The position numbers and the translations under genes were made by a program. Shown here piece by piece: positions 1 through 64,000 of a stretch of 64,000 nucleotides of DNA. The DNA lies in NCBI GenBank assembly GCA_963699325.1, contig CAVOTN010000003.1, positions 154,600 through 218,599 of the forward strand, read 5' to 3'. Below the pieces are notes generated by a model. That model searched no databases, was not told the DNA's origin, and was given only the letters and a program-made list of their open reading frames with translations. The first letter of the stretch is position 1; each line of letters begins with the position of its first letter. This stretch comes from an uncultured Solirubrobacterales bacterium. Lineage in GTDB: Bacteria; Actinomycetota; Thermoleophilia; Solirubrobacterales; Solirubrobacteraceae.

Positions 1-555
1 CCGGCGAACGCGGGCATGGCGATCGGGCCGCCGGTGCTGGTTGCGCTCGCGCGGGGTCAGTTCGACCTCGTGCGCTCGCTCGTCGACGAGTTCGACCGGC
101 TGCAGGCCGAGACCGGCGCCGCGTTCGAGAGCGACTACCGCGGCGTTCGCACGGTCGCGCTCGCACACCTCGAGGGCGCCCCGGATCGGGCGCTGGCCGC
201 GATTGTGGACTCCGGCTCCGGCGACTATGCCGAGTGGCCGGCGTGGCTTCCATTTGCGGTCGACCTGCTGGTGGGGGGCGACGACGACGGTCCGCTCACC
301 GCGGCGCTCGAGGCGCTGAACAGGCCCTCGGTGCCGAAGACCTCGCCGTACGTGATCGCGCAGGAGCGGCGGCTCGCCGCGCACCTGGCTGCCCGAGCCG
401 GCGAGCGCGACGTCGCCGCCGAGCACTGGCGCGCGGCGTGGCGGCTGATGAACGAGGCCGGCGTCGTGTTCGACGCTGCCGTGCTCGCGCTCGAAGCTGA
501 CGCCGACGCGCTCCGTGCCGGACGCGATCGCCACGCTCGAGCGTCTGCGGGCTAA
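1..555 (+). CDS. C-terminal part of a large helical/TPR-like protein (5'-truncated by window); possibly the tail of a cyclase/AAA-ATPase-type regulator
   Basis: Frame open from base 1 to TAA 555; Ala/Leu-rich helical sequence; family assignment is a guess. Confidence 0.45.
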   Translation, partial: PANAGMAIGPPVLVALARGQFDLVRSLVDEFDRLQAETGAAFESDYRGVRTVALAHLEGAPDRALAAIVDSGSGDYAEWPAWLPFAVDLLVGGDDDGPLTAALEALNRPSVPKTSPYVIAQERRLAAHLAARAGERDVAAEHWRAAWRLMNEAGVVFDAAVLALEADADALRAGRDRHARASAG

Positions 556-1031
556 CGCGCCGGCGGGTCGCGGCGCGCGACCGGCGTGGCGTTGACGATT
601 GAGGTCGTGGTCTCGCCGTAGAGCAGGAACTGGTCGAGCACGGTCGGGAGCTCCTCGATCGAGCCGAGGTGGAGCTTGATGTAGAAGCAGTCCTCGCCGG
701 TGATCCGCAGGCACTCCTCGATCTGAGGGATGGTCGCCGCCAGCTCGGCGATCTTGGCGAGCTGCCGGACGGCGGGCTTCACCCGGACGATCGCGGTCAG
801 CTGATAGCCGAGCGCCCGGGGGTCGATCTCGGCGCGGTAGCCGGTGATCACGCCGGCCTGCTCGAGGCGCTTGACGCGTTCGGTCACCGCCGGCGGGGAC
901 AGGTTCGTCCGCCGCCCGAGCTCGGCGAACGAGACGCGACCGTCGACCGCGAGCTCGCTGATGATCTTATGGTCGATCGGGTCGAGATCCGGAAAATCAG
1001 TGGGCCGAGTGGTGTTGGTGGCGTTCTTCAT
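552..1031 (-). CDS. Lrp/AsnC family transcriptional regulator
   Basis: LDPIDHKIISELAVDGRVSFAELGRRTNLSPPAVTERVKRLEQAGVITGY HTH; ITGEDCF AsnC domain; ATG at 1031. Confidence 0.95.
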   Translation of the reverse strand: MKNATNTTRPTDFPDLDPIDHKIISELAVDGRVSFAELGRRTNLSPPAVTERVKRLEQAGVITGYRAEIDPRALGYQLTAIVRVKPAVRQLAKIAELAATIPQIEECLRITGEDCFYIKLHLGSIEELPTVLDQFLLYGETTTSIVNATPVARRDPPAR

Positions 1032-1102
1032 AAGGTAGGACGAGGATAACGCCTGCGATTGCCCATGTTCAACTGGGTCGCGGGTGGCGAGACTTAGTGG
1101 AC

Positions 1103-2044
1103 ATGTTGGGTTCGCGCTCGAAGGCCGTCGTCGTGCCGCCGCAGGCGTATTTCGTCGGCAGCGCGGTGTTCCACTACCTCGGGCCGGCGTTCGCGGTGCT
1201 GCTGTTCGCACGGGTGGCGCCGCTCGGCGTCGCCTGGCTGCGGATCGTCAGCGCGGCGGTCCTGTTCGCGCTGTGGCGGCGGCCGTGGCGGCCGGTACTC
1301 GCCGCCGGCCGTTCGACGGTGCGGCTGGTGGTCGCGCTCGGGGTCGTGCTCGCGATCATGAACAGCTGCTTCTACGAGGCGATCGCCCGGCTGCCGCTCG
1401 GGACGGTGTCCGCGATCGAGTTCCTCCCGGTGATCGTGCTCGCGGCGCTGGGCGTCCGGTCGTTGCGCAACGGGCTGGCGCTCGCGCTGGCGGTGGCGGG
1501 GGTGTTCGCGCTCGTCGCCGTTCAGCTCCGCGGCGAGCCGCTCGGCGTGGCGCTGGCGTTCGCCAACGCGGGGCTGTTCGCGTGTTACATCGTGCTCGCG
1601 CACCGCGTCTCGCGCGCGCCGGGGATCGCCGGCATCGATGGGCTGGCCGGCGCGATGCTGGTCGCCGCGCCCGTGAGCACCGCGATCGGCGGCTGGGCCG
1701 TCGTCCCCCACCTGCTCGACCCGCTGGCGATCGGCGCCGGGATCGGCGTCGGCATCACCTCGTCGGTGATCCCGTACGTGTGCGACCAGCTCGCGATGAC
1801 GCGCCTGAGTCGGTCCACCTACTCGCTGATGGTGTCGCTGCTGCCGGCGACCGCGACCGTGATCGGGATCGTCGTGCTGTCGCAGATTCCGAGCGCGCGC
1901 CAGGTGCTCGGCGTGGTGTTGGTCGTCGTTGCGGTGGGGCTTCACCGCGACACCGCTACAGCGGGCGTCGGACCCCGACCTCGTCGACGTGCGCGAGCAG
2001 GTCTCCCGGGTCTTCGTACACCCGGTACGCGCCCGAGTAGATGA
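1103..2044 (+). CDS. EamA/RhtA-like DMT family exporter
   Basis: About 10 hydrophobic segments; RLPLGTVSAIEFLP and SSVIPY motifs; divergent from Lrp regulator. Confidence 0.88.
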   Translation: MLGSRSKAVVVPPQAYFVGSAVFHYLGPAFAVLLFARVAPLGVAWLRIVSAAVLFALWRRPWRPVLAAGRSTVRLVVALGVVLAIMNSCFYEAIARLPLGTVSAIEFLPVIVLAALGVRSLRNGLALALAVAGVFALVAVQLRGEPLGVALAFANAGLFACYIVLAHRVSRAPGIAGIDGLAGAMLVAAPVSTAIGGWAVVPHLLDPLAIGAGIGVGITSSVIPYVCDQLAMTRLSRSTYSLMVSLLPATATVIGIVVLSQIPSARQVLGVVLVVVAVGLHRDTATAGVGPRPRRRARAGLPGLRTPGTRPSR

Positions 2045-2645
2045 GCTCCTCGCGGCCGTAGCCGCCCGACAGCAGCCCGACCCCGAGGGCCCGGGCCCGC
2101 CGGGCCGCGAGCAGGTCCCAGACGCTGTCGCCGACGACGATGCTGTCGCGGATGTCGACCCCGATCAGCTCGGCGGCGGCCAGAAACAGGTCCGGGTCCG
2201 GCTTGGCGTAGCGGACCTGGTCACGGGTCACCAGCGGCGTGTCGGGCGGCAGACCGAGCAGGTCGAGGCCGCGACGTGCGTATCGCTCCACGCCGCTGGT
2301 GGCGATCGCCCAGGGCACGTCGAGGGCGGTCAACGTCTCGAGCAGCTCGGCGGCTCCGGGCAGCGGGCGGACGCTGTCGTAGAGGCGCAGGAACTCGTCC
2401 TGATGCAGCTTTGGCAGCGCCTCGACCGTGTCCGGGTCCAGTTCGCTCTCGAGCTCGCGCCTGAGCGCGTTCATGAACAGCCCGCCGCTCATGCCGATGC
2501 GCCGGTGGATCTTCCACACGGCCAGATTTATGCCGACCTGTTGCATCGCCGAGCGCCAGGCAAGGACGTGCTGGTAGACCGAGTCGATCAGGGTCCCGTC
2601 GAGATCGAACAGGAACGCTGGGCGGCTGCGAGCCTCGATGGTCAC
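1956..2645 (-). CDS. HAD family hydrolase
   Basis: FDLDGTL motif I, ATSG, KPDPDLF, VGDSVWD. Confidence 0.93.
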   Translation of the reverse strand: MTIEARSRPAFLFDLDGTLIDSVYQHVLAWRSAMQQVGINLAVWKIHRRIGMSGGLFMNALRRELESELDPDTVEALPKLHQDEFLRLYDSVRPLPGAAELLETLTALDVPWAIATSGVERYARRGLDLLGLPPDTPLVTRDQVRYAKPDPDLFLAAAELIGVDIRDSIVVGDSVWDLLAARRARALGVGLLSGGYGREELIYSGAYRVYEDPGDLLAHVDEVGVRRPL

Positions 2646-2677
2646 CCCCGGGATCTTCGCTCAATTACCGTACACGC

Positions 2678-3899
2678 GTGATCACGACTGAGGGCCTGGC
2701 CGCGCGGCTGCGCGAACTCGAGGACGTCGGCGTCGGTCCGGAGGGCGTATACCGTCTCGCCTGGACCGACGAGGACGCGGCGACGCGCGCCTGGTTCGAG
2801 CGCCAAGCCGCGGATATTGGGCTGCGCGTCGAGCGCGATCCCGCGGGAAACCTGTGGGCCTGCCCGCAGCGCGGACCCACCGTGGTGGGGGATCGGGTCG
2901 CATCTGGACAGCGTGCGCGGCGGCGGCCGGTTCGACGGGCCGCTCGGCGTGGCGTGCGCGTTCGAGGTCGCGGCCGCGGTCGCGCCGGAGGTGGCCGCCG
3001 GCGCGGTCCCGCCCGTCGCCGTTCTCTCGTTCGCCGATGAGGAGGGCGCGCGCTTCAACACGCCGACGTTCGGGAGCAAGGCGTTGAGCGGACGGCTCGA
3101 CCTCCCGGCGGTCCTTGCACGACGCGACGATGCCGGCGTCGCGCTGGCCGACGCGATGCGCTCGGCCGGGGTCGATCCGAACGGGATCGGGGAGGCGCCC
3201 GGATGGCTTTCGAAGCTGGCGGGGTTCATCGAGGTCCACATCGACCAGACGACCGAGCTCGCCCGCGCCGGCGCCCCCGTCGGGCTGGTCAGCGCGCTGG
3301 CCGCGCGGACGCGGCTCGAGGTGCGGCTGCGGGGGCGCGCCGACCATGCCGGGACCACGCCCAGGTCCGAGCGACGTGACGCGCTGTCGGCGGCGGCGCG
3401 CCTGATCGTGGGCGTCGAGGACCTGGTGGGCGACGGTCCGGCGCTCACGATCACAACCTCGCGGATCCTGGCCAGCCCCAACGCGCCGACGACGATCGCC
3501 GCCGAGGTGCGGCTGTGGATCGACGCGCGCGCGCCCGGCGGGTTCGCGGCGATCGACGCGTGGCGCGCTGAGGTGGACGACCTGGCCGCGGCATTGTCGG
3601 CGCGGTCCGGGGTCGAGATCGACCTCTCGGTTGCCTCGCGGAGCGACGCACGCGAGTTCTCGCCGGTGCTCCGGGCCGCGCTGGCGCGCGCGAGCGAGGA
3701 GGTCATCGGCCACGCCGCGCCCGAGGTCGTGTGCTTCGCCGGCCACGACGCCGGCGTCCTGGCCGAGCGCGTCCCGGCGGCAATGCTGCTCGTCCGCAAC
3801 GAGACCGGCGTCAGCCACTCGCCGGCCGAGGACGTCTCGCTCGCGGACGCCGCGGTGGCGGCCCGGGTCGTCGAGCGTGCGCTGAGCGAGCAGACATGA
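2678..3899 (+). CDS. M20 family Zn-dependent amidohydrolase (allantoate/N-carbamoyl amidohydrolase-like); +1 frameshift near 2865-2875
   Basis: N-terminus in ORF 2678 (RLAWT..D.AGN), rest in ORF 2817 (GSHLDS, GRFDG, DEEGARF, EVHIDQ, DHAGTTP, GHDA, SHSPAE). Confidence 0.88.
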
Positions 3900-5048
3900 C
3901 GACACGGGCGCACGCGATTCCCGGGATGCCCAACGCGCACTCGCATGCCTTCCAGCGCGGGCTGCGGGGGCGCGCCGAACGCCCGGGCCCCGCCGGCGGC
4001 GAGGACGACTTCTGGACGTGGCGGACCGAGATGTTCGCGCTCGCCGACACGCTCGATCCCGAGCGGATGCACTCGGTGGCGCTCGAGACGTATGCCGAGA
4101 TGGCCGCAGCGGGGTACTCGGTCGTGGGCGAGTTCCACTACGTCCACCACCAGCCCGACGGCACGCCGTACGCCGAACCGAACGCGATGGCGCACGCCGT
4201 CGCGCAGGCGGCGATCGACGCCGGACTGCCGATCGTGCTGCTCCCGGCCGCGTACAACCGTGGCGGCTGGGACGGCGAGGACCTCCCGCCGGCGCATGGC
4301 CAGCGCCGCTTCTGCGACCCCGACGTCGAGACGTTCTTGGCGCGGGTGGACGCGTTGCGCTCATGGGCGGCGTCGCTGCCTGGCGTCGAGGTGGGGATTG
4401 CCGCCCACAGCGTCCGCGCCGTCCCAGCGTCGTGGCTCGAGGCGATCGCCGAGTACTCAGAGCGCCACCGGATCGTCCGCCACGTCCACGCCCACGAGCA
4501 GCGCCGAGAGCTCGAGGAGTGCCGGGCCGAGCACGGCTGCTCGCCGATTGAGCTGCTCGACCGGACCGGGTTCCTCGGTCCGCGCGCGAATGTGATCCAC
4601 GGGATCCACGTCGCGGACGCCGACATTTCGGCGCTTGCCCGCACCGGAGCGACGGTCGTGTCCTGCCCGACGACAGAGGGGAACCTCGGCGACGGGTACC
4701 TGCCGGCGATGGCGTACGCGGATGCGGGCGTGCCGCTCGCGATCGGCAGCGACTCGCAGGTGCGGATCGATCCGTTCGAGGAGGCGCGAGAGCTCGAGAC
4801 CGGCTCGCGCCGGGAGCGCCAGCTCCGCTCGGGGCTGCTGGCGTCGGTGGGCGACCTGTGGACCGAGCTGTGCCGGAATGGCTACCGGAGCCTCGGCCTC
4901 GCCGCCGAGCTCGAGCTGCCGACGATCGAGATCGACCTCGGCCATTCCGACCTGCGGGGAGTCGAGCCCGGCGGACCTGCCGCTCGCGCTGGTCACGTGC
5001 GCGTCGGCCGCGATCGTGACGCGGGGAGTCGCCGGCCCCGTTCGCTAG
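3896..5048 (+). CDS. hutF: Formimidoylglutamate deiminase; +1 frameshift near 4970
   Basis: PNAHSHAFQR, EFHYVHH, APHS-like AAHSVRAV, HAHEQ, CPTTEGNLGDG, IGSDS; ATGA overlap with upstream gene; C-terminus continues in ORF ending 5048. Confidence 0.88.
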
Positions 5049-5100
5049 GCGCAGCTACTACTGGGGTGAGCGCAGCCGGATCCAGCTCCTAATCCTTAAG

Positions 5101-5159
5101 TGAGACGCGCCCCGAATCCGGCGGAGAGGGTGATTGCCGGCGTTGCTGGGGCGCGCTCA
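5101..5159. terminator. Nested stem-loop between convergent genes (possible terminator or ncRNA)
   Basis: cgcgcccc 5106-5113 pairs with ggggcgcg 5148-5155; inner ccggc/gccgg. Confidence 0.35.
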
Positions 5160-5238
5160 AGGGAGGAGGGTCTTGAAGGATGACTTACGAAGAACTAGTT
5201 GTCCAAGACGAATTTCCGCGCGGACATATAAGCGCCGC

Positions 5239-6207
5239 TTATGAATTCGTGAACACGATCTTCCCCGACGTCTCGCCGTGGAGCATCGCCTCGAATCCCT
5301 GCCGGGCGTCGCTCAGCGGCATCGTCGTGCTGATCGCCGGGCGCACGCCCTGGTCGACGCACATCCGGATCAGCCGCCCCAGCTCCTCGCGGGTCCCCAT
5401 CGTCGACCCGACCACCGATAGCTGGAGGAAGAAGATCCGGGTCAGCTCCGCCGGCGGAGCGTCTCCGGTGGTTGCTCCGGAGATCACGATCGTGCCGCCC
5501 GGCTTGAGCGCGCGGATCGAATGGGCCCAGGTCGCCTGGCCGGTCGTCTCCATCACCGCGTCGACGCGCTCGGGCAGGCGCGCCCCGGGTTCGAACGCCT
5601 GGTCCGCGCCGAGTTCGAGCGCCAGCGCGCGCTTCTCCTCCGAGCGCCCGGTGACCCACATCCGGATTCCGGCCGCGCTGCCGAGCACGGTCAGGGCGGT
5701 GGCGACGCCGCCGGTCGCGCCCTGAACCAGCACGGTCGAGCCCGGCGGCACCCGCCCCCGCCCGAACAGCATCCGGTAGGCGGTCAGCCATGCCGTCGGC
5801 AGGCACGCGGCCTGCTCGAACGACAGCTCCGCCGGCTTGGGCAGCAGGTTCCAGCTCGGGACCGCGACCTTCTGCGCGAACGTCCCGGGGTAGCGCTCGG
5901 ACAGCAGCGAGCGGCGCGGGTCGAGCGTCTCGTCCCCGTGCCACGACGGATCGTTGATCACCGAGTGGACGATCACCTCGTTGCCGTCTTCGTCGAGCCC
6001 GGCGGCGTCGCAGCCCAGGATCATCGGCAGGCGGTCCTCGGGCAGTCCGACGCCCCGAAGCGACCACAGATCGTGGTGGTTGAGCGAGGCGGCCTTGAGC
6101 GTGATCGTCGTCCACCCGTCGGGGACGTCGGGCTCGGGTCGGTCGTCGATGCGCAGGCCGCTGAGCGGATCGTCGCGGTCGATGGCGGAGGCGTAAACGG
6201 CGAGCAT
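5239..6207 (-). CDS. Zinc-binding dehydrogenase / quinone oxidoreductase (MDR family)
   Basis: ASLNHHDLW, ILGCDAAG, LPTAWLTAYRML, VQGATGGVA, GSTMG. Confidence 0.92.
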   Translation of the reverse strand: MLAVYASAIDRDDPLSGLRIDDRPEPDVPDGWTTITLKAASLNHHDLWSLRGVGLPEDRLPMILGCDAAGLDEDGNEVIVHSVINDPSWHGDETLDPRRSLLSERYPGTFAQKVAVPSWNLLPKPAELSFEQAACLPTAWLTAYRMLFGRGRVPPGSTVLVQGATGGVATALTVLGSAAGIRMWVTGRSEEKRALALELGADQAFEPGARLPERVDAVMETTGQATWAHSIRALKPGGTIVISGATTGDAPPAELTRIFFLQLSVVGSTMGTREELGRLIRMCVDQGVRPAISTTMPLSDARQGFEAMLHGETSGKIVFTNS

Positions 6208-6282
6208 GGGGCCAATCATGCCGTAGCGGCGCGGGTCACGACGTGGCGGTCGCCGGCGGCAGGGTGCGACAATCTTGTCCAC

Positions 6283-6717
6283 ATGGCCACCGTCACCGCG
6301 CGCGCCACCAAAGCGGTCGACGCCTCGCCGGACCGGGTCCTTGCCTTCCTACGGGATTACCGGGAGGCGAGGCCGCGCATTCTCACCGAAAACTACAGCC
6401 AGTACCGGGTCGAATCGGGAGGGCAGGGTCAGGGGACCGTGATCGGGTACCACTTCGCGGCCGGCGGCCGCGAGCGCGACTACCGGCTGAGCGTCGAGGC
6501 GGACGGCGCCGGCCTGCTCGAGCGCGACCAGCTGTCCTCGTACGTGTCGCGCTGGACCGTCGCCCCCGAGGATTCCGGCTCGCAGGTCACGCTCGAGGCC
6601 ACCTGGCAGGGCGCCGGCGGGATCGGCGGCGTGTTCGAGCGAACGTTCGCCCCGATCGGCCTGCGGCGGATCTTCGGCGAGATGCTCGACAAGCTCGCCG
6701 CGGCCGTCTCAGCCTGA
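6283..6717 (+). CDS. SRPBCC (polyketide cyclase/dehydrase-like) family protein
   Basis: 144-aa ORF with START-like pattern, C-terminal FERTFAP..LRRI helix. Confidence 0.8.
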   Translation: MATVTARATKAVDASPDRVLAFLRDYREARPRILTENYSQYRVESGGQGQGTVIGYHFAAGGRERDYRLSVEADGAGLLERDQLSSYVSRWTVAPEDSGSQVTLEATWQGAGGIGGVFERTFAPIGLRRIFGEMLDKLAAAVSA

Positions 6718-7158
6718 CTCGATCGCCTTCTTGAGCTCGCCGGCGCGCGCTCCCGCGAGCATCTGGCGAAGCACGTCGACGATCGGGCCGCGGACCAGCA
6801 TCCCGAGCCTGCGGCCGAGGTCGACGTCGATCGAATAGGTGGCGCGGGTCCGGTCGCCGCCGAGATCCTCGAGCTCCCAGCTCCCCTCGACCGACTTGAG
6901 GTCGCCCTCCTCCTGCGTCCAGCTCAGCCGTCCCGGGCCGTCGTAGGTGAACCGGACCTTCGCCTTGACCGCGCGCACCTTCGCGTCGGTCTCGCTCTCG
7001 CAGAACGTCGCCCGGCCCTCGGCGTCGTGCTCGAGCGCGTGCATGGACTTGAGGCCGCCCTGCCACTCGGGCGCGCTCTCGACGTCCTGCACCAGCGCCC
7101 ACACGCGGTCGCGCGGAGCGTCGATCTCCTCGGTTGAGCTGCCGCTCAAGTTCGCCAT
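6709..7158 (-). CDS. SRPBCC family protein
   Basis: EIDAPRDRVWALVQDVESAPEWQGG; VEGSWELEDLG..RTRATY. Confidence 0.88.
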   Translation of the reverse strand: MANLSGSSTEEIDAPRDRVWALVQDVESAPEWQGGLKSMHALEHDAEGRATFCESETDAKVRAVKAKVRFTYDGPGRLSWTQEEGDLKSVEGSWELEDLGGDRTRATYSIDVDLGRRLGMLVRGPIVDVLRQMLAGARAGELKKAIESG

Positions 7159-7209
7159 CGATTCGAACCTCCTGTTTGGATCGCGCGGTGATTATGTCCA
7201 TGCGCGTCG

Positions 7210-7354
7210 GGTCATAACTCCACAGTCAACGATCCCGGCCGCTCGAGATCCGACGTATGACCCGCATGCGTGTCCGAATCCACAGTCGGCGCAGGACGGG
7301 TGCCGAGTGCGCGGTTATGACCCCACCGGCGTCTTGGGTTATGACCCACCGGCG
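7210..7354. repeat. Cluster of short intergenic repeats (GTTATGACC x4, TCCACAGTC x2)
   Basis: ggttatgaccc(c)accggcg at 7313-7331 and 7337-7354; inverted ggtcataac 7210-7218; tccacagtc 7219 and 7279. Confidence 0.6.
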
Positions 7355-7434
7355 GCTCGGGTGCCGGCGGTTTCAACACCAGACGGGGCTCGGCGGTCGA
7401 GTCTGTCGGGTTCGGCGACAATCGTGGCCGGACC

Positions 7435-8061
7435 ATGCCCGCCACCGCCACCGCGACCGCCACCGTGATCGAGATCGACACCCCGCACGGCCCGGCGCGC
7501 GCCCACGTCACCAAGATCCGCGGCGCCACCGGCGCGCTGGTGCTCGGCCACGGCGCCGGCGGAGGCGTGACCGCGCGCGACCTGGTGGCGGCGGCCGAGG
7601 AGGCGCTGTCGCAGAAGCTCAGCGTGGCGCTGGTCGAGCAGCCCTACCGGGTCGCCGGCCGGCGCTCGCCGGCGCCGGCGGCGCAGCTCGACGCCGCCTG
7701 GATCGCGGTCCTGGCGCACCTGAAGGCCAAGGCGCTGAAAGGGCTGCCGGTTGTGTGCGGCGGCCGGTCCTCGGGCGCCCGGGTCGCGTGCCGCACGGCC
7801 GGCGAGACCGGCGCGGCGGGGGTGTTGTGCCTGGCGTTCCCGCTCCGCCCGCCGGGCCGGCCGTCTGCGCCGAGCCGTCAGGACGAACTCGACGGCGTGA
7901 GCGCGCCCGTGCTCGTCGTCCAGGGCGCGAGCGACCCGTTCGGGATGCCGGCTCCCGGGCCGGGGCGAACCGTGGTCACCGTCGCCGGCAACCACAGCCT
8001 GCGGGGCGATCTCGGCGCCCTGCGGACTGCCGTGCGGGAGTGGCTCTCAGAGGTAGTCTGA
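7435..8061 (+). CDS. Alpha/beta hydrolase (KANL3/Tex30-like)
   Basis: LGHGAGGG, GGRSSGARVACR nucleophile elbow, LCLAFPL, QGASDPFG, H in AGNHSL. Confidence 0.9.
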   Translation: MPATATATATVIEIDTPHGPARAHVTKIRGATGALVLGHGAGGGVTARDLVAAAEEALSQKLSVALVEQPYRVAGRRSPAPAAQLDAAWIAVLAHLKAKALKGLPVVCGGRSSGARVACRTAGETGAAGVLCLAFPLRPPGRPSAPSRQDELDGVSAPVLVVQGASDPFGMPAPGPGRTVVTVAGNHSLRGDLGALRTAVREWLSEVV

Positions 8062-8066
8062 CCGGG

Positions 8067-8711
8067 ATGGTGTGCCAACGGATCGGCCACGGTGGCGCGA
8101 GCGCGCTGGCCCGGGCCAACACGCTCGCCTCGTTCGATGCGGCGTGCGAGATCGGCGTCGACATGGTCGAGTTCGACGTGCGCGCGTGGGACGGCGGGCT
8201 CGTGCTCGCCCACACCGTGCTCCACGCGCGGCGCGGCGGCAACGTGGGCCTGCGCGAGGCGCTCGCGCATCTGTCGGGCCGGCGGTTCGCCGAAGTCGAG
8301 CTGAACGTGGACGTCAAGCACATCGGCTGCGAGCCGGCACTGCTCGATCACCTGCGCCGGGCGTCGCTGCTGGACCGGACGCTGATCTCCTCGCAGGTGC
8401 CGGCCGTGCTCGACCGGGTTCGCTCTCTCGAGCCACGGGCCAGAGTCGGCCTCTCGGTCGGCGGCCGCTTCGCGCGGCTCAGCCGTCGCTGGCGGGACTG
8501 GCGGCTGGTGGCGCTCGCGGGCATGCAAAGCGGACGCTGGGACGCGCTGATGGCGCAGCACAGGCTGGTGGACGTCCGGCTGCTGGGCGACGTCGTCGAC
8601 CGGGGCGGCCGGCTGTACGCGTGGACCGTGAACGAGCGCGCGGCGATTGCGCGGCTGCGAGCGCTCGGCGTGCACGGGATCGCCACCGCCGACCCACGCC
8701 TGTTCGGGTAG
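8067..8711 (+). CDS. Glycerophosphodiester phosphodiesterase family protein
   Basis: IGHGGAS..ARANTLASF, VEFDVR, LNVDVK, AWTVN, GIATADP. Confidence 0.88.
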   Translation: MVCQRIGHGGASALARANTLASFDAACEIGVDMVEFDVRAWDGGLVLAHTVLHARRGGNVGLREALAHLSGRRFAEVELNVDVKHIGCEPALLDHLRRASLLDRTLISSQVPAVLDRVRSLEPRARVGLSVGGRFARLSRRWRDWRLVALAGMQSGRWDALMAQHRLVDVRLLGDVVDRGGRLYAWTVNERAAIARLRALGVHGIATADPRLFG

Positions 8712-8827
8712 CGCCTTCGCTTACAGAGGTGCCGCCGGCCAGGCGACCACGGACAGGACGGGGAACCAGGCCCCAGGGACGCCGCGAAGCGGCCCCTAAT
8801 CGGTCGTCCTGCGTAGGCTGGTTGACC

Positions 8828-9565
8828 ATGCAAGAGATGGTCCCGGCGCCCGAACGCGGGCGGGTGTTCACCGAGCCCGCGCGCCCGACGCTGGCCGACT
8901 GCGCGCCCACCGGCCGTGTCCGACTCGACGCGCTCGCGCGCTGGGCGCAGGACGTCGCCTACAACGACTCGCTGCACGCGGGCATGGCGCGCCGCGCCGT
9001 GTGGGTCGTCCGGCGGACCCGGATGCGAGTGGGTCGCTTTCCCCGGCTCGGCGAGCAGTTCGTCGTAGCTACGTTCTGCAGCGCCCTCGGGCGGATGTGG
9101 GCCGAGCGCCGGACCTCGATCACGCGCGCCGGCGACGCCGCCGGCGCGGTCGAGCTCGTCTCGCTGTGGGTTCACCTCGACCCTCTGAGCGGCCGCCCGA
9201 CCAAGCTGAGCGAGGAGGAGATCGCGACGTGGGGGGAGTCGACCGCCGGCCGGACCGTGACCGCGCGACTCCGCCACCCGCCCCCCGACGGAGTGCAGGA
9301 CGGCTTCCCGTGGTGGTTTCGCGGCACCGAGCTCGACCTCGCCCGCCACGTCAACAACGCCGCCTACCTGACTCCACTCGAGGAGGAACTGCTGCGCCAG
9401 GAAGGCGAGCCGGACTCGATCGATCTGGAGATCGAGTACCGCTCGCCGGCGCAGCCGGGCGAGATGCGCGTGCTCCGCCACGGGCCTCGCCGCTGGATCG
9501 TCAGCCCCGAGGGCGAGACGCACGCATCGATAATCATCGCCCCGACACCGACACAGGAGGTCTGA
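8828..9565 (+). CDS. Acyl-ACP thioesterase domain protein
   Basis: RLDALARWAQDVA, WVVRRT, LDLARHVNNAAY, IEYR hot-dog fold motifs. Confidence 0.88.
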   Translation: MQEMVPAPERGRVFTEPARPTLADCAPTGRVRLDALARWAQDVAYNDSLHAGMARRAVWVVRRTRMRVGRFPRLGEQFVVATFCSALGRMWAERRTSITRAGDAAGAVELVSLWVHLDPLSGRPTKLSEEEIATWGESTAGRTVTARLRHPPPDGVQDGFPWWFRGTELDLARHVNNAAYLTPLEEELLRQEGEPDSIDLEIEYRSPAQPGEMRVLRHGPRRWIVSPEGETHASIIIAPTPTQEV

Positions 9566-9567
9566 AC

Positions 9568-10503
9568 TTGCGCGCCGTCGTCATCACCAAGCCCGGAGAC
9601 GTGGACGTCCTCGAGGTCGCCGACCGCCCGGCGCGCGAGCCAGGCGCCGGCGAGGTCCGGATCGCGGTCAAGGCCGCGGCTGTCAACCCGACCGACGTCG
9701 GGCTACGCCAGCGCGGCGGCCCCCCCGACCTGCCGGCGCCGTGGGTACCGGGGATGGACGCTGCCGGCGTCATCGAGTCGGTAGGACCCGACGTCGACCG
9801 GCTGGCGGTCGGCGACGAGGTCATGGCCGCGGTCAGCCCCCGCCGGCCCGAGGGCGGCGCGCAGCAGGAGCTGCTGGTCGTGCCGGCGGCGTCGGTGGTT
9901 CCGATTCCCGACGGCGCGACCCTGGTCCAGGCGGCGACGTTGCCGATGAACGGCCTGACCGCGCGGCTCGGGCTCGAGCTCCTCGGGCTGAAGGCCGGCG
10001 ACACGCTCGCGGTCACCGGCGGCGCCGGGCAGCTCGCCTCGTACGTGATTCCCCTCGCCAAGGAACAGGGCCTCCGGGTGATCGCCGACGCCAAGCCCGA
10101 GGACGAGGAACTCGTCAAGAGCTTCGGCGCCGATGTGATCGTGCCACGTGGGCAGGGCTTCACGGACGCCGTGCTCGAGCACGCGCCCGACGGAGTCGAC
10201 GGGCTCTACGACACGGCGCTGCTCCGCCGCGCGGCGTTCCCGGCGATCAAGGACGGCGGCCAGATCGTCGTCGTCCGCGGCTGGGACGGCGACGAGGTCG
10301 AGGATCGCGGGATCCGCGTGCACCCCGTGATGGTCGTGACGGCGGTCGAGCGGACCGACTGGCTCGAGGAGCTTCGCCGGCTCGCGTCCGACGGACGGCT
10401 CCAGCTGCGCGTGGCGCACGAGTTCCCGCCCGAGCAGGCCGGTGAGGCGCACCGCGTGATGGACGCCGGCGGGCTCCGCGGCCGGGCCGTGATCGTGTTC
10501 TAG
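9568..10503 (+). CDS. NADP-dependent oxidoreductase (MDR/zinc-binding family)
   Basis: TTG start after aggagg; AAVNPTD, PGMDAAG, LPMNGLTA, TGGAGQLA, GGLRGRAVIVF. Confidence 0.92.
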   Translation: MRAVVITKPGDVDVLEVADRPAREPGAGEVRIAVKAAAVNPTDVGLRQRGGPPDLPAPWVPGMDAAGVIESVGPDVDRLAVGDEVMAAVSPRRPEGGAQQELLVVPAASVVPIPDGATLVQAATLPMNGLTARLGLELLGLKAGDTLAVTGGAGQLASYVIPLAKEQGLRVIADAKPEDEELVKSFGADVIVPRGQGFTDAVLEHAPDGVDGLYDTALLRRAAFPAIKDGGQIVVVRGWDGDEVEDRGIRVHPVMVVTAVERTDWLEELRRLASDGRLQLRVAHEFPPEQAGEAHRVMDAGGLRGRAVIVF

Positions 10504-11924
10504 TCAGCCGAGAGCTGCGAGTACGGCCCGGGCTGCGTTGTGGCCCGGGATGCCGCTGACGCCACCGCCACGCCGGGCGCCGGCGCCACACAGCCACACG
10601 TTGGCGTGCGCGGTCTCGACTCCCCAGGTCCCGACCTCCTCGTCTGACTCGGCGAACGGCCAGGCGAGGTCGCGGTGGAAGATGTGGCCGCCGGGCATGC
10701 CGAGCTCGGCCTCGATCTCGGGCGGGGTCAGCGCCTCGAGTCCCAGCAGGCAGGACTCGATCGGCTCGGCCAACACCGAGTTGAGCGAGCGGAGCGTGGC
10801 CTCGACGGCGCGCTGCTTGGCGGTGGCGTCGTCCGTGAACAGCCGCGCCGGCATGTGCAGTCCGAACAGCGTCAGGGTCTGGACTCCGGAGGCGCGCAGC
10901 TCGTCCGAGAGGATGCTCGGGTCGGTCAGCGAGTGGCAGTAGACCTCGCACGGCGGCACGCTTGGGATGGACCCGGCGCTCGCCTCCCGGTACGCGCGGG
11001 CGAGCTGCTCGTAGCCCTCGTTGACGTGGAACGTCCCCGTGAATGCCTCGTCTGCGCTCACCCCCGGTACGCGCGGAAGGCGGCAAGCAGCATGTTGATC
11101 TTGAGCTGCGCGCCCTCCGGAGGGCGGCCCGGCGGGGGTTCGCCGAGCAGTCCGCTCAGCACGGCGGGGGCGACGCCGGCGAGCACGTGCCGGGCGGCGT
11201 AGGCGCTTCCGTCGGCGCAGGTCACCTCAGCGGTCTGATCGTCGGTCTCGATCGCGGTCACCTCCGCCCCGGTCACGAGCTGTGCGCCGGCCGCGCGGGC
11301 GGCCCCCGCGAGCGCGGCCGACAGCGCGCCCATGCCGCCGACCGGGACGTTCCAGCTGCCGCCGACGACGTGGTACAGGAAGCAGCGATTCTGGCGGAGC
11401 AGCGGGTCGTCGGCCGGCGCGAACGTCCCGATCAACGCGTCGGTGAGGACCGTCCCCCGCGCCAGATCGGAGTCGAACGTTCGCTCGAGCAACTCCGACA
11501 GCGGTTCCTCGAACAGCGCGTTCCAGGCGGCGTCGTCGCCGAGGAGCCGGCGCATGTCCTCGCGCGATCGCAGCGGCTCGGTGAACGTGGGGAAGATCCG
11601 CTGCGCGACGTTGGCGAGCATCGCCCCGAAGGCCGCGTGCTGCTCGAGCGGCGGATACGCGGCGACCCGGCGCGCGCGGATCTCGGTCGAGATGCCCAGC
11701 GTGCGCAGCAGCGCCGGTCCGAACAGGCTGACGAGGTAGGAGTAGCGCGACAGCCGCACGTCGAAGCCCGGGAACGGCGTCGCCGAGACCGCGGCCCCGC
11801 CGAGCTCGCCGCGGCGCTCGAGCACGGCCACCGAGCGACCTGCGCGCGCGAGGAGGGCGGCGGCGACGAGCGCGTTGTGTCCGCCGCCGGCGATCACGAC
11901 GTCGAAGCTCCGGCGCTCGGGCAT
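10504..11924 (-). CDS. Phytoene desaturase-like FAD-dependent oxidoreductase; one base missing near 11080
   Basis: GGGHNALVAA Rossmann, LERR..LGGAA, SRYSYLVS, GGMG; C-terminal GGHIFH and GGGVSGIPGHNAA in ORF 10504-11061. Confidence 0.88.
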
Positions 11925-11989
11925 CCGACCAACGTACTAGGACCAATTGCGTCTGGTTATCGCGCTCCGCCGGGCCTAGTCTCAGGTCC

Positions 11990-12319
11990 ATGAGTAATTC
12001 CACTGGACAACAGATTGCGAGCACCGTGGAGTCGTGGCCCGGCGTCGAGGCCGCGCCCCACCGGTTTGGCGGGACCGAGTTCCGACTCGGCCGCCGCGAG
12101 CTCGGTCATCTACACGGCGACCGGATCGCCGACCTGCCGTTCCCGCGCCGTGTGCGCGACGAGCTGATCGCCGACGGGCGCGCGCGGCCACACCACGTGC
12201 TTCCCGACTCGGGCTGGATCACAGTCTCGATCCGCTCGCCCGAGGAGGCGGAACGTGCGGTCGAGCTGTTCCGGATGGCCTACGAACGAGCACAGGGCGC
12301 GCGCAGGAGCCATGCCTGA
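11990..12319 (+). CDS. Small luciferase-family/DUF5519-like protein
   Basis: HRFGGTEFRLGRRELGHLHG..ADLPF, HH.LPDSGW; TAGTCT box 7 nt upstream of ATG. Confidence 0.75.
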   Translation: MSNSTGQQIASTVESWPGVEAAPHRFGGTEFRLGRRELGHLHGDRIADLPFPRRVRDELIADGRARPHHVLPDSGWITVSIRSPEEAERAVELFRMAYERAQGARRSHA

Positions 12320-13325
12320 GCGCTCGCGCATATTCGTGGTCACCGGCGAGGAGGTCGTCCGTCTGACGCTGACCGGCTCGCGCGCCGGCGATGTCGAGAC
12401 CATTCTCGCCGTGCCGGCCCCGGGCTGCGTCGCCGTCGATCCACGGGACCCGGACCGGGTCTACGTGGGCACGTTCGACGACGGCCTGTACGCAAGCGAC
12501 GACGGCGGCGACACGTGGCGCGAGGCGTGGCATGGGATCGAGGACCGGCGTGTGATGGCAGTGAGCGTGTCGCCTTCCCATCAGGAGGCGGGCGTCTCGG
12601 TCGCATACGCCGGCACCGAGCCCAGCAACCTTTATCGCTCCGAGGACGGGGGAGGGACCTGGCAGCTGCTGCCGGCGCTGCGACGGCTGCCGAGCGAGCC
12701 GCGCTGGTCTTTCCCCCCGCGCCCGTGGACCCACCACGTGAGCACGATCGCGCTCCATCCGACCGACCCGAAGTCGTTGGCGGTCGGGATCGAGCTCGGT
12801 GGGGTGATGCGGTCGGCCGACGGCGGACAGACCTGGATCGACCACAACCCGCAGGCGTACAGCGACGCCCACCAGCTCCTCACGCACCCACTCGCGCCCG
12901 AGCGCGTGTACGAGGTCGCGGGGCAGGGGGTCGCGATCTCGCCCGACCGCGGCCACAGCTGGCGTCGCGTGGACGACGGGCTCGACCGGCACTACGCGTG
13001 GGCGGTTGCCGCCGACTGCGCCGATCCAGACCTGTGGTACGCGTCGGTGAGCCGCTCGCCGTACGCCGCCCACGGCCGCGGTGACGGCCAGGCGGTGCTC
13101 GTGCGCTCGCGGGGCGACGGCTGGTCAGCGATCGATCGCTGGGGCGACGACGCGGCGCTGCGCCGGATGCCCTACGCGCTGGCGGCGCTCCCCGGACAAC
13201 CCGGCGGGCTGCTCGTCGGCCTGCGCGGCGGGTCGCTGCTGATCACCGACGACGCCGGCGACACGTGGTCGCGGACGGAGCCGGCGGTCGGCGACGTGAT
13301 CGCGCTTGCGGCTGCGCCGGCGTGA
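12312..13325 (+). CDS. BNR/Asp-box repeat beta-propeller protein
   Basis: Repeated SxDGGxTW boxes (SDDGGDTW, SEDGGGTW, SADGGQTW, SPDRGHSW, TDDAGDTW). Confidence 0.88.
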   Translation: MPERSRIFVVTGEEVVRLTLTGSRAGDVETILAVPAPGCVAVDPRDPDRVYVGTFDDGLYASDDGGDTWREAWHGIEDRRVMAVSVSPSHQEAGVSVAYAGTEPSNLYRSEDGGGTWQLLPALRRLPSEPRWSFPPRPWTHHVSTIALHPTDPKSLAVGIELGGVMRSADGGQTWIDHNPQAYSDAHQLLTHPLAPERVYEVAGQGVAISPDRGHSWRRVDDGLDRHYAWAVAADCADPDLWYASVSRSPYAAHGRGDGQAVLVRSRGDGWSAIDRWGDDAALRRMPYALAALPGQPGGLLVGLRGGSLLITDDAGDTWSRTEPAVGDVIALAAAPA

Positions 13326-13440
13326 GCGGAGTGGCGCCGGCCCCGGCGTAAGCGGGGGTTGCGCCACCCGGGCAACGGTGAGAGAGTCGGTCCTGCCAGG
13401 TCCGGCCGGGCGACCGGACCGCTAACAGGAAGGAGTCGGC

Positions 13441-13803
13441 ATGGCCGACCGGATGCTGTTCATCAGCTGGGGCACGCCTGTCCGTGGCTTGGAGGCGCGC
13501 GGGCTCGAGGTGTTCAACGAGGCGATCGGGCTGATGGGACGGATGCAGCAGGAGGGCCGGATCGAGTCGTTCGACGTCGCGCTGATGTCGCCGAACGGGG
13601 ACATGAACGGCTACGTCGCGATCCGCGGCAGCGTGGCGCAGATCGACGCCGTGCGCCAGGACGAGGAGTTCCTGCGGAGCACCGCCGATGCGTCGCTGAT
13701 CGTCGAAAACCTTCGGCACATCGAGGGGGTCGTCAACGAGGGCATCGCCCGGCAACTGGCCATCTACCAGGACGCGATAGCGAACGTTCCGCAGCGTTCC
13801 TGA
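13441..13803 (+). CDS. Hypothetical protein (120 aa)
   Basis: SD aaggag before ATG; clean high-GC3 codon usage. Confidence 0.75.
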   Translation: MADRMLFISWGTPVRGLEARGLEVFNEAIGLMGRMQQEGRIESFDVALMSPNGDMNGYVAIRGSVAQIDAVRQDEEFLRSTADASLIVENLRHIEGVVNEGIARQLAIYQDAIANVPQRS

Positions 13804-13863
13804 GGTTTCGCCGTTCGGGCCGTGGCTGCCGCGACATCCGGCCGGCGCCACGGTCCATCCGGC

Positions 13864-13891
13864 GGTGTGAGGTTTGGGCAAAAACGGGTAT
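13864..13891 (+). promoter_or_regulatory. SigB/SigF-like promoter
   Basis: GGTGT-N17-GGGTAT, 12 nt upstream of ATG 13904. Confidence 0.45.
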
Positions 13892-13903
13892 CTGCTCGTC
13901 ACC

Positions 13904-14134
13904 ATGATGGACCGCGACGAGCTCCGCTACCACATCGAATCAGCCGCGCCGCTCGGTCGCACCGACCCGCGCCGGCTCGCCTCGCTGATCGTCGGCGCCT
14001 GCTGGCCGGGCGGATCGGAGGACCGGACCGAGCCCGTCGCGCTCGACTGGCTTCGCCACTGGCATCCCGAGCGGATCGCCGCTGAGCTGCCCGCGTGCTC
14101 GTGCGCGACCGGGCATTGCGTACTCTGTAACTGA
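13904..14134 (+). CDS. Small protein with C-terminal CxCxxGxCxxCN motif
   Basis: 76 aa ending ...LPACSCATGHCVLCN; abuts next gene. Confidence 0.7.
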   Translation: MMDRDELRYHIESAAPLGRTDPRRLASLIVGACWPGGSEDRTEPVALDWLRHWHPERIAAELPACSCATGHCVLCN

Positions 14135-14887
14135 GTGGCCATCGACCTTCGCCACCGCGTCGCGATCGTGACCGGCGGCGGCCGCGGCATCGGGCGATCG
14201 ATCGCGCTGGCGTACGCGGGTGCCGGCGCGGACGTAGTGATCAGCGTCGCCCGCAACGTCGGCGAGGCCGAGGAGGTCGTCGCGCTCGGCGCGTCGCTTC
14301 CCGGCAGCATCCAGGCCGTACAGGCCGACGTGACCCTGGCAGGCGATGTCGACCGGCTCGTGCGGCGAGCGCTCGACGTGCGCGGTCGGATCGACGTGCT
14401 CGTCAACAACGCCGCGCGGGGGATGCGGTTCGTCAACGAGCGATTCATGACCGAACCGCGGCCGTTCTGGGAGGCGGACCCGGAGGCGTGGCGCCTGGTG
14501 ATCGAGACGAACATCGTCGGGGTGTTCCTGATGACCCGCGCGGTCGTGCCGCAGATGCTCGCGGCCGGCGGCGGAAGCATCGTGAACGTCACGATCAACC
14601 ACTCGACGATGGTCCGGCGGGGCTTCTCGCCCTACGGACCATCGAAGGCCGCGCTCGAGGCGATGACGCAGGTATGGGCGGCCGAGCTCGAGGGCACCGG
14701 CGTCCATATCAACCTGCTGTTGCCGGGCGGGGCCACGCTCACCGGGATGATCCCGGACCCGATGCCCGAGGGCGTCGAGCTGCTCGATCCGGAGATCATC
14801 GTCCCGGCGGCGCTCCACCTCGCGGTGGCGCAGAGCAGCGGCGAGCGGATCGTCGCCAGCGAGTGGCAGGGTCCCGCCGGCGGCTGA
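14135..14887 (+). CDS. SDR family oxidoreductase
   Basis: TGGGRGIG, NNAA, YGPSK. Confidence 0.93.
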   Translation: MAIDLRHRVAIVTGGGRGIGRSIALAYAGAGADVVISVARNVGEAEEVVALGASLPGSIQAVQADVTLAGDVDRLVRRALDVRGRIDVLVNNAARGMRFVNERFMTEPRPFWEADPEAWRLVIETNIVGVFLMTRAVVPQMLAAGGGSIVNVTINHSTMVRRGFSPYGPSKAALEAMTQVWAAELEGTGVHINLLLPGGATLTGMIPDPMPEGVELLDPEIIVPAALHLAVAQSSGERIVASEWQGPAGG

Positions 14888-14973
14888 CGGACCCGGCCGG
14901 CGTTCGTTTGCCTACTCGGTGGTAGCTTTCCTGAGTCGTTTCGTTCTGCGGGCAGTGGGTGCCGGAGGCAGCC

Positions 14974-15339
14974 GTGAACAACGATTTCAGCGTAGAGGTG
15001 CACAACCAAGGCGGCGCGTCGGTGCTGGCGGTCATCGGCGAGCTCGACCTCCGCACGAGCCCGGAGCTCGAGAAGCGGCTCGCCGACGTGTTCGATGGCG
15101 GCGCCGAGCTGGTGATCCTCGACCTCAGGCAGATCGAGTTCATGGACTCGACCGGCCTGCGCGTGCTGCTGGGGGCGCATCAGCGGGCGAGCGAGAACGG
15201 CCGGCGGTTCGCCCTGGTGCGAGGCGCCGACCAGGTCGAGCGGGTGCTGACGCTGACGGGCGTGCGCGATCTGCTGACGGTGGTCGACGCTCCCGAGGAG
15301 CTCCTGACCGCCGGCGAGCAGCCCTCGGACGGGGCGTAA
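14974..15339 (+). CDS. STAS domain anti-sigma factor antagonist
   Basis: GELDLRT, LDLRQIEFMDSTGLRVL with phosphorylatable Ser; GTG after ggagg. Confidence 0.93.
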   Translation: MNNDFSVEVHNQGGASVLAVIGELDLRTSPELEKRLADVFDGGAELVILDLRQIEFMDSTGLRVLLGAHQRASENGRRFALVRGADQVERVLTLTGVRDLLTVVDAPEELLTAGEQPSDGA

Positions 15340-15368
15340 AGAACGCATAGAGATTTCCTCATAAGTCG

Positions 15369-15394
15369 GTGTTAGGAGCCGGCAGCCGGGGAAA
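15369..15394 (+). promoter_or_regulatory. SigB-like promoter
   Basis: GTGTT-N15-GGGAAA upstream of MEDS/anti-sigma gene. Confidence 0.35.
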
Positions 15395-15486
15395 TACTCA
15401 CGTTGGGGCCAGGATCAGGCCACATCCTCCGACAGGGAGTTGGTGCAAGCCCAAACGTGACCGTCTGCGACCACACGTTGGCGCCG

Positions 15487-16443
15487 ATGGAGGCCCATCG
15501 AGCGCTCTTCTATCGCGACGCAGACGAGTACTTCGCCGGCATCCGGGAGTTCATCGACCCTGCGCTCGAGCGAGACGAGCCGGTGGCGATCGCCGTTCCC
15601 GGGCCGAAGCTGAGGCTGCTGGCGGCGGAGCTCGGGGACCGCGCGAGCCGGATCGAGCTGCTCGACATGACCGAGCTGGGCCGGAACCCGGGGCGGATCA
15701 TCCCCGCGGTGCTCGGAATGATCGAGCGGCACGGTGAGCGCCCGCTGCGCTTTGTCGGCGAGCCGATCTGGGCGGGGCGCACACCGGGCGAGGTTCGCGA
15801 GGCCACGCGCCACGAAGCGCTGATCAACATCGCCTGGCCGACCGCCGACATCCACGTGCTGTGCCCGTACGACGTCGCGAACCTCGACGATCGGGTGCTG
15901 AGCGATGCCGAGCACACCCATCCCGGCGTCGTCCGCGACCGGCAGCTCGAGCCGAGCTCGGCCTACGGCGGTGGCACGGTCCCGTCCGGATGTGAGCAGC
16001 CGCTGTCCGGCCCGCCGACGGAGGCGCTGACACGTGCCTTCGAAGCCGGCGACCTCGGAGGGCTGCGGGGGTGGGTCGCCGAGCGGGCCACGACGTCGGG
16101 GCTGGACGAGGAGGGCACGGAGGGGCTCGTGACCGCGATCAATGAGTTGACCACGAACTCGGTCAAGCACGCCGACACGCACGGGCTACTCCGCTTCTGG
16201 GCGACCCCCGAAGACGTGATCTTCCAGGTCGAGGATGCCGGCCACATCGCCGATCCGCTGGCGGGCCGGCGGCGCCAGGCCACGAGCACCGGCGGCCTCG
16301 GCCTGTGGATGGTCAACGAGCTGTGCGATCTCGTCGAGGTCCGCACGAGTGCCGCCGCCGGGACCACCATCCGCGTCCGTTCGAGGCGCGCTCCGACGCA
16401 GCGCCGGCGCCGTCGCGCCGGCGACGTCACCTTCGCTGCTTGA
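15487..16443 (+). CDS. MEDS domain + HATPase_c anti-sigma factor (RsbA-like)
   Basis: HRALFYR, GRNPGRIIP, FVGEPIW, HEALIN, LCPYD (MEDS); NELTTNSVKH, VEDAG, GGLGLWMVNELCD (kinase). Confidence 0.92.
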   Translation: MEAHRALFYRDADEYFAGIREFIDPALERDEPVAIAVPGPKLRLLAAELGDRASRIELLDMTELGRNPGRIIPAVLGMIERHGERPLRFVGEPIWAGRTPGEVREATRHEALINIAWPTADIHVLCPYDVANLDDRVLSDAEHTHPGVVRDRQLEPSSAYGGGTVPSGCEQPLSGPPTEALTRAFEAGDLGGLRGWVAERATTSGLDEEGTEGLVTAINELTTNSVKHADTHGLLRFWATPEDVIFQVEDAGHIADPLAGRRRQATSTGGLGLWMVNELCDLVEVRTSAAAGTTIRVRSRRAPTQRRRRRAGDVTFAA

Positions 16444-16467
16444 GCTGAGGGGACACCCGCGGCGCCG

Positions 16468-16494
16468 GGTTTTCGGTGCGCAGGTCGTGGGTAA
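16468..16494 (+). promoter_or_regulatory. SigB/SigF-like promoter
   Basis: GGTTT-N16-GGGTAA upstream of SD aaaggagaggg and ATG 16519. Confidence 0.6.
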
Positions 16495-16518
16495 GCCCAA
16501 CTGTGAAAGGAGAGGGAC

Positions 16519-17920
16519 ATGTCACACACAGCTCCGCGTAGCAGTGCGACCGATCAGCCGACGGTTAAAGGAGGTCGCGGCAGCGCCAGTGTCACCGCGC
16601 GCCTCGACCGGATCCCGGTGTGGCCGTACGAGCGCAAGCTGCTGTGGATCGTCGGCGCTGGTTACTTCTTCGCGTTCTTCGACATCGTCACGATCTCCTT
16701 TGCGGCGCCGGTCATCGCGACGCAGTTCCACGTGTCGAAGGCGACGGTCACACTGTCGGTGACCAGCAGCCTGATCGGTTACATCATCGGCGCGTTCGCC
16801 GACAGCACGATCGCCGACAAGTGGGGCCGGAAGCTCAGCCTCGGCATCTCCGTCGCCGTGTTCTCGATCGGCACCGTGCTCGCCGCGGCGAGCACGAACG
16901 TCACCGAGTTGATCGTGTTCCGCTTCATCTCGGGGCTCGGGATCGGAGCGGAGATCGCCGCGGTCACCACTTACATCAGCGAGCTGTCACCGGCTCGCCT
17001 GCGCGGGCGCTACACGAGCTGGGCGACGACCGCCGCCTACGCGGGATTCGCGGTCGTGCCGTTCATCGCGCGCGGGCTCGTGCCCACGTTCGCGTCCGGG
17101 TGGCGGATCCTGTTCCTGATCGGCGCGCTCGGCGGCGCGACGATCCTGTTCATGCGGCGCGGTCTGCCGCCGTCTCCCCGCTGGCTCGTCTCCCAGGGAC
17201 GGACCGACGAGGCGCGCGAGATCGTCGCCGAGGCCGAGGAGACCGCGCTCGAGGTGATGGACGGCGACCGCCTTCCCGAACCCGAGCCCGTGCCCGACGA
17301 GGCGCCGGCCGAGCGTGTCCCGGTCAAGGCGCTGCTCCGCCGCCCGATGGCGGGCCGCGTGCTGCTGTTCGTCGGGATCTGGTTCGTCTACTACATCGGC
17401 AACTACGGCTGGCTGACGCTCGCGCCGACGCTGTTCACCGACAAGGGCTACAGCCTCGCCGACAGCACCACGTACCTCGTGGTGTCCGGGATCGGCTTCC
17501 TGGTCGGCGCGTTCGCCACCACCCGCTTCAGCGACCGGTTTCGAGCGCAAGTACGCGGCCGCGCTGTTCGCGGTGGCGTGGGCGATCTCGCTGTTCGTGA
17601 TCGGCTACTTCGTGTCACCCGCGGTCATCATCGTGTTCGGGTTCATCGCCTCGATGACGATCGGGCTGCTCGTTCCGCTGCTGTACACGTACACGGCCGA
17701 GCACTTCGCCACCAGCGCTCGCGCCACCGGCGTCGCGCTCAGCGACGGACTCGGCCACATCGGTGGCGCGCTCGCGCCGCTGATCGTGCTCGGCGCGAAC
17801 GCCGCCTGGGGCTTCTCGGCCTCGTTCCTGGTGATGGGAATCACCGGGCTGCTCGCGGCCGGCCTGATTCTGTTCGGGATCCGCGCCACCGGGCGCTCGC
17901 TGGAGGAGGCCACGGCGTAG
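16519..17920 (+). CDS. MFS transporter (sugar/aromatic acid porter-like); +1 frameshift at 17539-17541
   Basis: ADKWGRK, GLGIGAE, ISELSPARLRG; removing one T restores SDRFERK and YTAEHFATSARATG. Confidence 0.9.
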
Positions 17921-17933
17921 GATCCGGGCTCGA

Positions 17934-18383
17934 GTGAAGGAGCTCACCGGAACCGCCAGCGCCAGCACACCCGCCTCGCCCGAAGCGTGCATCGCGCTGC
18001 TCGCGGCGGTCGATCGGTATCCGAGCTGGCACCCCGACGTGGTCAAGGACGTCGAGGTGCTCGAGCGCGACGACCAGGGTCAGCCGACCAAGGCGCGAAC
18101 CAAGCTGCACGTCCAGCACGGCCCGGTCACTCGAGATTTCGATCTGACGATGGCCGTCGCGGTCGATCCGGCGGGGACGGTCAAGCTGAGCCGGATTCCG
18201 CATGAGCGCTCCGACGGCGAGAAGTTCGACGTGACGTGGCGGGTGAGCGGAGCTGGTCCGAGTCAGATCCGGCTCGACCTCGCGGCCAACCTCGACGTGC
18301 CCCGCTTTCTGCCGCTCGGCGGCGTCGGCGATTCGATGGCCGGCGGCTTCGTCAGCGCGGCGACTCGAGCGCTGACGTCGTGA
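17934..18383 (+). CDS. SRPBCC family protein
   Basis: [24 protein letters not shown]; resembles the 6709-7158 protein. Confidence 0.8.
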
Positions 18384-19392
18384 CCGCGCGCGGCTCGAGG
18401 TCGAACGCCTCGGCCAGCAGCTCGTAGGAGCGCCGCCGCGCCTGATGGTCGTAGGTGATCGTGACCACGATCACCTCCTCGGCGCCGTACTCGACCGCGG
18501 CCTGCTCGACGCCGGCGCGGACCGTCTCGGGCGACCCCAGGATGCTGCGCCGGCCGGGGCGTCCGCCCGACGGGCTCTTCCCTTCGCGGCGGAAGAACTC
18601 GACCGCCTTGTCCGGCGGCGGGACCGGGATCAGCTCGTTGCGGTGAAGCAGCGTGAAGCACATCCGGCTGCTCGACGCCAGGTACTGGGCCTCCTCGTCG
18701 GTCGGGGCGCATAGCACCCAGACCGCGACCGCCGTCCTGGGCAGCGGGGAGTGCTCTGTGGGCACGAACCGCTCGCGGTACAGCCTCGCGATGTCGGAGC
18801 CCTCGGAGTTGATGAAGTCGGCGAACGCGTACGGCAGCGCCAGCTCGCCGGCCCAGATCGCGCTCTGCGGCGAGGAGCCGAGCAGCCACGGCACCGGGAG
18901 CTCGGGCCGCCCGGGCAGCACGCCGGCGAGCCGCGCGAACGGATGGCCCTCGGGGAGGCTGTCGTCGAAATACGCGAGCAGCTCGGCGAGCTGCTGAGGG
19001 AAGTCGTCGGGCGCGGCCTGGCGGCGGTCGCGCTGGAGCGCGAACGTCGTCAGGGGGTCGGTGCCGGCGGCCCGGCCGAGGCCGAGGTCGATCCGGCCCG
19101 GGAACAGCCCGGCCAGGATCGTGAACGTCTCGGCGACTTTCAGCGGGCTGTAGTGGGGGAGCATCACGCCCCCGCTCCCGATGCGGATGCCCTCGGTGGC
19201 GGCCGCGATCGGCCCGATCAGCGCCTCGGGACTCGCGCTGGCCAGCATCGGGCCGCCGTGATGCTCTGCCACCCAGTAGCGGTGGTAGCCGAGATCGTCG
19301 GCGAGCCGGGCCAGGTCGAGCGTGTTGCGCAGCGCGTCGGCGCCGGTCGAGCCTTCGGAGATCGGGGACTGGTCGAGTACGGACAGGCGCAT
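18352..19392 (-). CDS. LLM class flavin-dependent oxidoreductase
   Basis: [46 protein letters not shown]. Confidence 0.94.
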
Positions 19393-19435
19393 GTAGTCGA
19401 TATTAGGAAGGGCGTTGGTCTCGGCGGTCCCGCGC

Positions 19436-19987
19436 CTAAAAGCTGCCAGGCGCGGCCATCCGATAGAAGAACTGGCCCATCCCGCCCTGGGCGATCCCGA
19501 ACAAGAGCTGGAGCGTGCTCTCCTGGACGGCTGCCTTGTCGAGCCCGCCGGCGTAGATCGGGTCATAGCCCGCGTCATGGTTGAGCTGCTCGACGACCGC
19601 GCGTGCCTCGTCGTCGCCGCACCAGATGTTGCCGGGGATGGCGCCGGCGCCGGCGATCTGGCCTTGGAGCGAGGCGAAGTTGAGGTTGAACGACTTCGCG
19701 GTGGGGCCGCCGGTCCTCGACTTGATGTACTCGGCGTTCGAGGCAAAGCCGCCCGGCGCGCCGGCGCCGATCAGGTTGGTCGCGTCGATCACGGTCTTGC
19801 CGTCGAGGCCGGTCACGGTGTCGAACATGCCGGGGACGGCTGGGCCCGGGATTGCGATCAGCACCGCGTCGGCGTCGCTGACGTCGCCGCCCGCCGATCC
19901 GATTCTCTGGACGTCATGCCCGGCCTTCTCCCACAAGTCGGCGAGCCCGCCGCCGACGTTGCCCTTGCCCACCACTGCGATCTTCAT
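19436..19987 (-). CDS. NAD(P)-binding protein (F420-dependent NADP oxidoreductase-like)
   Basis: [32 protein letters not shown]. Confidence 0.8.
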
Positions 19988-20113
19988 GTGCGCTCCTTTG
20001 GTCCACGCGGCCCGAGGGCGGCCGAGGCAGACCATGATGCCAACCGGTGCTGCCCGGCTTGTGAACCGGGATGCCGCGGCGGGCAGGGACCGAATGCCGA
20101 TCGCTCCTGCGGG

Positions 20114-20605
20114 TTAGTCGTCTGAGATCGCGGGTTGCCAGACCATCAGCAGCTGGCCCGTCGACGTTCGCCCTCGCGTCACGAAGCCGGCGCCGGCGTA
20201 GACATGCATCGCGGCAGAGTTCGTGTCGCCCACGGTCAGCGACAGCCCGACACCGCCTGCAGCGGCCGCGCGCGCCATGAGCGCCTGCATCAGAGTCGTC
20301 CCCAGGCCGGCGTCGCGCGCCTCCGGGGCGACGGCGATGATGACCTCGGCCAGCGGTTCACCGGTGGCGGCGTCATGCGCCAGGACTGGCTCGCCGTGCC
20401 GAGCCCACGCAGCGCCGACGAGCGTGCCGTCGTCCTCCCAGCCGACGCCCAGTTCGTCGCCCCAATCGTCGAGCCAGCGGACAACGGCGGGCAGCGCTTC
20501 CGCCTCGGCTTCGACACCAGGCTCGTGATCTGGCGGCAGCGACGCCATCACCGCGAACCGCGCCACCGCGGCGCGGTCACCCGGCGTCAGCGCTCGCAGG
20601 CCCAC
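20114..20605 (-). CDS. GNAT family N-acetyltransferase
   Basis: VAPEARDAGLGTTLM acetyl-CoA loop; NSAAMHVYAGAGF. Confidence 0.88.
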   Translation of the reverse strand: MGLRALTPGDRAAVARFAVMASLPPDHEPGVEAEAEALPAVVRWLDDWGDELGVGWEDDGTLVGAAWARHGEPVLAHDAATGEPLAEVIIAVAPEARDAGLGTTLMQALMARAAAAGGVGLSLTVGDTNSAAMHVYAGAGFVTRGRTSTGQLLMVWQPAISDD

Positions 20606-20642
20606 GACCTCATCATGACCGGCGACGCCGACGCCGGATGTC

Positions 20643-22217
20643 TCAGCCGGCGGCGACGGTGGCCTGGGGTGCGTCGGCCTCGGCGGGTGGACCGGCTCCC
20701 GCCGGCGGCGCGTGGTGCACGTCGACGAAGTCGCGCTGGCGGATCAGCAGGAACGTGAGCACGGCGGCGGCGAGCGCGGTCACCGCGCCGATCAGCAGGA
20801 TCGTGTTCAGCCCGTCGACGAAGCTGGCGCGGGCGGCGCCGAACGCGAGCTCGCGCAGATGGTTCGGGACCGCGGTCATCGCCTGGAGGATGCTGCCGTT
20901 GCTGACCGCCGAGGCGAGCGTGTGCGAACCGTGCGCAAGCGGGCCACCCGCCAGCTTCGAGATCATCGAGCTCGAGACCTCGCTGGCGAGGATGCTGCCG
21001 AGCGCGGCGACGCCGGTGGCGATCCCGATCTGGCGGAAGGTCGAGTTGATCCCGGACGCCATGCCGGCGCGCGCGGGCTCGACCACGCCGACCGCCGTCG
21101 AGGCCAGCGGCACGTTGACCAGACCGCAGCCGATGCCGCCGACGATCATCCCCGGCAGCAGGTGAGTCCAGTCGTCGCTCGGGGTGATGCCGCGCATCAG
21201 CAGCAGGCCGGCGCCGATCAGCACGAATCCGGGGGCGATCAGGAGCTTTGTGGGCACGTGACCGGTGAGGCGGCCGGCGAGCCCGGCGGTGAGGAAGATC
21301 GCGCCGGTGAACGGCAGGAGACGTATGCCGGTGTCGATCGCCGAGGACCCGAGCACGTTCTGGAGGTAGAGGACGAGGTACGTGAGCAGTGCGAAGATCG
21401 AGGCGGAGATCGCGAACGCCGCGACGAGGCCCCCGTTGAACGTCGGGACCCGCAGTAGCTTGAGGTCGAGCATCGGCGCCCGGGTGCGCAACTCGACGAC
21501 CACGAACACGGCGAGGAGAAGCACGGAGGCGGTCAGCGACCCGAGCACGGTGGTCGACCCCCAGCCGTCGGGATGGCTGCGGATCAATCCGTACACGAGC
21601 CCGGTGAGCCCGAGCGTGAACGTCACGAAGCCGAGCCAGTCGGGCCGATTCGCGACCGGCGCCTTGGATTCGGCCACCTCGCGCAGCGTGACGGCCAGCG
21701 CGAAGACCCCGATCGGGAGGTTCACGAAGAAGATCCACCGCCAGGAGAGCCAGCTCGTCAGCGCACCGCCGAGCACCGGGCCGACGGCCACCGCGACCCC
21801 TGTGACCGCGCCGAACACCCCAAACGCGACGCCGCGCTCGCGCGGTGGGAACGCGTCGGCGAGCAGCGCCAGCGAGGTCGCGAACATGATCGCGCCGCCG
21901 ATGCCCTGAAACGCGCGCGACAGCGCGAGGACGGTCGGATCGCCGGCCAGCCCGCACAGCGCGGACCCGACCGTGAATACAACGATGCCGACGGCGAACA
22001 CCAGCCGGCGGCCGACGAGGTCTGCGATCGACCCGGAGGTGAGCAGGAAGGCCGCGAGCGTCAGCGCGTACGCGTCGATGACCCACTGAAGATCCGCGAG
22101 CGAGGCGTGGAACGCCTGCTGGATGTACGGCAGCGCGACGTTGACGATCGTGATGTCCAGCAGCAGCATGAACACGCCGGTGCAGACGGCGAGCAGGGTC
22201 CACCACTTGCGAGCCAT
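20643..22217 (-). CDS. DHA2 family MFS efflux transporter
   Basis: LDITIVNVALP, WVIDAYAL, WRWIFFVNLPIG; about 14 TM segments. Confidence 0.95.
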   Translation of the reverse strand: MARKWWTLLAVCTGVFMLLLDITIVNVALPYIQQAFHASLADLQWVIDAYALTLAAFLLTSGSIADLVGRRLVFAVGIVVFTVGSALCGLAGDPTVLALSRAFQGIGGAIMFATSLALLADAFPPRERGVAFGVFGAVTGVAVAVGPVLGGALTSWLSWRWIFFVNLPIGVFALAVTLREVAESKAPVANRPDWLGFVTFTLGLTGLVYGLIRSHPDGWGSTTVLGSLTASVLLLAVFVVVELRTRAPMLDLKLLRVPTFNGGLVAAFAISASIFALLTYLVLYLQNVLGSSAIDTGIRLLPFTGAIFLTAGLAGRLTGHVPTKLLIAPGFVLIGAGLLLMRGITPSDDWTHLLPGMIVGGIGCGLVNVPLASTAVGVVEPARAGMASGINSTFRQIGIATGVAALGSILASEVSSSMISKLAGGPLAHGSHTLASAVSNGSILQAMTAVPNHLRELAFGAARASFVDGLNTILLIGAVTALAAAVLTFLLIRQRDFVDVHHAPPAGAGPPAEADAPQATVAAG

Positions 22218-22260
22218 CGGAGCTACCTCCTTTTCCTGAGCGTCGGGTCAGGATAACATA

Positions 22261-22280
22261 TATACTGAGTGGATGGTCAG
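22261..22280 (+). promoter_or_regulatory. Leaderless promoter and candidate TetR operator
   Basis: TATACT 6 nt before ATG 22273; imperfect palindrome CTGAGTGGATGGTCAG 22265-22280. Confidence 0.55.
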
Positions 22281-22935
22281 GAAATTGTCACCGCAGCGTG
22301 AACAGGCCGGTGAGGATGTAGAGCCGGCGCCGAAGCGACGGGGGCGGCCGCCCGCCGGGGGGCGCGAAGCGATCCTCGCCGCGGCGCTCCAGGTCATTCG
22401 CGAGCGCGGGATCGCGCGGCTGACCTCGCGTGAGGTTGCGGGCCTCGCCGGCGTCTCGGAGGCGAGCGTCTTCTACCACTACAAGGATCGCTTCGGCCTG
22501 CTCACGGCGGTGTTCGAGGAGGGCCTGCGGCCACTGCAGGCGCTCGCCGAAGGGGGCGTGCAGCCGGGCACCGACCCGCGATCGGTTCTGACCCTGTACG
22601 GGCGCACGCTCGAGGAGTTCCTGGACGGGGTGCTGCCGCTGATCGCGGCGGCCCAGTCCGACATCGAGCTCCGCGATTCGATGGCCGCCTACATGGCCGA
22701 GCACGACCTCGGGCCGCATCGAGGAGTGCGGGCGATCGGCGACTACTTCGCCGCCGAGCAGGCCGCCGGCCGGGTTCGCGCCGACGTCGACGCGCACGCG
22801 GTGGCGATGATGTTCATCGGCGCCTGCTACACGCGCTCGTCGCAGCGCCAGATGCCGCTCCCGAGCGCCGGGCTGCCGCCGCTCGACGACATCATCGAGG
22901 CGACGGTGGCGCTGATGGCGACGATCGCCGAGTAG
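22273..22935 (+). CDS. TetR/AcrR family regulator
   Basis: ILAAALQVIRERG..LTSREVAGLAGVSEASVFYHYKDR HTH; divergent from efflux pump. Confidence 0.95.
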   Translation: MVRKLSPQREQAGEDVEPAPKRRGRPPAGGREAILAAALQVIRERGIARLTSREVAGLAGVSEASVFYHYKDRFGLLTAVFEEGLRPLQALAEGGVQPGTDPRSVLTLYGRTLEEFLDGVLPLIAAAQSDIELRDSMAAYMAEHDLGPHRGVRAIGDYFAAEQAAGRVRADVDAHAVAMMFIGACYTRSSQRQMPLPSAGLPPLDDIIEATVALMATIAE

Positions 22936-23156
22936 CGGTCTCGGGTACGGATGCGGCCCGGATTCCCGTCCGGATGCGACGCCCGGCGGGGCGTATGATC
23001 CGAGACGTGCCCGGCTGACGTTAGAACCCTGCGCACCGCCGATTCCGTGCTCACTCCGCCCCGGAGCCTGAGGCGCTGGGTGGTGGTGCGCGTGCGCCTC
23101 CTGGGATGTACTAGGGCTGGGGTCGATCGCGTATCGCTTGGCGTGGATCGCGGCGA

Positions 23157-23699
23157 CTACGCCGGCATCGGCGCCGGCGCGCCCGGGCCGGCACCGGTTT
23201 CCGGCTCGGCGGACGTGCGTCCGGGCAGGTCGGTGGCGCGCTCGGCGTCCGACCGCTTGTGGTCGGCGTCGGCGTGGACGATCAGCACCGGGATCGGGCA
23301 GTGGTTGAGTGCGTAGTGGCTGACGCTTCCGAGTAGTGATGCGGTGAAGGCGCCGCGCCCGCGTGAGCCCATCACGAGCAGGTCGTAATCGGAGCTCTTG
23401 ACCCGGCCCATCAGGGCGTGCCGGATCGGCTTGCGGCTGATGATCGTGGTCACGGGGACGTCCTTCGGAACTCGCTTGACCGCCTGGCGCATGACGTCGA
23501 CGGCTTCCTTTTCGAGGTCGGCGGCGTTCAGGGCACACGCGCCGGCGGCCATCGCCGACGCGGCCCACACCGGGGGCTGGGTGATCGCGGTCAGGATCGT
23601 GAGGCGCGCCTGGTCGGCGCGGGCGATGTCGATCGCTTCGTCGAGGGCCCGGTCCGAATGGTCGGACCCGTCGATGCTGACGAGGATGTTGTGGAACAT
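23157..23699 (-). CDS. Universal stress protein
   Basis: ILVSIDGSDHS, DLLVMGSRGRG..LLGSVS, PVLIV. Confidence 0.95.
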   Translation of the reverse strand: MFHNILVSIDGSDHSDRALDEAIDIARADQARLTILTAITQPPVWAASAMAAGACALNAADLEKEAVDVMRQAVKRVPKDVPVTTIISRKPIRHALMGRVKSSDYDLLVMGSRGRGAFTASLLGSVSHYALNHCPIPVLIVHADADHKRSDAERATDLPGRTSAEPETGAGPGAPAPMPA

Positions 23700-23727
23700 A
23701 ACCGTTCCCCTAGATCGACGATAATGG

Positions 23728-23753
23728 TTAGCATGCCAAATATTAGCATGGCA
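23728..23753. promoter_or_regulatory. Candidate MarR operator
   Basis: ttagcatgcca / ttagcatggca repeats containing CATGC-N9-GCATG between divergent usp and marR. Confidence 0.5.
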
Positions 23754-23774
23754 GCCGCGATAATCTCAAGTGGC

Positions 23775-24224
23775 ATGGAGTCGAACGCCAGCACCGATTT
23801 CGTCACGGCGTTCGATGCACTGGCTCAGGCGGTCCGGCGGGCGCGGGGGGCGACGGCCGCGAACGGAGGCCTGACGCTGTCCCAGTACGGACTGCTCGAG
23901 GGTCTGACCGGCCGGCCGGCGGCGCGCGTCCAGGAGCTCGCCGGCGACGCCGGGGTCACGCCGTCGACCGCCACGCGAATCCTCGACGCGCTCGAGCGCC
24001 GCGGGGTCGTCCGGCGGGCTCGCTCGCCCGAGGATCGCCGCGTGGTGGCCGTCAGTCTCACCGACCTCGGCCGGGCGCTGCTCGAGGATCAGCAGGAGTG
24101 GTTACGGGGACGGCAGCAGTCGTTCTACGCCTCGCTCCCCCCGGCGGAGCGGGAGTTCGCGCCCGACCTGCTGCTGCGCCTGGCGGCGCTGATCGACGAA
24201 CTGGCCGCCGGTCCGCACGAGTAG
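23775..24224 (+). CDS. MarR family regulator
   Basis: LTLSQYGLL, ELAGDAGVTPSTATRILDALERRGVVRR..EDRR. Confidence 0.94.
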   Translation: MESNASTDFVTAFDALAQAVRRARGATAANGGLTLSQYGLLEGLTGRPAARVQELAGDAGVTPSTATRILDALERRGVVRRARSPEDRRVVAVSLTDLGRALLEDQQEWLRGRQQSFYASLPPAEREFAPDLLLRLAALIDELAAGPHE

Positions 24225-24230
24225 CGCCTG

Positions 24231-24256
24231 GCGTCGTCTAAGACGACGCACATAAT
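24231..24256 (+). promoter_or_regulatory. Perfect 19-bp palindrome followed by CATAAT
   Basis: gcgtcgtct-a-agacgacgc 24231-24249; CATAAT 24251-24256. Confidence 0.45.
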
Positions 24257-24337
24257 CGGGACACCGCTCGGCAACGATCGCCACGTGTGGCCTCCATATA
24301 AGTGCCGCTCCTGACTCGCAACGAGAGGAGTAGATAC

Positions 24338-26164
24338 ATGCGTAGGGTCACGAAGCTCGGGGTGGTCGCGGTGATCGCCTCCGGCGTGATCGGCGGCTCG
24401 GCGGCCGCCGTGTCCGCGCACTCGGATCGCCACGATCGCGGCGATCGCCACCATCAGCGGAGCGCGATCACTCATGTGCTGCTGATCTCGGTCGACGGTA
24501 TGCACCAGTCCGACCTCGACTGGTACATCGCCAACCATCCGGGGTCGGAGCTGGCCAGGCTCGCCTCCGGTGGCGCCGAGTTCACCAACAACCACACGTC
24601 GGACCCGTCGGACTCCGATCCGGGCGGCACGGCGATCATGACCGGCGGCGACCCCAAGGTCACCGGCATCTACTACGACGACGAGTACAGCCACGGCGTG
24701 TTCCCACCAGGGACGACGAACTGCTCCGGGCCGGTCCCGGGTGGCGACGTGATCTACGACTCGCCGGACGACATCCTTGCCAACGTGCCCGACCTGCTCA
24801 CGGGCAGCACCAGCAACACGTTCCCGTCGTTCGACGAGGGCGGTTCGATCTACCCGGGCGGCATTGACAAGAACCCGGCGCTGATCATGAACCTGAGTCC
24901 GCACCCGCAGTCGGGTCTGAACCCGGCGACGTACCCGGTCGACCCGAAGACCTGCAAGCCGATCCAGCCGTGGGACTTCGTGGGGGTCAACACGATCTTC
25001 CAGGTGATCCACGCCGCCGGCATGCGGACGGCATTTGCTGAAAAGCACGCGATCTACACGTCGTTCAACGGCCCGGGCTCGAACGGCATGAGCATCGACG
25101 ACTTCTTCGGGCCGGAGATCGACTCGCAGGCGGTAGAGCCGAACGGCGTGCCGTACCCGGTCGACGGCGCGTGGACGGCCGACGACGCCGCGACCAAGCA
25201 GTACGACTCGTACAAGGTCCAGGCGGTGATCAATTGGATCAACGGCTATGAGCACTCCGGCACCGGGCCGAAGGTCGGCACGCCGGCGATCTACGGGATG
25301 AACTTCCAGGCCGTCTCGGTCGCCGAGAAGCTGAAGCATTCCCCGACCACGCTGATCGGTCCGAACGCCCAGGGCAACTACACCGAAGACGCCGTCGGTC
25401 CCTGGCGGGTACGTGACCCAGAACGGCGTCCAGGTGCCCGGCCCGCTGCTGCAGAGCGCGCTCGACTACGTCAACGACGCCCTGCAGCGGATGGCACGAC
25501 ACGATCCAGGCCGACGGCGAGGCCGGCTCGACGGCGATCATCGTGACGGCCAAGCACGGCCAGTCGCCGCAGAACAACAGCCAGCTACAGCGGATCGACG
25601 ACGGTCCGATCATCTCCGGCGTCAACGCCGCCTGGGCGGCACTGCACCCGAGCAACCCGACGCTGGTCGTCCAGGAGGCCGACGACGACGGGCTGCTGTG
25701 GTGGCTCTCGGACCGCTCGCAGGCGGCGGCTGACTTCGTCAAGGACTACCTGTGGACGCATACAGCTCCGGCGGTCAACTTCGCCGGCCAGACGATCACC
25801 GTCCAGCACTCCGGCCTGGAGAGGATCTTCGCCGGCCAGGAGTCGGCGCGGTTCTTCGGCGTCCGCAACTCCGACCCGCATCACCCGGACGTGTTCGGCA
25901 TCTCGCAGGTCGGCACGATCTACACGACCGGCTCGAAGATCGCCGAGCACGGCGGCGACAACCCCGGCGACCGCGATGTGCCGCTGCTCGTCTACGCGCC
26001 CGGCGCGGTCCGGCCCAGCTCGTCGGATCGGTGGGTTGAGACGACCCAGATCGCGCCGACGATCCTGCAGCCTGCTCGGGCTCGATCCGCGCGCGCTGCA
26101 GGCGGTCCGGATCGAAGGGACGCAGGTCCTGCCCGGCATCGGGGGCGACCACGATCGCTGGTAG
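24338..26164 (+). CDS. Secreted alkaline phosphatase/nucleotide pyrophosphatase superfamily protein; three frameshifts (~25400, ~25497, ~26070)
   Basis: Signal peptide; LLISVDGMH, PSDSDPG, YGMNFQAVS, TAKHG, AEHGG, VPLLV, TTQIAPTIL split across ORFs 24302, 25413, 25543, 25976. Confidence 0.85.
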
Positions 26165-26184
26165 ATCCCTCGCGTAAGACAATT

Positions 26185-26223
26185 GATGGACGAGCGTGTC
26201 GAAACGCGGCACGCTCGTCCGTC
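26185..26223 (+). terminator. Stem-loop after phosphatase gene
   Basis: ggacgagcgtg 26188-26198 / cacgctcgtcc 26210-26220. Confidence 0.6.
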
Positions 26224-26269
26224 ATACGGTTGAAGCCGCAAAGCGAGCGGCCAACCCCAAGGAGGCGAG

Positions 26270-26668
26270 ATGCCCCAGTACATGCTCTTGATCTACAACC
26301 CCGCGGACGCCGGCGAGGCGACCCCGGAGCAGCTCCAGGAGATCGGGTCCCGTTACGACGCGTACACGCAGAGCCTCGTGGAGGCCGGCGTCTTGGTCGG
26401 CGGCGACGCCCTCGAGCGCGCGGACACCGCGACCACCGTCCGCGAGCGCGACGGACAGACGCAGTTCACCGACGGCCCGTTCGCCGAGACCAAGGAGTTC
26501 CTGGCCGGCTACTACCTGCTCAACTGCCCGGATCTCGATACCGCGCTCGATCACGCAACCCGCCTGCCGGCGGTTGGGTTCGGCGGCTCGGTCGAAGTGC
26601 GGCCGGTGTGGGACCGGACGGGACCGATGGCGACCAGCCAGGCGCAGACGGCACAGGCGGGCGCGTAA
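26270..26668 (+). CDS. YciI family protein
   Basis: MPQYMLLIY, TDGPFAETKEFLAGYY, GSVEVRPV. Confidence 0.93.
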   Translation: MPQYMLLIYNPADAGEATPEQLQEIGSRYDAYTQSLVEAGVLVGGDALERADTATTVRERDGQTQFTDGPFAETKEFLAGYYLLNCPDLDTALDHATRLPAVGFGGSVEVRPVWDRTGPMATSQAQTAQAGA

Positions 26669-26682
26669 TCGCTCTGTCAGCC

Positions 26683-26734
26683 CGCGGGGGGCGGTTCGGG
26701 CTGGCCTGGAGGCCAACTCGACCGACCCCCCGCG
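26683..26734. repeat. Inverted repeat upstream of fabH
   Basis: cgcggggggcggt / accgaccccccgcg. Confidence 0.55.
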
Positions 26735-26794
26735 TGTCGGGTTTGGGCCGCGTGGCCGTTGGCATCGGCCACTTCTTTGGCGACTGTGTCATGC

Positions 26795-27835
26795 ATGAGC
26801 ACGACGATGCCAACGCTCCAGACCGACCTCGTGTCAGAGCACACGTTCGCTCCGGCCGCCGCAGCCGACGGCGCCGCGATCGCGTCCGTCGGCGCGAGCC
26901 TCCCGCGTAGGGTCGTTCCCAACTCCGAGATCGCCGCCCGGATCGGCGTCAGCGACGAGTGGATTGTTCGCCGCACCGGGATCCGCGCGCGGCACGTGGC
27001 CGAGCCGGACGAGCGCCTCACCACCCATGCGACCAACGCCGGCGCAGCCGCGCTCCGCCGCGCGGGGGTCTCGCCCGAGCAGGTCGACCTGGTGCTGGTC
27101 GCCACCACCACCCCCGACGAGGTCATGCCGAACGCGGCGCCGCTCGTCGCCCACGAGCTCGGCGCGGTGCGTGCCGGCGCGTTCGACATCGGCGCGGCGT
27201 GCACGGGCTTCCTGTCGGCACTGGCGGTCGGCACCGGCCAGATCGAGGCGGGCCGCGCCCAGTGCGTGCTCGTCATCGGCGCGGACCTGATGTCGCGGAT
27301 CCTCGACCCCGACGACCGCACGACCGCGGCCGTGTTCGCGGACGGCGCCGGCGCGGTGGTGCTCACCGCGACGGCGGAGACGAGCCGGATCGGGCCGATC
27401 GTGCTCGGCGCCGACGGCGCGGGCGCGGACCACATCATCGTCCCGCGCGATGAGGGCGTGATCCGGATGCGGGGCCACGAGACCTTCCGCGAAGCCGTCG
27501 CGCGCCTGTCGCTGGCCACGGTCCAGGCCGCGCGTGCCGCCGGCACGAGGCTCGACGACATCGACCTGTTCGTCTACCACCAGGCCAACGGGCGGATCCT
27601 GAGCACCGTCGGCGAGCGGCTGGGCCTGCCGCCCGACCGCGTCGTCGACTGCATCTCCGAGTACGGCAACACCTCGGCGGCCACGCTCCCGCTGGCGCTC
27701 GCGCACGTCGAGAGCGCCGGCCTGCTCAAGCCCGGCCATCGGGTGCTGCTGGGTGCGTTCGGTGCCGGCTTCACCTGGGGCGCCACGGTCGTTGAATGGG
27801 GCCCGCCCACCCCGCCCACCCCTGGTGCCGCATGA
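26795..27835 (+). CDS. fabH: Beta-ketoacyl-ACP synthase III
   Basis: RRTGIRAR, DIGAACTGF (Cys), FADGAGA, HQAN (His), YGNTSAA (Asn); start uncertain. Confidence 0.93.
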   Translation: MSTTMPTLQTDLVSEHTFAPAAAADGAAIASVGASLPRRVVPNSEIAARIGVSDEWIVRRTGIRARHVAEPDERLTTHATNAGAAALRRAGVSPEQVDLVLVATTTPDEVMPNAAPLVAHELGAVRAGAFDIGAACTGFLSALAVGTGQIEAGRAQCVLVIGADLMSRILDPDDRTTAAVFADGAGAVVLTATAETSRIGPIVLGADGAGADHIIVPRDEGVIRMRGHETFREAVARLSLATVQAARAAGTRLDDIDLFVYHQANGRILSTVGERLGLPPDRVVDCISEYGNTSAATLPLALAHVESAGLLKPGHRVLLGAFGAGFTWGATVVEWGPPTPPTPGAA

Positions 27836-29055
27836 GCGGCCGCGTCCTGATCACCGGCGTCGGCGCGGTGACGCCGCTCGGCGTCGGCGCATCCGAGCTT
27901 TACGAGGGCTGGACCGCGGGCCGTACCGGCATCGAGGACGGCCTCGGCGCGTGCAACGACTTCGACCCGACCGACTTCATGACGGTCAAGGAGGTCCGCC
28001 GCAGCGACCGGTTTGCGCAGCTGGCGATCGCGGCGAGCACCCAGGCCGTCGCCGACGCGGGCTGGGACGACGACGACCTGCCCACGGACCCGGCCGACAT
28101 CGGGTGCGTGATCGGGTCGGGCATCGGCGGCATGTGGACGTTCGAGAGCCAGTGCGACGTGCTCCGTGACCGGGGGCCCGAGCGCGTCTCGCCGCTCGCG
28201 ATCCCGCTGATCATGGGCAACGCCGCCGCAGGGCTCGTGGCGATGCGCCATCACCTCGGCGGACCGGTGTTCGGCGTCATGTCCGCGTGCGCGTCGGGCA
28301 CCCACGCGATCGGCGAGGCCATGCGGATGATCAGAACTGGAGAGGCACAGGCGGTCCTCGCGGGCGGAGCCGAGGCTACGCTCACTCCGCTCGCGAAGGC
28401 TGCTTTTGGCGCGATGGACGCGACCTCGCCGACCGGGATCTCGCGGCCGTTCGACGCCCGGCGAGACGGGTTCGTGATGGGCGAAGGCGCCGGCGTGCTC
28501 GTGCTCGAGTCCGAAGAGCTCGCCAAGGAGCGCGGCGCGCGGGTGCTCGGCGAGGTGCTCGGCTACGCCTCCACCGCCGACGCCCACCACCTGACCGCGC
28601 CCGAGCCCACCGGCCGCCCGGCGTCGCGAGCGATCACCCGCGCGATGGCGGACGCGGGCGTCACACCCGAGGGCGTTCACTACATCAACGCGCACGGAAC
28701 CTCGACGCCGCTCAACGACCGCTCGGAGACCGAAGCGATCAAGCTCGCGCTCGGGGAGCGCGCCTACGACATCCCGGTGTCCTCGACGAAGTCGGCGATC
28801 GGCCACCTCCTCGGAGCGGCCGGCGCGGTCGAGGCGATCGTCACGATCCTGGCGCTGAACGCCCGAGTGGCGCCGCCGACGCTTGGCTATGAGGAGCAGG
28901 AGGAGGGGCTCGACCTCGACTACGTCCCCGACGGCCCGCGACCGCTCGTCGTCAACGGCAATGGACATGGATCCCCACCCACCCTCGTCGCGCTCTCGAA
29001 CTCGTTCGGGTTCGGCGGACACAACGCCGTCCTGTGCCTCGGAGGTGCGTCGTGA
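27832..29055 (+). CDS. fabF: Beta-ketoacyl-ACP synthase II
   Basis: SACASG (Cys), GFVMGEGAG, INAHGTST, KSAIGHLLGAAG, SNSFGFGGHN; ATGA overlap. Confidence 0.94.
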   Translation: MSGRVLITGVGAVTPLGVGASELYEGWTAGRTGIEDGLGACNDFDPTDFMTVKEVRRSDRFAQLAIAASTQAVADAGWDDDDLPTDPADIGCVIGSGIGGMWTFESQCDVLRDRGPERVSPLAIPLIMGNAAAGLVAMRHHLGGPVFGVMSACASGTHAIGEAMRMIRTGEAQAVLAGGAEATLTPLAKAAFGAMDATSPTGISRPFDARRDGFVMGEGAGVLVLESEELAKERGARVLGEVLGYASTADAHHLTAPEPTGRPASRAITRAMADAGVTPEGVHYINAHGTSTPLNDRSETEAIKLALGERAYDIPVSSTKSAIGHLLGAAGAVEAIVTILALNARVAPPTLGYEEQEEGLDLDYVPDGPRPLVVNGNGHGSPPTLVALSNSFGFGGHNAVLCLGGAS

Positions 29056-30476
29056 GCGTCACGCTCGCACCCACCACCGAGACCCCGCTGAACCCGATCG
29101 AGCGACTCGAGACGCTGTGCGATCCGGGGACGCTCGAGCTCATCCGCTCCGAGGTCATCTCGCCGACGATGGGAGAGAAGGCTCGCGCCGGTGACGGCGT
29201 GGTCGCCGGCGCCGGCCTGATCGACGGCCGCCCGGTGTTCTGCTACGCCCAGGACTCGACCTACGCCGGCGGGTCGCTCGGCGAACAGCACGCGAACACG
29301 ATCGTGCGCGTGCTCGAGCTGGCGGACAAGGCTCGGGCCCCGGTCGTCGGCTTCGTGTCCTCCGGCGGCGCGCGGATGCAGGAGGGCGTGGCCGCGCTCG
29401 GCGGCTACGGGCGCATCTTCCACCGGATCGTCAAGCTGTCCGGCCGCGTCCCGCAGATCTCGATCATCACCGGCCTGTCCGCCGGCGGCGGCGCGTACTC
29501 GCCGGCGCTGACCGACTGGGTCGTGATGACCGAGCAGTCGAGCATGTTCCTGACCGGGCCGGGCGTCGTCCGCGACGCGCTCGGGGAGGACGTCACCGCC
29601 GACGAGCTCGGCGGCACCCGCGTCCACGAGCGCAACGGCGTCTGTCACTTCGTCGCGCCCACCGACGTCAATGCGGCGTACCTCGCGCGCGAGCTCCTCG
29701 GCTACCTGCCCGCGCATCGCGGCGCGCGGCCGCCGGTGCTGCCGGCGCGGCCGCCGCTCGGGCACGACCCGGCGGCGCTCGTGCCCGACGACCCCCGGAG
29801 CGTCTACGACGTCCGTGACGTCGCCCGGGCGCTCGTCGACGGCGGCGAGCTGCTCGAGGTGGCGGCGGGATGGGCGCGCAACCTCGTCACCGGGTTCGCG
29901 CGGCTCGACGGCCGCAGCGTCGGCGTGATCGCGAACCAGCCGCGCTACCTCGGCGGGATCATCGACTCCGACGCCGCGCAGAAGGGCGCGCGGTTCGTCA
30001 ACAAATGCAACGCGTTCGGCGTCCCGCTGGTCGTGCTCGTCGACACCCCGGGCTACATGCCGGGCACCAAGCAGGAGCGCAACGGCGTGATCCGGTTCGG
30101 CGCCGAGTTCGTGCACGCTTTCGCCGCGGCGGAGGTTCCGCGGGTGACGCTGATCCTGCGCAAGGCGTTCGGCGGCGCGTACATCACGATGAACTCCAAG
30201 GACCTCGGGGCCGACTACGTGTTCGCCTGGCCGAACGCCCAGATCGGCGTGATGGCCGCGAGGTCCGCCGTCGGGATCATCAACCGCCGGGAGCTCGAGG
30301 CGGCTGACGACCCCGACGCTGTTCGCGACGCCCTCGCCGAGAGCTACGCCGAGACGAACCTGTGCCCGCGGGTCGCTGCCGCCGGCGGTCACATCGATGA
30401 GCTGATCAGCCCCGTCCAGACGCGTTCGCGCCTGAGCTGGGCGCTTCGATCGCTGGCGCCGGAGCGCGGCGAATGA
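29052..30476 (+). CDS. Acyl-CoA carboxylase carboxyltransferase (beta) subunit
   Basis: GDGVVAG, GGSLG, SGGARMQEG, AGGGAYSPALTD, MFLTGP, IANQP, DTPGY..G, RKAFGGAY; GTGA overlap. Confidence 0.94.
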   Translation: MSVTLAPTTETPLNPIERLETLCDPGTLELIRSEVISPTMGEKARAGDGVVAGAGLIDGRPVFCYAQDSTYAGGSLGEQHANTIVRVLELADKARAPVVGFVSSGGARMQEGVAALGGYGRIFHRIVKLSGRVPQISIITGLSAGGGAYSPALTDWVVMTEQSSMFLTGPGVVRDALGEDVTADELGGTRVHERNGVCHFVAPTDVNAAYLARELLGYLPAHRGARPPVLPARPPLGHDPAALVPDDPRSVYDVRDVARALVDGGELLEVAAGWARNLVTGFARLDGRSVGVIANQPRYLGGIIDSDAAQKGARFVNKCNAFGVPLVVLVDTPGYMPGTKQERNGVIRFGAEFVHAFAAAEVPRVTLILRKAFGGAYITMNSKDLGADYVFAWPNAQIGVMAARSAVGIINRRELEAADDPDAVRDALAESYAETNLCPRVAAAGGHIDELISPVQTRSRLSWALRSLAPERGE

Positions 30477-31606
30477 CCCGGTGTGACGGACCCATACTGC
30501 TCACCGGCGCGACCGGGTTCGTCGGGATGGAGTTGCTCGCCCGGTACCTCGAGCGGACCGAGCGGCCGGTGCTCACGATCGTCCGCGCCGGCAGCGACGA
30601 GGACGCGCGCGGCCGGATCGATGCCGTGCTCACGAACCTGTTCGGGTATCGCGCGAGCCACTACGCCGATCGCGTGACCGCGGTCGCCGGTGACATGACG
30701 GCGCCTCGCCTCGGCCTGGATCCGGGGCGCTGGGATTTGCTCGCGGCGGAGTCGACGACGATCCTCCACTGCGCCGCCTCGGTGTCGTTCGGCCTCTCGC
30801 TCGAGGAAGCGAGGGCGATCAACGTCGAGGGAACCCGCCGGATGCTTCAGCTCGCCGGCCGGGCGCAGGAGTTCGGCGTGCTCGAGCGCTACGCCCAGGT
30901 CTCGACCGCATACGTCGCCGGCACCCACGCAGGCCCGTTCTGTGAACGCGACCTCGACGTCGGGCAGAGCTTCAACAACTCCTACGAGCAGTCGAAGTTC
31001 GAGTCCGAGCATCTCGTGCGCTCACATCCCGACCTGCCGTTCACGATCCTGCGCCCGAGCATCGTCGTCGGCGACCGCAACAGCGGCTGGACCTCCGCGT
31101 TCAACGTTCTCTACTGGCCGCTGCGGGCGCTCGCCCGCGGACTCTTCCCGGCGGTGCCGGCGACCGGCTCGTCGCCCGTCGACGTGGTCTCGATCGACTA
31201 CGTCGCCGACGGGATCCACGAGTTGTGCGAGTCGGCGGGCGGGATCCGGAAGACCTACCACCTCACCGCCGGCGCGGATGCGAGCACGATCGCCGAGATC
31301 GCCGAGCTCGCGAGCGGCTATTTCCAGCAGCCTCCGCCGCGGCTGCTCCCGCCGGCCGAGTTCATGTCGGCCGATCACGGAGTCGCTCGGTCGATGCTCG
31401 AGGAAGGGGCCATGTACTTCCCGTATTTCTCGGTCGCGACGACATTCGACGACGCGTTCACGCGCGCGCAACTCCAGCCGGCGGGGATCAGCGTCGCGCC
31501 GCTGCGCGAGTACATGAGCCGCCTGCTCGACTACGCGACGTGGAGCCGCTGGGGCAAGCACCCGATCGCGCGGGTCGACGCGGTGGCGGAGTTCGCCGGC
31601 GTCTGA
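30473..31606 (+). CDS. Fatty acyl/thioester reductase (NAD_binding_4, male-sterility type extended SDR)
   Basis: TGATGFVG, HCAASV, STAYVAG, YEQSKFESE, LRPSIV; ATGA overlap. Confidence 0.9.
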   Translation: MTRCDGPILLTGATGFVGMELLARYLERTERPVLTIVRAGSDEDARGRIDAVLTNLFGYRASHYADRVTAVAGDMTAPRLGLDPGRWDLLAAESTTILHCAASVSFGLSLEEARAINVEGTRRMLQLAGRAQEFGVLERYAQVSTAYVAGTHAGPFCERDLDVGQSFNNSYEQSKFESEHLVRSHPDLPFTILRPSIVVGDRNSGWTSAFNVLYWPLRALARGLFPAVPATGSSPVDVVSIDYVADGIHELCESAGGIRKTYHLTAGADASTIAEIAELASGYFQQPPPRLLPPAEFMSADHGVARSMLEEGAMYFPYFSVATTFDDAFTRAQLQPAGISVAPLREYMSRLLDYATWSRWGKHPIARVDAVAEFAGV

Positions 31607-31705
31607 GGCGGCCGTAGCCTCGAGCCGGATTTCCCGCCCCCCAGCCGGGGGGTTGACCCCCTGCGTCCGGTTGCGTGGTGCTGCCGGCGCGAGGATCCTC
31701 GAATC

Positions 31706-31936
31706 ATGGTCATGCTTGCCGACACGGCCAGGTTTCGCAGCGATGATCCGGATCCGCTCGTGATCGCGTCGCTCGCCTGCCCGATCTGCCTGCGCAGTGA
31801 CGAGATCGAGTGGCACGCGGCGCTCGACGGCTACGATCCGTCGGTCGAATGCCGATGCCCACGCTGCGAGGAGAGCTGGCGGGTGTACCTGGAGCCGCAG
31901 CAGGCGCTGCGGTTCGCGTTGATGGACCCGTTCTGA
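31706..31936 (+). CDS. Small Cys4 (zinc-ribbon-like) protein
   Basis: 76 aa; CPIC ... CRCPRC. Confidence 0.72.
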   Translation: MVMLADTARFRSDDPDPLVIASLACPICLRSDEIEWHAALDGYDPSVECRCPRCEESWRVYLEPQQALRFALMDPF

Positions 31937-33054
31937 GCCCAGGCTCAGAAGTCGGAATCGACGCGCTCGAGCTGTTCGTCGAGGTGCTGTCGCAGTCCGA
32001 CGGGGGCGAGCCGCTTGGCGCCGCGACCGGCGACGGGTTCTACGACCGGCTGTGCGACGCCGTCTGCCGGCTCGCGCGGATGCGAAGGGCGCTGATCTTC
32101 CGCTACGACAGCGCGGTCCGGCGCGTGCGCGCGGCGGGCGCGCACGGCCTGAACCTCGAGCATTTCGCCAACGCCTACGTGACCGTCGAGTCGGCGCCGA
32201 TCGCGGCCCAGTCGTTGCGCGAGGATCGCGTGATCGAGATCGAAGGGGACATGGCCGGCCAGTTCCCCGAGGAGTACGCGAGCATCTTCCCCGAGCCCGT
32301 CCGGCTGGTGTGCGCGCCGATGGCGGCGGCGGGCCGCGCGATGGGCGTGATCTTCGCCGACCGGCTGCTGACCGAACCGCCACTCGATGCCTCCGAGCGG
32401 CATCTGCTGTGGACGCTTGGCAAGGCCGCGGCGCTCGCCTCGGTCGCCCGGATCGTGGCCAAGCAGGCCGAGGAGGCGCAGCAGCTCGAGCAGCGGATCG
32501 ATCTTGCGCGCGACATCCACGAGGTCGTCATCCAGCGCCTGTTCGGAGTCTCGATGGCGCTCGACGGGGACGGCGATCTGCCGGCGGAGGCCCGCCAGCG
32601 CTGCGCGAGCGAGACCCAGGTGGCGCTCTCGGATCTGCGCACCGCGCTCCAGCGCCCGCTCGGCCGGGCTCCGCGGGCGACGCAGACGACGTTCGTGGCC
32701 GAGATCGAGCGGCTTGCGCGAGTGCACCCGGACCTCGGGGTGACGCTCGAAGCCGGTGGCGAGGGCGATGTGCCGCCCGCGCTCGAGCCGCTGGCGCAGT
32801 CGGTGCTCGCCGAGGCTGTGCGCAACGCCCACAAGCACGCCAACCCGAGCCGGGTGACCGTGCGGATCGCGCGAGACGACGGCGCGTTCGTGCTCGAGGT
32901 CGCCAACGACGGGCTCAGCGGCGGCCGGCACCGCGCCGGCATGGGGCTGCGGCTGGCCGCGCTGGAGGCGCTGCAGAGCGGCGGCGTGGTCGAGTTCGGC
33001 GAGCGCGAGCCCGGCACCTGGCAGGTTCGGCTGGTGGTGCCCGATGCGCTCTGA
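31933..33054 (+). CDS. Soluble GAF-domain histidine kinase (HisKA_3 type); start uncertain, CTG 31933 proposed
   Basis: GAF region; ARDIHEVVIQRLFG H-box; EAVRNAHKHA N-box; GMGL G2 box; no TM segment. Confidence 0.88.
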   Translation: MSPGSEVGIDALELFVEVLSQSDGGEPLGAATGDGFYDRLCDAVCRLARMRRALIFRYDSAVRRVRAAGAHGLNLEHFANAYVTVESAPIAAQSLREDRVIEIEGDMAGQFPEEYASIFPEPVRLVCAPMAAAGRAMGVIFADRLLTEPPLDASERHLLWTLGKAAALASVARIVAKQAEEAQQLEQRIDLARDIHEVVIQRLFGVSMALDGDGDLPAEARQRCASETQVALSDLRTALQRPLGRAPRATQTTFVAEIERLARVHPDLGVTLEAGGEGDVPPALEPLAQSVLAEAVRNAHKHANPSRVTVRIARDDGAFVLEVANDGLSGGRHRAGMGLRLAALEALQSGGVVEFGEREPGTWQVRLVVPDAL

Positions 33055-33058
33055 GCCG

Positions 33059-33139
33059 GCGCTCCGGAGTGGTCCCAGATGACCTCCGACTCTGCGCTCC
33101 GGAGTGGTCCCAGATGACCTCCGACTCCGCGCTCCGGAG
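33059..33139 (+). repeat. 35-bp tandem duplication (2.3 copies) covering RBS and start of the response regulator
   Basis: gcgctccggagtggtcccagatgacctccgactc(t/c) at 33059 and 33094, partial third copy at 33129. Confidence 0.92.
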
Positions 33140-33737
33140 CCCTGAGAAGCTGAGCGTGCTCGTGGTCGACGATCACGACGTCGTGCACTGGGGGATCCGG
33201 CTGATGCTGACCCAGCAGCCGTGGGTCGATCGCTGCCTGAGCGCCCACTCGGGCGAGGAGGCGCTCGCGCTGGTCGCACGCTATCGACCGCACGTGGCGC
33301 TGGTCGACCTGTTCATCGGCGAGGAATCGGGTGCGGAGATCTGCGAGCAGCTGCGCGCGGCCGAGCCGATGACTCGGGTGCTGCTGTTCTCGGGCGCCGG
33401 CGAGATCTCGCCCCACGCCGCCCGCGCCGCGGGCGCGTCGGGCTTCGCCTACAAGGACTGGCCGGCGCGGAAGATCGCGAGCGCGGTGCGCCTGGTCGGC
33501 CTCGGCAAGACCGTGTTCGACCATCAGGACCGGCCGGTCGCCATGGGCCTGTCCGACCGCGAGCGCGACGTGCTCAACCTGATGGCCTCGGGCGCCACCA
33601 ACCCCGAGATCGCCGAGCAGCTCCACCTGTCCAAGCACACGGTCAAGGAGCACACGAGCGCGGTGTATCGCAAGCTCGGCGTTCGCAACCGGACCGAGGC
33701 GGTCCAGCGCGGCCAGCGGCTCGGGTTGCTGTCGTAG
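33114..33737 (+). CDS. NarL/LuxR family response regulator
   Basis: VVDDH, VALVDL, YK; LSDRERDVL..MASGATNPEIAEQLHLSKHTVKEH HTH. Confidence 0.95.
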   Translation: MTSDSALRSPEKLSVLVVDDHDVVHWGIRLMLTQQPWVDRCLSAHSGEEALALVARYRPHVALVDLFIGEESGAEICEQLRAAEPMTRVLLFSGAGEISPHAARAAGASGFAYKDWPARKIASAVRLVGLGKTVFDHQDRPVAMGLSDRERDVLNLMASGATNPEIAEQLHLSKHTVKEHTSAVYRKLGVRNRTEAVQRGQRLGLLS

Positions 33738-33780
33738 TCTCAGGTAGGCAGATGTCGACCGCGAGGTTGAGGAGCTCCCG

Positions 33781-35472
33781 CTGGACGCGGCGCTGAGCGA
33801 GATCGCACGTTTTCTCGCGGGCCGCGCGCCGTTCGACGCGCTCTCGCCCGAGGAGCTCGGGGAGGTCGCGTCGCAGACCGAGATCGAGTTCTACGTGACG
33901 GGCGCCGCGATCCTGACCGAGGACGGTGGACCGGTCACGTTCCTGCGCGTGATCCACTCGGGGGCGGTCGACATCATCCACGACGGGCGGCTACTCGACA
34001 TGCTCGGCGTGGGCGACACGTTCGGTCACGCCGCGATGCTGTCGGGGCTTCCCCCGGGGTTCGAGGCGCGGGCCGCCGAGGACACGCTGTGCTACCGGAT
34101 CCCGGTGAGCGTCGCGCGGCCGTTGTTAGACCGCGTCAGGGAGCGCTCGGTTGAGGTCGTCGGCGGGGCTCCGGAGCACCGGCCGGTCACGCGGTTGCTC
34201 CGTTCCCCGACCGTGCGCTGCGAGCCGATGGAGAGCATCCGCGAGGTCGCGCGGCGGATGACCGATACCGGCGCGAGCTCCGCGATCGTCGACCTGCGCA
34301 GCGGCGGGTTCGGGATCGTGACCGATCGAGACATCCGGACGAAGATCGTCGCAGCGGGCCTGCCGCTGAGCGCGCCGGTGGCGACCGTCATGACCACACC
34401 GGTGTTCACGGTCGGGCCCGACCGGCTCGGCGGCGACGTGCTGTTCGAGCTGCTCGAGCGCGGCATCCGCCACGCGCCGGTCGTCACCGAAACCGGGCAG
34501 CTGGTCGGCGTGATCGAGGACGCCGACCTGTTCCCGGCGCAGTCCCGTTCGTGGTTTGGGGCCCGGCGGTCGATCTCGCGCGCCGGTTCGACCGAGGATT
34601 TGGCCGCGGTGGCGCGGCGTCTGCCCGAGGTGGTCGCGGACCTGCACGCCGCGCGCCTGCGCGCGCCCGAGGTGGTCCGGGTGCTCTCAGCGCTCGTCGA
34701 CGCGCTGACCACGCGGGCGCTCGAGTTGGTCGCGCCGGCGCCGGCGTCGGATGGGCTCGTATGGGTGGCGCTCGGCAGCCAGGCGCGGCGGGAGCTCACG
34801 CCGGCATCGATCGCGCGCGGCGCGGTGGTGTGTCATGAGCCGCCGGCCGAGGAGTGGACGCGCTCGGTGGGGTCGGTGTTGCGCGCGTGTGGGTTCCCGG
34901 GCGAGGTGGTCGCGAGGAGCACCGACGAGTGGAGCCACAGCGACGGCGAGGACGAGCTGTCGCTGTCCGTACTGATCGAACGGAGGGCTCTGTGGGGGAC
35001 ACCGGTCGATCCACTGCCGGCCGCCGACGGGGCTGTCCGCGAGCGGATCATCGCGGCACTGGCGCGGCGAGCGTTGGCTACCGTTCCGCCGACAGGTTTC
35101 GACGCCGACTCCGTGCTCGAGGCGGGCGGCGGGCGCAGCGCTCGGCTGGACATCCGCCGGGACGCGGTGGCGCCGATCGTCGAGCTCGCGCGCTGGGGCT
35201 CGGCGGCCGCCGGCGTGGTCGAGGGTTCGACGCCGGAGCGGCTGCTGGCGGCGGCTTCGAGCGGTGTCCTGAGCGAGGCGGACGGGCGGACGCTCGCCGA
35301 CGCGTTCGAGCTCGCGCTCGAGTTGCGGATCGGCCATCACATGGGGCGGATCGCCGCCGGCCAGCCGCCGGACGACGAGATCGATCCCGCCGAGATCAGC
35401 CCGCTGATGCGCGACCACCTGCGGGATGTGTTCCGGGCGGTGACGACGGTGCAGCGGCGGTTGCGCTCGTGA
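33781..35472 (+). CDS. cNMP-binding/CBS/DUF294 nucleotidyltransferase-like protein, catalytic residues degenerate; CTG start proposed
   Basis: RAPFDAL, GDTFGHAAML (cNMP); GIVTDRDIR, GIRHAPV (CBS); LGSQARRELT; C-terminal DUF294_C-like. Confidence 0.88.
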   Translation: MDAALSEIARFLAGRAPFDALSPEELGEVASQTEIEFYVTGAAILTEDGGPVTFLRVIHSGAVDIIHDGRLLDMLGVGDTFGHAAMLSGLPPGFEARAAEDTLCYRIPVSVARPLLDRVRERSVEVVGGAPEHRPVTRLLRSPTVRCEPMESIREVARRMTDTGASSAIVDLRSGGFGIVTDRDIRTKIVAAGLPLSAPVATVMTTPVFTVGPDRLGGDVLFELLERGIRHAPVVTETGQLVGVIEDADLFPAQSRSWFGARRSISRAGSTEDLAAVARRLPEVVADLHAARLRAPEVVRVLSALVDALTTRALELVAPAPASDGLVWVALGSQARRELTPASIARGAVVCHEPPAEEWTRSVGSVLRACGFPGEVVARSTDEWSHSDGEDELSLSVLIERRALWGTPVDPLPAADGAVRERIIAALARRALATVPPTGFDADSVLEAGGGRSARLDIRRDAVAPIVELARWGSAAAGVVEGSTPERLLAAASSGVLSEADGRTLADAFELALELRIGHHMGRIAAGQPPDDEIDPAEISPLMRDHLRDVFRAVTTVQRRLRS

Positions 35473-36149
35473 GGCTCAGGAGGGCGCCCGAGGGGGTCGC
35501 GGCGGAGTTCGCAGATGCTGCCCCGCCCTCCGATCAGACGCCCTGGCGCGAGGCGCGCTGGTGCGCGCTCGACCTCGAGATGACCGGGCTCGATCCGCGA
35601 CGCGAGGAGATCATCGCGGTCGGGGCGGTCCCGATCGACGATGGTCGGGTCGTGCTCGGCGGCGGGATGTACACGTTGGTGCGCACGACCCGGCGATCGC
35701 AGCACGGAGCGGTGCTCGTCCACAAGCTGCGGGTGCCGGACCTTGCTGACGCGCCGCCTCTGGAGGAGGCGATCGATCGGGTCCTCGAGGCGCTCACCGG
35801 GCGGGTGCCCGTGTTCCACACCGCGGCGATCGAGCGCAGCTTCCTCGAGCGGCAGTTCGGGCGCCGGCGGGTGCAGCTGCCGGCGGTCGCCGACACCGAG
35901 GCGCTCGGGCGGGCGTGGCTGCGCCACCGCGACGGCTCCGCGCCCGAGGGCATCTCGCTCGGGCGGCTCGCCGGCGTGCTCGGGCAGCCGGCGGAGACGC
36001 CGCATCACGCGCTCGGCGACGCGCTCACGACCGCGAAGACGTTCATCGCGCTGGCGAGCTTGCTCGACACGGTGGCGCCGCAGACGGTCGGGTCGCTCGT
36101 GGCCGCGAGCCGGGCGCCGGTGGCGGCAAGGCGCTTTGGGGCGGGATGA
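35469..36149 (+). CDS. DEDD 3'-5' exonuclease (DnaQ-like)
   Basis: ALDLEMTGLD ExoI, FHTAAIERSFL, HHALGDA ExoIII; GTGA overlap. Confidence 0.92.
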   Translation: MRLRRAPEGVAAEFADAAPPSDQTPWREARWCALDLEMTGLDPRREEIIAVGAVPIDDGRVVLGGGMYTLVRTTRRSQHGAVLVHKLRVPDLADAPPLEEAIDRVLEALTGRVPVFHTAAIERSFLERQFGRRRVQLPAVADTEALGRAWLRHRDGSAPEGISLGRLAGVLGQPAETPHHALGDALTTAKTFIALASLLDTVAPQTVGSLVAASRAPVAARRFGAG

Positions 36150-36156
36150 TCCCGCG

Positions 36157-36768
36157 ATGATCTTCTACGAACCCTCGCGGCGGGACCGGGAGCTACTGCC
36201 GCACGATCCGTTCAAGTCGCTGGTCGCCCCCCGCCCGATCGGCTGGATCTCGACGATGAACTCCGACGGGCGGGTCAACCTCGCGCCGTACAGCTTCTTC
36301 AACGCGGTCGCCGAGGGGCCGCACATGCTGGCGTTCTCGAGCCGGGGCGCGAAGGACTCCTCGACGTTCGCCGGCGAGCTCAGCGAGTTCGTCTGGAACC
36401 TGGCGACGTTCGAGCTGCGCGAGCAGATGAACGAGACCTCGGCCCCGCTGCCGCGCGGCGCCAGCGAGTTCTCGCGGGCCGGGCTGGAGATGGCGCCGTC
36501 GCGGCTGGTGGCGCCGCCGCGGGTCGCGGCCAGTCCGTGCGCGATGGAGTGCAAGGTCGTCCACCACCTCGAGCTGCGGGATTTGAGCGGTAATACGTTC
36601 GACCAGCACCTTGTGATCGGTCAGGTCGTCGGCGTGCACCTGGACGAGACCGCGATCGCCGGCGACGCGATCGACACCGCCGCGCTGCGGCCGATCGCGA
36701 GGTGTGGGGGGCCGGCGGACTACACGGTGGTCGAGCGGATCTTCCGGATGACGCGGCCGACGTCGTAG
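36157..36768 (+). CDS. Flavin reductase family protein
   Basis: PRPIGWIST, NLAPYSFFNAV, KDS, EFVWNL, ESP-like ASPCAMEC. Confidence 0.93.
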   Translation: MIFYEPSRRDRELLPHDPFKSLVAPRPIGWISTMNSDGRVNLAPYSFFNAVAEGPHMLAFSSRGAKDSSTFAGELSEFVWNLATFELREQMNETSAPLPRGASEFSRAGLEMAPSRLVAPPRVAASPCAMECKVVHHLELRDLSGNTFDQHLVIGQVVGVHLDETAIAGDAIDTAALRPIARCGGPADYTVVERIFRMTRPTS

Positions 36769-36790
36769 GTGGTCGCCGGCGGGGGTCGGT

Positions 36791-37067
36791 GGCGGGTGTG
36801 GTCGCGGGCGAGGCGCCGCGCGGGGGTCGCCGGCGCAGCCGGGATGGTGCCGCGTCGAGCGGACGGGGTGCATTTCTCGCCAGATCCCACCCACCCGCAG
36901 CGTCCCGGCTACATAAGCGCCTGAGGGACGCTTATATCGCCACGGTCCCGGGGAGGCGCGGGGTTTGGCGACTTTTGCACCCGCGCAGTCGCGGCCCGAG
37001 CATGAACAAGGTCCGCCCGCGCCCCACACCCGCCCGCGACCACACCCGCCGGCGCTACACCCGCCAC
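36791..37067. repeat. Nested palindromic intergenic element (MITE/REPIN-like)
   Basis: Perfect 20-bp IR 36791-36810 / 37031-37050; inner IRs centred on ~36924. Confidence 0.75.
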
Positions 37068-37106
37068 CGGTGGACTTCGCGCCCCCGCCGGCCGTAGGCT
37101 TCCGTC

Positions 37107-37457
37107 GTGATCGTCAGCGAGTCGTTCGTGGTCGCGGACTGGAGCGATCCGGGCACGCATCCGGGCCGGCCGATCGCCGGCCTGCATGTTCACCGCTCCG
37201 ACGACGAGGCGTGGATCGTGCTCAGTGGCACGCTCGGGTTCCAGGTGGATGATGAGCAGCGCGAGGTGCCCGCCGGCGAGTCGATCCTCGTCACCCGGGG
37301 CACGCGCCACTCGTTCTGGAACGCGACGTCGGAGCCGGCGCGCTACCTGCTCGTGATGACCCCGCGGATCTATCGCCTGGTGCAGGAGCTCCACTCGGGC
37401 GAGCGCTCGGACTACGCCCAGATCTTCGAAGAGCACGACTCCGAACTGCTCGAGTGA
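37107..37457 (+). CDS. Cupin domain protein
   Basis: LHVHRSDDEAWIVLSG, GTRHSFWN. Confidence 0.9.
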   Translation: MIVSESFVVADWSDPGTHPGRPIAGLHVHRSDDEAWIVLSGTLGFQVDDEQREVPAGESILVTRGTRHSFWNATSEPARYLLVMTPRIYRLVQELHSGERSDYAQIFEEHDSELLE

Positions 37458-37458
37458 C

Positions 37459-38421
37459 GTGACTCATTTCGGCCCCCCGGATGCGACGGTCGCTCCGCGT
37501 TACACCGGCGTGCGCACGTTCGCCCGTCTGCCGAACGTCGAGCTGCCGCGTGACGACGTCGACGCCGCGGTGATCGGCGTGCCATTCGACACCGCGACCA
37601 GCTTCCGGAGCGGGGCGCGGTTCGGGCCCGAGGCGATCCGCGCCGCTTCGATGCTGCTCCGCCCGTATCACCCGGTGCTCGACGTCGACGTGTTCGACAC
37701 GCTGTCGCTGGTCGACGGCGGCGACCTGCAAATCACACCGGGGAACGCGCTCCACACGACCGAGCAGATCGACGAGCAGCTCCGGCCGCTGCTCGCGGCG
37801 GGGATCGTGCCGCTCGTACTCGGCGGCGATCACTCGATCGTCCTCGGCGAGCTCCGCGCCCAGCACGCCGCGCACGGCCCGGTGGCGCTCGTGCTGCTCG
37901 ACGCCCACGCCGACACCTGGGATCAGTACTACGGCGAGCGCTACTTCCACGGGACCCCGTTCCGCCGCGCGGTCGAGGAGGGGCTCATCGACCCGGCGCG
38001 CTCGCTGCTCGCGGGCATGCGCGGCCCGCTGTACGGGCCCGAGGACCTCGACGTCCCGCGCGAGCTCGGGTTCGAGGTCATCCCCGGACCGGACCTGGTG
38101 GCGATGACGCCCGACCAGTACGGCGACCGCGTCCGCGCCCGGATCGGCGACGGGCCGGCGTACCTGTCGTTCGACATCGACGTGCTCGATCCGGCCTCTG
38201 CGCCCGGAACCGGGACGCCCGAGGTCGCGGGCCTCCAACCGCGCGAGGCGCTCGCGCTCCTGCGCGCGCTCGCTGGGATCGCCTTCTCCGGGTTCGACGT
38301 GGTCGAGGTCGCGCCGGCGTACGACTCGCCGGGTCAGATCACCGCGCTCAACGCCGCCGCGGTCGCGTTCGACCTGCTGGCGCTGCTGGCGGTGGCGCGC
38401 AGCCGCGACCGCCGTGCCTAG
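37459..38421 (+). CDS. speB: Agmatinase-like ureohydrolase
   Basis: GARFGPEAIR, GGDHS, DAHADT, HGTPF, SFDIDVLDP, APGTGTPE; exact substrate uncertain. Confidence 0.85.
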   Translation: MTHFGPPDATVAPRYTGVRTFARLPNVELPRDDVDAAVIGVPFDTATSFRSGARFGPEAIRAASMLLRPYHPVLDVDVFDTLSLVDGGDLQITPGNALHTTEQIDEQLRPLLAAGIVPLVLGGDHSIVLGELRAQHAAHGPVALVLLDAHADTWDQYYGERYFHGTPFRRAVEEGLIDPARSLLAGMRGPLYGPEDLDVPRELGFEVIPGPDLVAMTPDQYGDRVRARIGDGPAYLSFDIDVLDPASAPGTGTPEVAGLQPREALALLRALAGIAFSGFDVVEVAPAYDSPGQITALNAAAVAFDLLALLAVARSRDRRA

Positions 38422-38490
38422 GCGTTAGAGACTCGTCGAACCTCAGCCCCAGGGGCTCATGGCAGAGCCGGGTTCGGCCGACGCAACCAT

Positions 38491-40536
38491 GTGATGTCAG
38501 GGAGACGCTCGCCGTTCGTCAGCGACGCCCGGCGCGAGGGCTCGCCGGGGCGGTCGAGGACGCGGCGGGTCGCGCTCTGCGTGCTCGCGCTGCTCATCGC
38601 CTGGGCGATCACCTACGAGCTCGCGTTTACCGTGTTTACCAGCCTGCTCGACGCCGTCCCATTTCACGGGATCGCGCCCGACGTGGTCTTCCTGATCGCC
38701 GCGTCGCTGCTGATCTGGCGGGGCCTCGGCGGCGAACGCGGCTGGATGCTCATCGGGATCGGCGCGGTGTGCTGGGCTTCGGGCGACATCTACTGGACGC
38801 TCGCGCTCGGGAACCTCGCCAATCCACCGGTGCCGTCCCTGGCGGATGCCGGCTACCTGTCGTTCTGCCCGTTCGCGTTCGCGGGGATCCTGGCGCTCGT
38901 GCGACAGCGGATGTCCGGCGTGCCGAAGGCGCTCGCGGCGGACTCGGCCGCGGCCACCCTCGCGGTCGGCGCACTCGGCGCGGCGCTCGTGGTCCAGCCG
39001 GTTGTCGCCCACGCCGACGGCGGAGTCCTCGCAGTCGCCACAAACCTCGCCTACCCGATCTTCGACCTGCTGCTGCTCGGCCTGATCGTCGGCGCGACCG
39101 CGCTCGGCAACTGGCGCCTGAACCGGACGTGGGTGCTGCTCGGCGCGTCGGTGCTCGCGTTCTGGATCGCCGACAGCGTGTACGTCGTCGCCGACGCCAC
39201 CAACACGTACACCCAGAACGACTGGTACAACGCGCTGTGGTACTGGTCGCCGATACTCGCCGCGTCGGCGGGGTGGCTGCCACGCCGCGTGTCGGTGCCC
39301 GCGCCCGGACGGGTCAGCGCGCGCGGGATCGTCATGCCAGTGGCGTTCGCGTCGGTCGCAATCGGCATCCTCGTCTGGTCGAGCTTCGATCGGGTTGGCG
39401 TGATCGCGATCGTCCTGGCCACGGGCTCGCTGTCGGTGGTCATGGGCCGTCTCGTACTGACGTGGCGAGAGAACGCGCGCCTGCTTCGTGCGAGCCAGGG
39501 GGAGGCGCTGGCCGACGCGCTGACCGGCCTCGGGAATCGGCGCGCGCTGCTTGCCGATCTGGAGCGGCGACTTTCGACGACGCGCGACGACGGCTCGCTC
39601 ACGCTCGTGCTGTTCGACCTCGACGGCTTCAAGCAGTACAACGACAACTTCGGGCACCCGTCGGGGGACGCCCTGCTGCGCCGCCTCGGAGCGAAGCTCG
39701 AGTCTCACCTCGGCGCCACCGGTCGTGTGTACCGGATCGGGGGCGATGAGTTCTGCGCTCTGATCGACGCCCCGCCGGGCGCTTCGGACGCTCACGTGCA
39801 GGCCGCGGCGCGAACGTTGTTCGAGCAGGGAGACGGCTTCACGATCGGGTGCTCGCACGGTGCCGTGCTCCTGCCGACCGAAGCGCAGGATGCGAGTGCC
39901 GCGCTCACGATCGCCGACCAGCGGATGTACGCAGACAAGCGGGTCGGCCGGGTGTCCGCGGCGCAGCAGTCAAAGGATGTGCTACTGCGCGCCGTCGCCG
40001 AGCGAAACCGCGAGCTGGGCGCGCACGGGCGCGATGTCGCTGAGTTGGCCGCCGCCGTCGCCGCCGGGTTCTCCCTGCCACCGGACGAGATCGAGATGAT
40101 CCGCCATGCCGCGGAGCTCCACGATGTCGGCAAGGTGGCGGTGCCAGACGCGATCCTGGACAAGCCGGCTGCGCTCGACGAGACCGAGTGGGCCTTCATC
40201 CACGAGCACACGATGATCGGCGAGAAGATAATCGGGGCTGCGCCCGATCTCGCGCGCGTGGCCAAGCTGGTCCGCTCGAGCCACGAGAACTTCGACGGGA
40301 CCGGCTATCCCGATCGGCTCGCACGCCGAGAGATCCCCCTCGGCGCGCGGATCATCGCGGTGTGCGACGCGTTCGATGCGATGACGACCGACCGGCCCTA
40401 CCGCGCGGCGATGGACGAGGAAAGCGCGCTGGCCGAGCTCGTGCGCTGTGCCGGCACCCAGTTCGACCCGGACGTCGTCGAGCGCTTCTGCGCGGCACTG
40501 GCGCCGGAGCGAACAACTCTGCCGCGCGCGGCGTAA
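38491..40536 (+). CDS. Membrane-bound GGDEF + HD-GYP protein
   Basis: Multiple N-terminal TMs; DLDGFK, YRIGGDEF; LHDVGK, HENFDGTGYP, VCDAFDAMT.DRPYR. Confidence 0.94.
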   Translation: MMSGRRSPFVSDARREGSPGRSRTRRVALCVLALLIAWAITYELAFTVFTSLLDAVPFHGIAPDVVFLIAASLLIWRGLGGERGWMLIGIGAVCWASGDIYWTLALGNLANPPVPSLADAGYLSFCPFAFAGILALVRQRMSGVPKALAADSAAATLAVGALGAALVVQPVVAHADGGVLAVATNLAYPIFDLLLLGLIVGATALGNWRLNRTWVLLGASVLAFWIADSVYVVADATNTYTQNDWYNALWYWSPILAASAGWLPRRVSVPAPGRVSARGIVMPVAFASVAIGILVWSSFDRVGVIAIVLATGSLSVVMGRLVLTWRENARLLRASQGEALADALTGLGNRRALLADLERRLSTTRDDGSLTLVLFDLDGFKQYNDNFGHPSGDALLRRLGAKLESHLGATGRVYRIGGDEFCALIDAPPGASDAHVQAAARTLFEQGDGFTIGCSHGAVLLPTEAQDASAALTIADQRMYADKRVGRVSAAQQSKDVLLRAVAERNRELGAHGRDVAELAAAVAAGFSLPPDEIEMIRHAAELHDVGKVAVPDAILDKPAALDETEWAFIHEHTMIGEKIIGAAPDLARVAKLVRSSHENFDGTGYPDRLARREIPLGARIIAVCDAFDAMTTDRPYRAAMDEESALAELVRCAGTQFDPDVVERFCAALAPERTTLPRAA

Positions 40537-40650
40537 CGTGGGGTCGCCGCTGAGCTCGAATCGGCGGTCGCGTGGCGCATAGAGGACCGATCCTGGCCTA
40601 AAACGCGGATACGGTCTCGGACACTGTCAGTGGACCGAAAGGAGCATCTA

Positions 40651-41538
40651 ATGGCCGAGCGAGACCGCTACATCCCGGGCGTGCCGTGCTGGATCGACAC
40701 GAGCCAGCCCGACCCGGAGGCCGCCGTTTCCTTCTATCGCGACCTGTTCGGCTGGGACGTCGAGGACGTTATGCCGCACGGGGCGCAGGGCAGCTACTTC
40801 ATCGCCCGGATCCGAGGCGGAGATGTCGCGGGTATCGGCGGGGTCGCCGAAGGAGCGCCGCCGGTCGCCGGCTGGAACACCTACGTCTGGGTCGACAGCG
40901 CGGACGAGATGGCTCCGAAAGTCAAGGACGCCGGCGGCACCGTGCTCACGGAGCCGTTCGACGTCATGGAGTCCGGCCGTATGGCGATGTTCGCCGATCC
41001 CGAGGGGGCGGCGTTCTGTGTCTGGCAGCCCAACCAGCACCGGGGCGCGCAGGTCGTCAACGAGGCCGGCTCCCTGAACTTCAACAACTTGAACACTCGC
41101 GACGCGGAGCGCGCGAAATCGTTCTACGGCGCGGTCTTCGGGTGGCGGACGATTGCGATGGACGGCGGCGTCGAGGCCTGGACGTTGCCCGGATACGGCG
41201 ATCACCTCGAGCTCCTCAATCCGGGAACGCGCGAGCGAATGGCCGCGATGGGCGCGCCGGCCGGTTTCGAGGACGTGGTGGCGACCCTCACCCCGCTGCC
41301 GGACGACCACGAGGACGTCTCCGCGCACTGGAGCGTGACGTTCGCCACCGACGACGCCGACGCGACCGCGGAGCGGGCCGCCGCCCTGGGCGGGAAGCTG
41401 CTGGCGCCGCCGTTCGACGCCCCCTGGGTCCGGATGACGATCGTCGCCGACCCACAGGGCGCGACGTTCATCGCGAGCCAGTTCGCCCCCGAGAACAGGG
41501 AGGTCCCCGCCCCCGGGAGCGCATCAGTGAGCGCCTAG
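40651..41538 (+). CDS. VOC family (glyoxalase/bleomycin resistance) two-domain protein
   Basis: GVPCWID, FYRDLFGW, GRMAMFADPEGAAF, DPQGATF. Confidence 0.93.
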   Translation: MAERDRYIPGVPCWIDTSQPDPEAAVSFYRDLFGWDVEDVMPHGAQGSYFIARIRGGDVAGIGGVAEGAPPVAGWNTYVWVDSADEMAPKVKDAGGTVLTEPFDVMESGRMAMFADPEGAAFCVWQPNQHRGAQVVNEAGSLNFNNLNTRDAERAKSFYGAVFGWRTIAMDGGVEAWTLPGYGDHLELLNPGTRERMAAMGAPAGFEDVVATLTPLPDDHEDVSAHWSVTFATDDADATAERAAALGGKLLAPPFDAPWVRMTIVADPQGATFIASQFAPENREVPAPGSASVSA

Positions 41539-41543
41539 CCGCC

Positions 41544-42941
41544 TCAGAACAGCTGCAGGTAGCGGTCGAGCTCCCACTGGGTGATCTGCTCGTGCGCGGC
41601 CTGCCACTCGCGGCGCTTGACCTTCGCGAAGTAATCGACGTAATCGCCGTCGCGGGTCTTGCCGAACGCGGCGCGGAGCACATCGTTCTTCTCGAGTTCG
41701 CGGACGGCGTCGAGCAGGTTGGCCGGGAGCAGCTCGATTCCGGCCGCCTCGCGCTCATCGGGATGCATCTCGTACAGGTTGGCCGAGTTCGGCTCGCCGG
41801 CGTCGAGCTCGCGGTCGATGCCGTCGAGTCCGGACGCGAGCATCGCGGTCGCCGCGAGGTATGGGTTGCACGAGCCGTCGACCGTCCGATCCTCGATCCG
41901 GCCGGCGTCAGGAATCCGGAGCATCTGCGTGCGATTGTTGTAGCCGTAGCTCACGTACGCCGGCGCCCAGGTCGCGCCGCTCGTCGGCGCGCCCACGACG
42001 AGGCGCTTGTACGAGTTCACCGTCGGGGCGGTGACCGCGATGTAGGCCTTGGCGTTGGCCTTCAGCCCGCCGATGAACTGGTACGCGAGCTCGGATAGGC
42101 CAAGGCCGCGGGGATCATCCGCAGCGTCGCGCTCGAACACGTTCTCACCGTTCGACCACAGGCTGACGTGGAAATGGCAGCCGTTCCCGGTCAGGTTCGC
42201 GAACGGCTTGGGCATGAACGTGGCGATCAGCCCGCGCTGCTGCGCCAGCGACTCGACCATGTAGCGGTAGAACACAGCCCGGTCGCAGGTCGTCAGCGCG
42301 TCGTCGAACTGGAAGTTCTGCTCGAACTGACCATTCGCGTCCTCATGGTCGGTGGCGTAGTTGTCCCACCCAAGCCCGGTCACGGCCTTTGAGACCTGCG
42401 AGACGAAGTCGAGGTTGCGGGTCAGCGCGCGCATGTCGTAGCAGGGCAGGTCGAGGGTGTCGAGCTTGTCGGCGACCTCGATCCCGCCGTCCTCAGTGCG
42501 GCGGACCAGGAAGTACTCGAGCTCGGCGCCCATCTTCAGCTCGAACCCGAGCTCCTTGGCTCGCGCGAGCTGATTGCGCAGGATCGTGCGCGGACAGAAG
42601 GGCCATGGCTCGCCCTCGACCGTCACGTCGCACGCGAATCGCGCCACGTTCGGCTGCCACGGCAGGATCGTCAGCGTGGTCGGGTCGGGGATCGCGATCA
42701 TGTCCGGATCGTGGGGGCCCTGGCCGATGTCGCCGGCGGCGAACCCGGCGAAGCCCGCGCCGTCGGTGAGCAGGTCGTCGATGTGGTGCGCCGGGACGAG
42801 CTTGGCGCTCGGTTTGCCGTGCATGTCCACGAACTGAGCGAACAGGAACTCGATCTGTCGCTCGCTGATGATTCGCCGGACGTCGTCGGCGTCGCTGACC
42901 TGCGGCGCGGGCTCGATGCGGTGCTCAGTTGAGATAGCCAT
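41544..42941 (-). CDS. gmaS: Type III glutamine synthetase-like enzyme, probable gamma-glutamylmethylamide synthetase (GlnT/GmaS)
   Basis: QFVDMHG, GAGFAGFA, DHEDANGQFEQNF, FMPKPF..LTGNGCH, PTVNSYKR, NRTQMLRIP; linked to mgsABC-like genes. Confidence 0.82.
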   Translation of the reverse strand: MAISTEHRIEPAPQVSDADDVRRIISERQIEFLFAQFVDMHGKPSAKLVPAHHIDDLLTDGAGFAGFAAGDIGQGPHDPDMIAIPDPTTLTILPWQPNVARFACDVTVEGEPWPFCPRTILRNQLARAKELGFELKMGAELEYFLVRRTEDGGIEVADKLDTLDLPCYDMRALTRNLDFVSQVSKAVTGLGWDNYATDHEDANGQFEQNFQFDDALTTCDRAVFYRYMVESLAQQRGLIATFMPKPFANLTGNGCHFHVSLWSNGENVFERDAADDPRGLGLSELAYQFIGGLKANAKAYIAVTAPTVNSYKRLVVGAPTSGATWAPAYVSYGYNNRTQMLRIPDAGRIEDRTVDGSCNPYLAATAMLASGLDGIDRELDAGEPNSANLYEMHPDEREAAGIELLPANLLDAVRELEKNDVLRAAFGKTRDGDYVDYFAKVKRREWQAAHEQITQWELDRYLQLF

Positions 42942-43008
42942 GTGCGAGGTATATCCCGACCGAAGGGCATCCGGCAATGGCCGCAGGCACCGGGTATCGG
43001 GGGCTAGG

Positions 43009-43025
43009 ATGTGCTCTTCGCACAT
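43009..43025. promoter_or_regulatory. Palindrome, candidate operator of the GAF-PucR regulator
   Basis: ATGTGC-tcttc-GCACAT; second TCGCACAT half-site at 42940-42947 (minus strand). Confidence 0.5.
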
Positions 43026-43038
43026 AGGAGGCCAATCT

Positions 43039-44814
43039 CTGTCGACAACCTCTGAGGCCCGCGGGCTTCACGAAGAGAACCGCACCCTTTACCGGGTGAT
43101 CAACCTCGTCGGCTCGTCGATCGAGCTCGGCCCGATGCTGCAGGGGATCGTCGACCTCGCCACCGAGGCGACCGGTTGCCACGCGTGCTTCATCTACCTG
43201 GTCGAGGGCGGGGTGCTCACGATCCGGGCCGCCTCGCCGGTGTATGCCGGGGCGGTCGGTGTCGTACAGATGCGGCTCGACGAGGGGCTGACCGGATGGG
43301 TCGCCAGGCACCGCCAGCCCGAGTTCATCCGCGACAACGCGATGGCCGACCCGCGGATGAAGTTCATTCCTGTGCTCGAGGAGGAGCGCTTCCAGTCGAT
43401 GGTGGCTGTCCCGATTCTCTCCCGCGCGGGTGAGACGATCGGCGTGATCGTGCTCCACACCGAGGCGCCGCGCGAGTTCACCGAGGACACGCTCAAACTG
43501 CTCGTCCACATCGCGTCCCTGGTGTCGGGCGCGATCGAGAACGCGCAGCTGTACGACCAGCAGCGCCGCCGGGTCGACGCGCTGACGAGCCTGTCCGGAC
43601 TCGCGCAGGAGGTCGCGACCGCGGGCGACGCCGCGGAGATCGGGCGCGCGGTCACGCTCGGGATGCGGCGGCTGCTCGGGGCCGAGGTGTGCCAGCTCTA
43701 CCGGTTGGACCGCGACGGCAGCGGCCTCCAGCTCCTGTTCTCCTCGCCGGAGACGACGGCGGAGCTCGAGGCCCTGTCGGCGACGGCGCTACTCCTGGCG
43801 GCGTTTGACGCGAGCGCGTCGCGACCGCCGGCGCGAACGTTGTGGCCTGGCCTCGATGTCGCCGATCTGCTGATGACCCCGCTCGTGTCGGGTGGCGAGC
43901 GGCTCGGGCTGCTGTGCGCCGGCGCGCCGCCACGACGGCCGTTCACCGGCGAGGACACGGAGATGGCGCGCGCAATCGCGCATCTGGCGGCGATCGCGAT
44001 CAAGCGGGCGGAGCTGATCGAGGGGCTGACCAATGCGAACACGGTCAAGGACCTGTTCGAGGCGCTCGCCGCGGGCGCGACGACGTTTGCGGCCACGAAG
44101 GCGGGGGAGGTTCGTTGCGACCTGTCGCGGCCGTACGTGATGCTGTGCGCCGAGCCGGCCGCCGGCCGTGAGCAGGGCTCGGGCGAGTGGCGGGCCGCGG
44201 CCGAGGTGCTCGGCAGGGATCTGTCCGAGCTCGCGCCGCGCGCCGCGGTCGAGGCCGGTCCGGGCCCGGTGCGGGCGGTGCTGTCGTTGGGCACCCGCGG
44301 TCCACAACGGATCGAAGAGGTGGTACGGGGGTGCCGCGAGCTCGGCCGGCGTCGCGGCGCCGCGATCGGGCTGAGTGAGCTCCACGAGTCCGCGGCCGAC
44401 TCGGCGCGCGCCTATCGCCAGGCCCTCGACGCGACGATGATCGGGCGCGCGTTGCTCGGCGACGGCGGCGCGATCGGGTATGCCGAGGTGGGCGCGTACC
44501 GGTACCTCGTGCACATCGGCGCCGAGAACGCCCCGCACGATCGCATGCGGGCCGCCGTCGACCGCCTGATCGCGTACGACGCGCGGCGGCGCACATCGCT
44601 GCTCGACACGCTCGAGCGTTATCTGGCCGAGCGGCGGAGCGTGATCGAGTCAGCGCGCGAGCTGTTCATCCACCCGAACACGCTGCGCCAGCGCCTCGGG
44701 CGGATCGAGGAGCTGACCGGCCTGCACCTCGACGAGGACGACCTGCTGTCGCTCGAGCTGGCGATCAAGCTGGCGCGGCTGCACGGCCGTCCGGGGGCAG
44801 CGCGCCTCGGATAG
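43039..44814 (+). CDS. GAF-GAF-PucR/CdaR family transcriptional regulator; CTG 43039 (or ATG 43009) start
   Basis: Two GAF regions; LLDTLERYL, ARELFIHPNTLRQRLGRIEELTG PucR HTH. Confidence 0.92.
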   Translation: MSTTSEARGLHEENRTLYRVINLVGSSIELGPMLQGIVDLATEATGCHACFIYLVEGGVLTIRAASPVYAGAVGVVQMRLDEGLTGWVARHRQPEFIRDNAMADPRMKFIPVLEEERFQSMVAVPILSRAGETIGVIVLHTEAPREFTEDTLKLLVHIASLVSGAIENAQLYDQQRRRVDALTSLSGLAQEVATAGDAAEIGRAVTLGMRRLLGAEVCQLYRLDRDGSGLQLLFSSPETTAELEALSATALLLAAFDASASRPPARTLWPGLDVADLLMTPLVSGGERLGLLCAGAPPRRPFTGEDTEMARAIAHLAAIAIKRAELIEGLTNANTVKDLFEALAAGATTFAATKAGEVRCDLSRPYVMLCAEPAAGREQGSGEWRAAAEVLGRDLSELAPRAAVEAGPGPVRAVLSLGTRGPQRIEEVVRGCRELGRRRGAAIGLSELHESAADSARAYRQALDATMIGRALLGDGGAIGYAEVGAYRYLVHIGAENAPHDRMRAAVDRLIAYDARRRTSLLDTLERYLAERRSVIESARELFIHPNTLRQRLGRIEELTGLHLDEDDLLSLELAIKLARLHGRPGAARLG

Positions 44815-44823
44815 CGCAGCCTC

Positions 44824-45327
44824 TTACTCCTCGTCGAACACCAGGAACACGGCGATCTTCGCCCTGTTCGCCTTGCGGCGGACCCGTTGCGGCTCCTGTG
44901 ACCAGACGAAGTCGGCGACGAACCGGTTGCGGTCGGGGTCGGCGGCCATCACGATCGCGTCGCAGCCCGCGAACTTGGCCTCGTCGATGATCCGCTTGGT
45001 CGACTTGCGCGTGCCCACGACGTGCCCGTCGGCATCGATGCCCTTGCGCTCGAGGCGCTTGACCGCCTTGTCCACGATCGAGCGCTGCTCGGCCCACTCG
45101 GCCTTGGTCGGGAGCAGGCCCGGGCTTTGCATCCCGAACGCGACGCCGTGAATGCGGGCGATCGTGAACACCCGGACGCTGGCATCCGAGGGTTTGGCGA
45201 GCTCAACCACGCGCGCGATCGCGGCGTCGGAGAACGGCCGGCCCTCGGACGCGAGCAGGATCCGCTCGAACGGCCCCTCGGACGGGCTTCCGGGCTCCTG
45301 TTTTGTCAGCCTGGCCGTCGCACTCAC
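44824..45327 (-). CDS. Universal stress protein
   Basis: FERILLASEG, DAIVMAAD; GTGA overlap with permease. Confidence 0.78.
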   Translation of the reverse strand: MSATARLTKQEPGSPSEGPFERILLASEGRPFSDAAIARVVELAKPSDASVRVFTIARIHGVAFGMQSPGLLPTKAEWAEQRSIVDKAVKRLERKGIDADGHVVGTRKSTKRIIDEAKFAGCDAIVMAADPDRNRFVADFVWSQEPQRVRRKANRAKIAVFLVFDEE

Positions 45328-46886
45328 GGGTCGGACGCGCCCGCGATCGGGGCAGGCGTACCCGCCGCGACCATCTGCTCGGCCGGCGCCGGTCGCTTGT
45401 CCTCGACTCGCTTGCGGTAGGCGTAGAAGAGCAGGTAGGACAGCAGCACGGCCCAGCCGATGAAGTAGTACGGCAGCGTCTTGCGCCCGGCGGCGTTACA
45501 CGTGCAGTTCGCGTACACGGGGCCGCCGTAGAAGTAGATGACCGCGTACACCGCCGCGATCACCAGCGCGACGTACTTCATCCACTCCGGCAGCTTGAAC
45601 GGCCGGCGCACGTTCGGGCGGTGCTTGCGGAGCAGGAAGTAGCCGATCAGCACCGGGATGAACGAGGCGAGGTAGCCGACGTTCGAGAACGTGTAGATCT
45701 CGACCGCGCCGCCCATGAACACGACCGCGATCGAGCAGGCGACGTTGAACCACATCGCGCGGTTCGGTACGCCGTGCTGGTTGACCCGCTGGAAGAAGCG
45801 CGGGAACTGACCGTCGGTCGACATCTGGTGCAGCGACCGGGCGGTGCCGGTGATCGCGTTCAGCGCCGACAGGATCAGCGCCAGGATCAGCATGATCGCG
45901 ATCAACCACTCGAGGATGCTGCTGCCGGTCCCCGTCCCGAACACGGCTGCGGCGTAGTGGACGAAGATCGTCTTGGGGTCGACGAGCGCCGCGTTCCCGA
46001 GCGCGGGGAGACCGAGCACGATGATGAACGCCACCGGGATCATCGTGTAGATGAACAGGCCATAGAGGCCCTCGAGGTTCATCGCGATCTTGGCATCGCG
46101 GTCGGGGTTGCGGGTCTCGCCGATGTAGCACGCGGCGGCCTCCATCGCGATCACGTTCCACGTCAACAGGAACGAGAACGCGAGGTACAAAGTGAGCCAT
46201 CCGTGCCCGAACAGCGGCGTGAAGAAGCCGCTGCCGTTGACGTGGCGGAAGTGCCACAACCAGTCGAAGTTGACCGCTGAGGGATTGAAGATCCACGAGA
46301 TCGCCAGGAACGTCAGCGGGATCATCGAAAGCAGCGCCAGTGTGGTCGCGAACACCGTCCCGAACCGGAGCCCCCTCACCGCCGGAATCGCAAGCAGCAG
46401 CAGCCCGCCGATCGAGATCCCAAGCGTCCACCAGGCGATCGGCGTGTGGATCGGGGTGAAGCCAGCCGTCGAGAGCTTGAAGCGGTCGACGATGTAGAAC
46501 GAGGCCAGGATCATGTTAAGCGGCGCAACCGGGAACCAGCCGAGCCAGTACGCCCAGGCCGTGAACCCGTTCACGTGCTCGGCGAACCGGGGCCATCTGT
46601 CCTTGTAAGCCGGGTACGCGTAGGACGGCAGGCCGCCGGAGCGGTCGGGCATCATTGCCGACAGCTCAGCGAGCAGCAGGCACACGATGTACCCGCTGAT
46701 CGTGATCACCACGATCACGGGAACGGACGCGGCACCGAGCTCGGTGACCATCACCGGCGCGATCCCGGTGACCAGGATCGTGCCCGCGAGGCCGATTACG
46801 AACGCGCCCCACCAGTTCGTCGTCTTCGGCAACCCGGCAGACTCGTATACGAGTTCGTCGTGTCCCGCTGATGAACCGTCCGCCAT
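45324..46886 (-). CDS. APC family amino acid/amine permease
   Basis: About 12 TMs; AELSAMMP.RSGG, YIGET.NP, RPFKLP. Confidence 0.93.
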   Translation of the reverse strand: MADGSSAGHDELVYESAGLPKTTNWWGAFVIGLAGTILVTGIAPVMVTELGAASVPVIVVITISGYIVCLLLAELSAMMPDRSGGLPSYAYPAYKDRWPRFAEHVNGFTAWAYWLGWFPVAPLNMILASFYIVDRFKLSTAGFTPIHTPIAWWTLGISIGGLLLLAIPAVRGLRFGTVFATTLALLSMIPLTFLAISWIFNPSAVNFDWLWHFRHVNGSGFFTPLFGHGWLTLYLAFSFLLTWNVIAMEAAACYIGETRNPDRDAKIAMNLEGLYGLFIYTMIPVAFIIVLGLPALGNAALVDPKTIFVHYAAAVFGTGTGSSILEWLIAIMLILALILSALNAITGTARSLHQMSTDGQFPRFFQRVNQHGVPNRAMWFNVACSIAVVFMGGAVEIYTFSNVGYLASFIPVLIGYFLLRKHRPNVRRPFKLPEWMKYVALVIAAVYAVIYFYGGPVYANCTCNAAGRKTLPYYFIGWAVLLSYLLFYAYRKRVEDKRPAPAEQMVAAGTPAPIAGASDP

Positions 46887-46983
46887 GTGTCCTCCAAAAC
46901 GCGGTTGTACTTACCCGCGGCTAGGCTCCCACGTGGCCGGTGCACGTCCCAGGCGAGATGCGCACACAATTGCGGGTCCCCAC

Positions 46984-48813
46984 ATGGAGCACTTGGACAC
47001 ATTCCTGGCCCGCCACCCTCCGTTCGACGCGCTCGATCCTGACGAGCTCCGCGACCTTGCCGCGGGCGCCCAGGAGCACGCGTACGACACCGGGGAGGCG
47101 GTGCTCGTCGAGGACGGTTTGCCCACGCCCGGGCTGTGGGTGATCGTCACCGGGTCGATGGACATCGTGCACGACGGGGAGCCGATCCAGGTGCTCGAGC
47201 CGGGCGAGTGCTTCGGCCACCCGTCGCTGCTCACCGGTATGGCACCCGCGTTCACCGTGCGTGCGCGCGAGCCTTCGACGTGCGCGCTGTTCGGCGCCGA
47301 GGCGGGGCGGCGAATCCTCGGGACGGAGGCGGGCGCGGCGTACGTCGCGAACTCGATGCGAAAGCGGCTCACGATCGCCGGTCACACGGTGCACGGGCTG
47401 CCGGACGTTGGCACCACGCCGGTGGCGCTGGTTATGAGCCGGGCGGAGTTCTGCGAGCCCGACGAGCCGTTGCGCGCGGCCGTGACACGGCTCGGGCGGG
47501 ACGGGGTCTCGGCGCTGCTGGTCCAGCTCGACGACGGCGCCTTGGGGATCCTGTCCGACGCCTCGATCCGCGCGGCGGTCGCGGTCGACGGCGTCCCGCT
47601 CGACGCGCCGGCGCGCGCGGCAGTCCTGACTCCGGTCGCGACCGTCCCGCCGACCCAGCTCGCGATCGAGGCGACCGTCGAGATGCTCGCGGCCGGGTCA
47701 GAGCACCTGGCGGTGCTCGACGGTGATCGGATCTGCGGCCTGCTGTCCGCCACGGACCTACTCGGCCTCGATACACGCAGCCCGATCGCGCTTCGCCACA
47801 TGCTCCTCGGCGCTCCCGACGAGGACACGCTGGTGCGCGCCGCGGGCGAGATTCCGAAGCTGTTCCTGCTGCTCTCCCGGGCTGGCGTGCTCCCGCGCGA
47901 CCTCGGCCGGGTCCTCAGCCTCCAGCACGACACCGTCGTCGCCCGGCTGATCGACTTCTCGATCTGGAGCCGCGGACCCGCCCCGGTCCCGTGGGCGTGG
48001 CTCGACTTAGGGAGCGCGGCCCGGCGGGAGTTCACGCTTGCCTCGGACCAGGACAACGCCCTCGCTTATGCGTCGGTGGAGCCGGACGCGGTCGAGGCGG
48101 TCGACGGGTACTTCGCGCTGCTCGGCACCGATGTCAACGACGGCCTCGTCAGGTGCGGGATCGGGATCGACAACAACGGCGTGCTCGCCGGCAACCGCCA
48201 GTGGCGGATGTCCAAGGACGCATGGCTGCGGACTTTCGATAGCTGCCTGAACGAGCCCGACGAGTCGCACCTGATCCGGGCCACCGTGTCGTTCGACTTT
48301 CGCCCGACCGCCGGCGGCCTGGCTGTCGCCGCCGAGCTGACCGCGCGGATCCGCGCCGCCCGCCACCACGCGCAGTTCATGCGGCTGATGGCGCGGACCG
48401 CGACCGGCTACCCGGTGGCGCTCGGGTTCCGCGGCCAGCTCGCCACCGGACACGACGGCGATCCCCCCGGGAAGCTCGACCTGAAGCGCGGCGCGATCAT
48501 CCCGCTGGTCAACCTGGTGCGGTTCCACGCGCTGGCGGCCGGCGTGACGATCTCGCCCACGCTCGACCGGATCGAAGCGGTCGCCAGCGTCGGCGAGCTC
48601 GACCGCGCGACGGCGGACGCGCTGCGCGAGGCGTTCGTGGTGATCAACAGCATTCGCTTCGAGCACCATGCGGCCCAGGTTCACGCGGGCGAGACGCCCG
48701 ACAACCTGGTCGATCCCGAGGAGCTCGCGCCGATCGCGCGCACCGACCTGCGCGAGGCGCTCAACGTGGTGCGGCGGGCCCAGAAGCGTATCGGCGCGTG
48801 GTCGCCGCCGTAA
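46984..48813 (+). CDS. cNMP-binding/CBS/DUF294 nucleotidyltransferase (GlnE/GlnD-like fold), intact catalytic motif
   Basis: HPPFDAL, GECFGHPSLL; CBS pair; LGSAARREFTLASDQDNAL; SFDFR; DLKRG. Confidence 0.93.
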   Translation: MEHLDTFLARHPPFDALDPDELRDLAAGAQEHAYDTGEAVLVEDGLPTPGLWVIVTGSMDIVHDGEPIQVLEPGECFGHPSLLTGMAPAFTVRAREPSTCALFGAEAGRRILGTEAGAAYVANSMRKRLTIAGHTVHGLPDVGTTPVALVMSRAEFCEPDEPLRAAVTRLGRDGVSALLVQLDDGALGILSDASIRAAVAVDGVPLDAPARAAVLTPVATVPPTQLAIEATVEMLAAGSEHLAVLDGDRICGLLSATDLLGLDTRSPIALRHMLLGAPDEDTLVRAAGEIPKLFLLLSRAGVLPRDLGRVLSLQHDTVVARLIDFSIWSRGPAPVPWAWLDLGSAARREFTLASDQDNALAYASVEPDAVEAVDGYFALLGTDVNDGLVRCGIGIDNNGVLAGNRQWRMSKDAWLRTFDSCLNEPDESHLIRATVSFDFRPTAGGLAVAAELTARIRAARHHAQFMRLMARTATGYPVALGFRGQLATGHDGDPPGKLDLKRGAIIPLVNLVRFHALAAGVTISPTLDRIEAVASVGELDRATADALREAFVVINSIRFEHHAAQVHAGETPDNLVDPEELAPIARTDLREALNVVRRAQKRIGAWSPP

Positions 48814-48949
48814 CGCGGCGTGTGTGGTCAGACCGCGTCGGGCGCTAAGAACGCGTGAAGAAGTAGAGCCCGCAACCACATTCGCACCTGAAACTGTGCG
48901 CGTGAGCGCCATTGGACCGGTCATCCGCAGGGTCTAGCCTCACCGCGAC

Positions 48950-49861
48950 GTGTGTGGGATAGCAGGTCTTTACACGAAGTCGGCCACGCTTCGTGAGCAC
49001 CTCGGCACGCATCTCGCGAGCATGCTCGAGCAGCTCTCGGACCGGGGTCCTGACAGCGCCGGCGTCGCGTTCTACCGCGATCCGGCGCCGGCTGGGTGGT
49101 GCAAGGTGTCACTGCACTCGCCCTCGCCCACGCCCGATTGGGAGGCGCTGACCGCCGAGCTCGAGGTCGAGTTCGGCGAGGCCTCGCCACCGCGGGTGCG
49201 GGCGACGCACGCCGTGTTCGTGATCGCCGCCGAGGCCGACGAGGCGCAGGCCTGGCTGATCGAGTGTCACCCCGAGCTGACCTTGATGAGCGCCGGGCGC
49301 TCGATCGAGATCTACAAGGAGGCAGGCCCGCCGGGACGGTTCGTCGAGCGCTTCGGACTGACCGAGATCACCGGCAGCCACGCCCTGGGCCACACCCGGA
49401 TGGCGACCGAGAGCCGCGTGACCACCGAGCACTCCCATCCGTTCTCGACCGGGCTCGACCTGTGCCTCGTCCACAACGGCTCGCTGTCCAACCACAACCG
49501 GCTGCGGCGGTCCTTGGCCCGCGAAGGGATCCGGTTCAGGACCGACTGCGACAGCGAAGTCGCCGCCGGCTACCTGACCTGGCGGCTGCGGGAGGGGGCG
49601 TCTCTGGAGGAGGCGCTCGAGGGTTGTCTCGACGACCTCGACGGCTTCTACACGTTCGCGGTCGGGACCGCCGACGGCTTCGCCGTGCTGCGCGATCCGA
49701 TCGCGTGCAAGCCCGCGGTGATGGCGGAGACCGATGAATGGGTGGCGATGGCGTCCGAGTACCGGGCGATCGCGGTGCTGCCGGGGGCGGAGGACGCGGT
49801 CCTATGGGAGCCCGCGCCGGGCCACGTCTATAGCTGGGGCACCGCTTCGTTGGTGGCGTGA
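48950..49861 (+). CDS. mgsA: Class II glutamine amidotransferase, N-methylglutamate synthase subunit A-like (GlxB)
   Basis: MCGIAG N-terminal Cys, RGPDSAG, GHTRMATES, HPF, HNGSLSN, DSE. Confidence 0.88.
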   Translation: MCGIAGLYTKSATLREHLGTHLASMLEQLSDRGPDSAGVAFYRDPAPAGWCKVSLHSPSPTPDWEALTAELEVEFGEASPPRVRATHAVFVIAAEADEAQAWLIECHPELTLMSAGRSIEIYKEAGPPGRFVERFGLTEITGSHALGHTRMATESRVTTEHSHPFSTGLDLCLVHNGSLSNHNRLRRSLAREGIRFRTDCDSEVAAGYLTWRLREGASLEEALEGCLDDLDGFYTFAVGTADGFAVLRDPIACKPAVMAETDEWVAMASEYRAIAVLPGAEDAVLWEPAPGHVYSWGTASLVA

Positions 49862-50580
49862 TGGCCGAGGTGGGGGTGCAAGTCACGCGGGAGGCGTTGT
49901 GGTCGTTCGACCTCGCCGAGCAGACGGTCCGCGAGCTGAACGCGCAGTTGCATGAGGCAACCTCTTCTGACGGCGGCCGGGTGGTCGTGCTCAACCCCGG
50001 CGGGCGCCACGCGATCGCAGTCGGGCTCGACGCCCCCTACGAGGTCGAGATCGAAGGTCACGTCGGCTACTACTGCGCCGGCATGAACAAGCTCGCGAGC
50101 GTGCGCGTACGCGGGAACTGCGGCGTCGGCGTGGCCGAGAACATGATGTCCGGAGTCGTGGTTGTCGAGGGGAGCGCCTCGCAGTCCGCGGGCGCGACCG
50201 CCCGTGGTGGCTTGTTGGTGATCCACGGCGACGCGTCCGCGCGATGCGGGATCTCGCTGAAGGGCGCCGACATCGTCGTGCGCGGGTCGGTCGGGCACAT
50301 GAGCGCGTTCATGGCCCAGCGAGGAAGCCTGGTGGTGTGCGGCGACGCCGGCGAGTCGCTCGGGGACTCGTTGTACGAGGCGCGGCTGTACGTGCGCGGG
50401 TCGGTGGCGGCGCTCGGCGCGGACTGCGTCGAGAAGGAGATGCGCTCCGAGCACGTGACCCAGGTGCGCGAGTTGCTGGCGCGCGCGGAGATCGACGATG
50501 TGGACCCGGCCGAGTTCCGGCGCTACGGCTCGGCCCGGCGGCTGTACAACTTCCATGTCGACAACCTGGGCAGCTACTGA
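49858..50580 (+). CDS. mgsB: GXGXG (GltB/FwdC-like) protein, N-methylglutamate synthase subunit B-like (GlxC)
   Basis: GHVGYYCAGMN, GVAENMMSG, RCGISLKG, GHMSAFMAQ.G, GDSLYE. Confidence 0.88.
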   Translation: MMAEVGVQVTREALWSFDLAEQTVRELNAQLHEATSSDGGRVVVLNPGGRHAIAVGLDAPYEVEIEGHVGYYCAGMNKLASVRVRGNCGVGVAENMMSGVVVVEGSASQSAGATARGGLLVIHGDASARCGISLKGADIVVRGSVGHMSAFMAQRGSLVVCGDAGESLGDSLYEARLYVRGSVAALGADCVEKEMRSEHVTQVRELLARAEIDDVDPAEFRRYGSARRLYNFHVDNLGSY

Positions 50581-51924
50581 TGGCTGCGTCCGCGGACTCG
50601 AACGGCTGGCATCCCGGGTTGCGCGAGTCGGCGACGTTCGACCGCGGAGTGATCGCCGAGATTCAGCGGGCCGCCCGCGAGGGCATGTACGACATCCGCG
50701 GGTTCGGGGCCAAGCGAGCGGTGCCGCACTTCGACGACCTGCTGTTCCTGGGCGCCTCCGTGTCCCGGTATCCGCTCGAGGGCTATCGCGAGCGGTGCGG
50801 AACCGACGTCGTGATCGGCACGCGGTACGCGCGCGAGCCCGTGCGCCTCGACATCCCGATCACGATCGCCGGCATGAGCTTCGGGGCGCTGTCGGGGGCG
50901 GCCAAGGAGGCGCTCGGCCGGGGGGCCACTGCGGTGGGAACGTCGACGACGACCGGCGACGGTGGCATGACCGCCGAGGAGCGCGAGCACTCTTCCGTGT
51001 TGGTGTACCAGTTGCTGCCCTCGCGGTACGGGATGAACCCAGACGATTTGCGGCGCGCGGACGCGATCGAGGTCGTGATCGGGCAGGGGGCCAAGCCGGG
51101 TGGCGGCGGGATGCTGCTCGGCCACAAGATCTCCGACCGGGTGGCGGAGATGCGCGACCTTCCGCCCGGGATCGACCAGCGCAGCGCCTGCCGGCATCCG
51201 GACTGGACGGGCCCCGACGACCTCGAGATCAAGATCGAGGAGCTGCGCGAGATCACCGACTGGCGGATCCCGATCTACGTCAAGGTCGGTGCCTCCCGCA
51301 CCTACTTCGACGTGGCGCTGGCGGTCAAGGCCGGCGCCGACGCGATCGTGCTCGACGGCATGCAGGGCGGCACGGCCGCGACCCAGGACGTGTTCATCGA
51401 GCACGTCAGGCATCCCGATCCTGGCCGCGATCCCGCAGGCGGTCGAGTCGCTGATGGAGCTCGACATGCACCGCAAGGTCCAGCTGATCGTGTCCGGCGG
51501 AATCCGCACGGGTGCGGACGTCGCCAAGGCTCTGGCCCTCGGAGCAGACGCGGTGTCGATCGGGGTGGCGGCCCTGATCGCGCTCGGGGACAACGCCCCG
51601 GGCTTCGATGCCGACTACCGGGAGATCGGATCGGCCGCGGGCTACTACGACGACTATCAGGCGGGCCTCGACCCCGCCGGCATCTCGACCCAGGATCCCG
51701 CCTTGGCGTCTCGGCTGGATCCGGTCGAGGGGGGACGCCGGCTGGCGAACTATCTGAGGACGCTGACTTTGGAGGCTCAGACGCTGGCGCGAGCGTGCGG
51801 GAAGTCGCACCTGCACAACCTCGAGCCCGAGGACCTGGTGGCGCTGACGATCGAGGCGGCGGCGATGGCGCGGGTGCCGCTGGCGGGGACGAGCTGGATT
51901 CCGGGGCTCGTCGCCTCGCCCTGA
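50580..51924 (+). CDS. mgsC: FMN-binding glutamate synthase family protein, N-methylglutamate synthase subunit C-like (GlxD); +1 frameshift at ~51408
   Basis: YPLEGYRE, IAGMSFGALS, TTGDGGM, GQGAKPGGGG, SACRHPDW, DGMQGGT; removing A51408 restores EHVGIP..VSGGIR. Confidence 0.88.
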
Positions 51925-51959
51925 GGGTGGCGCGGTCGCTCGCCACCGGGCCCCGTATC

Positions 51960-52064
51960 CCGAGTTTCGCCGCACTCGCCCATCCGCCGGCGGTGAATTC
52001 GGATCCACTCGGCTATGCACCGAGTTTCTCCGCACTCGAGCCGGGCACGGCGCCGAGTGCGGAG
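51960..52064. repeat. REP-like direct and inverted repeats
   Basis: ccgagtttc(g/t)ccgcactcg at 51960 and 52020; inverted cgagtgcggag 52054-52064. Confidence 0.65.
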
Positions 52065-52100
52065 TTAGTCGGGATCCGGCTCGGCTGGCACCATGGTCGG

Positions 52101-52949
52101 GTGGATGTCGACGACCTCTACGGTCTGCCGCTCGACCAGTTCGTTCCCGAGCGCACCGCGCTCGCCCGCGAATTGCGCAAGGCCGGAGAGCGTGAGCGCG
52201 CGGCCGAGGTCGCCGCGCTGCGCAGGCCTTCGGTGGCCGCCTGGGCCGTGAACCAGCTGGTGCGGACGCAGCACAGCGCGGTCGGGGAGTTGTTCGAGGC
52301 GGGGGACGGGTTGCGCGTGGCGCAGGACGACGTGCTGGCCGGCCGAGGCGACGCGCGGTCGCTGCGCGCCGGCGTCGAGCGGGAGCGCTCGGCGGTCGAT
52401 GCGCTGACCGACGCTGCTCGCGGGCTGCTCAGCTCCGAGGGCCAAGAGCTGAGCGACGCGATGCTCGGGCGGGTCGCCGACACGCTACACGCCGCCGCAT
52501 TCGATGACGAGGCGCGCGATCAGGTCCGTGAGGGCCGCCTCGAGCGCGAGTTGCGCCACGTCGGCCTCGGGACGGCCGCCTTCGCGGGCGGCGGGTCGAC
52601 AACGCCGGCGCCTGCTCGGCCGGCGGGGAAGAAATCGAGCGCGGGTGGGAAACAGTCGACGGACGGTGGCAAGGAGCCCTCCACCGGCCGCGCCGAACGA
52701 GCTGAGCGGGAGCGCGCCGAACGCGAACGGGCGCAGGCCCGGGCGGACGCGCGCGCCACCGAACGCGAGGCTCGCCGGCGCACCGAGCGCGCGGGGCGCA
52801 GCGCCAAGCTGGCACTCGAGCGCCGGGACAAGGCCGCCGAGGCTCTGCGCGAGGCGCAGGACGGCCTCGAGGCGGCCGAGGCGGAGGTCCGCGCTGCCGA
52901 GGACGCCCTCCGCGATGCTGAGGCGGCGGTTCGCGAGACCAGCCGCTAG
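52101..52949 (+). CDS. Hypothetical protein with C-terminal coiled coil
   Basis: VDDLYGLPLDQFVPERTALA, RRPSVAAWAVNQL, TLHAAAFD, GRLEREL; charged helical tail. Confidence 0.8.
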   Translation: MDVDDLYGLPLDQFVPERTALARELRKAGERERAAEVAALRRPSVAAWAVNQLVRTQHSAVGELFEAGDGLRVAQDDVLAGRGDARSLRAGVERERSAVDALTDAARGLLSSEGQELSDAMLGRVADTLHAAAFDDEARDQVREGRLERELRHVGLGTAAFAGGGSTTPAPARPAGKKSSAGGKQSTDGGKEPSTGRAERAERERAERERAQARADARATEREARRRTERAGRSAKLALERRDKAAEALREAQDGLEAAEAEVRAAEDALRDAEAAVRETSR

Positions 52950-52950
52950 A

Positions 52951-53121
52951 TCAGCGGAGGAGCGCGATCACGATCAGCACGATCACGACGACCATCAGCG
53001 CCGCGCCGGCGAAGGCGACCGGCCGCTGGCGCCACCAGAACTCGGGGTTGGCGCGATCGCGGGTGTAGCGTCCCTCGGGCGGCGTCCCGACCCAGTCGTC
53101 CTCGTCGTCGTAGGGGCTCAC
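52951..53121 (-). CDS. Small single-TM protein (56 aa), below ORF-track cutoff
   Basis: GTG 53121 to TGA 52951: MSPYDDEDDWVGTPPEGRYTRDRANPEFWWRQRPVAFAGAALMVVVIVLIVIALLR. Confidence 0.65.
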   Translation of the reverse strand: MSPYDDEDDWVGTPPEGRYTRDRANPEFWWRQRPVAFAGAALMVVVIVLIVIALLR

Positions 53122-53145
53122 AGCGTCAGGTTAGAGTGCGAAGCC

Positions 53146-54168
53146 ATGAACTATCGAACGCTTGGACGTACTGGAGTGAAGGTCAGCCCGCTGTGCCTTG
53201 GCGCGATGATGTTCGGCGCTTGGGGCAATCCCGACCACGACGACTGCATCAGGATCATCCACCGCGCGCTCGACGCCGGCATCAACTTCATCGACACGGC
53301 CGACGTGTACGCGCGCGGCGAGTCGGAGGAGATCGTCGGCAAGGCCCTCGCCGGCGGCAAGCGCGACAACGTGGTGCTGGCCACGAAGGTCCACGGGACG
53401 ATGGGCGATGACCCCAACGAGTTCGGCAACACCCGCCGGTGGATCACGCGGGAGATCGACAACAGCCTGCGCCGGCTGGGCACGGACTGGATCGACCTGT
53501 ACCAGATCCACCGCCCGGAGGACGACACCGACATCGACGAGACGCTCGGCGCGCTGACCGACCTGGTGCGGGCCGGAAAGGTCCGCTACATCGGCTCCTC
53601 GACGTTTCCGGCGAGCCAGATCGTCGAGGCCCAATGGGTCGCGGAGAGGCGTGGACGCGAACGCTTCGTCTGCGAGCAGCCGCCGTACTCGATCCTGGTC
53701 CGGGGCGTCGAGAACGACGTGCTCCCGACGTGCCGGCGGCATGGCATGGCCGTGATCCCGTGGAGCCCGCTCGCCGGCGGGTGGCTGACCGGGCGCTACC
53801 GCAAGGACGCGGAGGTGCCGGAGTCGCACCGGGCGCAGCGGATCCCGGCTCGCTTCGACATGTCCCTGCAGGCGAACCAGCGCAAGCTGGAAGCCGCCGA
53901 CGGGCTGGCGAGGCTGGCCGAGGACGGGGGAATGACGCTGATCGAGATGGCGCTCGCGTTCGTCCTCAACCATCCGGCGGTGACGGCGCCGATCATCGGG
54001 CCGCGCACGATGGAGCAACTCGAGTCGCAGCTGCCCGCCGCCGAGGTGACGCTTACCACCGAGATGCTCGACCGGATCGACGAACTGGTCCCGCCCGGCG
54101 TCAACCTGAACCCGGCCGACGGCGGCTGGCAGAACCCCGCGCTCGAGCCGGCCGAGCGTCGCCGCTAG
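53146..54168 (+). CDS. Aldo/keto reductase
   Basis: LCLGAMMFG, FIDTADVY, GESEEIVG, TDWIDLYQIH, GKVRYIGSS, PWSPLAGG. Confidence 0.96.
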   Translation: MNYRTLGRTGVKVSPLCLGAMMFGAWGNPDHDDCIRIIHRALDAGINFIDTADVYARGESEEIVGKALAGGKRDNVVLATKVHGTMGDDPNEFGNTRRWITREIDNSLRRLGTDWIDLYQIHRPEDDTDIDETLGALTDLVRAGKVRYIGSSTFPASQIVEAQWVAERRGRERFVCEQPPYSILVRGVENDVLPTCRRHGMAVIPWSPLAGGWLTGRYRKDAEVPESHRAQRIPARFDMSLQANQRKLEAADGLARLAEDGGMTLIEMALAFVLNHPAVTAPIIGPRTMEQLESQLPAAEVTLTTEMLDRIDELVPPGVNLNPADGGWQNPALEPAERRR

Positions 54169-54200
54169 GCGCACAAACGTTCGAGATCTGGACGGAACCC

Positions 54201-54226
54201 GCAACTTTGATGTCCGGGGGCACGTT
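54201..54226 (+). promoter_or_regulatory. ECF sigma-type promoter
   Basis: GCAAC-N17-CGTT upstream of ORF 54262. Confidence 0.4.
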
Positions 54227-54261
54227 CATCCTGTGTCTACTGCTTTACGGAGGGCTGAGCG

Positions 54262-54468
54262 GTGTTGGACGCGAACGGGAATGCGGCCACGACAACCGGG
54301 TACGTCACAGAGCTCTTGTACGAGCTGCTCGACGCGCACGTCGACACGATGCGGTTGGCGCGCGACTTTGACGGCGACCCCGCCTGGGCGGCGCATCTCG
54401 ACTATCTGCGGGACCTGCAGCGAGTCGGGCGCGAGGCGCTAGCGCACGCGCCCAGCGCGGTCGCTTAA
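54262..54468 (+). CDS. Small hypothetical protein (68 aa)
   Basis: ELLYELLDAH.DT..WAAHLDYLRDLQR helical; SD-like ggagg upstream. Confidence 0.62.
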   Translation: MLDANGNAATTTGYVTELLYELLDAHVDTMRLARDFDGDPAWAAHLDYLRDLQRVGREALAHAPSAVA

Positions 54469-55133
54469 GGAACGGCCGGAACCAGCGCGCACGGGCGGTT
54501 CTCGCCCGCGAACGCGTCGGTGTCAAAGCCGGTCTCGGACAGCCGCTCGACGTAGGGCATCTTCTCGAGGAACGCGTCGGCCGGCTCGAGGAAGCCGATC
54601 CGCGGCGTGCGGTAGTGCATCGGCACGACCCATTTCGGAGCGAGGCGGTGCGTGATCTCCGCAGCCTGCTCGGCCCCGATCGTCGGGCCGCCGCCGACCG
54701 GTAGGAACAGCAGGTCGATGTCACCGATCGCATCGGCCTGCTCGTCGCGGAGCCCCCGCTGGCCGAAGTCGCCGAAATGCGCGATGCGCAGCTCGTCCAG
54801 CTTGAACACGAAGATCGTGTTCGGTCCGCGCTGGGTGCCGGCGGCCTCGTCGTGCTCGGAGGCGATCGCGACGATCTCGCCGATCGGGGATTCGAGGCGC
54901 CCGGCGGTCGAGCGCAGGATCGTCGGGTCGCCGCTCACGGTCTCGACGCCGTTGTGATCGAGGTGCTCGTGCGTGACCAGCAGCAAATCCGCCTCGACGC
55001 CCTCGATCGCGGGGTAGTCGAACTGCATCCCTCTCGCGGCCATAGGAGAGACGTCTCCGAACGGGTCGATGACCACCGTGGCGTCCTGTCCGCTCAGGCG
55101 GAACGCAGCCTGGCCGTACCAATCAACGCGCAA
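54465..55133 (-). CDS. MBL-fold metallo-hydrolase
   Basis: WYGQAAF, VIDPF, THEHLDHN, HFGDFG, PVGG, VPMHY; TTG start at 55133 after gagagg. Confidence 0.92.
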   Translation of the reverse strand: MRVDWYGQAAFRLSGQDATVVIDPFGDVSPMAARGMQFDYPAIEGVEADLLLVTHEHLDHNGVETVSGDPTILRSTAGRLESPIGEIVAIASEHDEAAGTQRGPNTIFVFKLDELRIAHFGDFGQRGLRDEQADAIGDIDLLFLPVGGGPTIGAEQAAEITHRLAPKWVVPMHYRTPRIGFLEPADAFLEKMPYVERLSETGFDTDAFAGENRPCALVPAVP

Positions 55134-55262
55134 TGTCGCTCCTCTCGTGCTGTCTTCGCCGTCGACCCAGTCGCGCACGCGATGCACGCGCCGGCCGTAG
55201 CTTACGCGGCGTGATCCGAGGCCGGATCCGAGGACGCTGCGGGCAGCCAGGCCGGCCGGCCT

Positions 55263-55451
55263 CTAGTGGAGTAACAGCGCTTCGGTCGCGACAATCGCGA
55301 GGGCGACGACGATGCAAAGCGCGACGGTCACGATGATCCGGTGCGCTTCGCCGCTCTCGCCCTGGAGGATCTGCATCAGCCCCGGTCGGTCAGCATGGGT
55401 CTCCATGAGCGTTCCGGTGGTCTTTCCGCAAGTTGGGCAACGATCGAGCAT
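55263..55451 (-). CDS. Small protein with N-terminal CxxC and C-terminal TM helix (62 aa)
   Basis: SD aggaggg; MLDRCPTCG ... IIVTVALCIVVALAIVA. Confidence 0.55.
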   Translation of the reverse strand: MLDRCPTCGKTTGTLMETHADRPGLMQILQGESGEAHRIIVTVALCIVVALAIVATEALLLH

Positions 55452-55647
55452 CGCTCCCTCCTTCATGGGGAAGCATCGGTGAAAGGGCGGGTTCGGTGAG
55501 CGATTACCCGGTCCCGCCGGCATGACGCTAAACCCGAGCGAATAAAAGCGCGGCGGGCGCCGACGGTTACGAGGGAACCGGTTGTGCGAGTAATCGACCG
55601 GGCGCTCCGAGACTTGACCCATGCGCGGAGCCGCTAGGGTTCGCGCC

Positions 55648-56370
55648 GTGCCAGACCGCGCCGCGATCGTCACCGGGGCCTCCCGCGGAATCGGACTCGC
55701 CCTCGCCCAGACGCTCGGCGAGGAGGGCTACGGCCTGACGATCACCGCGCGCAACCCGGACACGCTCGAGCGCACGGCGGGCGAGCTGCAGGAGCGCGGG
55801 TTCGAGGTCGAGCACGTCGCGGCGAACCTGAGGGAGGAGGAGTCGATCCGCGAGGTCGTGCGCCGCCATCGCGAGCGCTACGGCCGTCTCGACGTGCTCG
55901 TCAACAACGCCGGCGTCGGCGTCGGCGCCCCGGCGAACGAGCACCAGACCAAGTACGTGGACCTCCAACTCGACGTCAACGTCCGCGCGATCGTCCTGTT
56001 CTACCGCGAGTGCGCGGAGCTGCTGCGGGCCGCCGGCGCGGAGCACCGCAACGCGCTCGTGGTCAACATGGCGTCGATCGCGGGAAAGTCACCGGACCGC
56101 TGGTTGTCGGTGTATTCGGCTACGAAGGCAGCCGTCGCCGCCTACTCGCTGGCGATGAACAAGGCGCTCGCCAGGGACGGCGTGAAGTCGGTGGCGTTCG
56201 CGCCCGGCTTCGTGGACACCGACATGACCGACTACGTCAAGGGCAAGGTCCCGGCCGAGGAGATGCTCCGCCCGAGCGACATCGCGGAGGGGTTGCGCTT
56301 CCTGCTCCGCGTCTCGCCGATGTGCATCGTGCCCGAGATCGTGTTCCAGCGCCCGCAAGAGTTCGTCTAG
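55648..56370 (+). CDS. SDR family oxidoreductase
   Basis: TGASRGIG, NNAG, YSATK, PGFVDT. Confidence 0.94.
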   Translation: MPDRAAIVTGASRGIGLALAQTLGEEGYGLTITARNPDTLERTAGELQERGFEVEHVAANLREEESIREVVRRHRERYGRLDVLVNNAGVGVGAPANEHQTKYVDLQLDVNVRAIVLFYRECAELLRAAGAEHRNALVVNMASIAGKSPDRWLSVYSATKAAVAAYSLAMNKALARDGVKSVAFAPGFVDTDMTDYVKGKVPAEEMLRPSDIAEGLRFLLRVSPMCIVPEIVFQRPQEFV

Positions 56371-56448
56371 ACCGATCGCGGGCGCTCGCAGCGGACGAGC
56401 GGCGTACCGGCTCGGCTCCCGGTCCGCCGGGGTATCGTGGGCCGCGCG

Positions 56449-57307
56449 ATGTCCACTGATCTGTCAGGTCGCCGGGTACTGATCACGGGTGCGGCCCGCG
56501 GGATCGGGGCCGCCACCGCCAAGCGACTGCATGAGCGCGGCGCTCGAGTGGTGCTCGCCGGGATCGAGCCCGACTTGCTGGCGCGGACCGCGGCGCAGTG
56601 CGGCGACGCGCTGGCCGTGGTGTGCGACGTTCGCGACCGCGACCAGGTCGAGGCGGCCGTTGAAGCCGCCGCGGAGCGCCTGCGCGGGCTCGACGTCGTG
56701 GTCGCCAACGCCGGCGTGGCCGCGCAGCTCCCGGTGATCGGCGGCGACCCCGAGGTGTTCGAGCGGACGATCGACGTCAACCTGGTCGGGGTCTACTACA
56801 CGCTCCGCGCGGCCGGACCGCACATCGCCCACGAACGCGGGTATGCCCTGGCGATCGCGTCGCTCGCAGCTGCGGTGCATCCGCCGCTGCTCGGCGCCTA
56901 CTCCGCCTCCAAGGCCGGCGTCGAGGCGCTCGCCGACTCGCTCCGAATCGAGCTCGCGCCGAGTGGGGCGCGGGTCGGCGTCGCCTACTTCGCCGAGCTC
57001 GACACGGACATGGTCCGCCAGGGCTTCAACACCGCCGCGGCCAAGACGGATTGCCGAGATCCGCCGGCCCGTCCGTCGCGTGACGCCGCTCGAGGCCGGG
57101 ATCGACGCGATCGAGCGCGGGATCGCCCGGCGATCGCGTCGCGTGGTGGCGCCGCGGTGGGTAGCGGCGGCGCTGCCCATGCGAATGCTGGTCCAGCGCG
57201 CCGTCGAGCTGGCGACGCGATCCTCGATCGAAAGCGTGCTCGAGATTGCGCGCGCCGAGGATGCAGAGCTGACGACGCCCCAGCCGGGCGCGCACTCGCG
57301 CTCCTAG
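56449..57307 (+). CDS. SDR family oxidoreductase; +1 frameshift at ~57046
   Basis: TGAARGIG, ANAG, YSASK; C-terminus continues in ORF ending 57307. Confidence 0.88.
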
Positions 57308-57390
57308 CAAACTCTTACGCGCCTCCTACCGCGGTCCGACGCCGGGCGAGCAACGTCCGCCGCGGTCCACATGAAAGGAGGTGATCAGAC

Positions 57391-57618
57391 ATGCGAAGAC
57401 TCAAGCCGCTGCTGGTGACAATCGCCGCGACGTCGGCGATTGCCGGCGGCGGCGCGGCGATCGCGAGCGCGGCCACGTCGACGGGTTCGACGACGGCCGG
57501 CTCGACCACGACCAGTACCGCGCCGGCGCGGAGCACCCCCACGGCCCCCGCGCCGGGCAGCCATGCCCCGCCGGCCCGCTCCGGCGCCAGCGGCTCGCAC
57601 AACTGCCCCAACATGTGA
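57391..57618 (+). CDS. Small secreted Ser/Thr/Pro-rich protein ending HNCPNM
   Basis: Strong SD gaaaggaggtga; N-terminal signal peptide; low-complexity body. Confidence 0.75.
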   Translation: MRRLKPLLVTIAATSAIAGGGAAIASAATSTGSTTAGSTTTSTAPARSTPTAPAPGSHAPPARSGASGSHNCPNM

Positions 57619-57747
57619 GTCGCGGCGGCTGACGGCTGCATACCCCCGCGGCGTCACACGGCACGACCCGGCCGGGTCCACCGGTCGGGTCGTCCGCCGG
57701 TCCCGGGCCTGGATCGCTCCAGGATCGCGGCTCCCTACAGTAGAGGT

Positions 57748-59544
57748 ATGGCCTCGATCGGAAACGGGCGGCGCGCGACAACCACGCGATTCGCCCGACC
57801 GGATCCTCGAGGCAAGAATTACAAGTGGATCGCGCTGTCGAACTGCACGCTCGGCGTGCTGCTGGCCACGCTCGACGCGTCGATCACGCTGATCGCGATG
57901 CCGGCCATTTTCCGCGGCCTCCACCTCGATCCGCTGGTGCCGGCGAACAGCTTCTACCTGCTGTGGATGATCTTCGGCTTCCTGATCGTGACGAGCGTGC
58001 TGATCGTCAGCCTCGGGCGGCTCGGCGACATATATGGGCGGGTGCGGATCTACAACCTCGGGTTCGTGATCTACACGGCGGCCTCGCTGGTCCTGACCGT
58101 CGACTGGCTCAGCGGCAGGTCGGGAGCGACCTACCTGATCGTGTTCCGGATCGTCCAGGGCGTGGGCGCGGCCTGTTTGCTCGCGAACTCCGCGGCGATC
58201 ATCACCGACGCGTTCCCGGCCAACAAGCGCGGGATGGCGCTCGGCATCAACAACATCGTCGGTGTGAGCGGCATGTTCGTGGGTCTCGTGCTCGGCGGCA
58301 TCCTCGCCCCGATCAACTGGCGCCTCGTGTTCCTGATCTCCGTGCCCGTCGGGCTGTTCGGGACGGTGTGGGCCTACCTGAAGCTCCAGGAGATCTCGAC
58401 GCCGAAGCACGCCCGGATCGACTGGGGCGGCAACGTCACGTTCGCGGTCGGGCTCGTCCTGATCATGATCGCGGTCACGTACGGCATCCGTCCGTACGGC
58501 GATTCGGCGACCGGTTGGGGAAGCCCGCGCGTGCTGATCCTGCTCGCATCGGGCATCCTGTCCCTGGTCGCGTTCGTGGCGATCGAGCGACGGGTCACCG
58601 ATCCGATGTTCCGGCTGCCGCTGTTCAAGATCCGCGCGTTCACGTTCGGGACGCTGTCGACGTTCTTGTCGGCGGTGGCGCGCGGCGGGCTGATGTTCAT
58701 GCTGATCATCTGGCTCCAGGGCATCTGGCTGCCCCTGCACGGCTACGACTTCACCAAGACGCCGCTGTACGCGGGGATCTACATGCTCCCGCTGACGTGC
58801 GGAATGCTGATCGCCGGCCCGACGTCCGGGTACCTGTCCGACCGCTTCGGCGCGAGGCCGTTCGCAACCGGCGGGATGATCGGAGCCGCGTTCAGCTTCG
58901 TGCTGCTCGCGCTGCTCCCGATCGATTTCGCCTTCCCCGTGTTCGCCGTCGTCCTGTTCCTCAACGGCGTCTCGATGGGGATGTTCGCCTCGCCCAACCG
59001 CGCCGGTGTGATGAACAGCCTGCCGCCGGGCGACCGTGGCGCCGGCGGCGGCATGAACCAGACGTTCCAGAACTCAGCCCAGGTCCTGTCGGTCGGCATC
59101 TTCTTCACGCTGATGATCCTCGGGCTGGCGGCGACGCTGCCGCATACCATGGCGAGCGGGCTCGAAGCCCATGGCGTCTCGGCGCAGGCGGCTCAGCACG
59201 CCGCGAACCTGCCCCCGGTTTCGATCCTGTTTGCGGCGTTCCTCGGCTACAACCCGATACAGCATCTGCTCGGTGGCTCCGCGCTGAGTCATCTTTCGGC
59301 GCATACGCAGGCGTTGCTCACCGGCCGCTCGTTCTTCCCGCAGCTGATCTCCGAGCCGTTCCGGCACGGACTCCACGAGGCGTTCGCGTTCGCGATCGTC
59401 GCCTGCCTGATCGCCGCGGTCGCGTCGTGGTCGCGGGGTCAGCGTTACGTCGACGGCGACTTGGCAGTCGGAGTGCCGGTCTCAGGCAACGGGGCCGGCA
59501 CCCCGCCGACCCCGGCGCAGGAGCACGCGACGAGTTCGAGGTAG
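57748..59544 (+). CDS. DHA2-type MFS transporter
   Basis: LATLDASI, LGDIYGR, NSAAIITDAFP, WRLVFLISVPVG; TACAGT 6 nt before ATG. Confidence 0.94.
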   Translation: MASIGNGRRATTTRFARPDPRGKNYKWIALSNCTLGVLLATLDASITLIAMPAIFRGLHLDPLVPANSFYLLWMIFGFLIVTSVLIVSLGRLGDIYGRVRIYNLGFVIYTAASLVLTVDWLSGRSGATYLIVFRIVQGVGAACLLANSAAIITDAFPANKRGMALGINNIVGVSGMFVGLVLGGILAPINWRLVFLISVPVGLFGTVWAYLKLQEISTPKHARIDWGGNVTFAVGLVLIMIAVTYGIRPYGDSATGWGSPRVLILLASGILSLVAFVAIERRVTDPMFRLPLFKIRAFTFGTLSTFLSAVARGGLMFMLIIWLQGIWLPLHGYDFTKTPLYAGIYMLPLTCGMLIAGPTSGYLSDRFGARPFATGGMIGAAFSFVLLALLPIDFAFPVFAVVLFLNGVSMGMFASPNRAGVMNSLPPGDRGAGGGMNQTFQNSAQVLSVGIFFTLMILGLAATLPHTMASGLEAHGVSAQAAQHAANLPPVSILFAAFLGYNPIQHLLGGSALSHLSAHTQALLTGRSFFPQLISEPFRHGLHEAFAFAIVACLIAAVASWSRGQRYVDGDLAVGVPVSGNGAGTPPTPAQEHATSSR

Positions 59545-59580
59545 ACCGGGTCGCCCGCCAGCCATTAGGATCGGGCGGCT

Positions 59581-60813
59581 GTGACATCGACACGCAGCGA
59601 CCTGGACGATGTGCTGGTCACCGAGCTCGAGCGCTGGCGCGACGGGCCGCCCCACGAGCTGTTCCGCCGGCTGCGCACCGAGTGCCCGGTGCATTGGTCG
59701 GATGCGGTCCCGGACATCCCGGGCGAAGCCGGCCACTGGTCGGTGACGCGCCCGGAGGACATCCACACGGTCAGCCGCGATTGGCAGACGTACTCATCCG
59801 AGCTCGGGGGGATCACGGCGACCGGCGTGTTCCCGCTCAGGCTGATCCGCTCGATGTTCATCGGCATGGACCCGCCGCGGCACGACCGCCTGAAGATGCT
59901 GTTCCAGGCAGGCTTCACTCCGAAGCGGATCGCCGCCCACGAGCCGGCAATCAGGGCGATCGTGGTCGAGGTGCTCGACCGCCTCGCGGGTCGCTCGGAG
60001 TGCGATCTCGTTACCGAGGTCGCGCAGCCCGTGGTGTCGCGGGTGATCGGGAGCTTCATGGGCATCCCGCCCGAGGACGACGCAGTCTGGGCGGCGCTGA
60101 TGAACGCGACGCTCGCGGTCGCCGATCCGGACCTGAGCCCGCAGGGCACCGAGGGGCTGCTCGATCGCAACATCCCTGAGATCTTCGAGCGGTGCCGGCG
60201 GATGATCGCCGACCGTCGCCAGCGGCCGACCGACGACCTGACGAGCCTGCTCGTGCACGCCGAGGTCGAAGGGCAGAAGCTCGAGGAGCAGGAGATCGTG
60301 ATGGGGGTGTTCCTCATGATGGCCGCCGGCAACGACAGCACCAAGGCGACGTATTGCAGCGGGATGCGCGCGCTGCTCGAGCAGCCCGACCAGCGCCGGC
60401 TACTGCTCGAGGACGCGTCGCTGATCCCGAGCGCGGTCGAGGAGTCGCTGCGCATGTTCCCGGCGTTCGCGCATTTCCGGCGGACCGCGACCCGCGACAC
60501 CCATCTCGGAGCACAGACGATTCGTGAAGGGGACAAGGTCGTCATGTGGTACGTGTCGTCCGGCCGCGACGCGTCCCGGTACGAGGATCCCGACCGGTTC
60601 GACGTGCGCCGCAACCCCGAGCATCAGGCGTTCGGCGCCGGCGGTCGCCACTTCTGCCTCGGGACCGCGCTGGCGCGTCTCGAGCTGCGCGTCCTGTTCG
60701 AGGAGACGCTCGCGCGCTATCCGGACATGGCGCTTGCCGGCGAGCCGACGTGGGTGCTGTCGACGTTCGTCAACCAGCTCAAGACGCTGCCGGTCAGGCT
60801 CGCGCAGGCGTAA
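59581..60813 (+). CDS. Cytochrome P450
   Basis: MDPPRH, AGNDST I-helix, EESLR, FGAGGRHFCLG. Confidence 0.96.
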   Translation: MTSTRSDLDDVLVTELERWRDGPPHELFRRLRTECPVHWSDAVPDIPGEAGHWSVTRPEDIHTVSRDWQTYSSELGGITATGVFPLRLIRSMFIGMDPPRHDRLKMLFQAGFTPKRIAAHEPAIRAIVVEVLDRLAGRSECDLVTEVAQPVVSRVIGSFMGIPPEDDAVWAALMNATLAVADPDLSPQGTEGLLDRNIPEIFERCRRMIADRRQRPTDDLTSLLVHAEVEGQKLEEQEIVMGVFLMMAAGNDSTKATYCSGMRALLEQPDQRRLLLEDASLIPSAVEESLRMFPAFAHFRRTATRDTHLGAQTIREGDKVVMWYVSSGRDASRYEDPDRFDVRRNPEHQAFGAGGRHFCLGTALARLELRVLFEETLARYPDMALAGEPTWVLSTFVNQLKTLPVRLAQA

Positions 60814-60874
60814 TCAGCGGGCTCGGAGCAGGCCCGTCTTGTGCGCGGTGCGTGGTGGCATAACACCCGCTCCT

Positions 60875-60900
60875 GTTCAAATATGGCCCGACGCGGGTAT
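60875..60900 (+). promoter_or_regulatory. SigB-like promoter
   Basis: GTTCAA-N14-GGGTAT upstream of SD gaggagg and ATG 60953. Confidence 0.5.
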
Positions 60901-60952
60901 AAAGGCCTCTGGCAACGTTCGCAAATAGCGGAATTCCGAGGAGGCACAGGCA

Positions 60953-61183
60953 ATGAAGCTCAACCCGTTCCGTCGGCGCGCCGCTCCCGCTCCCGTTCAC
61001 GCTCCCGCGCCGGAGCGCCAACAAGCAGCCGTTCGAAGCCCCGGCGCCCGTTTGGTCCGCGCGCGAGACCCCGTCGCGGATGTACTCCTTGATGCTGCCG
61101 TCGTTCACCGACCGCAGGTAGCGCTCAGCGCGCGGCGCGTCGCAGCGACAGCCCCAGCAGCGCCAGCGCCGCGAGCGGCATGA
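60953..61183 (+). CDS. Small hypothetical protein (76 aa)
   Basis: SD and promoter support the start; 3' end overlaps a convergent gene and is uncertain. Confidence 0.45.
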   Translation: MKLNPFRRRAAPAPVHAPAPERQQAAVRSPGARLVRARDPVADVLLDAAVVHRPQVALSARRVAATAPAAPAPRAA

Positions 61184-61319
61184 CCCACCACGCCGGCGCG
61201 CCGGCGCCGGCGATCAGCGCGGTCGCCCCGAGCGCCACCACGACGCCGAAGGCGGTGAACGGGTCGTCGCCGACGACGAACTCCCATACCGCGCTCGCGG
61301 CGCGCACGAGCCAGTTCAT
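61125..61319 (-). CDS. Small two-TM membrane protein (64 aa)
   Basis: MNWLVRAASAVWEFVVGDDPFTAFGVV...; ATGA overlap with upstream membrane gene. Confidence 0.75.
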   Translation of the reverse strand: MNWLVRAASAVWEFVVGDDPFTAFGVVVALGATALIAGAGAPAWWVMPLAALALLGLSLRRAAR

Positions 61320-62068
61320 GCCGGCTCTCCCAATGCCCGGTGCGCGGGCGCGCGCCGCAGCCATCTGACCATCGCCAGCGACGCGAGCGCAACCCCCGGG
61401 ACGATCACGAGCAGCGCGGCGTCTCCGCCCGGCCACGACGCGCCGGCGCCCTCGGCGCCCCAGAAGACGCCGAACGACGTGAGCATCACGCCGACGAAGA
61501 ACTTCATCGTGTTCTCGGGCACGCGGGCGAGCGGGGCGCGGACGAGCACGCCGGCGAGCACGACCACCGCTATCGCGACCCCCGCCGCTGCTGCCGCGAG
61601 CCCGACGTTGTGCTGGCTGGCGCCGAAGGTGAGCACGATGAACGCGACCTCGAGCCCCTCGAGCAGCACGCCCTTGAACGCGATCGTGAACGAGTAGCCG
61701 TCGAAACCTGATCCTGCGCGTGCCGCGGTCCGGGCGGCTTCGGTCTCGGAGGCGAACTCGCTGTCCTCGTCGCGGAGTGCCTTGAGTCCGGCGTAGCGCA
61801 GGACGGCCTTGCGAAGCCATTGCAGGCCGAACACGAGCAGCAAGCCTCCGACCACGACGCGCAGCACACCGATCGGAAGCGCGGTGAGCGCCGGCCCGAG
61901 CGCGGCGACGATCACCGCGAGTACCAGGGCCCCGACGCCGACGCCGATCAGCGGCGAGCGCCAGCCGCGAGTGACGCCGACCGCGAGCACGATCGTGAGC
62001 GCCTCGACGGCCTCGACCGCGCACGCGAGGAACACAGATACGGCAAGCCCCAGTTCCTGTCCGGACAC
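61316..62068 (-). CDS. COG4280-like membrane protein (FTR1/LysE-superfamily-like, duplicated ExxE motif)
   Basis: ACAVEAVEALTIV and VLLEGLEVAFIV; PENTMKF.VGVMLTSFG.FW; CATACT 7 nt before GTG. Confidence 0.82.
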   Translation of the reverse strand: MSGQELGLAVSVFLACAVEAVEALTIVLAVGVTRGWRSPLIGVGVGALVLAVIVAALGPALTALPIGVLRVVVGGLLLVFGLQWLRKAVLRYAGLKALRDEDSEFASETEAARTAARAGSGFDGYSFTIAFKGVLLEGLEVAFIVLTFGASQHNVGLAAAAAGVAIAVVVLAGVLVRAPLARVPENTMKFFVGVMLTSFGVFWGAEGAGASWPGGDAALLVIVPGVALASLAMVRWLRRAPAHRALGEPA

Positions 62069-62153
62069 GCCTCGGAGTATGGCCCGTCTCAGGCGTCTAA
62101 GACCGGGCTCATGCGCGGACGAACAGGGATGGAGCGTCGGAGGCCCGGGAGGG

Positions 62154-62913
62154 TCAGGCGTCGGAGACCGGGGTCAGCTCGACCCCGAAATGATCGCGGA
62201 GGCCGTCGAACCCGTCGTCACTGACGTGGATCGCGCGGCTGCGCGCGGCCTTGCGCACCCAGCCGAGCTCGATCATCCGCGTTGCCATCGCCGCCCCCAG
62301 CGAGCCGGCCAGATGATGGCGCTGCTCGCTCCAGTCCACGCAGTAGCGGATCAGCGGCCGGCGCGAGGGCAGCGAGTCGAAGTCGATGCCGAATGCCTTG
62401 AGCTCGCGCAGCCCGCTCGGCGTGAGCCGGTAGTCGAGGTCGGTGCCGGGAGCCGACAGCCGGTCCTCGCGTGCGGCATCGGGGTCGAACACCCCGTCAC
62501 CGCCGGTCAGCAACTCGCGCTCGATCATCGCCTCCATCAACTGCGTGCCGAGCATTCCCGCGAGGTGGTCGTAGCACGTGCGCGCGAAGCGGACCGCCTG
62601 GGCCTTGCTTCCCTGCTTGAGTGAGCGCACCGGCGCCGGGGGTGAGACCCGGGCGAGCGCCTCGATCAACTCGCCGACCTCGGGCCGCGGCGATCCGGAA
62701 GTAGCGGTGCCGGCCGTGTCGTTCGACCCTCAGCATCCCGCCCTTGACCAGCTTGCCGAGATGGGTGCTGGCGGTGGAGGCGGCGACGCCGGCCTCGTCG
62801 GCGAGCACGCTCGCCGGCAGTGCGCGACCGTCGCCGAGCGCCAGCAGGATCCTCGCGCGCCCAGGGTCGGCCACCAACGCGCCGATGCTGGCAATGTCGG
62901 CGTCGCCTTTCAC
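62154..62913 (-). CDS. ArsR/SmtB winged-helix regulator with C-terminal extension; +1 frameshift near 62690
   Basis: ADPGRARIL, ASTASTHL..L, GRHRYFRI; ARTCYDHLAG, CVDWSEQRHHLAG. Confidence 0.88.
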
Positions 62914-63079
62914 GACACACACGGTAGCGCGGCGACATTTCGTTCCTGGTCGAAACGTTCGATCTCGGACTGTGTGCGCGGCGTGGCGGACGCACTTTGG
63001 ACCGCTGTCATCATGGATGTAGATGAGCTCTGGAAATCACGGTTTTGCGGCCTCTCACGGCGCCGGCGGCTCGGGCGCG

Positions 63080-64000
63080 ATGCGCTCGCTGCGCGGTAGT
63101 TCGCGCAAGCCGCCGCCGCTGATGGATCCCACGCGCGAGCGCGACACCGCGCGCATCCTGGCGCTGTTCAGGCCCTACCGCCTCCGGCTCACGGCCGTGC
63201 TGGTGCTGATCATCGTGTCGGCCGGCATCGCGATCCTCCAGCCGTTCCTGCTCAGGCAGGCGCTCGACGTCGGCATCCTCCAGCACGACGAGACGGTTCT
63301 GACCTTGACCGTGCTCGCGATGATCGCGATCTCGATCTTCACCAACGCCACGAGCGTGTGGCAGACGTACATGTCGAACGTCGTCGGCCAGCGCGTGATG
63401 CACGACCTCCGCGCCGCGGTCTACCAGCACCTCCAGAAGATGTCGCTGGCGTTTTTCACCCGCACCCGCACGGGCGAGGTGCAGTCGCGGATCGCGAACG
63501 ACATCGGCGGGCTCGACAGCGTCGTCACCACGACCGCGACCACGATCGCGCAGAACGCGACCACCGTGATCGCCTCCCTCGTCGCCATGTGCCTGCTCGA
63601 CTGGCGCCTGGCGATCATCTCGCTCGTGTTCGTGCCGCCGTCGGTGTATATGACGCGGCGCGTCGGCCAGATCCGCCGCAGGATCACGACCGAGCAGCAA
63701 CGCCGCCTGGCCGACATGTCGGCACTGGTCGCCGAGTCGCTGTCGGTGTCGGGGATCATGCTCGGCAAGACCATGGGGCGCGGCGGGGACCTCGCCGGTC
63801 GTTTCACCGGCGAGTCGGAGGGCATCGCCGACCTCGAGGTCCGCTCGCGCATGGCCGGGCGCTGGATGATGGCCACGATCCAGTTCACGTTCGCCGTCCA
63901 GCCGGCGATCATCTACTGGCTCGCCGGCCAGACGTTCATCGGCAAATCGATCTCGATCGGGACCGTCGTCGCGTTCACGACGCTCCAGACACGGCTGCTG
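63080..64000 (+). CDS. ABC transporter permease/ATP-binding protein, transmembrane domain (3'-truncated by window)
   Basis: Frame open from ATG 63080 to window end; DLRAAVYQHLQKMSLAFFTRTRTGEVQSRIAND, ESLSVSG. Confidence 0.92.
   Translation, partial: MRSLRGSSRKPPPLMDPTRERDTARILALFRPYRLRLTAVLVLIIVSAGIAILQPFLLRQALDVGILQHDETVLTLTVLAMIAISIFTNATSVWQTYMSNVVGQRVMHDLRAAVYQHLQKMSLAFFTRTRTGEVQSRIANDIGGLDSVVTTTATTIAQNATTVIASLVAMCLLDWRLAIISLVFVPPSVYMTRRVGQIRRRITTEQQRRLADMSALVAESLSVSGIMLGKTMGRGGDLAGRFTGESEGIADLEVRSRMAGRWMMATIQFTFAVQPAIIYWLAGQTFIGKSISIGTVVAFTTLQTRLL

Follow-up and report, generated by a model that had tools for sequence, protein, structure and literature searches.

A predicted DUF294/COG2905 nucleotidyltransferase linked to an amine permease and a universal stress protein in Solirubrobacterales

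DUF294/COG2905 proteins form a large, catalogued and biochemically unexplored family in which nucleotide-type sensors are joined to a GlnE/DrrA-like catalytic module. The C-terminal domain, DUF294_C, has been grouped with the C-terminal domains of GlnD and GlnE in the KNTase_C clan (PMC3710099), and COG2905 genes are cofit with the adjoining symporter in Shewanella and P. stutzeri (Price et al., bioRxiv 10.1101/072470). A literature search under DUF294, COG2905 and PA3233 found no biochemical activity or target for any DUF294 protein. Here we analyse a DUF294 gene and its surroundings in the window, which is the whole 64-kb stretch of DNA under study. The gene is an ordinary member of this uncharacterised family; 1127 clusters at 50% identity reach E<=1e-30 against its product.

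Table 1. Coordinates of the DUF294 gene, its domains and the neighbouring features in the window
Feature	Position	Strand	Basis or remark
DUF294b paralogue, four-domain architecture	33781..35472	+	Pfam; 31% identity (pairwise alignment)
DEDD (RNase_T) 3'-5' exonuclease	35469..36149	+	PF00929 3.8e-14; PADLOC DEDDh 3e-26
GS-III / GlnT / GmaS-like glutamine-synthetase-family enzyme (ORF bounds)	41544..43025	-	TIGR03105, Pfam Gln-synt_C
GAF-GAF-GGDEF-like-PucR transcription regulator (ORF bounds)	42868..44814	+	Pfam
Universal-stress-protein-family (USP) gene	44824..45327	-	Pfam Usp 4.6e-9; 4-nt overlap with permease stop
APC-superfamily permease	45324..46886	-	AA_permease_2 1.3e-46 (Pfam)
Conserved GCGCACACAAT element, 14 nt upstream of DUF294 start codon	46960..46970	+	Alignment of 15 orthologous intergenic regions
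DUF294/COG2905 gene	46984..48813	+	ATG start, 609 codons; ORF and translation, Pfam, AF2 model
cNMP-binding-like domain, aa 1-125, non-canonical pocket	46984..47358	+	PF00027, PKG/PKA alignment
CBS pair, about aa 140-262	47401..47769	+	PF00571; PDB sequence matches to CBS-domain proteins
Nucleotidyltransferase core	47848..48297	+	PF03445; catalytic residues conserved
G343-S344	48010..48015	+	
D355	48046..48048	+	
D357	48052..48054	+	
D438	48295..48297	+	
DUF294_C four-helix "substrate-binding" domain, aa 464-603	48373..48792	+	PF10335
Conserved CCACATTC-N6-GAAA(C/G)TGTGCGC inverted-repeat-like element upstream of mgsA	48875..48901	+	Alignment, motif search
MgsA-like class-II glutamine amidotransferase	48950..49861	+	Pfam GATase_6/7; GTG-TGT (Met-Cys) start
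MgsB-like GXGXG protein	49858..50580	+	PF01493
MgsC-like FMN glutamate-synthase-domain protein	50577..51924	+	Glu_synthase profile

Domains, active site and fold of the DUF294 protein

The reading frame and the domains assigned in an earlier sequence-only reading were confirmed, with all four Pfam domains of the 609-aa protein above their cut-offs: the cNMP-like domain (PF00027, aa 34-112, 8.9e-10, 38.9 bits), the CBS pair (PF00571, 3e-10, 40.7 bits), the DUF294 nucleotidyltransferase (PF03445, aa 289-427, 7e-29, 100.9 bits against a cut-off of 21) and, C-terminal to it, DUF294_C (PF10335, aa 464-603, 2.6e-38, 131.5 bits against a cut-off of 22.5). The homologues listed all share the architecture of a cNMP-like domain, a CBS pair and a nucleotidyltransferase. 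The full GS..DxD..D motif set claimed in the same reading is also present, consisting of G343-S344, D355-Q-D357 and D438 (in FDFR), and it is invariant across 54 orthologues; the same residues are retained by module-linked homologues from other families. As judged from these alignments, the G-S/DxD/D site is intact and under purifying selection.

Both of the proposed sensors were found by Pfam, and a PDB sequence search with the protein returned matches to sensor domains only. However, the part of the claim that concerned cyclic nucleotides did not hold up equally well. In an alignment with the PKG/PKA cNMP domains, H79 takes the place of the Glu of the phosphate-binding cassette (FGE), and P88 takes the place of the Arg (R[ST]A). 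This FGH...P pattern is kept in orthologues, paralogues and other homologues, and residues 80-87 have low pLDDT in the AF2 model. Without the canonical Glu and Arg, the cNMP-like domain is doubtful as a sensor of cAMP or cGMP.

The AF2 model (pLDDT 82, pTM 0.72) bears out the suggestion of a GlnE/GlnD fold. The top three PDB matches found by Foldseek were the N-terminal part of GlnE (1v4a, 4.8e-9), DrrA (6yx5, 6.9e-8; TM 0.65 on target, with a sequence identity of 12%) and the C-terminal part of GlnE (3k7d, 3e-7), and a true GlnE, from genome G125, matches the DUF294 HMM at 5e-12. At the same time, neither PF03710 (GlnE) nor PF08335 (GlnD_UR_UTase) matched the 609-aa protein even at E<=1, the G125 GlnE serving as the positive control (303 and 124 bits, respectively), and no HD or ACT domain was found in it by Pfam. 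The GlnE-like fold of the modelled nucleotidyltransferase and helical domain is a resemblance of fold and not GlnE membership.

Conservation of the gene neighbourhood

The permease and DUF294 genes are divergent, with a gap of 97 nt. The nearest named family of the permease is the TMAO permease (NCBIfam NF053774), although its 174 bits are far under the cut-off of 690, and the USP has no obvious G-x2-G-x9-G(S/T) ATP motif when read by eye. The permease lies within 600 nt of DUF294 in 56 of 57 orthologous loci, and the USP is present in 54 of 54. The 452 genomes sampled include 151 from Thermoleophilia, of which 10 have the permease, adjoined by DUF294 in nine; with one further permease-plus-DUF294 genome from another family (G267), the total is 10 of 11. 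The permease-USP-DUF294 trio spans at least five families, the USP being present in every homologous module of the other families, and four layouts of its genes were seen: divergent; DUF294>Perm>USP; Perm>USP>DUF294; and convergent. Its adjacency has therefore outlived several rearrangements. One genome (G435) has the trio and no GS-III, and in a sister lineage (G249) DUF294 lies beside the permease with GS-III 38 kb away. A second DUF294 paralogue in the window's genome shares an operon with a different APC permease, a pairing that recurs in families f2, f35 and f39, and the family seen most often directly upstream of actinobacterial DUF294 genes is AA_permease_2 (5/42). The best explanation is that the conserved functional unit consists of three genes, encoding an APC-type small-amine permease, the USP and DUF294. 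There are four DUF294 loci in the window's genome, in differing contexts; the match on contig C10 was rejected as a fourth context, since it duplicates the C12 locus and is full of frameshifts.

The permease, the USP, GS-III and the mgsA/B/C-like genes named as neighbours in the sequence-only reading were all recovered by Pfam and NCBIfam. GS-III scores 614 bits with TIGR03105 (cut-off 470), a model that cannot separate GmaS from GlnT. The GAF-PucR regulator, which probably starts near 43042 following an AGGAGG, is upstream of DUF294 in 44 of 49 loci, and mgsA follows the DUF294 gene at a conserved spacing of 115-165 nt. The mgsABC set is complete (class-II GATase, GXGXG protein and FMN glutamate-synthase domain). 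In the assembly, mgsC is split by one extra A at 51408, as placed against the intact L006 orthologue, so that the Glu_synthase profile matches in two frames, with its positions 53-255 in the first and 248-312 in the second. One SoxD-family match, of the kind expected for the sarcosine-oxidase-like mgdABCD dehydrogenase, was seen outside the window on contig C9.

The sequence-only reading made conserved linkage to gmaS/mgs a test of its proposal, and the outcome is divided: the linkage holds within one clade but not across the phylum. Over about 60 Solirubrobacterales species it is nearly invariant, yet shallow: in one Solirubrobacterales clade, 52 of 53 orthologous loci have MgsA within 6 kb of DUF294 and 44 of 49 have GS-III no more than 7 kb away, and five loci within this clade have lost the GS-III linkage and retained the permease. 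Of 301 Actinomycetota genomes, 16 have GS-III; DUF294 is within 10 kb of it in three, all of the window's own genus, and in none of the 13 others. In other lineages, GS-III and mgsABC form a compact operon without DUF294. The position beside a GS-family enzyme is thus a lineage-specific insertion and no general rule, which tempers the reading of the gene as a new nitrogen switch, although such a role is possible.

Conserved elements precede both DUF294 and mgsA (Table 1). The one upstream of mgsA includes the reverse complement of the GCGCACA core found upstream of DUF294, and it may be an operator or promoter element. This common motif suggests that DUF294 could be under common control with mgsABC. 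Over the window as a whole, GCGCACACWWT shows no enrichment (3 matches, with 2.55 expected); its weight comes from conservation among related loci only. Rfam, at gathering thresholds, gave no match within the window.

The paralogue DUF294b has lost the DxD (SIARGA) and part of the nucleotidyltransferase core. It is 11.5 kb upstream of the active copy; most orthologous loci have it no more than 10 kb upstream. The statement that no exonuclease is adjacent is correct for the active copy, which has none adjoining it, but an RNase_T gene lies 10.8 kb upstream, its first 4 nt shared with the stop end of DUF294b, to which it is translationally coupled; this pair and the active copy lie in one conserved supercluster. 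A role in anti-phage defence was considered and rejected, PADLOC having given a weak match between cNMP domains only.

Possible functions

The explanation that we tentatively prefer, and whose probability we would put a little below even, is that the enzyme is a protein nucleotidyltransferase gated by metabolites and linked to amine uptake within the permease-USP-DUF294 module. According to this model: a sensor head, made up of the non-canonical cNMP-like domain and the CBS pair, would gate a nucleotidyltransferase of GlnE/DrrA fold with an intact active site; in the window's genus and close relatives, the module would have entered by insertion, with the GS-III (gmaS-like) gene on one side of it and mgsABC on the other; AMP or another NMP would be transferred to the permease or the USP, or to a regulator of the uptake module; the transfer would be set by ligands on the CBS pair and the cNMP-like domain, tuning amine import to the cellular state; and the inactive paralogue with the exonuclease would be a plausible antagonist or eraser arm. 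It is only the fold resemblance that points to protein NMPylation by DUF294.

The frequent 3'-5' exonuclease neighbour would fit a nucleic-acid or nucleotide substrate at least equally well. The enzyme might add 3' tails to RNA or synthesise a small nucleotide signal, opposed by the DEDD exonuclease; the two would then exert post-transcriptional control over the neighbouring transporter and catabolic genes. Many pol-beta nucleotidyltransferases act on RNA or nucleotides, whereas the nearest structural neighbours here are protein AMPylases and the helical domain groups with those of GlnE and GlnD. An RNase_T-type 3'-5' exonuclease is the commonest downstream neighbour of actinobacterial DUF294 genes (10/44), but it is not family-defining, as about three quarters of the sampled genes, like the active copy here, have no adjoining exonuclease. 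Similarly, the translational coupling inside the conserved supercluster would favour a substrate of this type, but it involves the paralogue that has lost its catalytic aspartates. We regard this alternative as unlikely, though worth keeping in mind.

A GlnE-like switch that nucleotidylates GS-III/GmaS or an Mgs subunit, thereby controlling gamma-glutamyl or N-methylglutamate flux post-translationally, is improbable. The GlnE/DrrA fold would suit it, and the order appears to be without GlnE and GlnD, so that the role would not be otherwise filled. In the window's own clade, moreover, the linkage of DUF294 to mgsABC is as tight as that to the permease, and an Mgs or GmaS target is kept in play because the upstream motif suggests common control with mgsABC. 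It is nevertheless the weaker choice, because the partnership that is conserved at depth is with the permease-USP pair, which the sequence-only reading named as one option among several: other lineages have GS-III-mgsABC as an operon complete in itself, no GS-III genome of the 301-genome sample beyond the window's genus has DUF294 within 10 kb, and the permease is kept where GS-III is distant (G249), absent (G435) or no longer linked (the five clade loci). The Tyr in the NLYE motif of GS-III, which lies where GS-I has its adenylylation loop, was rejected as a diagnostic adenylylation site because NLY is also present in GS-I-alpha enzymes that are not adenylylated. GS-like genes lie near DUF294 outside the clade in three to four cases (G116, G130 and G321, with G261 as the possible fourth), but about 3/55 against roughly 1.7 by chance is not significant.

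That the protein is a general metabolic-state sensor with no specific tie to its neighbours, its position being inherited synteny in one lineage, would agree with the confinement of the gmaS/mgs linkage to one clade, with the varied contexts of the four loci and with the faster evolution of DUF294 relative to its neighbours (e.g., 67% identity vs 81-88%), but it is very improbable, given that the permease-USP adjacency persists over families and arrangements, that DUF294 paralogues also adjoin APC permeases and that the published cofitness ties COG2905 to a neighbouring transporter.

A more specific form of protein nucleotidylation is also conceivable, although the chance that it is right is small. 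The DUF294 paralogues might be a split writer/eraser, with the copy at 46984 as the writer and the dead paralogue plus the DEDD "exonuclease" as the eraser, acting on the permease/USP or GS-III and gating amine nitrogen assimilation. If true, this would provide the first target for a family with more than 1000 clusters at 50% identity, and would assign to a DEDD enzyme a role that does not involve nucleic acids. The locus narrows the search for the function of the family: the partners that survive rearrangement are one APC amine permease and one USP, and the same genome offers a natural pair of active and inactive paralogues, with the exonuclease on the inactive one.

Comparison with described systems

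Like GlnE (1v4a, 3k7d), the DUF294 protein has a helical substrate-binding domain C-terminal to a pol-beta nucleotidyltransferase core, and the same G-S/DxD motif logic. However, GlnE has two nucleotidyltransferase modules and is controlled by PII and glutamine, whereas the DUF294 protein has one module and N-terminal cNMP-like and CBS sensors. With GlnD, the PII uridylyl/adenylyl-transferase, it shares the nucleotidyltransferase superfamily and the helical-domain clan, but it lacks the HD and ACT domains and the PF08335 match, and its gene does not adjoin glnB/glnK or amtB. The AMPylation domain of Legionella DrrA/SidM, the second-best structural match, belongs to a GlnE-like protein AMPylase; unlike the DUF294 protein, DrrA has no sensor domains and is secreted, its effector action being on host Rab GTPases.

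At the level of gene order, the locus resembles the gmaS-mgsABC (N-methylglutamate pathway) and glnT-glxBCD clusters, in which GS-III, the class-II amidotransferase, the GXGXG protein and the FMN glutamate-synthase protein follow in the same order. In other Actinomycetota these four genes are contiguous, whereas here GS-III and mgsA are separated by an insertion that comprises the regulator, the USP, the permease and DUF294, and the candidate for the dehydrogenase genes of the pathway (the SoxD match) is on a different contig.

The proteins most like the one described here are other COG2905 proteins with DUF294 and DUF294_C, such as PA3233, encoded in the PA3232-PA3235 actP cluster of P. aeruginosa, and Sama_1525 and Psest_0349, to which it is alike in four-domain architecture and in length. 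It differs from these kin in that the exonuclease is tied to the inactive paralogue and not to the active copy. The partner also differs, being an APC-type amine permease with a USP here and an SSS/ActP-type carboxylate symporter for PA3233-type proteins, but the habit of lying next to a transporter is common to them all.

The DUF294 gene and its permease-USP module

The sequence-only reading described the DUF294 gene correctly: it is a real gene, and it is intact. It lies in a stretch of ~70% G+C from a Solirubrobacterales metagenome-assembled genome, and its product carries all four domains (see the table) together with the pol-beta nucleotidyltransferase signature (G343-S344, D355-Q-D357, D438), which is invariant across 54 orthologues and retained in homologues of other families. 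Profile matches also bear out its neighbours: GS-III (a glutamine-synthetase-family gene resembling gmaS/GlnT), the GAF-PucR regulator, the permease, USP and the mgsABC-like genes.

Features of the window and domains of the DUF294 protein
Feature	Position	Strand	Remarks
DUF294b	33781/33895..35472	+	architecture as active copy
RNase_T (DEDD) exonuclease	35469..36149	+	start overlaps DUF294b stop by 4 nt
GS-III	41544..43025	-	TIGR03105, 614 bits
GAF-PucR regulator	ORF listed from 42868	+	between GS-III and USP
USP	44824..45327	-	
APC permease	45324..46886	-	
Candidate elements upstream of DUF294	46900..46983		TAGGCT, GCGCACACAATTGCG
DUF294 gene (active copy)	46984..48813	+	ATG at 46984, 609-codon frame
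cNMP_binding domain	aa 34-112		Pfam, over cut-off
CBS			Pfam, over cut-off
DUF294 domain	aa 289-427		Pfam 7e-29, over cut-off
DUF294_C domain	aa 464-603		Pfam 2.6e-38, over cut-off
Candidate elements upstream of mgsA	48875..48949		CCACATTC-N6-GAAAGTGTGCGC, GCCATTGG, TAGCCT
mgsA/B/C-like genes	from 48950	+	downstream of DUF294 gene

For the PucR-type regulator, the probable start codon is a CTG (43042), 7 nt past an AGGAGG (window 43027..43044), as no ATG, GTG or TTG is sensibly placed and the listed start overlaps the 5' end of GS-III. One extra A at 51408 splits mgsC (50577..51924) into two frames (GTC-A-GGC here, GTC-GGC in the orthologues, all intact among those compared); a sequencing error is likely, though not proven, since other stretches of this assembly are indel-ridden. 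The segment 37459..41538, between the DUF294b-exonuclease pair and GS-III, carries an arginase-family gene, a GGDEF + HD-GYP-type protein and a KbpA-like gene, and differs from relative to relative.

It had been proposed that the DUF294 enzyme modifies GmaS, the permease/USP or Mgs as a nitrogen switch; of these options, the permease/USP proved to be its conserved partner. Permease homologues occur in 10 of 151 Thermoleophilia genomes, with a DUF294 gene directly adjoining in nine, and a genome of another family (G267) adds one further adjacency. All such modules that were examined include the USP, and the trio takes four arrangements: divergent (the window, G249, G430 and G267), DUF294>Perm>USP (G364), Perm>USP>DUF294 (G435) and convergent (G390). 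GS-III lies 38 kb from the module in G249 and 14 kb in G364; in G390 and G430 it sits on contigs other than the module's, and G435 has none. In the DUF294 tree, G249 is the sister of the window's clade, and the protein of G267 belongs to another clade. This adjacency, across at least five families and several rearrangements, is the strongest comparative signal of the analysis; its outlasting of rearrangements points to the permease-USP pair, not GmaS or Mgs, as the partner. Compared with the proposed switch on GmaS or Mgs, a function bound up with this module of amine permease and USP has the better support.

In G249 (C12:51923-66327), the module adjoins a DAO-family FAD oxidoreductase and a formate-tetrahydrofolate ligase, neighbours with which a methylated-amine substrate for the permease fits. 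Three genomes of the Thermoleophilia family f72 (G435, G429 and G369) carry three to five DUF294 copies each, mostly without a permease.

Paralogues and exonuclease partners

The window's own genome has four DUF294 loci. One (C12:376-11536) is an operon of an APC permease, a GMC (choline-oxidase-like) oxidoreductase and DUF294, beside which lie a USP-like gene, an aldehyde dehydrogenase and a HoxX-like formyltransferase/hydratase; this permease type also adjoins DUF294 in three families (f2, f35 and f39). A near-duplicate of the GMC-oxidoreductase/DUF294 locus (C10:96500-101500) is full of frameshifts, C10 probably being a poorly polished or strain-variant contig. DUF294b is catalytically dead, its DxD having turned into SIARGA, and its core is partly deleted; the ExoI and ExoIII motifs of its exonuclease look intact. 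In most orthologous loci this pair is found upstream of the active copy, no more than 10 kb away, and most relatives have conserved it ahead of the GS-III cluster. Thus, the statement that no exonuclease is adjacent holds narrowly, for the active copy's immediate neighbours, but not for the window, where one is coupled to DUF294b.

Among actinobacterial DUF294 genes, the top upstream neighbour is AA_permease_2 (5 of 42 loci) and the top downstream neighbour is an RNase_T exonuclease (10 of 44). Because of this exonuclease partner of the family, action on a nucleic acid or nucleotide is a serious rival to the permease-USP role. COG2905 genes (the family name used alongside DUF294) have been found to cofit with an adjacent symporter, and it was guessed that symporter expression needs COG2905 (Price et al., bioRxiv 10.1101/072470).

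Linkage to gmaS and mgsABC

A switch acting on GmaS or Mgs is possible, although the conserved adjacency points to the permease-USP pair instead. Across 64 Solirubrobacterales loci, each of a distinct species and with DUF294 identities between 93% and 64%, gene order hardly varies, running GS-III(-), PucR(+), USP-Perm(-), DUF294(+), MgsABC(+). The permease is within 600 nt of DUF294 in 56/57 loci, MgsA within 6 kb in 52/53, USP among the neighbours in 54/54, and PucR and GS-III in 44/49 each. Among 301 Actinomycetota genomes (true DUF294 in ~46, GS-III over cut-off in 16), the two genes lie within 10 kb in 3 of the 16, all of the window's own genus, and the linkage is phylogenetically shallow. 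Elsewhere, GS-III and the three mgs genes (mgsA, mgsB, mgsC) make up a compact operon that in some lineages includes a PucR-type regulator but in none includes DUF294. In the window's clade, a regulator, USP, permease and DUF294 have thus been inserted into this otherwise self-contained set of four genes.

DUF294 adjoins GS-like genes in three other actinobacterial genomes: in an apparent operon of GS-like gene, APC permease, DUF294 and exonuclease (L111, G130:C59), beside a DUF294-exonuclease pair with GATase, GS-like and GAF-PucR genes (L107, G116:C5), and divergently from such a pair (L141, G321:C1). These cases are too few to beat chance as real linkage.

The permease-DUF294 (97 nt) and DUF294-mgsA (~136 nt) gaps, compared among related sequences only, both hold conserved blocks with a GCGCACA core. 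These are candidate operator/promoter sites, and the common core hints at common control of DUF294 and mgsA, perhaps via the PucR-type regulator. TAGCCT, ~10 nt ahead of the mgsA GTG start, suggests that mgsA is transcribed from a promoter of its own, with almost no leader.

Sensor head, fold and family

The cNMP sensor is present as a Pfam domain but lacks the canonical residues: in alignment with PKG/PKA domains, H79 replaces the cassette Glu and P88 the phosphate-binding Arg, making canonical cAMP/cGMP binding doubtful. The FGH...P pattern is kept in orthologues and paralogues, and the H79-P88 loop is the lowest-confidence part of this domain in the AlphaFold2 model. CBS pairs in general sense adenylates, and by analogy the pair here may do so.

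GlnD_UR_UTase (PF08335, common to GlnE and GlnD) gave no match in 21 Solirubrobacterales genomes (the window's own and 20 related), control genomes being matched, and tblastn with true GlnE found nothing on any contig of the own genome. Solirubrobacterales thus seem to be without both enzymes, leaving DUF294 paralogues as the only GlnE-like enzymes detected in the own genome. A bolder reading of the paralogues as writer and eraser is kept alive, without being supported, by this absence.

DUF294/COG2905 is a large family, with matches at E<=1e-30 to 1127 clusters (50% identity), mainly full-length; our literature search found no published biochemistry on it, and the DUF294 gene is an ordinary member of this known but unexplored family. 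The proposed GlnE-like fold is upheld by the AlphaFold2 model (35-sequence alignment; mean pLDDT 82, pTM 0.72), whose three best PDB matches are the E. coli GlnE N-terminal domain (1v4a, 4.8e-9), Legionella DrrA (6yx5, 6.9e-8) and the GlnE C-terminal adenylylation domain (3k7d, 3e-7), all further matches being confined to the cNMP and CBS sensors. The DUF294 HMM picks up an authentic actinobacterial GlnE at 5e-12, while neither Pfam GlnE nor GlnD_UR_UTase matches the DUF294 protein, even at E<=1. Together, these matches place the protein as a homologue of GlnE-type enzymes, presumed to work alike, in a sister family. The gmaS-mgsABC operon, contiguous in other lineages, is interrupted by four genes in the window's clade; GlnE has its fold and HMM-level homology in common with the DUF294 protein, whereas the Pfam GlnE match is GlnE's alone, and the nucleotidyltransferase fold of DrrA resembles that of the DUF294 protein.
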